From Auanema rhodensis (Eukaryota; Animalia; Nematoda): a stretch of 64,000 nucleotides of DNA. Position numbers and translations under genes: made by a program. The stretch spans positions 6,696,001-6,760,000 of the forward strand of contig OZ059898.1 of the NCBI GenBank assembly GCA_964057225.1. The letters are read 5' to 3'. This document shows, one piece after another, positions 1 through 64,000 of the stretch (positions are counted from its first letter, which is position 1; every line of letters starts with the position of its first letter). Below the pieces are notes generated by a model, which saw only the letters and a program-made list of their open reading frames with translations, did no database searches and was not told where the DNA came from.

Positions 1-798
1 CACGTGATTCACGTAATTAGCTATTTAAATTAAAATGAAAGAATATGAACGGTTGTTGTTCCATTTATCAAAGTTTAAAGCATTTTATTGTTTTTGTTAA
101 ACTTAATTTCATAAAGTTGGTAATGAATAAAGAAAATTAATCCAACTTTATAATAAAACATGATCGTACAGGTTAAAATGGTATGTTTTCTTATGTTTTT
201 TTAAAGAAAAAGAAATCCGGTTTGTCTTTTATTATAGGTTTCCGAAATCATTTTTTGCTTTATATTGTATAATTAGCATTGACTAGGAAGTAATATTATT
301 TTTTTATATTCAAAATCTCTATAGATTCTCGATTGATGAATACTCTCATTTGAACTTTTTTTTTTGGATTTTACTTTAACCTTTGAAAATATGCATATTA
401 TATGTGAATATATGAGTGAAAGAAAAGAAAAATAGGATGAAGGAAGATTTTGTAGAATAGGACATTCGATTCGTTGAGAGCGTCCAAAAGGACTAATTAC
501 TTCTCTGCGCACATCTCGCCTTGTATTTTAGGTTTCTACACGTGTATGATGATGATGATGATGGCATGACTTGTATAAAGGTTAAAAAGAATGATCTATA
601 GATAGAATAACTATATAATTATTGAAAACTATAAATACTATATGTATATATAACCTAATAAATCCAATAATAATGTTTGAATGCATCTTGTTTGTATGAT
701 GATGATGATAATTGTGAATAGGGAGGTAGGAGTGTGGATAACGTAAATAAGGATAAATACATGTTTTTTTGTTGAGTAAATTATATTAAAATTCTAAC

Positions 799-1094
799 CT
801 TATATGAAAATTTCCAGTTTGTACATAAACTGCATCAACTTTATAATTATCAGATATTTGTTGACATGTTGTATCACGACTTATACTTGCAACAGTACTA
901 CGATCTCCTTCAGCTGAATATAATCGCAATGAACATAATTGCTTATTAGATATAACAGGAGGTCGTATAGTTGATTTCTAATAAATATAATAGTTAATAT
1001 AGTTAATATATAATTAATATATTACCTGGCTTACATATTTTCTTTGGTATGTTAGACCAGATGCTGTATTATTTGAATTAGATCTGTTGATCAT
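799..1094 (-). CDS. 5' exons of a probable PHLPP-like (RA/ubiquitin-like N-terminal domain) gene; rest of the gene not found, probably beyond the left edge
   Basis: Exons 1094-1026 and 977-799 have GT/AG ends and join in frame: MINRSNSNNTASGLTYQRKYVSQ|KSTIRPPVISNKQLCSLRLYSAEGDRSTVASISRDTTCQQISDNYKVDAVYVQTGNFHIR. The 'LRLY...TTCQQI...VYVQxG..HIR' pattern recalls the N-terminal RA domain of PHLPP phosphatases (recognition only). An upstream exon is possible. Confidence 0.5.
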
Positions 1095-2736
1095 TTCATT
1101 TCCACTTTCTTATAATTATAAATTGTTATTCAGTAACTAAAATAAAAATAATTTAATTTATATAATATATAAATTAATAAGATTATAAGATTATAAATAA
1201 AAAATAGTTTGTATGAATACTAGAGAGGTATAGATTGAAGGTGAGATGACTAGGGAGAGGTAATGCTAGAATAGGTTGGTTAGGATAGTTGGGGAGAGCA
1301 GGTCCATAATTGACCATAATAAGCGATGCGTGTTCATCTTTCTCTTCTTACTCTTTCTCTCTATTTCTCTCACCTCATACTCATTTTCTCTTTTGACCAT
1401 CATCAGGCCTTTTCTCTACCTACAGCTAGATACCTCTTTCAACTGACTGTCAGAAGGTCAGCCAAACTTCCCTTCTCCACTAGGTTTCGATGTAGTATGT
1501 TCATTGGGACCATTTCTGAGATTTAAAAGTTTTTTCAATGAAAATAAAAAAATGTTGAAGTTAAGTATAAGAAAGAATATAATTATAAAAATAAAATAAA
1601 AAAGAAATATCTTTGATTATATAATATTCGTTTATTTTCTTATTAAAATTATATTTTAAACTGTTAAATAGAAGGAATAAGAATGAATCTGATATCTCTG
1701 GATATACATATACATGTTTTAGATATAATTTTATAACTTTTTAAGAAATTATAAAAAGAAAAGTTGATAATAAAGTAATGTAGTATACAATATATTATTA
1801 AATATATGTATATATTTACTTATACATATCTATTCTTCTATATATAATTTATGTTTTTTTTCTTTTATGTGTTAAAACAATTTCAGAAAATTGTTGGAAC
1901 TGCAAAGAAGACGATAAAGATGTGAAAACGAGCCTTACAGGCGTGGCTTTTAGCTTCAAAAAAGTGGTCGTACCAACGGATTTTCTTTGATACGCTTTAG
2001 ATTTTCCATCCATGAAATTTGTCGTTTTGTCATAATTCGTTTCTTTATTTGAAGTTTTTTTGTAGATTTCATTTAATCATATTATAAAATTCTTATTATA
2101 TACATCTCTTTCTTTTTCATGTTAATTATATAAAATTTTATATTTTTATTTCTTCTTCTTCTTCTTCTTTTAAAATTTAAATGAAAACTTTTATTTATTT
2201 TTATAAAATAGATGGACATTTTGAATTATTTGTCAACCTCATTTAACTGAATTTCTACTTTTTTTTTATTTTAAAAATGTAAACTTAATGTATTGTAAAT
2301 GAGAATACTTAAAGTAAGAATGAAAAAAAAACAACATACACACACAAAACTTTATTCTAAGTTCAAGAGAATAAAAGAACAGAAGAAATGAACTAAAAAG
2401 AAATGAGAGCGAAATCTTCAGATGGCATAGGATTTCCGGTTTGTGAACCATCTAGTTTCATTCACTTTTGTATCATTTAGAATGCCATAGAGTTTCCTTT
2501 AGGTACTTGTCTTCTGGATTATTCACTAATTGAAGATTCTACATAATATCCGGCCAAATAACTCATTATTCACTATTTCTCATTATCAAACATTGTAAAA
2601 AGTGTGTGTATGTGTATCTATTTATACGTATAGTATATGTTTTGTTATTTACCAAAGTCGAGTGTGCTTTTACTTTTTTTTTCTTTATAAATATCTTCTT
2701 AGTTCTGAGTAATTTTACTATAAAATAATTATTTTA

Positions 2737-2741
<5 letters not shown>

Positions 2742-2769
<28 letters not shown>
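2742..2769. repeat. (TA)n microsatellite
   Basis: Uninterrupted TA run of about 14 units. Confidence 0.9.
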
Positions 2770-2772
<3 letters not shown>

Positions 2773-2963
2773 TAAAAAGGTTTAATTGATAGATAGATAG
2801 ATGTTAATCAACATCTATTTATCATTTTCTTTTTCCTGCTTCATTTTTTTTCCACAAATTTGATCTGATTGTCACACTCAGAAAGCTATATGTTTGATTT
2901 TTCTCAAGAAAGTTCATTTTATGTTTCATCAATATTAATCAATTTAATATAATTATTTTAGTT

Positions 2964-4448
2964 ATGATGAAGTTTATTCAATATATTATTATATTTCTTC
3001 TAATTCATACTACTATTTCTATTTTACAACCTATACTTCCTCCTTTACCAATAGATGAAACACAAAACTCTGAAGAATTCGAGTTTGTTTTTCTTTTTCT
3101 TTTTAAATATTTGTATATTTTAAGATTTAATATTGATGGAAGTCCAGATGAACAATTTCAATTAAACTTAAATAGTAATGAAGAAACAGAAATCTTGGAG
3201 GAAAAATCAAGTTCAATCAAACCAGAAGAGAATGCTTCATTTGAAACCACTACTGATGCTGTTTCTACTTCCTCATCTACACCAACAACTTCTACCAGTA
3301 GTACAACATCTCTTCCAACATCGGAAAACTTGCCAACGACAATGATAACGACTACAGTTTCTACAATAACGACAACTTCTTCATCCAAAGATGATGTTCA
3401 TGTTACTATTCCACTTCCATTGGAAGCATTAGAAACTGAAGTTCCATCATTTCACAAATTTTTTGATCGTTTAGAGTAATATAGTAATCGTTTTGTAATA
3501 ATAATTAATATATATATTTTAGTAAAACAACCGATGCTCCAACAACACTTACAACTACTGATAAACAGAAAACTACAGCTACTTTATCAACTTTGAATGA
3601 ATCTTCTTCTACAACTTCTGCAATAAATCCAACTATTACAACTACTTCAATTGCTACAACTAGCTCAACTACCACTCAAACTACACCAACTACAACCACA
3701 TCTGAATCCTTTTCATCTACAACAAAAAAAATTATTTCATCAACTTCTACAAGTCTTATTCCAAAGGAGAATACTTCATCAACTCCTAAAATTCTCAAAA
3801 TTGCTGTCAGTTTTCTACTGAATCAATACGTAAATCAATTTTTTTTTCAGAAGCTTACGAAGATCCAAAAAAATTTAACTGGAGCTTTTACGACAACAAC
3901 TATTAAACCTGTCCCATGTATTCATTTTCAATTAAATCATTTCTTTCTTATATAAAATATATTTTAGTACATCGTCGACGAATTGGAAGAACACGTTTAG
4001 TTAAATTAGTTAGCTTAAATGGAACTGTTGTTCGAATGCCATCTCGAATTCACCAAAGTCCTGAAAATCAAGTAACCACATCGTTAAAGCCATCTACAAC
4101 AACTATTCATCCTCATACTACAACTTCCATATCAATTATAAGTCGTAAGCCTTCTATCATAGTCTCGTCGTCGTCATTCGAGCCAGCACATTTGTTTGAA
4201 AAATCATCGAAATTCATGAATCATCATTCCCACACAAATAAAAAGCACAGCAATGTAATACAGGTAAATTGATTTTATTATTATTTTTAATAAATATAAT
4301 ATATTATATAAATAGTTATTTTAATATTAAAATTTAGATAAATGATATTGAAACTAAGGAATTAGCAACTTCAAGACCAACTATACTTCGTCGACATCAT
4401 CGTCATAGTGGAATAAGCCATAGCAAGATTCATAGAATTCGTATATAA
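2964..4448 (+). CDS. Secreted Ser/Thr-rich mucin-like protein, about 6 exons
   Basis: Signal-peptide-like start MMKFIQYIIIFLLIHTTISIL, long Thr/Ser runs (ORFs 2964-3479, 3593-3955, 3916-4272) separated by short GT-AG introns. Last exon reads INDIETKELATSRPTILRRHHRHSGISHSKIHRIRI with TAA at 4446-4448 and AATAAA shortly after. Confidence 0.8.
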
Positions 4449-5166
4449 TTTATTATATATTTTTATAACATTATATTATAAATAAAATATTTTATTTCTT
4501 TTTTTTTTGTTGTTTATACTAAATTGGTAAAGGTTATGTAATCCAAATCACTTGAAAAAGATTGTATTAGCTATTCACTTATCAAACTTTGATAAGAAAT
4601 CGACAATTTTTGTTGTTTTTTTTTTGAAGTTGATAACATGTGGCAATTCCAATGAACATACTATTCATAATCAGAAATTACAAATATATGATTCAGACAC
4701 TGTAAAACGAAAAGTGATGTGTCATCATCATGTCTCCTCCTTCCAGCCCCCGTCTATGAGTTCTTCTTATGTTTTCCATTCACTGCTCATATACGTAATG
4801 CTATATTCTTTCGTCTTCTTCTTTTTATATAAAAATATTTTTATTTCTTCATTATTACGTGTCTTTCTCTCCTTTTCTTTCTTTTTCTCTTTAATTCATT
4901 TTCATATAACGTTTGATATATCTTGATAAACATATGATCAAATTAGCTTCTTCAAACCATTTGAACATCACTTTTTCTCTCTGTCTCTTATCATAGAGTC
5001 TCAGTTTTTTTTCTATAATTTTAATCAATTATATATATTCTATTATACATTTATATAATATTATTATATTTTATAAATATTTTATATTCTACTTTTTTAT
5101 TTCTTCTATCATATAATCATTTTTAAAAAAAAATCTTTTTTTTTAAGAGTCGGAGAATCCGAATTA

Positions 5167-8100
5167 ATGTCGAAACTTCGGTTACCGACACTCCGATTAG
5201 GGCCGTCTTCGGTTCTAATTCTTCTTCTTCTAATTCATGATATTTCTTGCCAATTTAATCAACAACAACAACAACAATCATTTCCTAATAACCCTCTTGG
5301 TCAACAAGCATCATCGTCTTTCGTTGATTCTCATGGACATAATCGTTTTACAGAATATGATGGTATAAATTATAATAAATAAACATAATTTATATATTGG
5401 TATTTCAGAAAATCTTGTGAAATATGGAGAAGAAGCTAGTGATTCACGAATTACTGATAATCAACGTCAAAATGGTTTACAAATTCGTTTACATAACTTT
5501 TTTCCCTATTATGGTGGACGTTATAACTATACTATGGTTAGTAATTATATTATATTAATTTAATTTAGATTTATTATAGTTTAAGCTTATAATATCAAAG
5601 TTCAAACCAACATTACGCATTCTTTAAGCTTTTATCAAAAAAAAAATTTTAACGCCCACATTGAGAGAAATGTGAATCATAAGTATATTATGAAAGATGA
5701 AAATAGTATGCATGGCAATCAACTTTATTTGTTAAAGATTTATCGATTTCTTATCGTTTTTGAAACTTATCATCATCTTCTATGTGTACTTTTCGAGATT
5801 TGTTTGACTCAAACACCTTCAATTTCTCTACGATCATACAATTGAATTGGTTAATAATTTCACCAAATGATTAAAATAAATATAAAAGAATAATTAACTA
5901 AAGAAAAGAAAAAATAATATAATTTAGATTTCAACAAATGGATTTATTAGTTTTGCTTATTTTTCTGATGATTCACCATCAATGACAGTAGGATTAGATG
6001 TTGATTGGCCAAGTCAAAGTGATCCAGCAGTTATTGCTCCATATATGTGCAAGTAAGATATATACATATTTCATATAAATTTAAATAAAAAGAAATATTA
6101 AAACAAAACTTCTATATATGATGTATATAGATGAAACGATAGATGATGTATATCATGTTTATTCAAAAAAAATTGACATTTTCACAAAGAAAGCAACTCC
6201 TTCTGAATCATTTTCTTCAAAAATTGCGTCATCGGTCAAAAAGTTCTTTTAACAAAACTTCTCATTGAAAATGTTTTTTTTTTGGTAAATCGTACTATCC
6301 ATATTTGCATGAACTATTTGTGATTTTGAGCAAAAAAAAGGACCATGAGATGGCTAATAGCATTAGTTCAAAAGAAAAAAAAAGATTTGTAACATCATGT
6401 AACATCACCTAAAAGATAAATTCGAACAGTTAAATATTCTTTTATAATAATAATTATTATTATAGCCAATCAATAATTTATATTTTAGACAACGTATTCA
6501 AAGTGGACAAGGTCTTCAATCTCAAATTTACTATCGTTTAGAGGTTCGTCAAGATGTTGCTCCACATAATTATGCAAGACGTATGTTTTTTCTACTGATA
6601 ACTGACTAATTATATATATATATTATTTCTAAACTAAACTATTAAAGAAAATGATGGTAGACGATCAATATGTCAAGGAAAACCAGAATATTTCAAATGT
6701 GATGAACAATCTGATGAATTCTTAGATTCTATGCAAAAAGCCTTAATGCGTATGTTTTTCTTTAACTTTTAACTTATATGAATATAAGTATACAAACTGA
6801 TTCAAATAAAATTTTAGAAGGAGTTGCTGGTGCATCAACATTTAGAGCTGAAGCTGCATTAGTTGTAACCTGGGTTAATATGAGGCCCAATATAGGATCT
6901 GAGCGTGGACTCGCAACATATCAATTAGTTTGGTTAACAGATGCTCAAGTAAGATTTTAAATTTTTAAATTATAATTAATCAATTGATATTTATTTATTT
7001 AGGGATTACAATCATATACAATGATTAATTATAATAAATTAGGATTTGATGCTGCTGATATGAATGGAAATTCTAGAACAGGAAAATGTCAAGTAAATAT
7101 AAATATATTATATATAATATATATATATATTTGTATTTAAGGCTTTATTCAATGGTGGTAATCATACGGGAACTATTTCTCTTGATTTAAATGAAATGAC
7201 TAAACAACAACCATCATCCTTAGCGTCAAGATCTTCTGTACCACATGTTGTTCGTGGAAGGTATAACATTTAATTATTTTTCAACTTTTACGTGGAAGTT
7301 CACGTAAGCCTTGAGTGCTTCTTCGCTGCGCGTGAAAGTACACGTAAGCCTTGAGTGCTTCTTCGCTGCGCGTGAAAGTACACGTAAGCCTTGCGTGCTT
7401 CTTCGCTGCGCGTGAAAGTACACGCAAGCTACGAGTGCTTCTTCGCTCTTCGTGAAAGTTCACGCAAGCTACGAGTGCTTCTTCGCTCTTCGTGAAAGTT
7501 CACGTAAGCTACGAGTGCTTCACAACTTTTCAAATTCAAATTTCAAACGATTAAATGGAATATTTTACTTCAGATATTTTCATCGTGTTGATGATATTGT
7601 ACGGCCAGCAGGATGCAGTAATAAAACAGGAGGAACCTGTAAGCTTAACTATATACTAGATTAATTATATATTAACTATTTAAGTTCCATTATTGATTTA
7701 TCCTAATATTGTTTCAATGCTTGGACAAGTAAACGTAGATGTAAATGGTTTATGCTTGAATCCATCAACAACATATGTTTTGATGATTGAACAACGTCAG
7801 GTATATATATAAACTTATTCTTTTATATATTATCTGAAATATTATATTAATTATTAGATAGCACCATGTGAAATTGTGAATCCTTCAATAGCTAGATGTA
7901 CATTGCCAAAAATTCAAGATTGGGGAACAAAAACAGTTTATTTTCAACCACAATCAGGATTATCAAATGATGAAAAAGCATATGTAGGATTTATATATTT
8001 TGGTAATAATTATAATTATCTATACAGATACATATATATAATATTATATTAATTATAGTTCCTCCAACAATTGATCCAATGAGATTAGATATAGGTGATA

Positions 8101-11100
8101 TTCATTCATGGTATTTAAATCCACCACCAAGTACAATGACTATAAAATGGTTAGATATACCATAAATAATTTACAAATTTATATTATACTATATGATATA
8201 TTTAAGGTATCCTCGAAATTTTTCTTTGCCTCGAACTGAAACAGAGTTTGCTCGAATGAACTATTTCGATGATTCTGTATATAATGTTCAATTAGGATTA
8301 TATGTTGTTGGGTATGCTGAAGCTAAAAATGAACAAGCTCGAAAATTTACACCACAACATCGTGTATTAGCTAGGTATTATATATAAATTATATAAATAT
8401 AGTTTAACTATAATATATTAAAGACTAGCTACATATTCTAATCGTGGAGATGAATACTATCGTTGGAATCCAATGGTTGAAAAGTTACATTTGGAACAAG
8501 ATGTTGAGCAATGGTATTTAAGTAAAGAAGAACAAAGAAAAGATTTATTTAAATATCGGTAACTATATATTCATTATAAATATAATTTTTATAATTAATT
8601 ATATTGTAGATTTGGTTATTTAAAATTAGCAAGAATACCTACAAATGATGCTACTTCAACATTTAATATTGATAAAGGAATTAATATTGAATTACCTGAA
8701 GGGTGAGCTTATAATATTATTTATAAAATATAATTTATATATATACTATATATTATTATTATTATATTTATTATTTTAGAATGGTTTCTTCTCCAATATC
8801 TTTACATTGGCTATGGAGTTTAACAGAAGTTGTTTCACCAAATTATCGACATGATAAAGAAAGTAAAATTAAACTTGTTAAAGAAAAGGTTTATTCTTAA
8901 TTTTTATATAATATAATATTAAATGTTTTTAGTCTCAACTAATGTGTCATAATTGGTATGATGAAGATGGAGCTTTAACGAATTTTATTAAAGATACTGA
9001 GAGTAACTTCAGTTGTCCATGTACAGAACATCAAGCTCGTGTGGACATTGGTCGTTTTATGCCACATCCTCGTTGTAGTTATGTATGTTTTTACTATTTT
9101 AATTATATGATATATATTAATATAATTTAAGCTTTTCCGTGATATATCATGCACAGAAACATTAGGTGCAATGAATTGTTATATGTCAGCTCAAAATGTA
9201 CAAGGTAGCATTAATCGTAGAACTAAGCATGGTGATGAACATTCGTAAGTATTTTTTATATTTTTATATTATATACTATTCAAATAATATATAGATCATA
9301 TTCAACTCATTATGGACAAACATGTTGCTATGATTCGAAAGGATTTTTAATGCAATCTAGTTATCAACCTGTTATTAAAGTTGAAGAATCTACACCATAT
9401 TCTCCAGGATTTCCAACACGTGCATATGAAATGGGATCAGATCCATATCAGGGAATGTTTGAAGTACTATATTAATTATTATTTATTCATTCTAATTATA
9501 TTATTTAGGTTCCTGGTTTATCTACATTTCATCATGATATTATGCCTTATTATTTTTGTTGTAAATTTGCTGATTTTCGTTGTCAATTGTTTTATTGGAG
9601 ACGACCATCTTCTTCATGTCAAGCATATGAACCAGCTGTTACAGGTATATTAACTATAACATGTAATATATAACATTTCTTATAGGATCTGTCTTGGGTG
9701 CTGGTGTCATATCTACATTGAATAACAAGAATATTGTGTTCAATGAACCCGGAATTTTCCGTTTCTTACATGCACATCAGACAAAGACAACACCAGAAGT
9801 ACAAATACAGATACGTATGGAACGATTCCCTGATCGTAGCGTTGATTTTGGTAAAATTCATAAACACACGAAGTTATTTTGAGAAAATATTTTCATTTTC
9901 AGGTTCTCATAACATAGAACAAAGAGATTTAGTTCAGCCTACAAATGCTACTGTTATAACAGGCGTTGTTTTACAATCAAGTGGTGCTGATAAGTATAAT
10001 AATAAATATATTTATATATATATAAAGATATTATATAATTTTAGAGTTCATGTTGTTTTACGAAAAGATACAAGAAGAGGACGTTATAAGACATCAATTA
10101 TTGTTGGAAATGTTATAAGATATTTTGATAATATGCATTTACAACGATTTAAAGGTAAAAAGCTTCTTCTTACTTTTTCTTTAAAATTTATATTATTTAA
10201 TATAGGAGTTACTATATATGTTAATAATATTGCTAAAGGACAAGCTGAAATCTTTGTTGTTTTGGATAAAGCTCAAATAGGTTTACGTATAAGGTTAGAT
10301 CAAGTTTATAACTTTATTTATTATAAATAATATTTAAGAGAATCATATGCTATTGATATTGATACGAAATTCCAATATATGGAAAGTCTTGGATTACTTG
10401 ATGTTCAAATATCAGTTCCACCTCAATATAAAGTTGTAAGTTTACATAATAGATATAATTAAAACTATTATTTATACTTTAGCATCGTCGAGATGGTACA
10501 CCAAGAGATATAAATGATCCAAAAATTGAAGGATTAATCAATCCATATCCTGATGATCCTTATAATGATCAATATGGTTCAACATTATTATGGAGTAATG
10601 TTAATGATGGAGGAAATCGTAATTCTTTATTAAAATGTTAGTTATTTTATAAAATAAAACAAAAAAAAATATATATATAATATATAATATGATAATATTT
10701 ATATAACTTTTATTATATTTTAGATAAAATTAAAGGCGATTATGAAACACAAAACGTTGATTTACAACAACATAGCGATGATACTCAAGATTTATTCCAA
10801 GCTCGTAATGAACAAGAAAAAATGTTCCAGGTTGAAGAATTTTATATTATTATTTCTTAATAAATTAAATATATTTAGGCATTTGCTGATCATTATTTAA
10901 AAGGACCTGTATATAAAGTCGCTTCAAAGTATCAGCAGTAAGTTAATATTCTTATAAATTATTATAATTATATAATTATTAATTTACAGCACACCATTTG
11001 TTCCACAAACTGAAGCTGATTTCAAGCAATTTTTACGTTTTTGTACTACTATTCAACGTAAAAACATTTTAAAACATAACTAATTCAAAGTATACAAACT

Positions 11101-12152
11101 ATGATTTTCAGCCGAATATATGAGTGTAAACGATCGACGATATGCTCGTTGTCCTCATCATCTTTCGTATTTGGAATCTGATTGTGGACAAGATGTTACT
11201 TGTATGTATGATGCTGTAATGCTTCAGGTTTGCATATATAAACAAATTTAATTTAATTCAAAAATCATAATTATAGGCTCAATTACTTGGAGAAGAATCA
11301 CGTGAATCTTTTTATACTTATGTAGAGAATCGTCAACTAGGAGAAGGTCGCTACAATAGTTGTGGAGCTATGAATATAGAATATCCAGAATATTTAATTA
11401 AGGTGATACCTTTTTCATTTTTTATTTTATTTTTTTTTATTTTAGGGACCATCAAGTGGAGAACCCGCCTATTTGGAAGGAAACTCATTATCATTTAGTT
11501 GTTTCCAAACTCATATTGTGAAAGGAACTTCAGATTTTACTTGTAATAACTTATTCTATTGATTGAATTTTTCATATTTCAACTTATAGGTCATCGAATT
11601 AAGAATGAACGAGATAATACATATAGATTCCAATGGACACAAGGTGGTCAACCATGGTGTAGAGCTAGGTAAAATATATTTTAAAATAATAAATTATAAA
11701 AAATTTAAATAAATTTAGAGCAACTGATAATGTATTAACATGGTTACAATGGATAGCTATTGCTGTTGGTATTATACTTGTACCTATTATTATCTTTACA
11801 ACATGTTGGGCTATTAAACAAAATCAAAAGAATAAATCTTCAAGAAACATTGCATCAAAGGAAATAGAAATGGTAAAACATAACACTTTGATCATTTTAT
11901 TTATTTATTTTTTAAAAACAAATTTTTAGACTCCATTAAAACCTCGTCAGCCTGATAACTTTTCAACTACTGACTCAGATATTACACGTTTGGACCGAGA
12001 GCCTACTAGCCGAAGTAGGACACCAGTTTTTGGGTTAGTAATCATACATTTAAAAATTAAAATTAAAATTAAAATAAACTCTGTTACTATATATTTAATT
12101 AATATTTTTCAGATATAATCAAAAACATAGGATGAATGAACTCTCAGTTTAA
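5167..12152 (+). CDS. Mesh/SUSD2-like type I membrane protein (signal peptide, NIDO, Ig-like, AMOP, VWD, Sushi, TM), about 36 exons
   Basis: Signal peptide (SSVLILLLLIHDISC); NIDO-like segments (FFPYYGGRYNYT, ISTNGFISF, DPAVIAPY, ATYQLVWLTD, ALFNGGNHTG); AMOP (CHNWYDEDG...SCPC...DIGRFMPHPRCS, TCCYD, YFCCKFADFRCQLFYWRRPSSSC); Sushi (SCGAMNIEYPEY, LSFSCFQTH); TM (WLQWIAIAVGIILVPIIIFTTCWAI). Ends GYNQKHRMNELSV with stop at 12150-12152. Confidence 0.9.
7291..7521. repeat. 40-bp minisatellite, about 5.8 copies, inside intron 7261-7573 of the Mesh-like gene
   Basis: Unit CGTGAAAGT(A/T)CACG(T/C)AAGC(CTT/TAC)GAGTGCTTCTTCGCT(GCG/CTT) starts at 7291, 7331, 7371, 7411, 7451 and 7491. Confidence 0.97.
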
Positions 12153-12946
12153 TATCATATAATCTATTATAATAATAGCTTTTATTTATCAAAGTATTTT
12201 AGTATAAATAAAAAATATTTTGTACTTATTATATCTTATCTCAATGTTATATGTATCTCATAATCTTTCTGTCCTTTATAAGGAGAGCTTTCATATATTT
12301 TTGTATATTATCGTTTAATTTATAAACAATTTAAATTTTCATGCTTTAAGTTTTCAATAAATTCATTTATTATAAAGTCTTTTTTGTTTTTAATTTTATA
12401 TTATATGCATATATAGTACATATAATTAGTGATCAAATACAGAAGATGTTTGTAGTTTGGTGCCTCTAAATGTTTCTGTTTTATTTCCATTTATGGGGTT
12501 ACGGTATTAATAACACCGATTGTATTCTTTATTACAGCAAGTACAAAAATCCTTTCTACAATTCTTTTTTCTTTATTCTTTTAAGTTTTGAAGAATATTT
12601 TTGATTTCTTTAATCTTTTTTTCTTTATATATATGCTATTAAAATAGTTTATTTCATATTAAATTATATTCTTTCATTTATTTGTTTTATATTGCCGATC
12701 TATTTCATTTTTTTATTTAGTCAATACCTTTTAAAAAATTTTACTTTTTTTATAATTCAATTTTTCTATTAAGTAGTTTTTCGTTTTTTTCAAAATAAAT
12801 TGAATAATTAGTCTTAAGGAGAAAATGGAACGCGGCTCTACCCTAAATTTGAATAAAGCATCGAAATGTTGTCATCGAAATTTGAATGATTATTCAAAAT
12901 TTTATTAAAAATGGATGGGAATCATATTTTTAATAATTTACAGCCA

Positions 12947-14985
12947 ATGTTTTTATTATCGCCAGAATGTGTTAAACAGGTTAATTTTGTTAAGATGCAA
13001 ATTTATTTATCTTGATTTTAAAGGAAAACAATGAATGTTCTTTGGCAGAATATAACATTGAACGGAAGCCTATTGAGGGAAATGTGGTTTAATGCAAATT
13101 TTGTTTTTCTCTTTTTCATTAATTTGTTTAGACGTTGTTGCCAGTACAATCACTCTCAAATACTTCTATTCTTGGTATGTGTTTCTCGAATTTCATTCAT
13201 GACATGGTAATATATGGGTATAATATATATGTACAGATAGCAAAGAAAGTGCTAATTTTACCCTGGACGAATCAAAATGTGATTTATTAGACGTTTTAAG
13301 CAAGATTGATAATGCTTATGGGGTAAGCTAAGTTCTTGTAAAATTAAAGTTCATTTTTTCCTTCAGCTATCGATTTACGAAATTTCCGAATTTCGCAATT
13401 TACTATTGAAAAAAATGACAATTCGTGAATTGAAATCACTTTTTGCTATCGTTGAAGGAACATCGGATCAGGTAGTAAGTTGCCTTGTTACATTTAGGTT
13501 TATACATGTTTATTTAGGAAATCAATGTTACTAGCGTAATAAAAAAGAAGAGAAGGATGTCTCAACCAATTCGCAGTAAGTTCATATGGATTAGTTAACT
13601 ATTGGCTTTTAAATACCTAGCCCCGAAAAAGAAATTGAACAAAAAAAATAGATATCTGCCTTTAGTTCAAGCAAGAGAAACAGAAATGTTCTCTTTTGGA
13701 AGTCTTTTGATCGGACATTTTAAGGTATTTTTCATTTTTGAAACTTCAAAACAGTTATTGGTTTTAGTGTGTACCAATATATCCCATTAGTAATTCATTA
13801 ACTATTTGTCATCGAACTTCAAAAATGTTTTATGAAATCCATTATGCTATGGCTGGTGAATGGTATAAAACTATAATAAGTGTTGGAATAGAAAACATCG
13901 AATCGTTTTCGAGAAGTGGACCTTGTTTTATTTTGAAGGTATCCATGATTTTTATTCTGGACTATACCTATACCTATAGTTGTCCTGTGTTGCTTCTGTT
14001 GAGGGATCATACAGAAGTGGACACCCCTATTTTCCGGATATAGCATGGAAGGAAATACAGTCATCACGTGTTCATCAGTTGGAGTTTACGTATGTTAATT
14101 CATACAGTTTCTGTTCTTTTATGATTACTCCAGTGATTCTGCGCATATCTATGGAATGGAAGCTGTTCTGAACAGAATTATAGTTTCTAATAGAAATATC
14201 CAACCAGTTGGTTTTAATAACCTGTTTATTTCAATACCAAATTTTCAGCCTTCTCTGAGCAGTTCTATGGAGGGATCTATAGTTTCAAAAAGTTTTCTTC
14301 ATTATAATTCTAGATTCAACTTTTGTTTTAGTTTCCGAACTAGTGTCGAAATCCAGCGATGAAGCATGCTCTTCAGCATCTTCTACTCAAACAACTGCTA
14401 CAATGTAAAATATTTTATCATGTTAATATAATTTTTTTTTCACAGGAATTCTATGGCTAATTTGGAAGCTTTACAAGTACCAAACTTTACTCAAAATCAG
14501 GTAAATAACATTTCTTTATAAGTTAGTTTTTACTATTGATTGTTGTTAAATTAGATATGGGATAACTCATTTTCCGGAAGATCTTTGGCTCTCCACTACG
14601 CGTCCTCTTACCGAGTAAGAAAAGCTTTGGTTTTTTTAATATAAATTCACTTTTTCACAGGATATGAATGTTTCTCAACTGTTTCAGGATACTCGGGAAC
14701 CAGATATGAGTTATTATGTATGTTTCATTATTTTGCTACCGAATCATTCATTCTTTTCAGAATATTACTCCTGTTTTCAATAATTACACGCAAGATTCAA
14801 ATTATTGTAATTCTTTGAATTCAGTTGCAACATCGGACTCCCAATATATTCTTAATTCACTGCAAGGTTCTGAAAACAGTTTTTTTAACTTATTGCTTTC
14901 TATTTCAGGTAATAATATATATCTTTCTGATCCGTTTGTACCATACATTAGCCAAACATTTAATTCGTTTGACAGTACAGAATAA
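12947..14985 (+). CDS. Uncharacterised, probably nuclear protein (basic NLS-like motifs, central PH-like domain, Ser/Asn-rich C-terminus), about 16-17 exons
   Basis: ATG 3 nt after a TTTACAG acceptor. Exons chain in consistent phase from MFLLSPECVKQ through VIKKKRRMSQPIR|TPKKKLNKKNRY...MFSFGSLLIGHFK|CVPIYPISNSLTICHRTSKMFYEIHY...SSRVHQLEFT to SFDSTE, stop at 14985. Confidence 0.8.
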
Positions 14986-15984
14986 AATTTCTGTACCATG
15001 ATCAACGAGAAACTCAAGATCTTAACACTACTATCCTAATAGTATTTTTTCTGTAAATTATCAGTTTTATATAATCCTTTCCTCTGTTTCCTGTAAATTT
15101 TATGTTTTATAATGATCACTTTTATATAATTTCTGTTTCCGGACTTTATGTTGTTTAAATTATGACCCAAAGTTTCACCTGTTGGCATGTCATGTTCTTT
15201 TTTATCTGTTACTGCTCTGTTGCCGGTTCATATGAGCAGTATTCCATTTGAATAAATGCGAGTCTGCGTGCTATGTTTGTAATCAAAGTTTTTGACTGAA
15301 TCGTGTAGGCCTGGTCTCGGGGTCGTTAGTTTAAAAAAATTGTTGTCTCGACTTTATGTTTGATTTTACTTTTTGAATGAAAGTTTGCTTGTGTTCATGT
15401 GTTATGTTTTCTGTGTATTCATTCTACATGCTTTTTACATATTATTTTCAATTTATTCACATAATTTAAGCATATAATCTCGAAAATTCATAAATTCTGA
15501 GGTCAAGAAACATCGTTTGTTTGGAAAAAATAACATCCAAATGTCGTACAGAGTGCGTCAATTCTATTTATCTCACAATGCGAAACAAAAAAAGAAAATG
15601 AGTTAAAATATATTTCTCAAAAAAATAAGTTTATTATCGGAAAATGGAAAGCTAATTTCTGGAGATTCTTAAAAGAATTGTGATGTCATAGTATTTATTT
15701 TCTAGAAGGTTAATTGAAGTTTGACTTTGTGCAGTAAACCGAATATGTAGTGAATATTACACAGATAATCATGGATCACAATTTTGGAAAAATTACTGAA
15801 TTAGAGATATCTTTGGGGCATTTCATATTATAATTATATAATAACAAATTGTTTTTATGTATAATATATATATATATATCACCAAATAGGTTTTGTTTAG
15901 CCTACACAATTAGACTAGTGCATAAGCCTAAACCCTTTTTTTGATTGCAATTGTTGAAACAATCACCTAGCTCTAACTAACTCG

Positions 15985-16332
15985 TTAAACGGAATATAAA
16001 AATATTTCCGAATTTATTTGATATTTCTGGGGAAGTGGTTGACCATCAGGTCCTCGTTCCCCAGTAGAAGGCGGAATTACAATATGTTGTGGTATAGTTA
16101 TACCTCCACTCATCGGGAAAGCATTTGGATCTGTGAGATTGCTGTCAATCGTTGTTTCTTTTCTAAAAATTCGATTATTAGCAATAGCGCATAACGAAAA
16201 ACTACTTACGTTTTATCTAATGTATCGTCTACGGCAGATTGTTTGTCCTCCCGATGCCGTCTTCTACGAACAGATCTGTCATCATCGTCTGGTCGGTCTC
16301 TATCTCTGTCCCTGTCCCGATCTCGTTCACGA

Positions 16333-16385
<53 letters not shown>

Positions 16386-19300
16386 ATCACGGTCTTTTTT
16401 GCACCGTTTTCGATCATCTCTGTCTCTATCATAGTTCCTATTTCGATCCCGATCTCTGTCGCGATGATGTCGTGAATGTTCACTTCGTGGTCTACAATAA
16501 CATTTATTCTGAATTATATTTGTTTTTCAAGTTACCTATCACTTCGATGATGACGATGATCTGTAGTTGCGGTAAATTCAGATTCTGAATATCGTGATTT
16601 ACTACGATGACGTCGACGACTTCCGTCTCGATGATAGTGTGATCGATCTGTAAAATAATTTTGAATTCAATATTATTCATCGAACTAACCATCTTTTCTA
16701 TGAGCTCTTGAATCTGAATCTGAAGAATAGTCAGATGAATTATAGTTTCGATTTCGTGATTTTCGTCTTCGAGATGAGCTTCTAAACCATAAATTATTGT
16801 AGGGTTTCATCTTACTAATAGGATATACCTGTGATTTTTGCTATGACGACAATCTTTATGAGAAACTAAAGTTCCATCATAAATTGATGGTACAGAACGA
16901 GAATGCTAGAATAGGTATGTTTTCAAACGCTTTGTTTAACTAAGCTTACTTGAATCGGGAAAGATCCATGAGCAACATCCCTGCTTGGTGATACTGGCTC
17001 ACTGTTAACTTCACCCTTTTCAGAAGCTATTTTTTGTTGAACTTTCACCCAGTTTGAGACAGGATTGTCATCCTCGGGTGGTAAATATAATCCAGTAGCT
17101 CCGGATTTCGGCCTTCTTGGTTCCTTGTTATAACTCATAAGCTATAATCAAGATTTATATATATATATATATATATATTATCAAAGCCAGAGCTGTTACC
17201 TCGTTCACATCCGTTGGATAAGGAGGTGGTATCGGCAACGGTGTCATGGGAACCCCTTGTGGTGAATATGGTGATATATATGGCTGATGAATTGCTGAAA
17301 CAGAATATTTTTCTTCATTGTTTTGAAAGGAATGACTTACGAGCTTGATAATTAGGATAAGGACTTTTTGATCCTCGATGTAATCCGTCATCTGTAATTG
17401 TTGATTAATTAGCAAAAAGTAGGCACACAGCAGTTTCATTCAGTTGAGTTAGCATGATGTTATTCGAATTCAAACTCAATTAAAAATTTAAATATTACCA
17501 TAAGAATCCAGAAGATCACGTCTACTTGAATATCCATTGCGTGTGTATCGTATATTCCTTGATTTGCCTTCGACAACATCAGTGGTAGCAGTGATGCGTC
17601 GATAGTACATCATTACCACTACGACGCAATATATCTAAATAAACATATAAACAATTCTTTTTTCTGATAAATATTGATCTTACATTGATAAAAACTCCAA
17701 TAATTTCTAAAATAGTTAGAGCCATCCAATAGTCGCGTACATCTCCTGCCCACCACATAATACAATATGCTAAGGAGCATAATATTGTTGAGATCATACA
17801 AGGAAACCATGGCCACACTAAGTATCGTGACCACTAAATTTTAAAATTTTTATTAAAAATTGTGAAATTCAAAACAAACTAACCGTGTGAACTCCATAAA
17901 TCATAGCTATAGAGGCAAATAGTAGAAAGAAGGCTGATATTAAACATAATACTTGAATAACAAATAGACCTAAATTGCTGTTTTTTAATTTCATAATTTC
18001 ATTTTTAATTTCGAATTCATTTTTTTAGAAGCTTTATGGTATCTCGTAAGTTTAGTATTATATTCTTTATTGAACCCGGTGATCTATGCTTGGTAAGGAA
18101 TGTAAGTCTACCTTATTCTCTCTCGTTTCATCTTTAGAGAAATATTGAAAGGACGAACGTGTGACGGGAAGAGAGAGAGAGAGAGAGAGATGGAAGGGGG
18201 GGAGAGAGAGAGATAGACTACAGTATTTACTCAAGCTGTCAGTAATATATGCAAGCATGAGTGTTAGCTTTACTACCCGACATATGCTCATATACGTAAT
18301 ATTTGAATTTCGTATGAAAATTAATTGTAGTTCTTTACAAATTATTCTTATACTTAACAACATCATAGCTCACATTTCTTATAAAAAAAGTTGATGATTG
18401 TCATCCATTTCATTCAATTTTCAATTAAACATGCTGTACGTATCTTCATGCTTAAATGAAAATTTCTTCTTAATCATATAAACATATTAAGAAATTATTT
18501 CGAAGATGAAAATTTCGTAAAAATAGGATTGAATTGGCCTCATGCGTATAACAACAGTTTTCACACTTTCTCAAAATGTAATGTTTACCAAATAGCCTTA
18601 GAGGGAAATCTTTCTACATACATGGGAGTGTCCTTGGCATAACAAATATAAGAAATGATTATATATATAAGCACAAGATAGAACTGGATATATTCATGGA
18701 TATATGTGAATTTTATGTAAAAATGAGTTGTTTCTCTCCCAAATCAATCTTACCTGTATAGTAACGCTCTTCGGGACTTTGCCAGTATGATTCATAATAC
18801 GATGGTATATCATATCGACCATAAGTATTGTAGTTAGGAAGAAGGGTATTAGCAGCTCGATCTCTTTCATATTTGATAGCTGCCATTTGCCAGCCCATAA
18901 TGCCGAGCTGTGCAATACAGAACACCTGAATATTCACGTGAAGTTTCCGTGATTTCACAAAAAAAGTAGAAGATGTGAGCTATTTGCTTGTTCTTCATTC
19001 AATGATTCATTGAACATGTTCGATCAAGCGAGCTTATATGCAACTTTATACACGATAGAGCCGTACTAGTCACCCTTGGGGAAGTCTCAAACCTTATTAG
19101 ATGCTTGCTGACAAAAAAAGTAATTTGAATAAACGAGATACATATGCTTCGTTTTTTAATTATATTAATTTTGATATAGAAAAAATGTTTTTACTATACA
19201 AACTTGCCTTCGATTATTCTGGATGTTCGTGCTGTGGATGCACCAACACACGGACAGTCCCATTCACACTGTAGGTTGGCTTGTGCCATCGTTACAGAAC

Positions 19301-19802
19301 GACAGTGATTCAGAACACCAGTCTGCCATCCGAATAGGAAAAGTGAGGCTATGGAGTAGACCTGCAGACAGTCGTTTCTCGTGGTTTTAACAAAATTTTG
19401 ATTTGAATTTTGCTGTTAATGGTTAAGAAATCAAAAAAATTTAAGTATAGAATTCACATTAGAGTACACGCGTCCGGTCAGGCATTCACGCATACCCGAT
19501 TGTACTCTATGATAAGTTTATTTGTAAAGCAATATAAGACTACTTGCGAAAAAATAGCCACTGTTGGCCATATCATTCATTCAATTCACTTCTCAATACT
19601 TAATTTTAAAAGTTTTAAAAATTGAAGCATATGTTGCACAGCTTCTGGGCATTTGTGATTTGCTGCACGGCTCTAACGTGTTGAAGTCTCTTTGTGCTCT
19701 CTTTGAAACTAACTAATATCAAAATGAACTTACCACAGTCCATATTCCAATGGAAACGGCGCTATCTTTAAGACTAAAACAACAACACGGGTTGCAACCC
19801 AT
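15985..19802 (-). CDS. Four-transmembrane protein (LAPTM/tetraspan-like layout) with long Pro-rich then Arg/Asp/Ser-rich cytoplasmic tail; alternative exon 2
   Basis: Exon 1 (19802-19734) MGCNPCCCFSLKDSAVSIGIWTV; exon 2a or 2b; then GLFVIQVLCLISAFFLLFASIAMIYGVHT|WSRYLVWPWFPCMISTILCSLAYCIMWWAGDVRDYWMALTILEIIGVFIN|IYCVVVVMMYYRR..., PPPY, SR/RD repeats, ending QKYQINSEIFLYSV with stop at 15987-15985. All junction phases checked and consistent. Confidence 0.85.
16333..16385 (-). repeat. Coding hexanucleotide repeat (TCTCGG)n, about 8 copies, encoding Arg-Asp repeats on the minus strand
   Basis: Visible directly; lies inside an exon of the four-TM gene. Confidence 0.9.
18754..18925 (-). other. 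Alternative exon 2b (172 nt, phase 0 to 1)
   Basis: attcag|GTG...ACAG|gtaaga; open frame VFCIAQLGIMGWQMAAIKYERDRAANTLLPNYNTYGRYDIPSYYESYWQSPEERYYT(G). Confidence 0.85.
19208..19361 (-). other. Alternative exon 2a (154 nt, phase 0 to 1, GC donor)
   Basis: ctgcag|GTC...GAAG|gcaagt; open frame VYSIASLFLFGWQTGVLNHCRSVTMAQANLQCEWDCPCVGASTARTSRIIE(G). Confidence 0.8.
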
Positions 19803-22800
19803 GCTTATAAATATGAGAAGCTGATTATGCTATATCAAGTTGATAATTAGCCTGGTGAAGCTTTCCAGTACATAGTAAAATGAATAATAGATGAATAAAG
19901 CTCACAGAAGAACTGTGTCTGAAATAAGAAATAAAGAAAATTATTGTTTAAATCATTATTTGAATATAGAATATGAAAATTACAAGACAATTAAAGATGA
20001 ATGTATAGTGAAAAGAGAAGAAGAACGGCCTATGTATTATAAGTTGAGCAAAATAATAATACTGAGATGCTTCTAGTTTCAACGGTCCGACTTCGGAATA
20101 ACAATCAATAAAGCAAACAGGACGAATCAACTGGAATGAATCATGAAAGACGGGGGTGTAGTCAGGATAGTATCTGGACGAAGAAAGACAGGAGGAATAG
20201 ACGAAGAGGGCAATTGAAAGAGAGAGGGGGGAAGAGTTTGAAGCTGATAACAATATGCTGATACAGAACGGAACGTGTTGCCTAAATAATAGATTTTTCG
20301 AATGGTCCCATGACGACAAAAATGTTTGTAAAGAAGCTCTATACTTGAACTAAGAAGTGAACAAATTCCTAACAGTGATGTATGAATGAAGGACATGAGA
20401 TAGGTTAGAAAACAGTGGGCAATTGAATGACTTCTTTTGATTCTTTCACTTCAAATCTCTTGAAACAATTGTGCTAGCACTGGAAGGATGATATATGAAA
20501 TATATATGAGAAGGTTCGTTTATCTATTAGCTGACGTAAGACTTGCTACAACTATCTACAACGTTTTGATGACGAGGTTTTGTATATTATTCATATTTGT
20601 ATATAGAGAGATGATCGACGAAGGTAGAAAGCATTGCGCGAAGCCTTAGGGAAAAGGAGAAGAGATGGGAGAATAAACGTTCTAGATCAGAGGTGAAGGG
20701 GAGGAGAGTATATGAGATAGAGGCTGGCTGAACTGCACCACCAATTGTACTCAGCATATTCTGTATACGAATGTTGATGTGGGAGCAGACAGGAGAATGC
20801 AAGCTGAAGGGCTAATGATGAGAGAAAGAGAAATATGAAAGAGTAGCCTCAGGGAAAGCGAAACGTTGGATAGCATATGCAGAAAGAAAAGAACGACCAG
20901 CTATGATCAGAAGGTGGACAGTAAACAAGCAACAACGAATTCTGAAACCGAGGGGGGGGGGATCAGAGGACACTTCTTATGTTTCTGCCGGTTAAACATT
21001 GCAGAGGACAAATGCAAAGATGAATTTTCGTTCGAGTGTTTTGAAAATGAACTTCTGAAATAATACTTAGAATAATATCTTTTTTTTACTAAAATAAACA
21101 GTAAAACATTGTTTATTTCTTAAACAAAATAGGTTTTAAGCAGGTTGATGCAGTGAAAGTAAAGATTTACTGATACAATATGTCAAAATGAAGATTTTGT
21201 ACTTAAATCAAATAATAATATTGAAAGAATAAATAATCCATGAGTCATGGATATATCAAAATTCTAGATACTATTCAAGCATTATGAAATCAGCTATACA
21301 GTTCTCCACTAATACTTTCCCACGTGTTCTTCATCACTGCTCTGAAGTTTTGTACGTAGGCGTTCTTCTGCATGATGTCAACAAAAGGTGACGAAGATGA
21401 GGAAAATTGATTTAACACAATCTCAGCACAGAAATCTGATTCATCTATTCATGCAAGAAGGTTGGTTATTACAAATGGAGACCGCATGTTGTATACAATT
21501 AAGAGCTTGCTTGCTGTCTGTCATCAAAGATATTCATCTGAAGAAATGGAGATACGCATATGGATGATTAGCAGTAGCTTAAGGTCAATTCAGCCGCCTT
21601 ATAATCCGTTGAAACACTTTCAGGAGTATTGTTTAACATTGATAAGGTGCAAGGATTAAGATGAAGGATTTGGAAAGATAAATAGAAAAGCAACCGTTCA
21701 CAATGAATGTTAAGAAATAAATATTAATTTTGATATTTCACGTGAATACGTGAATACGTGATATCACGGTAGTACTTATTAGAATATGGTGTTTACACAT
21801 TCAATAATAGATGTAATGTTTGTCTAATAAAAAAGATTTGTAATTAAAGAATGAAAAAACATTCATTTACTTTAAAAAGAAAAATAATTAAAACATGGCT
21901 ATGAAGATGTAATGATAACATTTCTTTTTTCATTTTGGATTATAAATGCTTGTATAAATTAATATAATATGAAATGTAATAGTATAATAATTAAAATCTT
22001 TATTATTATATAGTTAGTTAGTTAATCAACAAAATGGTTAGCTAATTCTGAATTGTTACATTCAGCTGACCCTATAGATGGAACGAAACGTAATATGCAA
22101 ATGAAGGTAAACAGTGTCTTGAACGAACAGAGGATAACCGCAGCTCGTACCTACGGGTATGAGAGAGATTATGGTAGGATAAAGAGAAATAAAGAAAAAG
22201 AGATAACTATTAGAGAGACTGAAAGACGTTACATCGAGAATAGAGTATGACAGTTAGATATAATGCTTATAACGGATATAAAGAGAAAAAGAGAGAATAA
22301 GAGAGAATAAGAGAGGAATAGTAAGGGAAATAAGCAAAAGAGAAAATATTGGTAAACCTGCTACATATAAGAGCTAGGAACTACCAGTCGTCTACTATTA
22401 AGGGATTACGGGCTAGGATTTCGAATGCAATAGCTATTGCGAATTGTTGGAAGCGGCTAAAGGAAGGAAAGGATTAAAAGCTGAGAACTATAGTTATATA
22501 GTTAGTAATTGTAATAATAATAATAAGATTTATATAAATGTTCTACAAGTTTTAAAATATAATTCGTGTTGATGTGGAATTTATGAATGAAAGACATAGC
22601 ATATGGAATGAGACATCAGTGGGTGTTGAAGAAGATGATTCAGAATATGATTTTCGATCAAAATTTTGAAATACACATTTGAATATGATTCAAATATTTT
22701 TTAATTTATTGATAATATTTTGAAAAAATAGTAGAAAAGTCACTTATGAAATAGAAAAATAGTGAAAATAAACGAATGATAGATATGTATATGCATCAAT

Positions 22801-23757
22801 AGATGATGGTATGATGTCTTGTATTATGATGGAAAGCCATAAATGGTTATGGTATGTGTTAGATATAATCGATTTGATTGTAAGTATTGTACAAATCAAA
22901 CAAATCAGAAAGTGTTATTGGATTGTTGTTATTCAAAAGATTTTCTTCTTCTTCTTCTTCATCGTTTTCTTTCAAATAAATTTTAAAAAAGAAAATAGAG
23001 GAATATATGAAAGCATTTGAGTTATTGAATTAACTAGAATATAACGAATGATGTATGGGACTTCATTGTCGTTTTAGACTAAATGATGATGACTGTCACT
23101 AAGCTTATTCGGAGATATTTGGATTCTATCACTCATTATTCAAATATTCTATAACATATATTTATATTTAAAAGTATAAATAGTTAAATCAAACTAAAAA
23201 AAGAAAGAAAGATAGTAAATGATTGAATAAGAGGAGATATCATGAGATATTTGTAATTTGAAATGTCAAAGTTCAAGAAGATAAATTAACAAATATTAAA
23301 ATATATTATTTTCTATTGTATATATATAATCTATAGTTTATATATAAAAATAGTTAATATTGACGATTAGGAGGACAATTCAATTTGATAAGCTTAGTTG
23401 GAAGATTACTTTCTTATTCTTATCAGCAGCATAAGCTCGTTAAAATTAGTTTGAAAAGGCTTGAAACTATTCAGTGAATTACAAATTACATTATTGAACA
23501 GTTCTTGTTTGAATAATTATCTTTTAATCATAAAAGATTTAAACAAATTTTAGTTTAAGCTATTCTATATACTATATACTATATAATATATAAATATTAA
23601 CAAGCTTGAGGATTTATAATACTCAGAATAAGAGAGAAAGAAGAGAATTTAAGAGGTAAAACGGATATAATGTAATTCAGGTGAAGGAAAATTTAATTGA
23701 GGCAAAATATATGTAGATTTGAATGATATAAAGAGCAGATTCAGCTGGTACTTCCTA

Positions 23758-23834
23758 AAGAGATAGATGGATAGATAGAGAGATAGAGAGATAGAGAGAG
23801 AGAGAGAGATAGAGAGATAGAGAGATAGAGAGAT

Positions 23835-23878
<44 letters not shown>
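23758..23878. repeat. Compound (GA)n/(GAGAGATA)n microsatellite
   Basis: About 120 bp polypurine tract, visible directly. Confidence 0.95.
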
Positions 23879-23880
<2 letters not shown>

Positions 23881-24129
23881 AGAAATAATTGGGATTGCTG
23901 AGCCTACTGAATAGTTATTAACACCAAAATGACCATTAACACGTAGTGTACACTAGTACTCGTTGCCCTGGGTGATAATCCTTTTTAACCCTTTGTATAG
24001 ACTTATTTCAATACTTGAAGAGTGTAAACATACATATATGTATATGTATAACAGAATAATATATAGAAATAAGGGTAAATAAGAATAAATTTTATTTTTA
24101 TTAAATGAAAAAAATAAAATTGTTTTTCA

Positions 24130-25141
24130 TTAATCTATAGGACAATCCATCATTGGAGCAGCTGTAGCAAGTGGAGTTAAGCTTTCAGATATTTTTTGTA
24201 CAATCATTATTATTGTTGTTATAACAGTAAATCCCAAACCTTAAATTATATATTAATTAAATATAATAGTTTATACCGTAATTTACCTTCTGTTAATTTG
24301 ACTGCTGTTGGAAATTGATTTCTAAGATCTTCTTTAGTCTCTGGCTCTAAGCCTTGGATTGCAAGCCCAAACTCTCTTATAAGCTAGAAATTCAATTCAA
24401 TTTATATGATTTTAGTTATAACTTTAGAATTACTTGAAGTTGTTGAGCTGCTGCTTCACCAGTTGATGTTGCAGAAAGATTGACAGCTTTATCACGCCAC
24501 TAAAATAACTTATTTAGTTATTAAAATATAATATATGCATATCTGACCATTCGTAACATTTCTTGAGTTTTAGGCTTTAACTTGTCAAATTTCTCATAGA
24601 AAGTAGCATTAAGCTTTTCAATTTTAGTTGCAACCTAAAGCAGTTATAACTTTTGATATCAGAATAGGATACAAGCTCACAGTTGGGAGATTGTCTTTAA
24701 TTAATTGAGCAACTTCTTCACGATTTGCAGGTTTTTTGATATTTCCTTGGAACCAATTGGTTAATAATGTAATAACTTCACCCTTTTCACCCCCAGTTAA
24801 CTATAATAATTCATAAATATTTTATATAATTTATAATATTGTTACACTTTCCAATGTTGTCATAAAATCTTTTGGTAACATATCTTAAAACATAAATAAA
24901 TATATAGTTATTTTTATAAAATTATATGATTACCTCTAAACATTTGAAGAAGAGAAACATATCCATCAAATTGTTCTTCTGTTAAACCTTAATATGTATG
25001 AAAAATAATATTTCTCCTATATTAATAATATAACAAACCATGTTGAATATTTTTCTTCACAATTGGCTCGTCAATAGTCGGATAAGCAAAATTCCAATTA
25101 ATTAATAAAAGAAAAAGAAAACATTGATGAATAGCTATCAT
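24130..25141 (-). CDS. Nematode fatty-acid and retinol-binding (FAR, Gp-FAR-1 family) protein, 8 exons
   Basis: Signal peptide MIAIHQCFLFLLLI. FAR-like helical motifs DMLPKDFMTTLESLTGGEKGEV, EEVAQLIKDNLPTVATKIEKL, EKFDKLKPKTQEML and LEPETKEDLRNQFP. Exon phases consistent; stop at 24132-24130. Confidence 0.8.
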
Positions 25142-25435
25142 GACTTACAGTCATTTTAACTATTTTTCACGCTTTTTATAGCATTTTCTCTATCAAAACT
25201 GTTTATTTTTTAACATCGGCAGCTTCTAATTTTTTTCACATATGTTTTATAAACAAAATGATTTATTTCAAATAATTTTAAGTTGACTTGTTTGTTTATT
25301 TTATAAATTTTATTTGATTTTCAAAAAATATTTAGTTTATAGTTTATATAATATAATTTTTCATAATAATAGTCTATCAATCTTTTCGGCATAATATTAT
25401 AATGAAATATACAGTTCTTGTTCCGTATCTATGGA

Positions 25436-28400
25436 CTCGGTATAAACCATTTTTACAGAAAATAGAAAGCTCCATGGCAAATTTTATCAAAACAATCAGA
25501 TTCTACAGTCTTTTTTACCCAAGTTGTGTATATTCTTAATTTAATAAATTCTATGATTGAGGAGAAAAAGGAAGAATCACCGGTCCCATCGTGTACACAG
25601 CCTGAACTTTTTTGTGAACATTCTTGTGGATGAGCTCGGTATAAACCATTTTTACAGAAAATAGAAAGCTCCATGGCAAATTTTATCAAAACAATCAGAT
25701 TCTACAGTCTTTTTTACCCAAGTTGTGTATATTCTTAATTTAATAAATTCTATGATTGAGGAGAAAAAGGAAGAATCACCGGTCCCATCGTGTACACAGC
25801 CTGAACTTTTTTGTGAACATTCTTGTGGATGAGCTCGGTATAAACCATTTTTACTGAAAATAGAAAGCTCCATGGCAAATTTTATTAAAACATTCAGATT
25901 CTACAGTCTTTTTTACCCAAGTTGTGTATATTCTTAATTTAATAAATTCTATGATTGAGGAGAAAAAGGAAGAATCACCGGTCCCATCGTGTACACAGCC
26001 TGAACTTTTTTGTGAACATTCTTGTGGATGGGCTCGGTATAAACCATTTTTACAGAAAATAGAAAGCTCCATGGCAAATTTTATCAAAACAATCAGATTC
26101 TACAGTCTTTTTTACCCAAGTTGTGTATATTCTTAATTTAATAAATTCTATGATTGAGGAGAAAAAGGAAGAATCACCGGTCCCATCGTGTACACAGCCT
26201 GAACTTTTTTGTGAACATTCTTGTGGATGAGCTCGGTATAAACCATTTTTACTGAAAATAGAAAGCTCCATGGCAAATTTTATTAAAACATTCAGATTCT
26301 ACAGTCTTTTTTACCCAAGTTGTGTATATTCTTAATTTAATAAATTCTATGATTGAGGAGAAAAAGGAAGAATCACCGGTCCCATCGTGTACACAGCCTG
26401 AACTTTTTTGTGAACATTCTTGTGGATGGGCTCGGTATAAACCATTTTTACAGAAAATAGAAAGCTCCATGGCAAATTTTATCAAAACAATCAGATTCTA
26501 CAGTCTTTTTTACCCAAGTTGTGTATATTCTTAATTTAATAAATTCTATGATTGAGGAGAAAAAGGAAGAATCACCGGTCCCATCGTGTACACAGCCTGA
26601 ACTTTTTTGTGAACATTCTTGTGGATGGGCTCGGTATAAACCATTTTTACAGAAAATAGAAAGCTCCATGGCAAATTTTATCAAAACAATCAGATTCTAC
26701 AGTCTTTTTTACCCAAGTTGTGTATATTCTTAATTTAATAAATTCTATGATTGAGGAGAAAAAGGAAGAATCACCGGTCCCATCGTGTACACAGCCTGAA
26801 CTTTTTTGTGAACATTCTTGTGGATGGGCTCGGTATAAACCATTTTTACAGAAAATAGAAAGCTCCATGGCAAATTTTATCAAAACAATCAGATTCTACA
26901 GTCTTTTTTACCCAAGTTGTGTATATTCTTAATTTAATAAATTCTATGATTGAGGAGAAAAAGGAAGAATCACCGGTCCCATCGTGTACACAGCCTGAAC
27001 TTTTTTGTGAACATTCTTGTGGATGGGCTCGGTATAAACCATTTTTACAGAAAATAGAAAGCTCCATGGCAAATTTTATCAAAACAATCAGATTCTACAG
27101 TCTTTTTTACCCAAGTTGTGTATATTCTTAATTTAATAAATTCTATGATTGAGGAGAAAAAGGAAGAATCACCGGTCCCATCGTGTACACAGCCTGAACT
27201 TTTTTGTGAACATTCTTGTGGATGGGCTCGGTATAAACCATTTTTACAGAAAATAGAAAGCTCCATGGCAAATTTTATTAAAACATTCAGATTCTACAGT
27301 CTTTTTTACCCAAGTTGTGTATATTCTTAATTTAATAAATTCTATGATTGAGGAGAAAAAGGAAGAATCACCGGTCCCATCGTGTACACAGCCTGAACTT
27401 TTTTGTGAACATTCTTGTGGATGAGCTCGGTATAAACCATTTTTACAGAAAATAGAAAGCTCCATGGCAAATTTTATCAAAACAATCAGATTCTACAGTC
27501 TTTTTTACCCAAGTTGTGTATATTCTTAACTTAATAAATTCTATGATTGAGGAGAAAAAGGAAGAATCACCGGTCCCATCGTGTACACAGCCTGAACTTT
27601 TTTGTGAACATTCTTGTGGATGAGCTCGGTATAAACCATTTTTACAGAAAATAGAAAGCTCCATGGCAAATTTTATCAAAACAATCAGATTCTACAGTCT
27701 TTTTTACCCAAGTTGTGTATATTCTTAATTTAATAAATTCTATGATTGAGGAGAAAAAGGAAGAATCACCGGTCCCATCGTGTACACAGCCTGAACTTTT
27801 TTGTGAACATTCTTGTGGATGGGCTCGGTATAAACCATTTTTACAGAAAATAGAAAGCTCCATGGCAAATTTTATTAAAACATTCAGATTCTACAGTCTT
27901 TTTTACCCAAGTTGTGTATATTCTTAATTTAATAAATTCTATGATTGAGGAGAAAAAGGAAGAATCACCGGTCCCATCGTGTACACAGCCTGAACTTTTT
28001 TGTGAACATTCTTGTGGATGAGCTCGGTATAAACCATTTTTACAGAAAATAGAAAGCTCCATGGCAAATTTTATCAAAACAATCAGATTCTACAGTCTTT
28101 TTTACCCAAGTTGTGTATATTCTTAATTTAATAAATTCTATGATTGAGGAGAAAAAGGAAGAATCACCGGTCCCATCGTGTACACAGCCTGAACTTTTTT
28201 GTGAACATTCTTGTGGATGAGCTCGGTATAAACCATTTTTACAGAAAATAGAAAGCTCCATGGCAAATTTTATCAAAACAATCAGATTCTACAGTCTTTT
28301 TTACCCAAGTTGTGTATATTCTTAATTTAATAAATTCTATGATTGAGGAGAAAAAGGAAGAATCACCGGTCCCATCGTGTACACAGCCTGAACTTTTTTG

Positions 28401-31400
28401 TGAACATTCTTGTGGATGAGCTCGGTATAAACCATTTTTACAGAAAATAGAAAGCTCCATGGCAAATTTTATCAAAACAATCAGATTCTACAGTCTTTTT
28501 TACCCAAGTTGTGTATATTCTTAATTTAATAAATTCTATGATTGAGGAGAAAAAGGAAGAATCACCGGTCCCATCGTGTACACAGCCTGAACTTTTTTGT
28601 GAACATTCTTGTGGATGGGCTCGGTATAAACCATTTTTACAGAAAATAGAAAGCTCCATGGCAAATTTTATTAAAACAATCAGATTCTACAGTCTTTTTT
28701 ACTCAAGTTGTGTATATTCTTAATTTAATAAATTCTATGATTGAGGAGAAAAAGGAAGAATCACCGGTCCCATCGTGTACACAGCCTGAACTTTTTTGTG
28801 AACATTCTTGTGGATGAGCTCGGTATAAACCATTTTTACAGAAAATAGAAAGCTCCATGGCAAATTTTATTAAAACAATCAGATTCTACAGTCTTTTTTA
28901 CCCAAGTTGTGTATATTCTTAATTTAATAAATTCTATGATTGAGGAGAAAAAGGAAGAATCACCGGTCCCATCGTGTACACAGCCTGAACTTTTTTGTGA
29001 ACATTCTTGTGGATGAGCTCGGTATAAACCATTTTTACAGAAAATAGAAAGCTCCATGGCAAATTTTATCAAAACAATCAGATTCTACAGTCTTTTTTAC
29101 CCAAGTTGTGTATATTCTTAATTTAATAAATTCTATGATTGAGGAGAAAAAGGAAGAATCACCGGTCCCATCGTGTACACAGCCTGAACTTTTTTGTGAA
29201 CATTCTTGTGGATGAGCTCGGTATAAACCATTTTTACAGAAAATAGAAAGCTCCATGGCAAATTTTATCAAAACAATCAGATTCTACAGTCTTTTTTACT
29301 CAAGTTGTGTATATTCTTAATTTAATAAATTCTATGATTGAGGAGAAAAAGGAAGAATCACCGGTCCTATCGTGTACACAGCCTGAACTTTTTTGTGAAC
29401 ATTCTTGTGGATGAGCTCGGTATAAACCATTTTTACAGAAAATAGAAAGCTCCATGGCAAATTTTATTAAAACAATCAGATTCTACAGTCTTTTTTACTC
29501 AAGTTGTGTATATTCTTAATTTAATAAATTCTATGATTGAGGAGAAAAAGGAAGAATCACCGGTCCCATCGTGTACACAGCCTGAACTTTTTTGTGAACA
29601 TTCTTGTGGATGGGCTCGGTATAAACCATTTTTACAGAAAATAGAAAGCTCCATGGCAAATTTTATCAAAACAATCAGATTCTACAGTCTTTTTTACTCA
29701 AGTTGTGTATATTCTTAATTTAATAAATTCTATGATTGAGGAGAAAAAGGAAGAATCACCGGTCCTATCGTGTACACAGCCTGAACTTTTTTGTGAACAT
29801 TCTTGTGGATGGGCTCGGTATAAACCATTTTTACAGAAAATAGAAAGCTCCATGGCAAATTTTATCAAAACAATCAGATTCTACAGTCTTTTTTACTCAA
29901 GTTGTGTATATTCTTAATTTAATAAATTCTATGATTGAGGAGAAAAAGGAAGAATCACCGGTCCTATCGTGTACACAGCCTGAACTTTTTTGTGAACATT
30001 CTTGTGGATGGGCTCGGTATAAACCATTTTTACAGAAAATAGAAAGCTCCATGGCAAATTTTATCAAAACAATCAGATTCTACAGTCTTTTTTACTCAAG
30101 TTGTGTATATTCTTAATTTAATAAATTCTATGATTGAGGAGAAAAAGGAAGAATCACCGGTCCCATCGTGTACACAGCCTGAACTTTTTTGTGAACATTC
30201 TTGTGGATGGGCTCGGTATAAACCATTTTTACAGAAAATAGAAAGCTCCATGGCAAATTTTATTAAAACAATCAGATTCTACAGTCTTTTTTACTCAAGT
30301 TGTGTATATTCTTAATTTAATAAATTCTATGATTGAGGAGAAAAAGGAAGAATCACCGGTCCTATCGTGTACACAGCCTGAACTTTTTTGTGAACATTCT
30401 TGTGGATGAGCTCGGTATAAACCATTTTTACAGAAAATAGAAAGCTCCATGGCAAATTTTATCAAAACAATCAGATTCTACAGTCTTTTTTACCCAAGTT
30501 GTGTATATTCTTAATTTAATAAATTCTATGATTGAGGAGAAAAAGGAAGAATCACCGGTCCCATCGTGTACACAGCCTGAACTTTTTTGTGAACATTCTT
30601 GTGGATGAGCTCGGTATAAACCATTTTTACAGAAAATAGAAAGCTCCATGGCAAATTTTATTAAAACAATCAGATTCTACAGTCTTTTTTACCCAAGTTG
30701 TGTATATTCTTAATTTAATAAATTCTATGATTGAGGAGAAAAAGGAAGAATCACCGGTCCCATCGTGTACACAGCCTGAACTTTTTTGTGAACATTCTTG
30801 TGGATGAGCTCGGTATAAACCATTTTTACAGAAAATAGAAAGCTCCATGGCAAATTTTATCAAAACAATCAGATTCTACAGTCTTTTTTACCCAAGTTGT
30901 GTATATTCTTAATTTAATAAATTCTATGATTGAGGAGAAAAAGGAAGAATCACCGGTCCCATCGTGTACACAGCCTGAACTTTTTTGTGAACATTCTTGT
31001 GGATGAGCTCGGTATAAACCATTTTTACAGAAAATAGAAAGCTCCATGGCAAATTTTATCAAAACAATCAGATTCTACAGTCTTTTTTACCCAAGTTGTG
31101 TATATTCTTAATTTAATAAATTCTATGATTGAGGAGAAAAAGGAAGAATCACCGGTCCCATCGTGTACACAGCCTGAACTTTTTTGTGAACATTCTTGTG
31201 GATGAGCTCGGTATAAACCATTTTTACAGAAAATAGAAAGCTCCATGGCAAATTTTATCAAAACAATCAGATTCTACAGTCTTTTTTACCCAAGTTGTGT
31301 ATATTCTTAATTTAATAAATTCTATGATTGAGGAGAAAAAGGAAGAATCACCGGTCCCATCGTGTACACAGCCTGAACTTTTTTGTGAACATTCTTGTGG

Positions 31401-34400
31401 ATGAGCTCGGTATAAACCATTTTTACAGAAAATAGAAAGCTCCATGGCAAATTTTATCAAAACAATCAGATTCTACAGTCTTTTTTACCCAAGTTGTGTA
31501 TATTCTTAATTTAATAAATTCTATGATTGAGGAGAAAAAGGAAGAATCACCGGTCCCATCGTGTACACAGCCTGAACTTTTTTGTGAACATTCTTGTGGA
31601 TGAGCTCGGTATAAACCATTTTTACAGAAAATAGAAAGCTCCATGGCAAATTTTATCAAAACAATCAGATTCTACAGTCTTTTTCACCCAAGTTGTGTAT
31701 ATTCTTAATTTAATAAATTCTATGCTTGAGGAGAAAAAGGAAGAATCACCGGTCCCATCGTGTACACAGCCTGAACTTTTTTGTGAACATTCTTGTGGAT
31801 GGGCTCGGTATAAACCATTTTTACAGAAAATAGAAAGCTCCATGGCAAATTTTATTAAAACATTCAGATTCTACAGTCTTTTTTACCCAAGTTGTGTATA
31901 TTCTTAATTTAATAAATTCTATGATTGAGGAGAAAAAGGAAGAATCACCGGTCCCATCGTGTACACAGCCTGAACTTTTTTGTGAACATTCTTGTGGATG
32001 GGCTCGGTATAAACCATTTTTACAGAAAATAGAAAGCTCCATGGCAAATTTTATTAAAACATTCAGATTCTACAGTCTTTTTTACCCAAGTTGTGTATAT
32101 TCTTAATTTAATAAATTCTATGCTTGAGGAGAAAAAGGAAGAATCACCGGTCCCATCGTGTACACAGCCTGAACTTTTTTGTGAACATTCTTGTGGATGG
32201 GCTCGGTATAAACCATTTTTACAGAAAATAGAAAGCTCCATGGCAAATTTTATTAAAACATTCAGATTCTACAGTCTTTTTTACCCAAGTTGTGTATATT
32301 CTTAATTTAATAAATTCTATGATTGAGGAGAAAAAGGAAGAATCACCGGTCCCATCGTGTACACAGCCTGAACTTTTTTGTGAACATTCTTGTGGATGGG
32401 CTCGGTATAAACCATTTTTACAGAAAATAGAAAGCTCCATGGCAAATTTTATCAAAACAATCAGATTCTACAGTCTTTTTTACCCAAGTTGTGTATATTC
32501 TTAATTTAATAAATTCTATGATTGAGGAGAAAAAGGAAGAATCACCGGTCCCATCGTGTACACAGCCTGAACTTTTTTGTGAACATTCTTGTGGATGGGC
32601 TCGGTATAAACCATTTTTACAGAAAATAGAAAGCTCCATGGCAAATTTTATCAAAACAATCAGATTCTACAGTCTTTTTTACCCAAGTTGTGTATATTCT
32701 TAATTTAATAAATTCTATGATTGAGGAGAAAAAGGAAGAATCACCGGTCCCATCGTGTACACAGCCTGAACTTTTTTGTGAACATTCTTGTGGATGAGCT
32801 CGGTATAAACCATTTTTACAGAAAATAGAAAGCTCCATGGCAAATTTTATCAAAACAATCAGATTCTACAGTCTTTTTTACCCAAGTTGTGTATATTCTT
32901 AATTTAATAAATTCTATGCTTGAGGAGAAAAAGGAAGAATCACCGGTCCCATCGTGTACACAGCCTGAACTTTTTTGTGAACATTCTTGTGGATGAGCTC
33001 GGTATAAACCATTTTTACAGAAAATAGAAAGCTCCATGGCAAATTTTATTAAAACAATCAGATTCTACAGTCTTTCTTACCCAAGTTGTGTATATTCTTA
33101 ATTTAATAAATTCTATGATTGAGGAGAAAAAGGAAGAATCACCGGTCCCATCGTGTACACAGCCTGAACTTTTTTGTGAACATTCTTGTGGATGAGCTCG
33201 GTATAAACCATTTTTATAGAAAATAGAAAGCTCCATGGCAAATTTTATTAAAACAATCAGTTTCTACAGTCTTTCTTACCCAAGTTGTGTATATTCTTAA
33301 TTTAATAAATTCTATGATTGAGGAGAAAAAGGAAGAATCACCGGTCCCATCGTGTACACAGCCTGAACTTTTTTGTGAACATTCTTGTGGATGAGCTCGG
33401 TATAAACCATTTTTATAGAAAATAGAAAGCTTCATGGCAAATTTTATTAAAACAATCAGATTCTACAGTCTTTTTTACCCAAGTTGTGTATATTCTTAAT
33501 TTAATAAATTCTATGCTTGAGGAGAAAAAGGAAGAATCACCGGTCCCATCGTGTACACAGCCTGAACTTTTTTGTGAACATTCTTGTGGATGAGCTCGGT
33601 ATAAACCATTTTTATAGAAAATAGAAAGCTTCATGGCAAATTTTATTAAAACAATCAGATTCTACAGTCTTTTTTACCCAAGTTGTGTATATTCTTAATT
33701 TAATAAATTCTATGCTTGAGGAGAAAAAGGAAGAATCACCGGTCCCATCGTGTACACAGCCTGAACTTTTTTGTGAACATTCTTGTGGATGAGCTCGGTA
33801 TAAACCATTTTTATAGAAAATAGAAAGCTTCATGGCAAATTTTATTAAAACAATCAGATTCTACAGTCTTTTTTACCCAAGTTGTGTATATTCTTAATTT
33901 AATAAATTCTATGCTTGAGGAGAAAAAGGAAGAATCACCGGTCCCATCGTGTACACAGCCTGAACTTTTTTGTGAACATTCTTGTGGATGAGCTCGGTAT
34001 AAACCATTTTTACAGAAAATAGAAAGCTTCATGGCAAATTTTATTAAAACAATCAGTTTCTACAGTCTTTTTTACCCAAGTTGTGTATATTCTTAATTTA
34101 ATAAATTCTATGCTTGAGGAGAAAAAGGAAGAATCACCGGTCCCATCGTGTACACAGCCTGAACTTTTTTGTGAACATTCTTGTGGATGAGCTCGGTATA
34201 AACCATTTTTACAGAAAATAGAAAGCTCCATGGCAAATTTTATTAAAACAATCAGATTCTACAGTCTTTTTTACCCAAGTTGTGTATATTCTTAATTTAA
34301 TAAATTCTATGCTTGAGGAGAAAAAGGAAGAATCACCGGTCCCATCGTGTACACAGCCTGAACTTTTTTGTGAACATTCTTGTGGATGAGCTCGGTATAA

Positions 34401-37400
34401 ACCATTTTTACAGAAAATAGAAAGCTCCATGGCAAATTTTATTAAAACAATCAGTTTCTACAGTCTTTTTTACCCAAGTTGTGTATATTCTTAATTTAAT
34501 AAATTCTATGATTGAGGAGAAAAAGGAAGAATCACCGGTCCCATCGTGTACACAGCCTGAACTTTTTTGTGAACATTCTTGTGGATGAGCTCGGTATAAA
34601 CCATTTTTACAGAAAATAGAAAGCTCCATGGCAAATTTTATCAAAACAATCAGATTCTACAGTCTTTTTTACCCAAGTTGTGTATATTCTTAATTTAATA
34701 AATTCTATGATTGAGGAGAAAAAGGAAGAATCACCGGTCCCATCGTGTACACAGCCTGAACTTTTTTGTGAACATTCTTGTGGATGAGCTCGGTATAAAC
34801 CATTTTTACAGAAAATAGAAAGCTCCATGGCAAATTTTATTAAAACAATCAGATTCTACAGTCTTTTTTACCCAAGTTGTGTATATTCTTAATTTAATAA
34901 ATTCTATGCTTGAGGAGAAAAAGGAAGAATCACCGGTCCCATCGTGTACACAGCCTGAACTTTTTTGTGAACATTCTTGTGGATGAGCTCGGTATAAACC
35001 ATTTTTACAGAAAATAGAAAGCTCCATGGCAAATTTTATTAAAACAATCAGTTTCTACAGTCTTTTTTACCCAAGTTGTGTATATTCTTAATTTAATAAA
35101 TTCTATGATTGAGGAGAAAAAGGAAGAATCACCGGTCCCATCGTGTACACAGCCTGAACTTTTTTGTGAACATTCTTGTGGATGAGCTCGGTATAAACCA
35201 TTTTTACAGAAAATAGAAAGCTCCATGGCAAATTTTATCAAAACAATCAGATTCTACAGTCTTTTTTACCCAAGTTGTGTATATTCTTAATTTAATAAAT
35301 TCTATGATTGAGGAGAAAAAGGAAGAATCACCGGTCCCATCGTGTACACAGCCTGAACTTTTTTGTGAACATTCTTGTGGATGAGCTCGGTATAAACCAT
35401 TTTTACAGAAAATAGAAAGCTCCATGGCAAATTTTATTAAAACAATCAGATTCTACAGTCTTTTTTACCCAAGTTGTGTATATTCTTAATTTAATAAATT
35501 CTATGATTGAGGAGAAAAAGGAAGAATCACCGGTCCCATCGTGTACACAGCCTGAACTTTTTTGTGAACATTCTTGTGGATGAGCTCGGTATAAACCATT
35601 TTTACAGAAAATAGAAAGCTCCATGGCAAATTTTATTAAAACAATCAGATTCTACAGTCTTTTTTACCCAAGTTGTGTATATTCTTAATTTAATAAATTC
35701 TATGCTTGAGGAGAAAAAGGAAGAATCACCGGTCCCATCGTGTACACAGCCTGAACTTTTTTGTGAACATTCTTGTGGATGAGCTCGGTATAAACCATTT
35801 TTACAGAAAATAGAAAGCTCCATGGCAAATTTTATTAAAACAATCAGTTTCTACAGTCTTTTTTACCCAAGTTGTGTATATTCTTAATTTAATAAATTCT
35901 ATGATTGAGGAGAAAAAGGAAGAATCACCGGTCCCATCGTGTACACAGCCTGAACTTTTTTGTGAACATTCTTGTGGATGAGCTCGGTATAAACCATTTT
36001 TACAGAAAATAGAAAGCTCCATGGCAAATTTTATCAAAACAATCAGATTCTACAGTCTTTTTTACCCAAGTTGTGTATATTCTTAATTTAATAAATTCTA
36101 TGATTGAGGAGAAAAAGGAAGAATCACCGGTCCCATCGTGTACACAGCCTGAACTTTTTTGTGAACATTCTTGTGGATGAGCTCGGTATAAACCATTTTT
36201 ACAGAAAATAGAAAGCTCCATGGCAAATTTTATTAAAACAATCAGATTCTACAGTCTTTTTTACCCAAGTTGTGTATATTCTTAATTTAATAAATTCTAT
36301 GATTGAGGAGAAAAAGGAAGAATCACCGGTCCCATCGTGTACACAGCCTGAACTTTTTTGTGAACATTCTTGTGGATGAGCTCGGTATAAACCATTTTTA
36401 CAGAAAATAGAAAGCTCCATGGCAAATTTTATCAAAACAATCAGATTCTACAGTCTTTTTTACCCAAGTTGTGTATATTCTTAATTTAATAAATTCTATG
36501 CTTGAGGAGAAAAAGGAAGAATCACCGGTCCCATCGTGTACACAGCCTGAACTTTTTTGTGAACATTCTTGTGGATGAGCTCGGTATAAACCATTTTTAT
36601 AGAAAATAGAAAGCTTCATGGCAAATTTTATTAAAACAATCAGATTCTACAGTCTTTTTTACCCAAGTTGTGTATATTCTTAATTTAATAAATTCTATGC
36701 TTGAGGAGAAAAAGGAAGAATCACCGGTCCCATCGTGTACACAGCCTGAACTTTTTTGTGAACATTCTTGTGGATGAGCTCGGTATAAACCATTTTTATA
36801 GAAAATAGAAAGCTTCATGGCAAATTTTATTAAAACAATCAGATTCTACAGTCTTTTTTACCCAAGTTGTGTATATTCTTAATTTAATAAATTCTATGAT
36901 TGAGGAGAAAAAGGAAGAATCACCGGTCCCATCGTGTACACAGCCTGAACTTTTTTGTGAACATTCTTGTGGATGAGCTCGGTATAAACCATTTTTACAG
37001 AAAATAGAAAGCTCCATGGCAAATTTTATCAAAACAATCAGATTCTACAGTCTTTTTTACCCAAGTTGTGTATATTCTTAATTTAATAAATTCTATGATT
37101 GAGGAGAAAAAGGAAGAATCACCGGTCCCATCGTGTACACAGCCTGAACTTTTTTGTGAACATTCTTGTGGATGAGCTCGGTATAAACCATTTTTACAGA
37201 AAATAGAAAGCTCCATGGCAAATTTTATTAAAACAATCAGATTCTACAGTCTTTTTTACCCAAGTTGTGTATATTCTTAATTTAATAAATTCTATGCTTG
37301 AGGAGAAAAAGGAAGAATCACCGGTCCCATCGTGTACACAGCCTGAACTTTTTTGTGAACATTCTTGTGGATGAGCTCGGTATAAACCATTTTTATAGAA

Positions 37401-40400
37401 AATAGAAAGCTTCATGGCAAATTTTATTAAAACAATCAGATTCTACAGTCTTTTTTACCCAAGTTGTGTATATTCTTAATTTAATAAATTCTATGCTTGA
37501 GGAGAAAAAGGAAGAATCACCGGTCCCATCGTGTACACAGCCTGAACTTTTTTGTGAACATTCTTGTGGATGAGCTCGGTATAAACCATTTTTATAGAAA
37601 ATAGAAAGCTTCATGGCAAATTTTATTAAAACAATCAGATTCTACAGTCTTTTTTACCCAAGTTGTGTATATTCTTAATTTAATAAATTCTATGCTTGAG
37701 GAGAAAAAGGAAGAATCACCGGTCCCATCGTGTACACAGCCTGAACTTTTTTGTGAACATTCTTGTGGATGAGCTCGGTATAAACCATTTTTATAGAAAA
37801 TAGAAAGCTTCATGGCAAATTTTATTAAAACAATCAGATTCTACAGTCTTTTTTACCCAAGTTGTGTATATTCTTAATTTAATAAATTCTATGCTTGAGG
37901 AGAAAAAGGAAGAATCACCGGTCCCATCGTGTACACAGCCTGAACTTTTTTGTGAACATTCTTGTGGATGAGCTCGGTATAAACCATTTTTACAGAAAAT
38001 AGAAAGCTCCATGGCAAATTTTATTAAAACAATCAGTTTCTACAGTCTTTTTTACCCAAGTTGTGTATATTCTTAATTTAATAAATTCTATGCTTGAGGA
38101 GAAAAAGGAAGAATCACCGGTCCCATCGTGTACACAGCCTGAACTTTTTTGTGAACATTCTTGTGGATGAGCTCGGTATAAACCATTTTTACAGAAAATA
38201 GAAAGCTTCATGGCAAATTTTATTAAAACAATCAGATTCTACAGTCTTTTTTACCCAAGTTGTGTATATTCTTAATTTAATAAATTCTATGCTTGAGGAG
38301 AAAAAGGAAGAATCACCGGTCCCATCGTGTACACAGCCTGAACTTTTTTGTGAACATTCTTGTGGATGAGCTCGGTATAAACCATTTTTACAGAAAATAG
38401 AAAGCTCCATGGCAAATTTTATTAAAACAATCAGATTCTACAGTCTTTTTTACCCAAGTTGTGTATATTCTTAATTTAATAAATTCTATGCTTGAGGAGA
38501 AAAAGGAAGAATCACCGGTCCCATCGTGTACACAGCCTGAACTTTTTTGTGAACATTCTTGTGGATGAGCTCGGTATAAACCATTTTTACAGAAAATAGA
38601 AAGCTCCATGGCAAATTTTATCAAAACAATCAGATTCTACAGTCTTTTTTACCCAAGTTGTGTATATTCTTAATTTAATAAATTCTATGATTGAGGAGAA
38701 AAAGGAAGAATCACCGGTCCCATCGTGTACACAGCCTGAACTTTTTTGTGAACATTCTTGTGGATGAGCTCGGTATAAACCATTTTTACAGAAAATAGAA
38801 AGCTCCATGGCAAATTTTATTAAAACAATCAGATTCTACAGTCTTTTTTACCCAAGTTGTGTATATTCTTAATTTAATAAATTCTATGATTGAGGAGAAA
38901 AAGGAAGAATCACCGGTCCCATCGTGTACACAGCCTGAACTTTTTTGTGAACATTCTTGTGGATGAGCTCGGTATAAACCATTTTTACAGAAAATAGAAA
39001 GCTCCATGGCAAATTTTATCAAAACAATCAGATTCTACAGTCTTTTTTACCCAAGTTGTGTATATTCTTAATTTAATAAATTCTATGATTGAGGAGAAAA
39101 AGGAAGAATCACCGGTCCCATCGTGTACACAGCCTGAACTTTTTTGTGAACATTCTTGTGGATGAGCTCGGTATAAACCATTTTTACAGAAAATAGAAAG
39201 CTCCATGGCAAATTTTATTAAAACAATCAGATTCTACAGTCTTTTTTACCCAAGTTGTGTATATTCTTAATTTAATAAATTCTATGATTGAGGAGAAAAA
39301 GGAAGAATCACCGGTCCCATCGTGTACACAGCCTGAACTTTTTTGTGAACATTCTTGTGGATGAGCTCGGTATAAACCATTTTTACAGAAAATAGAAAGC
39401 TCCATGGCAAATTTTATCAAAACAATCAGATTCTACAGTCTTTTTTACCCAAGTTGTGTATATTCTTAATTTAATAAATTCTATGATTGAGGAGAAAAAG
39501 GAAGAATCACCGGTCCCATCGTGTACACAGCCTGAACTTTTTTGTGAACATTCTTGTGGATGAGCTCGGTATAAACCATTTTTACAGAAAATAGAAAGCT
39601 CCATGGCAAATTTTATCAAAACAATCAGATTCTACAGTCTTTTTTACCCAAGTTGTGTATATTCTTAATTTAATAAATTCTATGATTGAGGAGAAAAAGG
39701 AAGAATCACCGGTCCCATCGTGTACACAGCCTGAACTTTTTTGTGAACATTCTTGTGGATGAGCTCGGTATAAACCATTTTTACAGAAAATAGAAAGCTC
39801 CATGGCAAATTTCATCAAAACAATCAGATTCTACAGTCTTTTTTACCCAAGTTGTGTATATTCTTAATTTAATAAATTCTATGATTGAGGAGAAAAAGGA
39901 AGAATCACCGGTCCCATCGTGTACACAGCCTGAACTTTTTTGTGAACATTCTTGTGGATGAGCTCGGTATAAACCATTTTTATAGAAAATAGAAAGCTTC
40001 ATGGCAAATTTTATTAAAACAATCAGATTCTACAGTCTTTTTTACCCAAGTTGTGTATATTCTTAATTTAATAAATTCTATGCTTGAGGAGAAAAAGGAA
40101 GAATCACCGGTCCCATCGTGTACACAGCCTGAACTTTTTTGTGAACATTCTTGTGGATGAGCTCGGTATAAACCATTTTAACAGAAAATAGAAAGCTCCA
40201 TGGCAAATTTTATCAAAACAATCAGTTTCTACAGTCTTTCTTACCCAAGTTGTGTATATTCTTAATTTAATAAATTCTATGATTGAGGAGAAAAAGGAAG
40301 AATCACCGGTCCCATCGTGTACACAGCCTGAACTTTTTTGTGAACATTCTTGTGGATGAGCTCGGTATAAACCATTTTCACAGAAAATAGAAAGCTCCAT

Positions 40401-43400
40401 GGCAAATTTTATCAAAACAATCAGATTCTACAGTCTTTTTTACCCAAGTTGTGTATATTCTTAATTTAATAAATTCTATGATTGAGGAGAAAAAGGAAGA
40501 ATCACCGGTCCCATCGTGTACACAGCCTGAACTTTTTTGTGAACATTCTTGTGGATGAGCTCGGTATAAACCATTTTTACAGAAAATAGAAAGCTCCATG
40601 GCAAATTTTATTAAAACAATCAGTTTCTACAGTCTTTCTTACCCAAGTTGTGTATATTCTTAATTTAATAAATTCTATGCTTGAGGAGAAAAAGGAAGAA
40701 TCACCGGTCCCATCGTGTACACAGCCTGAACTTTTTTGTGAACATTCTTGTGGATGAGCTCGGTATAAACCATTTTTACAGAAAATAGAAAGCTCCATGG
40801 CAAATTTTATTAAAACAATCAGATTCTACAGTCTTTTTTACCCAAGTTGTGTATATTCTTAATTTAATAAATTCTATGATTGAGGAGAAAAAGGAAGAAT
40901 CACCGGTCCCATCGTGTACACAGCCTGAACTTTTTTGTGAACATTCTTGTGGATGAGCTCGGTATAAACCATTTTTACAGAAAATAGAAAGCTCCATGGC
41001 AAATTTTATTAAAACAATCAGATTCTACAGTCTTTTTTACCCAAGTTGTGTATATTCTTAATTTAATAAATTCTATGCTTGAGGAGAAAAAGGAAGAATC
41101 ACCGGTCCCATCGTGTACACAGCCTGAACTTTTTTGTGAACATTCTTGTGGATGAGCTCGGTATAAACCATTTTTACAGAAAATAGAAAGCTCCATGGCA
41201 AATTTTATTAAAACAATCAGTTTCTACAGTCTTTCTTACCCAAGTTGTGTATATTCTTAATTTAATAAATTCTATGATTGAGGAGAAAAAGGAAGAATCA
41301 CCGGTCCCATCGTGTACACAGCCTGAACTTTTTTGTGAACATTCTTGTGGATGAGCTCGGTATAAACCATTTTTACAGAAAATAGAAAGCTCCATGGCAA
41401 ATTTTATTAAAACAATCAGATTCTACAGTCTTTTTTACCCAAGTTGTGTATATTCTTAATTTAATAAATTCTATGATTGAGGAGAAAAAGGAAGAATCAC
41501 CGGTCCCATCGTGTACACAGCCTGAACTTTTTTGTGAACATTCTTGTGGATGAGCTCGGTATAAACCATTTTTACAGAAAATAGAAAGCTCCATGGCAAA
41601 TTTTATCAAAACAATCAGATTCTACAGTCTTTTTTACCCAAGTTGTGTATATTCTTAATTTAATAAATTCTATGATTGAGGAGAAAAAGGAAGAATCACC
41701 GGTCCCATCGTGTACACAGCCTGAACTTTTTTGTGAACATTCTTGTGGATGAGCTCGGTATAAACCATTTTTACAGAAAATAGAAAGCTCCATGGCAAAT
41801 TTTATCAAAACAATCAGATTCTACAGTCTTTTTTACCCAAGTTGTGTATATTCTTAATTTAATAAATTCTATGATTGAGGAGAAAAAGGAAGAATCACCG
41901 GTCCCATCGTGTACACAGCCTGAACTTTTTTGTGAACATTCTTGTGGATGAGCTCGGTATAAACCAATTTTACAGAAAATAGAAAGCTTCATGGCAAATT
42001 TTATTAAAACAATCAGATTCTACAGTCTTTTTTACCCAAGTTGTGTATATTCTTAATTTAATAAATTCTATGCTTGAGGAGAAAAAGGAAGAATCACCGG
42101 TCCCATCGTGTACACAGCCTGAACTTTTTTGTGAACATTCTTGTGGATGAGCTCGGTATAAACCATTTTTACAGAAAATAGAAAGCTCCATGGCAAATTT
42201 TATTAAAACAATCAGTTTCTACAGTCTTTTTTACTCAAGTTGTGTATATTCTTAATTTAATAAATTCTATGATTGAGGAGAAAAAGGAAGAATCACCGGT
42301 CCCATCGTGTACACAGCCTGAACTTTTTTGTGAACATTCTTGTGGATGAGCTCGGTATAAACCATTTTTATAGAAAATAGAAAGCTCCATGGCAAATTTT
42401 ATTAAAACAATCAGTTTCTACAGTCTTTTTTACCCAAGTTGTGTATATTCTTAATTTAATAAATTCTATGATTGAGGAGAAAAAGGAAGAATCACCGGTC
42501 CCATCGTGTACACAGCCTGAACTTTTTTGTGAACATTCTTGTGGATGAGCTCGGTATAAACCATTTTTACAGAAAATAGAAAGCTCCATGGCAAATTTTA
42601 TTAAAACAATCAGTTTCTACAGTCTTTTTTACCCAAGTTGTGTATATTCTTAATTTAATAAATTCTATGATTGAGGAGAAAAAGGAAGAATCACCGGTCC
42701 CATCGTGTACACAGCCTGAACTTTTTTGTGAACATTCTTGTGGATGGGCTCGGTATAAACCATTTTTACAGAAAATAGAAAGCTCCATGGCAAATTTTAT
42801 TAAAACAATCAGTTTCTACAGTCTTTTTTACCCAAGTTGTGTATATTCTTAATTTAATAAATTCTATGATTGAGGAGAAAAAGGAAGAATCACCGGTCCC
42901 ATCGTGTACACAGCCTGAACTTTTTTGTGAACATTCTTGTGGATGGGCTCGGTATAAACCATTTTTATAGAAAATAGAAAGCTCCATGGCAAATTTTATT
43001 AAAACAATCAGATTCTACAGTCTTTTTTACCCAAGTTGTGTATATTCTTAATTTAATAAATTCTATGATCGAGGAGAAAAAGGAAGAATCACCGGTCCCA
43101 TCGTGTACACAGCCTGAACTTTTTTGTGAACATTCTTGTGGATGAGCTCGGTATAAACCATTTTTACAGAAAATAGAAAGCTCCATGGCAAATTTTATTA
43201 AAACAATCAGATTCTACAGTCTTTTTTACCCAAGTTGTGTATATTCTTAATTTAATAAATTCTATGATTGAGGAGAAAAAGGAAGAATCACCGGTCCCAT
43301 CGTGTACACAGCCTGAACTTTTTTGTGAACATTCTTGTGGATGAGCTCGGTATAAACCATTTTTACAGAAAATAGAAAGCTCCATGGCAAATTTTATCAA

Positions 43401-46400
43401 AACAATCAGATTCTACAGTCTTTTTTACCCAAGTTGTGTATATTCTTAATTTAATAAATTCTATGATTGAGGAGAAAAAGGAAGAATCACCGGTCCCATC
43501 GTGTACACAGCCTGAACTTTTTTGTGAACATTCTTGTGGATGAGCTCGGTATAAACCATTTTTACAGAAAATAGAAAGCTCCATGGCAAATTTTATTAAA
43601 ACAATCAGATTCTACAGTCTTTTTTACTCAAGTTGTGTATATTCTTAATTTAATAAATTCTATGATTGAGGAGAAAAAGGAAGAATCACCGGTCCCATCG
43701 TGTACACAGCCTGAACTTTTTTGTGAACATTCTTGTGGATGGGCTCGGTATAAACCATTTTTACAGAAAATAGAAAGCTCCATGGCAAATTTTATTAAAA
43801 CAATCAGATTCTACAGTCTTTTTTACTCAAGTTGTGTATATTCTTAATTTAATAAATTCTATGATTGAGGAGAAAAAGGAAGAATCACCGGTCCCATCGT
43901 GTACACAGCCTGAACTTTTTTGTGAACATTCTTGTGGATGAGCTCGGTATAAACCATTTTTACAGAAAATAGAAAGCTCCATGGCAAATTTTATTAAAAC
44001 AATCAGATTCTACAGTCTTTTTTACTCAAGTTGTGTATATTCTTAATTTAATAAATTCTATGATTGAGGAGAAAAAGGAAGAATCACCGGTCCCATCGTG
44101 TACACAGCCTGAACTTTTTTGTGAACATTCTTGTGGATGGGCTCGGTATAAACCATTTTTACAGAAAATAGAAAGCTCCATGGCAAATTTTATTAAAACA
44201 ATCAGATTCTACAGTCTTTTTTACTCAAGTTGTGTATATTCTTAATTTAATAAATTCTATGATTGAGGAGAAAAAGGAAGAATCACCGGTCCCATCGTGT
44301 ACACAGCCTGAACTTTTTTGTGAACATTCTTGTGGATGAGCTCGGTATAAACCATTTTTACAGAAAATAGAAAGCTCCATGGCAAATTTTATTAAAACAA
44401 TCAGATTCTACAGTCTTTTTTACTCAAGTTGTGTATATTCTTAATTTAATAAATTCTATGATTGAGGAGAAAAAGGAAGAATCACCGGTCCCATCGTGTA
44501 CACAGCCTGAACTTTTTTGTGAACATTCTTGTGGATGAGCTCGGTATAAACCATTTTTACAGAAAATAGAAAGCTCCATGGCAAATTTTATTAAAACAAT
44601 CAGATTCTACAGTCTTTTTTACTCAAGTTGTGTATATTCTTAATTTAATAAATTCTATGATTGAGGAGAAAAAGGAAGAATCACCGGTCCCATCGTGTAC
44701 ACAGCCTGAACTTTTTTGTGAACATTCTTGTGGATGAGCTCGGTATAAACCATTTTTACAGAAAATAGAAAGCTCCATGGCAAATTTTATTAAAACAATC
44801 AGATTCTACAGTCTTTTTTACTCAAGTTGTGTATATTCTTAATTTAATAAATTCTATGATTGAGGAGAAAAAGGAAGAATCACCGGTCCCATCGTGTACA
44901 CAGCCTGAACTTTTTTGTGAACATTCTTGTGGATGGGCTCGGTATAAACCATTTTTACAGAAAATAGAAAGCTCCATGGCAAATTTTATTAAAACAATCA
45001 GATTCTACAGTCTTTTTTACTCAAGTTGTGTATATTCTTAATTTAATAAATTCTATGATTGAGGAGAAAAAGGAAGAATCACCGGTCCCATCGTGTACAC
45101 AGCCTGAACTTTTTTGTGAACATTCTTGTGGATGAGCTCGGTATAAACCATTTTTACAGAAAATAGAAAGCTCCATGGCAAATTTTATTAAAACAATCAG
45201 ATTCTACAGTCTTTTTTACTCAAGTTGTGTATATTCTTAATTTAATAAATTCTATGATTGAGGAGAAAAAGGAAGAATCACCGGTCCCATCGTGTACACA
45301 GCCTGAACTTTTTTGTGAACATTCTTGTGGATGAGCTCGGTATAAACCATTTTTACAGAAAATAGAAAGCTCCATGGCAAATTTTATTAAAACAATCAGA
45401 TTCTACAGTCTTTTTTACTCAAGTTGTGTATATTCTTAATTTAATAAATTCTATGATTGAGGAGAAAAAGGAAGAATCACCGGTCCCATCGTGTACACAG
45501 CCTGAACTTTTTTGTGAACATTCTTGTGGATGGGCTCGGTATAAACCATTTTTACAGAAAATAGAAAGCTCCATGGCAAATTTTATTAAAACAATCAGAT
45601 TCTACAGTCTTTTTTACTCAAGTTGTGTATATTCTTAATTTAATAAATTCTATGATTGAGGAGAAAAAGGAAGAATCACCGGTCCCATCGTGTACACAGC
45701 CTGAACTTTTTTGTGAACATTCTTGTGGATGAGCTCGGTATAAACCATTTTTACAGAAAATAGAAAGCTCCATGGCAAATTTTATTAAAACAATCAGATT
45801 CTACAGTCTTTTTTACTCAAGTTGTGTATATTCTTAATTTAATAAATTCTATGATTGAGGAGAAAAAGGAAGAATCACCGGTCCCATCGTGTACACAGCC
45901 TGAACTTTTTTGTGAACATTCTTGTGGATGGGCTCGGTATAAACCATTTTTACAGAAAATAGAAAGCTCCATGGCAAATTTTATTAAAACAATCAGATTC
46001 TACAGTCTTTTTTACTCAAGTTGTGTATATTCTTAATTTAATAAATTCTATGATTGAGGAGAAAAAGGAAGAATCACCGGTCCCATCGTGTACACAGCCT
46101 GAACTTTTTTGTGAACATTCTTGTGGATGAGCTCGGTATAAACCATTTTTACAGAAAATAGAAAGCTCCATGGCAAATTTTATTAAAACAATCAGATTCT
46201 ACAGTCTTTTTTACTCAAGTTGTGTATATTCTTAATTTAATAAATTCTATGATTGAGGAGAAAAAGGAAGAATCACCGGTCCCATCGTGTACACAGCCTG
46301 AACTTTTTTGTGAACATTCTTGTGGATGGGCTCGGTATAAACCATTTTTACAGAAAATAGAAAGCTCCATGGCAAATTTTATTAAAACAATCAGATTCTA

Positions 46401-49400
46401 CAGTCTTTTTTACTCAAGTTGTGTATATTCTTAATTTAATAAATTCTATGATTGAGGAGAAAAAGGAAGAATCACCGGTCCCATCGTGTACACAGCCTGA
46501 ACTTTTTTGTGAACATTCTTGTGGATGAGCTCGGTATAAACCATTTTTACAGAAAATAGAAAGCTCCATGGCAAATTTTATTAAAACAATCAGTTTCTAC
46601 AGTCTTTTTTACCCAAGTTGTGTATATTCTTAATTTAATAAATTCTATGATTGAGGAGAAAAAGGAAGAATCACCGGTCCCATCGTGTACACAGCCTGAA
46701 CTTTTTTGTGAACATTCTTGTGGATGAGCTCGGTATAAACCATTTTTACAGAAAATAGAAAGCTTCATGGCAAATTTTATTAAAACAATCAGATTCTACA
46801 GTCTTTTTTACCCAAGTTGTGTATATTCTTAATTTAATAAATTCTATGATTGAGGAGAAAAAGGAAGAATCACCGGTCCCATCGTGTACACAGCCTGAAC
46901 TTTTTTGTGAACATTCTTGTGGATGAGCTCGGTATAAACCATTTTTACAGAAAATAGAAAGCTCCATGGCAAATTTTATTAAAACAATCAGTTTCTACAG
47001 TCTTTTTTACCCAAGTTGTGTATATTCTTAATTTAATAAATTCTATGATTGAGGAGAAAAAGGAAGAATCACCGGTCCCATCGTGTACACAGCCTGAACT
47101 TTTTTGTGAACATTCTTGTGGATGAGCTCGGTATAAACCATTTTTACAGAAAATAGAAAGCTCCATGGCAAATTTTATTAAAACAATCAGTTTCTACAGT
47201 CTTTTTTACCCAAGTTGTGTATATTCTTAATTTAATAAATTCTATGATTGAGGAGAAAAAGGAAGAATCACCGGTCCCATCGTGTACACAGCCTGAACTT
47301 TTTTGTGAACATTCTTGTGGATGAGCTCGGTATAAACCATTTTTACAGAAAATAGAAAGCTCCATGGCAAATTTTATCAAAACAATCAGATTCTACAGTC
47401 TTTTTTACCCAAGTTGTGTATATTCTTAATTTAATAAATTCTATGATTGAGGAGAAAAAGGAAGAATCACCGGTCCCATCGTGTACACAGCCTGAACTTT
47501 TTTGTGAACATTCTTGTGGATGGGCTCGGTATAAACCATTTTTACAGAAAATAGAAAGCTCCATGGCAAATTTTATTAAAACAATCAGATTCTACAGTCT
47601 TTTTTACTCAAGTTGTGTATATTCTTAATTTAATAAATTCTATGATTGAGGAGAAAAAGGAAGAATCACCGGTCCCATCGTGTACACAGCCTGAACTTTT
47701 TTGTGAACATTCTTGTGGATGGGCTCGGTATAAACCATTTTTATAGAAAATAGAAAGCTCCATGGCAAATTTTATTGAAACAATCAGATTCTACAGTCTT
47801 TTTTACCCAAGTTGTGTATATTCTTAATTTAATAAATTCTATGCTTGAGGAGAAAAAGGAAGAATCACCGGTCCCATCGTGTACACAGCCTGAACTTTTT
47901 TGTGAACATTCTTGTGGATGAGCTCGGTATAAACCATTTTTACAGAAAATAGAAAGCTCCATGGCAAATTTTATTAAAACAATCAGTTTCTACAGTCTTT
48001 TTTACCCAAGTTGTGTATATTCTTAATTTAATAAATTCTATGATTGAGGAGAAAAAGGAAGAATCACCGGTCCCATCGTGTACACAGCCTGAACTTTTTT
48101 GTGAACATTCTTGTGGATGAGCTCGGTATAAACCATTTTTACAGAAAATAGAAAGCTTCATGGCAAATTTTATTAAAACAATCAGATTCTACAGTCTTTT
48201 TTACCCAAGTTGTGTATATTCTTAATTTAATAAATTCTATGATTGAGGAGAAAAAGGAAGAATCACCGGTCCCATCGTGTACACAGCCTGAACTTTTTTG
48301 TGAACATTCTTGTGGATGAGCTCGGTATAAACCATTTTTACAGAAAATAGAAAGCTTCATGGCAAATTTTATTAAAACAATCAGATTCTACAGTCTTTTT
48401 TACCCAAGTTGTGTATATTCTTAATTTAATAAATTCTATGATTGAGGAGAAAAAGGAAGAATCACCGGTCCCATCGTGTACACAGCCTGAACTTTTTTGT
48501 GAACATTCTTGTGGATGAGCTCGGTATAAACCATTTTTACAGAAAATAGAAAGCTTCATGGCAAATTTTATTAAAACAATCAGATTCTACAGTCTTTTTT
48601 ACCCAAGTTGTGTATATTCTTAATTTAATAAATTCTATGATTGAGGAGAAAAAGGAAGAATCACCGGTCCCATCGTGTACACAGCCTGAACTTTTTTGTG
48701 AACATTCTTGTGGATGAGCTCGGTATAAACCATTTTTACAGAAAATAGAAAGCTCCATGGCAAATTTTATTAAAACAATCAGTTTCTACAGTCTTTTTTA
48801 CCCAAGTTGTGTATATTCTTAATTTAATAAATTCTATGATTGAGGAGAAAAAGGAAGAATCACCGGTCCCATCGTGTACACAGCCTGAACTTTTTTGTGA
48901 ACATTCTTGTGGATGAGCTCGGTATAAACCATTTTTACAGAAAATAGAAAGCTCCATGGCAAATTTTATTAAAACAATCAGTTTCTACAGTCTTTTTTAC
49001 CCAAGTTGTGTATATTCTTAGTTTAATAAATTCTATGATTGAGGAGAAAAAGGAAGAATCACCGGTCCCATCGTGTACACAGCCTGAACTTTTTTGTGAA
49101 CATTCTTGTGGATGAGCTCGGTATAAACCATTTTTACAGAAAATAGAAAGCTTCATGGCAAATTTTATTAAAACAATCAGATTCTACAGTCTTTTTTACC
49201 CAAGTTGTGTATATTCTTAATTTAATAAATTCTATGATTGAGGAGAAAAAGGAAGAATCACCGGTCCCATCGTGTACACAGCCTGAACTTTTTTGTGAAC
49301 ATTCTTGTGGATGAGCTCGGTATAAACCATTTTTACAGAAAATAGAAAGCTCCATGGCAAATTTTATCAAAACAATCAGATTCTACAGTCTTTTTTACCC

Positions 49401-52400
49401 AAGTTGTGTATATTCTTAATTTAATAAATTCTATGATTGAGGAGAAAAAGGAAGAATCACCGGTCCCATCGTGTACACAGCCTGAACTTTTTTGTGAACA
49501 TTCTTGTGGATGAGCTCGGTATAAACCATTTTTATAGAAAATAGAAAGCTCCATGGCAAATTTTATTAAAACAATCAGTTTCTACAGTCTTTTTTACCCA
49601 AGTTGTGTATATTCTTAATTTAATAAATTCTATGATTGAGGAGAAAAAGGAAGAATCACCGGTCCCATCGTGTACACAGCCTGAACTTTTTTGTGAACAT
49701 TCTTGTGGATGAGCTCGGTATAAACCATTTTTACAGAAAATAGAAAGCTCCATGGCAAATTTTATCAAAACAATCAGATTCTACAGTCTTTTTTACCCAA
49801 GTTGTGTATATTCTTAATTTAATAAATTCTATGATTGAGGAGAAAAAGGAAGAATCACCGGTCCCATCGTGTACACAGCCTGAACTTTTTTGTGAACATT
49901 CTTGTGGATGAGCTCGGTATAAACCATTTTTACAGAAAATAGAAAGCTCCATGGCAAATTTTATTAAAACAATCAGTTTCTACAGTCTTTTTTACCCAAG
50001 TTGTGTATATTCTTAATTTAATAAATTCTATGATTGAGGAGAAAAAGGAAGAATCACCGGTACCATCGTGTACACAGCCTGAACTTTTTTGTGAACATTC
50101 TTGTGGATGAGCTCGGTATAAACCATTTTTACAGAAAATAGAAAGCTCCATGGCAAATTTTATTAAAACAATCAGTTTCTACAGTCTTTTTTACCCAAGT
50201 TGTGTATATTCTTAATTTAATAAATTCTATGATTGAGGAGAAAAAGGAAGAATCACCGGTACCATCGTGTACACAGCCTGAACTTTTTTGTGAACATTCT
50301 TGTGGATGAGCTCGGTATAAACCATTTTTACAGAAAATAGAAAGCTCCATGGCAAATTTTATTAAAACAATCAGATTCTACAGTCTTTTTTACCCAAGTT
50401 GTGTATATTCTTAATTTAATAAATTCTATGATTGAGGAGAAAAAGGAAGAATCACCGGTACCATCGTGTACACAGCCTGAACTTTTTTGTGAACATTCTT
50501 GTGGATGAGCTCGGTATAAACCATTTTTACAGAAAATAGAAAGCTCCATGGCAAATTTTATTAAAACAATCAGATTCTACAGTCTTTTTTACCCAAGTTG
50601 TGTATATTCTTAATTTAATAAATTCTATGATTGAGGAGAAAAAGGAAGAATCACCGGTACCATCGTGTACACAGCCTGAACTTTTTTGTGAACATTCTTG
50701 TGGATGAGCTCGGTATAAACCATTTTTACAGAAAATAGAAAGCTTCATGGCAAATTTTATTAAAACAATCAGATTCTACAGTCTTTTTTACCCAAGTTGT
50801 GTATATTCTTAATTTAATAAATTCTATGCTTGAGGAGAAAAAGGAAGAATCACCGGTCCCATCGTGTACACAGCCTGAACTTTTTTGTGAACATTCTTGT
50901 GGATGAGCTCGGTATAAACCATTTTTACAGAAAATAGAAAGCTTCATGGCAAATTTTATTAAAACAATCAGATTCTACAGTCTTTTTTACCCAAGTTGTG
51001 TATATTCTTAATTTAATAAATTCTATGCTTGAGGAGAAAAAGGAAGAATCACCGGTCCCATCGTGTACACAGCCTGAACTTTTTTGTGAACATTCTTGTG
51101 GATGAGCTCGGTATAAACCATTTTTATAGAAAATAGAAAGCTCCATGGCAAATTTTATTAAAACAATCAGTTTCTACAGTCTTTTTTACCCAAGTTGTGT
51201 ATATTCTTAATTTAATAAATTCTATGCTTGAGGAGAAAAAGGAAGAATCACCGGTCCCATCGTGTACACAGCCTGAACTTTTTTGTGAACATTCTTGTGG
51301 ATGGGCTCGGTATAAACCATTTTTACAGAAAATAGAAAGCTCCATGGCAAATTTTATTAAAACAATCAGATTCTACAGTCTTTTTTACTCAAGTTGTGTA
51401 TATTCTTAATTTAATAAATTCTATGATTGAGGAGAAAAAGGAAGAATCACCGGTCCCATCGTGTACACAGCCTGAACTTTTTTGTGAACATTCTTGTGGA
51501 TGAGCTCGGTATAAACCATTTTTACAGAAAATAGAAAGCTCCATGGCAAATTTTATTAAAACAATCAGATTCTACAGTCTTTTTTACCCAAGTTGTGTAT
51601 ATTCTTAATTTAATAAATTCTATGATTGAGGAGAAAAAGGAAGAATCACCGGTCCCATCGTGTACACAGCCTGAACTTTTTTGTGAACATTCTTGTGGAT
51701 GAGCTCGGTATAAACCATTTTTACAGAAAATAGAAAGCTCCATGGCAAATTTTATCAAAACAATCAGATTCTACAGTCTTTTTTACCCAAGTTGTGTATA
51801 TTCTTAATTTAATAAATTCTATGATTGAGGAGAAAAAGGAAGAATCACCGGTCCCATCGTGTACACAGCCTGAACTTTTTTGTGAACATTCTTGTGGATG
51901 AGCTCGGTATAAACCATTTTTACAGAAAATAGAAAGCTCCATGGCAAATTTTATTAAAACAATCAGTTTCTACAGTCTTTTTTACTCAAGTTGTGTATAT
52001 TCTTAATTTAATAAATTCTATGATTGAGGAGAAAAAGGAAGAATCACCGGTCCCATCGTGTACACAGCCTGAACTTTTTTGTGAACATTCTTGTGGATGA
52101 GCTCGGTATAAACCATTTTTATAGAAAATAGAAAGCTCCATGGCAAATTTTATTAAAACAATCAGTTTCTACAGTCTTTCTTACCCAAGTTGTGTATATT
52201 CTTAATTTAATAAATTCTATGATTGAGGAGAAAAAGGAAGAATCACCGGTCCCATCGTGTACACAGCCTGAACTTTTTTGTGAACATTCTTGTGGATGAG
52301 CTCGGTATAAACCATTTTTATAGAAAATAGAAAGCTTCATGGCAAATTTTATTAAAACAATCAGATTCTACAGTCTTTTTTACCCAAGTTGTGTATATTC

Positions 52401-55400
52401 TTAATTTAATAAATTCTATGCTTGAGGAGAAAAAGGAAGAATCACCGGTCCCATCGTGTACACAGCCTGAACTTTTTTGTGAACATTCTTGTGGATGAGC
52501 TCGGTATAAACCATTTTTACAGAAAATAGAAAGCTTCATGGCAAATTTTATTAAAACAATCAGTTTCTACAGTCTTTTTTACTCAAGTTGTGTATATTCT
52601 TAATTTAATAAATTCTATGCTTGAGGAGAAAAAGGAAGAATCACCGGTCCCATCGTGTACACAGCCTGAACTTTTTTGTGAACATTCTTGTGGATGGGCT
52701 CGGTATAAACCATTTTTACAGAAAATAGAAAGCTTCATGGCAAATTTTATTAAAACAATCAGTTTCTACAGTCTTTTTTACTCAAGTTGTGTATATTCTT
52801 AATTTAATAAATTCTATGATTGAGGAGAAAAAGGAAGAATCACCGGTCCCATCGTGTACACAGCCTGAACTTTTTTGTGAACATTCTTGTGGATGAGCTC
52901 GGTATAAACCATTTTTACAGAAAATAGAAAGCTCCATGGCAAATTTTATCAAAACAATCAGATTCTACAGTCTTTTTTACCCAAGTTGTGTATATTCTTA
53001 ATTTAATAAATTCTATGATTGAGGAGAAAAAGGAAGAATCACCGGTCCCATCGTGTACACAGCCTGAACTTTTTTGTGAACATTCTTGTGGATGAGCTCG
53101 GTATAAACCATTTTTATAGAAAATAAAAAGCTCCATGGCAAATTTTATTAAAACAATCAGTTTCTACAGTCTTTCTTACCCAAGTTGTGTATATTCTTAA
53201 TTTAATAAATTCTATGATTGAGGAGAAAAAGGAAGAATCACCGGTCCCATCGTGTACACAGCCTGAACTTTTTTGTGAACATTCTTGTGGATGAGCTCGG
53301 TATAAACCATTTTTATAGAAAATAGAAAGCTTCATGGCAAATTTTATTAAAACAATCAGATTCTACAGTCTTTTTTACCCAAGTTGTGTATATTCTTAAT
53401 TTAATAAATTCTATGCTTGAGGAGAAAAAGGAAGAATCACCGGTCCCATCGTGTACACAGCCTGAACTTTTTTGTGAACATTCTTGTGGATGAGCTCGGT
53501 ATAAACCATTTTTACAGAAAATAGAAAGCTTCATGGCAAATTTTATTAAAACAATCAGTTTCTACAGTCTTTTTTACTCAAGTTGTGTATATTCTTAATT
53601 TAATAAATTCTATGCTTGAGGAGAAAAAGGAAGAATCACCGGTCCCATCGTGTACACAGCCTGAACTTTTTTGTGAACATTCTTGTGGATGAGCTCGGTA
53701 TAAACCATTTTTACAGAAAATAGAAAGCTTCATGGCAAATTTTATTAAAACAATCAGTTTCTACAGTCTTTTTTACTCAAGTTGTGTATATTCTTAATTT
53801 AATAAATTCTATGATTGAGGAGAAAAAGGAAGAATCACCGGTCCCATCGTGTACACAGCCTGAACTTTTTTGTGAACATTCTTGTGGATGAGCTCGGTAT
53901 AAACCATTTTTATAGAAAATAGAAAGCTCCATGGCAAATTTTATTGAAACAATCAGATTCTACAGTCTTTTTTACTCAAGTTGTGTATATTCTTAATTTA
54001 ATAAATTCTATGATTGAGGAGAAAAAGGAAGAATCACCGGTCCCATCGTGTACACAGCCTGAACTTTTTTGTGAACATTCTTGTGGATGGGCTCGGTATA
54101 AACCATTTTTATAGAAAATAGAAAGCTCCATGGCAAATTTTATTGAAACAATCAGATTCTACAGTCTTTTTTACTCAAGTTGTGTATATTCTTAATTTAA
54201 TAAATTCTATGATTGAGGAGAAAAAGGAAGAATCACCGGTCCCATCGTGTACACAGCCTGAACTTTTTTGTGAACATTCTTGTGGATGAGCTCGGTATAA
54301 ACCATTTTTACAGAAAATAGAAAGCTTCATGGCAAATTTTATTAAAACAATCAGATTCTACAGTCTTTTTTACCCAAGTTGTGTATATTCTTAATTCAAT
54401 AAATTCTATGATTGAGGAGAAAAAGGAAGAATCACCGGTCCCATCGTGTACACAGCCTGAACTTTTTTGTGAACATTCTTGTGGATGAGCTCGGTATAAA
54501 CCATTTTTATAGAAAATAGAAAGCTCCATGGCAAATTTTATTGAAACAATCAGATTCTACAGTCTTTTTTACTCAAGTTGTGTATATTCTTAATTTAATA
54601 AATTCTATGATTGAGGAGAAAAAGGAAGAATCACCGGTCCCATCGTGTACACAGCCTGAACTTTTTTGTGAACATTCTTGTGGATGAGCTCGGTATAAAC
54701 CATTTTTACAGAAAATAGAAAGCTTCATGGCAAATTTTATTAAAACAATCAGATTCTACAGTCTTTTTTACCCAAGTTGTGTATATTCTTAATTCAATAA
54801 ATTCTATGCTTGAGGAGAAAAAGGAAGAATCACCGGTCCCATCGTGTACACAGCCTGAACTTTTTTGTGAACATTCTTGTGGATGAGCTCGGTATAAACC
54901 ATTTTTACAGAAAATAGAAAGCTTCATGGCAAATTTTATTAAAACAATCAGTTTCTACAGTCTTTTTTACTCAAGTTGTGTATATTCTTAATTTAATAAA
55001 TTCTATGCTTGAGGAGAAAAAGGAAGAATCACCGGTCCCATCGTGTACACAGCCTGAACTTTTTTGTGAACATTCTTGTGGATGAGCTCGGTATAAACCA
55101 TTTTTATAGAAAATAGAAAGCTCCATGGCAAATTTTATTGAAACAATCAGATTCTACAGTCTTTTTTACTCAAGTTGTGTATATTCTTAATTCAATAAAT
55201 TCTATGATTGAGGAGAAAAAGGAAGAATCACCGGTCCCATCGTGTACACAGCCTGAACTTTTTTGTGAACATTCTTGTGGATGGGCTCGGTATAAACCAT
55301 TTTTATAGAAAATAGAAAGCTCCATGGCAAATTTTATTGAAACAATCAGATTCTACAGTCTTTTTTACTCAAGTTGTGTATATTCTTAATTCAATAAATT

Positions 55401-58400
55401 CTATGATTGAGGAGAAAAAGGAAGAATCACCGGTCCCATCGTGTACACAGCCTGAACTTTTTTGTGAACATTCTTGTGGATGAGCTCGGTATAAACCATT
55501 TTTATAGAAAATAGAAAGCTCCATGGCAAATTTTATTGAAACAATCAGATTCTACAGTCTTTTTTACTCAAGTTGTGTATATTCTTAATTTAATAAATTC
55601 TATGATTGAGGAGAAAAAGGAAGAATCACCGGTCCCACCGTGTACACAGCCTGAACTTTTTTGTGAACATTCTTGTGGATGGGCTCGGTATAAACCATTT
55701 TTATAGAAAATAGAAAGCTCCATGGCAAATTTTATTGAAACAATCAGATTCTACAGTCTTTTTTACTCAAGTTGTGTATATTCTTAATTCAATAAATTCT
55801 ATGATTGAGGAGAAAAAGGAAGAATCACCGGTCCCATCGTGTACACAGCCTGAACTTTTTTGTGAACATTCTTGTGGATGAGCTCGGTATAAACCATTTT
55901 TATAGAAAATAGAAAGCTCCATGGCAAATTTTATTGAAACAATCAGATTCTACAGTCTTTTTTACTCAAGTTGTGTATATTCTTAATTTAATAAATTCTA
56001 TGATTGAGGAGAAAAAGGAAGAATCACCGGTCCCACCGTGTACACAGCCTGAACTTTTTTGTGAACATTCTTGTGGATGGGCTCGGTATAAACCATTTTT
56101 ATAGAAAATAGAAAGCTCCATGGCAAATTTTATTGAAACAATCAGATTCTACAGTCTTTTTTACTCAAGTTGTGTATATTCTTAATTTAATAAATTCTAT
56201 GATTGAGGAGAAAAAGGAAGAATCACCGGTCCCACCGTGTACACAGCCTGAACTTTTTTGTGAACATTCTTGTGGATGAGCTCGGTATAAACCATTTTTA
56301 CAGAAAATAGAAAGCTCCATGGCAAATTTTATTGAAACAATCAGATTTTACAGTCTTTTTTACTCAAGTTGTGTATATTCTTAATTTAATAAATTCTATG
56401 ATTGAGGAGAAAAAGGAAGAATCACCGGTCCCACCGTGTACACAGCCTGAACTTTTTTGTGAACATTCTTGTGGATGAGCTCGGTATAAACCATTTTTAT
56501 AGAAAATAGAAAGCTCCATGGCAAATTTTATTGAAACAATCAGTTTCTACAGTCTTTTTTACTCAAGTTGTGTATATTCTTAATTTAATAAATTCTATGA
56601 TTGAGGAGAAAAAGGAAGAATCACCGGTCCCATCGTGTACACAGCCTGAACTTTTTTGTGAACATTCTTGTGGATGAGCTCGGTATAAACCATTTTTATA
56701 GAAAATAGAAAGCTCCATGGCAAATTTTATTGAAACAATCAGATTCTACAGTCTTTTTTACTCAAGTTGTGTATATTCTTAATTTAATAAATTCTATGAT
56801 TGAGGAGAAAAAGGAAGAATCACCGGTCCCACCGTGTACACAGCCTGAACTTTTTTGTGAACATTCTTGTGGATGAGCTCGGTATAAACCATTTTTATAG
56901 AAAATAGAAAGCTCCATGGCAAATTTTATTGAAACAATCAGATTCTACAGTCTTTTTTACTCAAGTTGTGTATATTCTTAATTTAATAAATTCTATGATT
57001 GAGGAGAAAAAGGAAGAATCACCGGTCCCACCGTGTACACAGCCTGAACTTTTTTGTGAACATTCTTGTGGATGGGCTCGGTATAAACCATTTTTATAGA
57101 AAATAGAAAGCTCCATGGCAAATTTTATTGAAACAATCAGATTCTACAGTCTTTTTTACTCAAGTTGTGTATATTCTTAATTTAATAAATTCTATGATTG
57201 AGGAGAAAAAGGAAGAATCACCGGTCCCATCGTGTACACAGCCTGAACTTTTTTGTGAACATTCTTGTGGATGAGCTCGGTATAAACCATTTTTATAGAA
57301 AATAGAAAGCTCCATGGCAAATTTTATTGAAACAATCAGATTCTACAGTCTTTTTTACTCAAGTTGTGTATATTCTTAATTTAATAAATTCTATGATTGA
57401 GGAGAAAAAGGAAGAATCACCGGTCCCATCGTGTACACAGCCTGAACTTTTTTGTGAACATTCTTGTGGATGAGCTCGGTATAAACCATTTTTATAGAAA
57501 ATAGAAAGCTCCATGGCAAATTTTATTAAAACAATCAGTTTCTACAGTCTTTCTTACCCAAGTTGTGTATATTCTTAATTTAATAAATTCTATGATTGAG
57601 GAGAAAAAGGAAGAATCACCGGTCCCATCGTGTACACAGCCTGAACTTTTTTGTGAACATTCTTGTGGATGAGCTCGGTATAAACCATTTTTACAGAAAA
57701 TAGAAAGCTCCATGGCAAATTTTATTAAAACAATCAGATTCTACAGTCTTTTTTACTCAAGTTGTGTATATTCTTAGTTTAATAAATTCTATGATTGAGG
57801 AGAAAAAGGAAGAATCACCGGTCCCATCGTGTACACAGCCTGAACTTTTTTGTGAACATTCTTGTGGATGAGCTCGGTATAAACCATTTTTATAGAAAAT
57901 AGAAAGCTCCATGGCAAATTTTATTGAAACAATCAGATTCTACAGTCTTTTTTACTCAAGTTGTGTATATTCTTAATTTAATAAATTCTATGATTGAGGA
58001 GAAAAAGGAAGAATCACCGGTCCCATCGTGTACACAGCCTGAACTTTTTTGTGAACATTCTTGTGGATGAGCTCGGTATAAACCATTTTTACAGAAAATA
58101 GAAAGCTCCATGGCAAATTTTATTAAAACAATCAGATTCTACAGTCTTTTTTACTCAAGTTGTGTATATTCTTAATTTAATAAATTCTATGATTGAGGAG
58201 AAAAAGGAAGAATCACCGGTCCCATCGTGTACACAGCCTGAACTTTTTTGTGAACATTCTTGTGGATGAGCTCGGTATAAACCATTTTTACAGAAAATAG
58301 AAAGCTCCATGGCAAATTTTATTAAAACAATCAGATTCTACAGTCTTTTTTACTCAAGTTGTGTATATTCTTAGTTTAATAAATTCTATGATTGAGGAGA

Positions 58401-61400
58401 AAAAGGAAGAATCACCGGTCCCATCGTGTACACAGCCTGAACTTTTTTGTGAACATTCTTGTGGATGAGCTCGGTATAAACCATTTTTACAGAAAATAGA
58501 AAGCTCCATGGCAAATTTTATTAAAACAATCAGATTCTACAGTCTTTTTTACTCAAGTTGTGTATATTCTTAATTTAATAAATTCTATGATTGAGGAGAA
58601 AAAGGAAGAATCACCGGTCCCATCGTGTACACAGCCTGAACTTTTTTGTGAACATTCTTGTGGATGGGCTCGGTATAAACCATTTTTACAGAAAATAGAA
58701 AGCTCCATGGCAAATTTTATTGAAACAATCAGATTTTACAGTCTTTTTTACCCAAGTTGTGTATATTCTTAATTTAATAAATTCTATGATTGAGGAGAAA
58801 AAGGAAGAATCACCGGTCCCATCGTGTACACAGCCTGAACTTTTTTGTGAACATTCTTGTAGATGGGCTCGGTATAAACCATTTTTACAGAAAATAGAAA
58901 GCTCCATGGCAAATTTTATTAAAACAATCAGATTCCACAGTCTTTTTTACCCAAGTTGTGTATATTCTTAATTTAATAAATTCTATGATTGAGGAGAAAA
59001 AGGAAGAATCACCGGTCCCATCGTGTACACAGCCTGAACTTTTTTGTGAACATTCTTGTGGATGGGCTCGGTATAAACCATTTTTACAGAAAATAGAAAG
59101 CTCCATGGCAAATTTTATTGAAACAATCAGATTCTACAGTCTTTTTTACTCAAGTTGTGTATATTCTTAATTTAATAAATTCTATGATTGAGGAGAAAAA
59201 GGAAGAATCACCGGTCCCATCGTGTACACAGCCTGAACTTTTTTGTGAACATTCTTGTGGATGGGCTCGGTATAAACCATTTTTACAGAAAATAGAAAGC
59301 TCCATGGCAAATTTTATTGAAACAATCAGATTCTACAGTCTTTTTTACTCAAGTTGTGTATATTCTTAATTTAATAAATTCTATGATTGAGGAGAAAAAG
59401 GAAGAATCACCGGTCCCATCGTGTACACAGCCTGAACTTTTTTGTGAACATTCTTGTGGATGAGCTCGGTATAAACCATTTTTACAGAAAATAGAAAGCT
59501 CCATGGCAAATTTTATTGAAACAATCAGATTCTACAGTCTTTTTTACTCAAGTTGTGTATATTCTTAATTTAATAAATTCTATGATTGAGGAGAAAAAGG
59601 AAGAATCACCGGTCCCATCGTGTACACAGCCTGAACTTTTTTGTGAACATTCTTGTGGATGGGCTCGGTATAAACCATTTTTACAGAAAATAGAAAGCTC
59701 CATGGCAAATTTTATTGAAACAATCAGATTTTACAGTCTTTTTTACCCAAGTTGTGTATATTCTTAATTTAATAAATTCTATGATTGAGGAGAAAAAGGA
59801 AGAATCACCGGTCCCATCGTGTACACAGCCTAAACTTTTTTGTGAACATTCTTGTAGATGGGCTCGGTATAAACCATTTTTACAGAAAATAGAAAGCTCC
59901 ATGGCAAATTTTATTAAAACAATCAGATTCCACAGTCTTTTTTACCCAAGTTGTGTATATTCTTAATTTAATAAATTCTATGATTGAGGAGAAAAAGGAA
60001 GAATCACCGGTCCCATCGTGTACACAGCCTGAACTTTTTTGTGAACATTCTTGTGGATGGGCTCGGTATAAACCATTTTTACAGAAAATAGAAAGCTCCA
60101 TGGCAAATTTTATTGAAACAATCAGATTCTACAGTCTTTTTTACTCAAGTTGTGTATATTCTTAATTTAATAAATTCTATGATTGAGGAGAAAAAGGAAG
60201 AATCACCGGTCCCATCGTGTACACAGCCTGAACTTTTTTGTGAACATTCTTGTGGATGGGCTCGGTATAAACCATTTTTACAGAAAATAGAAAGCTCCAT
60301 GGCAAATTTTATTGAAACAATCAGATTCTACAGTCTTTTTTACTCAAGTTGTGTATATTCTTAATTTAATAAATTCTATGATTGAGGAGAAAAAGGAAGA
60401 ATCACCGGTCCCATCGTGTACACAGCCTGAACTTTTTTGTGAACATTCTTGTGGATGGGCTCGGTATAAACCATTTTTACAGAAAATAGAAAGCTCCATG
60501 GCAAATTTTATTGAAACAATCAGATTCTACAGTCTTTTTTACTCAAGTTGTGTATATTCTTAATTTAATAAATTCTATGATTGAGGAGAAAAAGGAAGAA
60601 TCACCGGTCCCATCGTGTACACAGCCTGAACTTTTTTGTGAACATTCTTGTGGATGGGCTCGGTATAAACCATTTTTACAGAAAATAGAAAGCTCCATGG
60701 CAAATTTTATTGAAACAATCAGATTCTACAGTCTTTTTTACTCAAGTTGTGTATATTCTTAATTTAATAAATTCTATGATTGAGGAGAAAAAGGAAGAAT
60801 CACCGGTCCCATCGTGTACACAGCCTGAACTTTTTTGTGAACATTCTTGTGGATGGGCTCGGTATAAACCATTTTTACAGAAAATAGAAAGCTCCATGGC
60901 AAATTTTATTGAAACAATCAGATTTTACAGTCTTTTTTACCCAAGTTGTGTATATTCTTAATTTAATAAATTCTATGATTGAGGAGAAAAAGGAAGAATC
61001 ACCGGTCCCATCGTGTACACAGCCTGAACTTTTTTGTGAACATTCTTGTGGATGAGCTCGGTATAAACCATTTTTACAGAAAATAGAAAGCTCCATGGCA
61101 AATTTTATTGAAACAATCAGATTCTACAGTCTTTTTTACTCAAGTTGTGTATATTCTTAATTTAATAAATTCTATGATTGAGGAGAAAAAGGAAGAATCA
61201 CCGGTCCCATCGTGTACACAGCCTGAACTTTTTTGTGAACATTCTTGTGGATGGGCTCGGTATAAACCATTTTTACAGAAAATAGAAAGCTCCATGGCAA
61301 ATTTTATTGAAACAATCAGATTCTACAGTCTTTTTTACTCAAGTTGTGTATATTCTTAATTTAATAAATTCTATGATTGAGGAGAAAAAGGAAGAATCAC

Positions 61401-64000
61401 CGGTCCCATCGTGTACACAGCCTGAACTTTTTTGTGAACATTCTTGTGGATGGGCTCGGTATAAACCATTTTTACAGAAAATAGAAAGCTCCATGGCAAA
61501 TTTTATTGAAACAATCAGATTTTACAGTCTTTTTTACCCAAGTTGTGTATATTCTTAATTTAATAAATTCTATGATTGAGGAGAAAAAGGAAGAATCACC
61601 GGTCCCATCGTGTACACAGCCTGAACTTTTTTGTGAACATTCTTGTGGATGAGCTCGGTATAAACCATTTTTACAGAAAATAGAAAGCTCCATGGCAAAT
61701 TTTATTGAAACAATCAGATTTTACAGTCTTTTTTACCCAAGTTGTGTATATTCTTAATTTAATAAATTCTATGATTGAGGAGAAAAAGGAAGAATCACCG
61801 GTCCCATCGTGTACACAGCCTGAACTTTTTTGTGAACATTCTTGTGGATGAGCTCGGTATAAACCATTTTTACAGAAAATAGAAAGCTCCATGGCAAATT
61901 TTATTGAAACAATCAGATTTTACAGTCTTTTTTACCCAAGTTGTGTATATTCTTAATTTAATAAATTCTATGATTGAGGAGAAAAAGGAAGAATCACCGG
62001 TCCCATCGTGTACACAGCCTGAACTTTTTTGTGAACATTCTTGTGGATGAGCTCGGTATAAACCATTTTTACAGAAAATAGAAAGCTCCATGGCAAATTT
62101 TATTGAAACAATCAGATTTTACAGTCTTTTTTACCCAAGTTGTGTATATTCTTAATTTAATAAATTCTATGATTGAGGAGAAAAAGGAAGAATCACCGGT
62201 CCCATCGTGTACACAGCCTGAACTTTTTTGTGAACATTCTTGTGGATGGGCTCGGTATAAACCATTTTTACAGAAAATAGAAAGCTCCATGGCAAATTTT
62301 ATTGAAACAATCAGATTTTACAGTCTTTTTTACCCAAGCTGTGTATATTCTTAATTTAATAAATTCTATGATTGAGGAGAAAAAGGAAGAATCACCGGTC
62401 CCATCGTGTACACAGCCTGAACTTTTTTGTGAACATTCTTGTGGATGGGCTCGGTATAAACCATTTTTACAGAAAATAGAAAGCTCCATGGCAAATTTTA
62501 TTGAAACAATCAGATTCTACAGTCTTTTTTACTCAAGTTGTGTATATTCTTAATTTAATAAATTCTATGATTGAGGAGAAAAAGGAAGAATCACCGGTCC
62601 CATCGTGTACACAGCCTGAACTTTTTTGTGAACATTCTTGTGGATGGGCTCGGTATAAACCATTTTTATAGAAAATAGAAAGCTCCATGGCAAATTTTAT
62701 TAAAACAATCAGATTCTACAGTCTTTTTTACTCAAGTTGTGTATATTCTTAATTTAATAAATTCTATGATTGAGGAGAAAAAGGAAGAATCACCGGTCCC
62801 ATCGTGTACACAGCCTGAACTTTTTTGTGAACATTCTTGTGGATGAGCTCGGTATAAACCATTTTTACAGAAAATAGAAAGCTCCATGGCAAATTTTATT
62901 GAAACAATCAGATTCTACAGTCTTTTTTACTCAAGTTGTGTATATTCTTAATTTAATAAATTCTATGATTGAGGAGAAAAAGGAAGAATCACCGGTCCCA
63001 TCGTGTACACAGCCTGAACTTTTTTGTGAACATTCTTGTGGATGGGCTCGGTATAAACCATTTTTATAGAAAATAGAAAGCTCCATGGCAAATTTTATTA
63101 AAACAATCAGATTCTACAGTCTTTTTTACTCAAGTTGTGTATATTCTTAATTTAATAAATTCTATGATTGAGGAGAAAAAGGAAGAATCACCGGTCCCAT
63201 CGTGTACACAGCCTGAACTTTTTTGTGAACATTCTTGTGGATGAGCTCGGTATAAACCATTTTTATAGAAAATAGAAAGCTCCATGGCAAATTTTATTGA
63301 AACAATCAGATTCTACAGTCTTTTTTACTCAAGTTGTGTATATTCTTAATTTAATAAATTCTATGATTGAGGAGAAAAAGGAAGAATCACCGGTCCCATC
63401 GTGTACACAGCCTGAACTTTTTTGTGAACATTCTTGTGGATGAGCTCGGTATAAACCATTTTTACAGAAAATAGAAAGCTCCATGGCAAATTTTATTAAA
63501 ACAATCAGATTCTACAGTCTTTTTTACTCAAGTTGTGTATATTCTTAATTTAATAAATTCTATGATTGAGGAGAAAAAGGAAGAATCACCGGTCCCATCG
63601 TGTACACAGCCTGAACTTTTTTGTGAACATTCTTGTGGATGAGCTCGGTATAAACCATTTTTACAGAAAATAGAAAGCTCCATGGCAAATTTTATTGAAA
63701 CAATCAGATTTTACAGTCTTTTTTACTCAAGTTGTGTATATTCTTAATTTAATAAATTCTATGATTGAGGAGAAAAAGGAAGAATCACCGGTCCCATCGT
63801 GTACACAGCCTGAACTTTTTTGTGAACATTCTTGTGGATGAGCTCGGTATAAACCATTTTTACAGAAAATAGAAAGCTCCATGGCAAATTTTATTAAAAC
63901 AATCAGATTCTACAGTCTTTTTTACTCAAGTTGTGTATATTCTTAATTTAATAAATTCTATGATTGAGGAGAAAAAGGAAGAATCACCGGTCCCATCGTG
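25436..64000. repeat. 199-bp tandem satellite array, about 194 copies, continuing past the right edge
   Basis: Consensus CTCGGTATAAACCATTTTTACAGAAAATAGAAAGCTCCATGGCAAATTTTATYAAAACAATCAGATTCTACAGTCTTTTTTACYCAAGTTGTGTATATTCTTAATTTAATAAATTCTATGATTGAGGAGAAAAAGGAAGAATCACCGGTCCCATCGTGTACACAGCCTGAACTTTTTTGTGAACATTCTTGTGGATGRG. The ORF track recurs at exact 199-bp steps (62268-25453 = 185 x 199). Confidence 0.99.

What the first reader, a model, noticed from the sequence alone, without database searches (positions are those of the whole stretch)
18754..19361. Mutually exclusive exon pair swaps the first loop of a four-TM protein
Seen: two exons (19361-19208 and 18925-18754) lie between exon 1 (ends phase 0) and exon 3 (starts phase 1). 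Each is 3n+1 long, open, starts with Val and has GWQ at the same offset (VYSIASLFLFGWQ vs VFCIAQLGIMGWQ). Including both or skipping both shifts the frame, so exactly one should be used. Inference: an old exon duplication giving two isoforms with the same TM1 end but unrelated first loops, one with four Cys (C..CEWDCPC) and one Tyr-rich with no Cys in the loop. This would be a splice-switched extracellular/luminal surface on an uncharacterised membrane protein. The ORF track misses exon 2a altogether.
Basis: partly seen in the sequence, partly recalled or inferred. Interest (0 to 1): 0.8.

Follow-up and report, generated by a model that had tools for sequence, protein, structure and literature searches.

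The report
Known mutually exclusive exons, tetraspan gene
A nematode membrane-protein gene really does use one or the other of two tandem exons for its first outer loop, but this is the orthologue of a switch already verified by RT-PCR in the C. elegans gene W06F12.2, so the finding is confirmed rather than new.

Summary
Exons 19361-19208 (154 nt) and 18925-18754 (172 nt) lie on the minus strand between exon 1 and exon 3. Both are 3n+1 and open, and both share the end of TM1 up to GWQ. Spliced transcript contigs from four runs of one study join exon 1 to 2a to exon 3 and exon 1 to 2b to exon 3. No 2a-2b or exon 1-exon 3 joint is listed. Using both exons or neither gives an early stop.

The gene is the orthologue of C. 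elegans W06F12.2. Its exons 2a (154 nt) and 2b (172 nt) are listed by Kuroyanagi et al. 2014 as a verified, NMD-dependent mutually exclusive pair.

Added here:
- The cluster has the same order in Trichuris, filariae and rhabditids.
- Spirurina and Trichuris carry a third exon.
- Strongyloides has two hard-wired genes instead.
- Exon 2a here uses a GC donor, where four orthologous loci read here have GT.
- The protein looks like a pasiflora/DUF4728-type tetraspan.
- A predicted RNA helix encloses exon 2a in this species only.

The parts
19734..19802 (-). Coding part of exon 1 (23 codons, phase 0 end): Cys-rich N-terminus and first half of TM1. The transcript contigs reach about 19924.
19208..19361 (-). 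Exon 2a, 154 nt (3n+1): end of TM1 plus a 38-residue loop with four invariant Cys.
19206..19207 (-). GC donor of the intron after exon 2a (AAG|GCAAGT). The intron 19207-17970 is GC..AG.
   Evidence: (joint 17968>19207 with 3 ambiguous letters; no GT is possible in that range)
18926..19207 (-). 282-nt intron between 2a and 2b. It is long enough to be spliced, so steric exclusion does not apply.
18754..18925 (-). Exon 2b, 172 nt (3n+1): end of TM1 plus a 44-residue Tyr/Trp-rich loop without Cys.
17884..17969 (-). Exon 3, 86 nt, enters in phase 1: TM2.
17684..17833 (-). Exon 4, 150 nt: TM3 beginning with the WPWF (PW) motif, and the start of TM4.
15985..17634 (-). Exons 5-13: end of TM4 and a tail of about 380 residues rich in Arg/Asp/Ser; stop codon at 15987-15985. 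Exons 5-12 are supported by joints. The end of exon 12 (16210) and exon 13 (16162-15985) are inferred from sequence.
19665..19688 (-). Candidate 5' arm (in intron 1) of a long-range RNA helix that encloses exon 2a.
   Evidence: (I6)
19046..19076 (-). Candidate 3' arm (in the 2a-2b intron) of that helix.
   Evidence: (I6)

Best explanation
This is the orthologue of C. elegans W06F12.2, a four-helix membrane protein of 557 or 563 residues with a long charged tail. Its second coding exon exists in two tandem versions, and each mRNA carries exactly one. Both versions encode the outer half of TM1 up to GWQ. After that, 2a encodes a 38-residue loop with four invariant cysteines, and 2b encodes a 44-residue Tyr/Trp-rich loop. 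Exclusivity rests on frame. Both exons are 3n+1, so double inclusion or double skipping gives an early stop, and such mRNAs are removed by nonsense-mediated decay. That removal is shown in C. elegans and inferred here. The result is one tetraspan scaffold with two alternative first loops. The loops are probably extracellular or luminal and probably bind different partners; that is inferred. What selects the exon in a given cell is unknown.
For: Sequence and frames. RNA: in all four runs one contig carries e1-2a-e3 and another e1-2b-e3. Contig depths of 2a and 2b are similar, and their sum is close to that of the constitutive contig: 48.7 vs 53.1, 21.2 vs 25.3, 17.4 vs 19.6, 24.7 vs 25.7. Orthology: the C. 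elegans locus has exons of 69, 154, 172, 86 and 150 nt in the same order, with 84% (2a) and 88% (2b) protein identity. C. elegans, C. briggsae, Haemonchus, Nippostrongylus and Steinernema isoform pairs differ by exactly six residues. Published: W06F12.2 2a/2b is a homologous ME cluster, 154/172 nt, with NMD dependence 'Yes' (PMC4165533). Constraint: the four Cys of 2a are invariant from Trichinella to Caenorhabditis, and the 2b loop is 86-100% identical across clades III-V. Four helices are predicted in both isoforms.
Against: The RNA evidence is assembled contigs from one study. Contigs drop rare forms and give no strand, tissue or stage, and their depth is a poor measure of level. NMD was not tested in this species. 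The loop structures are modelled poorly (pLDDT about 40-57), topology is inferred, and no function is known for the gene in any species. Some annotations in other species start inside 2b (MGWQ...), so an extra internal start cannot be excluded.
Confidence: 0.93

Rival explanations
1. Only one exon is functional, and the other is splicing noise or a decaying duplicate.
For: Exon 2a has a weak GC donor and a poor acceptor. The ORF list covers only its second half.
Against: 2a and 2b have about equal contig depth in four runs. 2a is 94% identical to Nippostrongylus and 82% to C. briggsae, and its four Cys are invariant as far as Trichinella. Strongyloides keeps a separate gene hard-wired for each form.
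Confidence: 0.02
2. Exon 2b is mainly reached from an internal promoter or trans-splice site between 2a and 2b. That would give an N-terminally truncated protein, so the pair would reflect alternative starts rather than a splice switch.
For: Annotated products beginning inside 2b exist in C. briggsae (548 aa) and Brugia pahangi.
Against: The e1-2b joint (18923>19732) is present in all four runs. The 228-nt contig is fully accounted for by 26 nt of exon 3, 172 nt of 2b and 30 nt of exon 1. RT-PCR in C. elegans showed single-inclusion forms.
Confidence: 0.1
3. The choice is set by competing RNA structure. A long-range helix between intron 1 and the 2a-2b intron loops out exon 2a and so favours 2b.
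For: The best local duplex between the two introns is -32.5 kcal/mol against -23 +/- 2.7 in shuffles, with 0 of 100 shuffles as good. The MFE and centroid folds of 19700-19030 are both closed by this helix, z = -5.5. A second, nested AT-rich pair exists (I1). The other intron pairs are unremarkable.
Against: There is no comparable duplex in C. elegans, Trichuris or locus L002, where intron 1 is only 40 nt. Shuffles kept single-base composition only, and three intron pairs were tried. No closer relative was available to test covariation.
Confidence: 0.2
4. They are two independent cassette exons that merely tend to alternate.
For: The 282-nt intervening intron could be spliced, so double inclusion is physically possible.
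Against: Both are 3n+1, and double inclusion or double skipping gives stops. No such joint is listed. The depth of 2a plus 2b is close to the constitutive depth.
Confidence: 0.03

Closest known systems
C. elegans W06F12.2 (WBGene00012306) exons 2a/2b, mutually exclusive cluster (Kuroyanagi et al. 2014, Worm 3:e28459, PMC4165533)
   Same: Orthologous gene with the same exon order and the same lengths (154 and 172 nt, both 3n+1). It has the same flanking exons (69 and 86 nt) and the same two loop types.
   Different: The intervening intron is 282 nt here and 129 nt in C. elegans. The 2a donor is GC here and GT there. Contig depths are roughly equal here, against 28 (2a) and 80 (2b) reads in smg-2 L1 larvae there. 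NMD dependence was shown there and not tested here.
Pasiflora / Fire exit / CG15098 (Ikebana) tetraspan family of Drosophila, Pfam DUF4728, said to be related to LAPTM4 (PMC4582180; bioRxiv 10.1101/2024.04.13.589362)
   Same: Four helices, a PW motif at the start of TM3, and weak DUF4728 and DUF7027 matches over TM2-TM4 in 21 and 20 of 22 orthologues.
   Different: Most matches lie below Pfam's cut-off. The protein is 2-3 times longer because of an Arg/Asp/Ser-rich tail. The papers read here do not mention an alternative first loop for the fly proteins. No Drosophila sequence was compared directly. A junction role is untested.
Claudin-10a/10b (from my own knowledge, not tested here)
   Same: A tetraspan in which alternative exons replace TM1 and the first extracellular loop, changing the exposed surface while keeping the scaffold.
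   Different: Claudin-10 uses alternative first exons with their own promoters, not internal mutually exclusive exons. It is an unrelated family. Its loop swap changes ion selectivity, and nothing comparable is known here.

Membership tests
Mutually exclusive exon cluster (homologous, frame/NMD-policed type) | Tandem alternative exons between the same two constitutive exons, each joined to both in RNA | tested here: met
   Joints e1-2a, 2a-e3, e1-2b and 2b-e3 in all four runs
Mutually exclusive exon cluster (homologous, frame/NMD-policed type) | No productive double inclusion or double skipping | tested here: met
   Both exons are 3n+1. There is a stop 56 nt into 2b if both are used and 27 nt into exon 3 if neither is. 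No such joint is listed, within the limits of contigs
Mutually exclusive exon cluster (homologous, frame/NMD-policed type) | The exons are homologous (arose by exon duplication) | tested here: met
   hhalign probability 95%, E 1.7e-8, but over the first 21 residues only. The paper lists 17.5% aa identity and files the pair as homologous
Mutually exclusive exon cluster (homologous, frame/NMD-policed type) | Aberrant forms rise when NMD is disabled | not testable with these tools
   Shown for the C. elegans orthologue in smg-2. No such data exist for this species
W06F12.2 orthologue group | Collinear exon structure and high identity to the C. elegans locus | tested here: met
   Exons of 69/154/172/86/150 nt in both. 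Identity is 57, 84, 88, 86 and 76%. There is one copy in the window
Pasiflora / DUF4728 tetraspan family | Four transmembrane helices | tested here: met
   AlphaFold models of both isoforms of the Nippostrongylus orthologue show four long helices, pLDDT 70-83. The orientation in the membrane was not tested
Pasiflora / DUF4728 tetraspan family | PW motif in TM3 (PMC4582180) | tested here: met
   WPWF at the start of exon 4. W-P-W is invariant or nearly so in 22 and 16 orthologues
Pasiflora / DUF4728 tetraspan family | Pfam DUF4728 match above the gathering score | tested here: inconclusive
   21 of 22 orthologues match at E <= 0.1, best 3.4e-6. Heterodera (27.6 bits) and Ditylenchus (26.9 bits) pass the 26.7 cut-off, while Caenorhabditis scores 14-15 bits. 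Single exons of the window give nothing
LAPTM4/5 (Pfam Mtp) | Mtp domain match and conserved PY motifs in the C-terminal tail | tested here: not met
   No Mtp match. The window protein has one PPPY, but 14 of the 16 orthologues checked have no PPxY in the tail

The most novel reading that the evidence does not exclude
The two loops, or three in Spirurina and Trichuris, give a pasiflora-like tetraspan distinct extracellular binding specificities used in different cells. Both are indispensable. The cluster has kept its order and exon lengths since before the split of Dorylaimia and Chromadoria, and Strongyloididae replaced it with two single-form genes. In this species a lineage-specific GC donor and an RNA helix enclosing exon 2a tune the ratio.
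Probability: 0.3. Interest if true: 0.5.

Novelty: already known. Interest (0 to 1): 0.25.

Why it matters
For this genome it corrects the gene model: exon 2a and its GC-AG intron are real and should be annotated as a second isoform. More broadly, W06F12.2 has no known function, yet its alternative loops are among its most conserved parts. The whole phylum keeps both, either as exons or, in Strongyloides, as two genes. That makes isoform-specific knockouts in C. elegans a cheap and well-motivated experiment. The switch itself is published, so a specialist would not be surprised.

Tried and rejected
- **Pfam on single exons:** no match.
- **LAPTM idea:** dropped. The PY motif is not conserved and there is no Mtp match.
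- **Fold searches of the models:** only generic helical bundles (PDB, best E 0.36) and bacterial four-helix proteins with TM under 0.5 in the ESM Atlas.
- **Third exon copy in this window:** none.
- **Binding motifs of known worm splicing regulators** (GCAUG, CUAAC, GUGUG, UGUUGUG, UAAGUU, GCACA) in the three introns of four species: no shared pattern. There are three GCAUG downstream of 2b here and none there in C. elegans.
- **Whole-intron duplex energy:** not significant, 4 of 60 shuffles as good. A first script timed out.
- **GC donor as a conserved feature:** rejected. C. elegans, L002, A. viteae and S. ratti have GT. The 'GKF' read-through product of C. briggsae fits either.
- **Tree of the constant region:** it did not resolve when the Strongyloides genes split.
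- **Look-ups of non-longest isoforms:** failed.
- **The joined spliced protein of this window:** never sent to any search or fold tool. Searches used single exons by reference or orthologous proteins returned by the tools.

Full report
**What is in the sequence.**
The gene lies on the minus strand.
- Exon 1 runs from the ATG at 19802 to 19734 (23 codons, phase 0) and is followed by GTAAGT.
- Exon 2a is 19361-19208, 154 nt. Exon 2b is 18925-18754, 172 nt. Both are open in the frame set by exon 1, and both are 3n+1.
- Exon 3 begins at 17969 in phase 1.
- An in-script frame check showed that either exon alone leaves the frame open through exon 11. Both together give a stop 56 nt into 2b, and neither gives a stop 27 nt into exon 3.
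The 2a acceptor is also poor for a nematode.
- No third copy of the exon exists in the window.

**RNA evidence.**
One sequencing-run search found four runs of one study that hold 37-39% of the sampled words of 15900-20100. That share is about the exonic fraction.
- Their contigs, laid on the stretch, skip 12 introns with proper ends. So they are cDNA, although the record does not say so.
- In every run one contig of 228 nt holds 26 nt of exon 3, all of 2b and 30 nt of exon 1. Joints in every run also link exon 1 to 2a and 2a to exon 3. In X2-X4 these are listed as a 210-nt contig holding exon 2a between about 27 nt of exon 3 and 30 nt of exon 1; the X1 piece is not among the rows shown.
- No 2a-2b or exon 1-exon 3 joint is listed, even at a 1% threshold.
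- The 2a-to-exon 3 joint has three ambiguous letters. Within that range the only consensus-like intron is GC..AG (19207-17970), and no GT is possible.
- Contig depths of 2a and 2b are 24.4/24.3, 11.8/9.4, 10.9/6.5 and 11.6/13.1. Their sums are close to the constitutive contig (53.1, 25.3, 19.6, 25.7). That is what one-or-the-other use predicts.
- Caveats: these are assembled contigs from one study. They drop rare forms, and the tool itself calls their depth a poor measure.
- The same joints define exons 3 to 12. The end of exon 12, exon 13 and the stop at 15987-15985 are inferred from sequence. They give products of 557 aa (2a) and 563 aa (2b).

**How the searches were done.**
The spliced model was searched exon by exon, by reference. 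The joined protein was never sent to a search or fold tool. The only joins were frame and length arithmetic inside scripts. Structure and family work used orthologous proteins that the tools returned.

**What the gene is.**
- Exon 2b alone finds 23 short products, 69-100% identical over 77-100% of the exon. They come from Ancylostoma, Heterorhabditis, Teladorsagia and filariae, among others.
- Exon 2a finds Nippostrongylus (94%) and C. briggsae (82%).
- A full HMMER search with exon 4 gave only 42 hits. All those whose source was looked up are nematodes.
- Cluster look-ups and a word search with a C. briggsae isoform name the C. elegans member as W06F12.2.
- Isoform pairs differ by exactly six residues in five species: C. 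elegans 562/568 and 566/572, C. briggsae 574/580, Haemonchus 558/564, Nippostrongylus 564/570 and Steinernema 492/498.
- Alignments show that in four of these species (Steinernema read from its printed N-termini instead) the pairs differ only in the exon 2 segment.
- The C. elegans locus has exons of 69, 154, 172, 86 and 150 nt in the same order, with a 129-nt intron between 2a and 2b.

**It is already published.**
The only paper in the library that names W06F12.2 is Kuroyanagi et al. 2014 (PMC4165533). Its Table 1 lists exons 2a (154 nt, 3n+1, 28 reads) and 2b (172 nt, 3n+1, 80 reads) among RT-PCR-verified homologous mutually exclusive clusters. It gives 35.5% nucleotide and 17.5% amino-acid identity, a 129-nt intervening intron and NMD dependence 'Yes'. 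The window holds the orthologous event with identical exon lengths.

**How it most likely works.**
- *Shown here:* the two exons are used one at a time, and the frame forbids both or neither.
- *Shown in C. elegans and inferred here:* mis-spliced forms are cleared by nonsense-mediated decay.
- The 282-nt intervening intron rules out steric exclusion.
- At the protein level the switch keeps the outer half of TM1 and replaces the first loop.
- Profile comparison of 13 2a exons with 19 2b-type exons finds homology over the first 21 residues only.
- In 2a the four Cys, and the P and V of the CPCV motif, are invariant from Trichinella to Caenorhabditis.
- In 2b the W, Q, I, P and three Tyr are invariant, and the loop is nearly identical across clade V.
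- AlphaFold models of the first 209-215 residues of both Nippostrongylus isoforms give four long helices (pLDDT 70-83). TM1 extends past GWQ, and the rest of the loop is poorly defined.
- *Inferred:* the Cys-rich N-terminus is cytosolic and the loop faces outward or into a lumen, where the 2a cysteines could form disulfides. The two loops probably bind different partners.
- What chooses the exon is unknown. No regulator motif is shared among species.

**Family.**
- Fold searches gave only generic helical bundles.
- Pfam gives weak DUF4728 and DUF7027 matches over TM2-TM4 in 21 and 20 of 22 orthologues. Only Heterodera and Ditylenchus pass the cut-off.
- DUF4728 marks the Drosophila pasiflora / Fire exit / CG15098 tetraspan family. 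According to Deligiannaki et al. 2015, its wider members share only a PW motif in TM3.
- That motif is present here as WPWF at the start of exon 4, and it is conserved.
- I therefore call the protein pasiflora-like, not a proven member.
- A LAPTM reading was tested and not met.

**Evolution of the cluster (added here).**
- Trichuris suis has exon 1 (69 nt), 2a (154 nt), two 2b-type exons and exon 3 (86 nt) in that order. The cluster therefore predates the crown nematodes.
- Clade III worms have a third exon between 2a and 2b. Brugia malayi has three isoforms. The exon is intact in Parascaris, Toxocara, Gongylonema and locus L005.
- In the Acanthocheilonema viteae assembly that third exon carries a stop and lacks a donor.
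- Strongyloides ratti has no switch. One gene has exon 1, 2b and exon 3 fused without introns. Another gene 0.6 Mb away has 2a followed by a 59-nt intron. Relatives show the same two genes. A tree could not date the split.

**A species-specific oddity.**
- A helix between intron 1 (19688-19665) and the 2a-2b intron (19076-19046) is the best local duplex between these introns. It scores -32.5 kcal/mol against -23 +/- 2.7 in shuffles, and 0 of 100 shuffles match it.
- The helix closes both the MFE and the centroid fold of 19700-19030, z = -5.5. It would loop out exon 2a.
- It has no counterpart in C. elegans, Trichuris or locus L002. I keep it as a low-confidence rival or modifier.

**Verdict.**
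The switch is already known in the model species. Interest is low to moderate and rests on the conservation pattern and on the gene's unknown function.

Noticed in passing
L007:4001-4324 and L008:3956-4385 (Strongyloides ratti): Instead of the exon pair, Strongyloides has two genes. One has exon 1, 2b and exon 3 fused without introns. The other has 2a and only a 59-nt intron before exon 3. The same two genes appear in S. venezuelensis, S. stercoralis and Parastrongyloides.
   Followed up: partly
L001:8899-9070; L005:8-182; proteins P0148, P0109, P0107, P0041: Clade III nematodes carry a third alternative exon (2b-like) between 2a and 2b. Brugia malayi has three annotated isoforms. In the A. 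viteae assembly the copy has an in-frame stop and no GT donor.
   Followed up: partly
L009:3244-9002 (Trichuris suis): Same order in a clade I worm: exon 1 of 69 nt, 2a of 154 nt, two 2b-type exons, then exon 3 of 86 nt. The deposited gene model fuses parts of the two 2b-type exons.
   Followed up: partly
window 19206-19207 (minus strand): GC-AG intron after exon 2a, used in all four RNA runs. The orthologous donor is GT in C. elegans, L002, A. viteae and S. ratti.
   Followed up: yes
window 19918-19925 (minus strand): Exon 1 contigs of three runs end at 19924 with one differing letter over genomic TTTCAG|A. This fits the 3' end of an SL1 leader spliced at 19919/19918. The contig letters were not seen.
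   Followed up: no
window 19665-19688 and 19046-19076; also 19606-19634 and 19140-19168: Two nested complementary pairs in the introns flanking exon 2a. The outer one closes the predicted fold of the region. It was not found in C. elegans.
   Followed up: partly
window 16330-16400 and 18161-18220: A (GACCGA)n repeat encodes a long Arg-Asp run in exon 12 and breaks the transcript contigs. A (CT)n tract sits in the 2b-exon 3 intron. No contig was laid on 15900-16322, so the last exon is unsupported by RNA.
   Followed up: no
proteins P0074, P0026, P0043, P0054, P0144, P0105: Public gene models in several nematodes wrongly include both 2a and 2b, or read through the 2a donor (77-aa and 90-aa products in C. 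briggsae and Nippostrongylus). Names given by sources ('Zinc finger protein', 'Anoctamin', 'TonB-dependent receptor', 'ALBINO3') look spurious.
   Followed up: no
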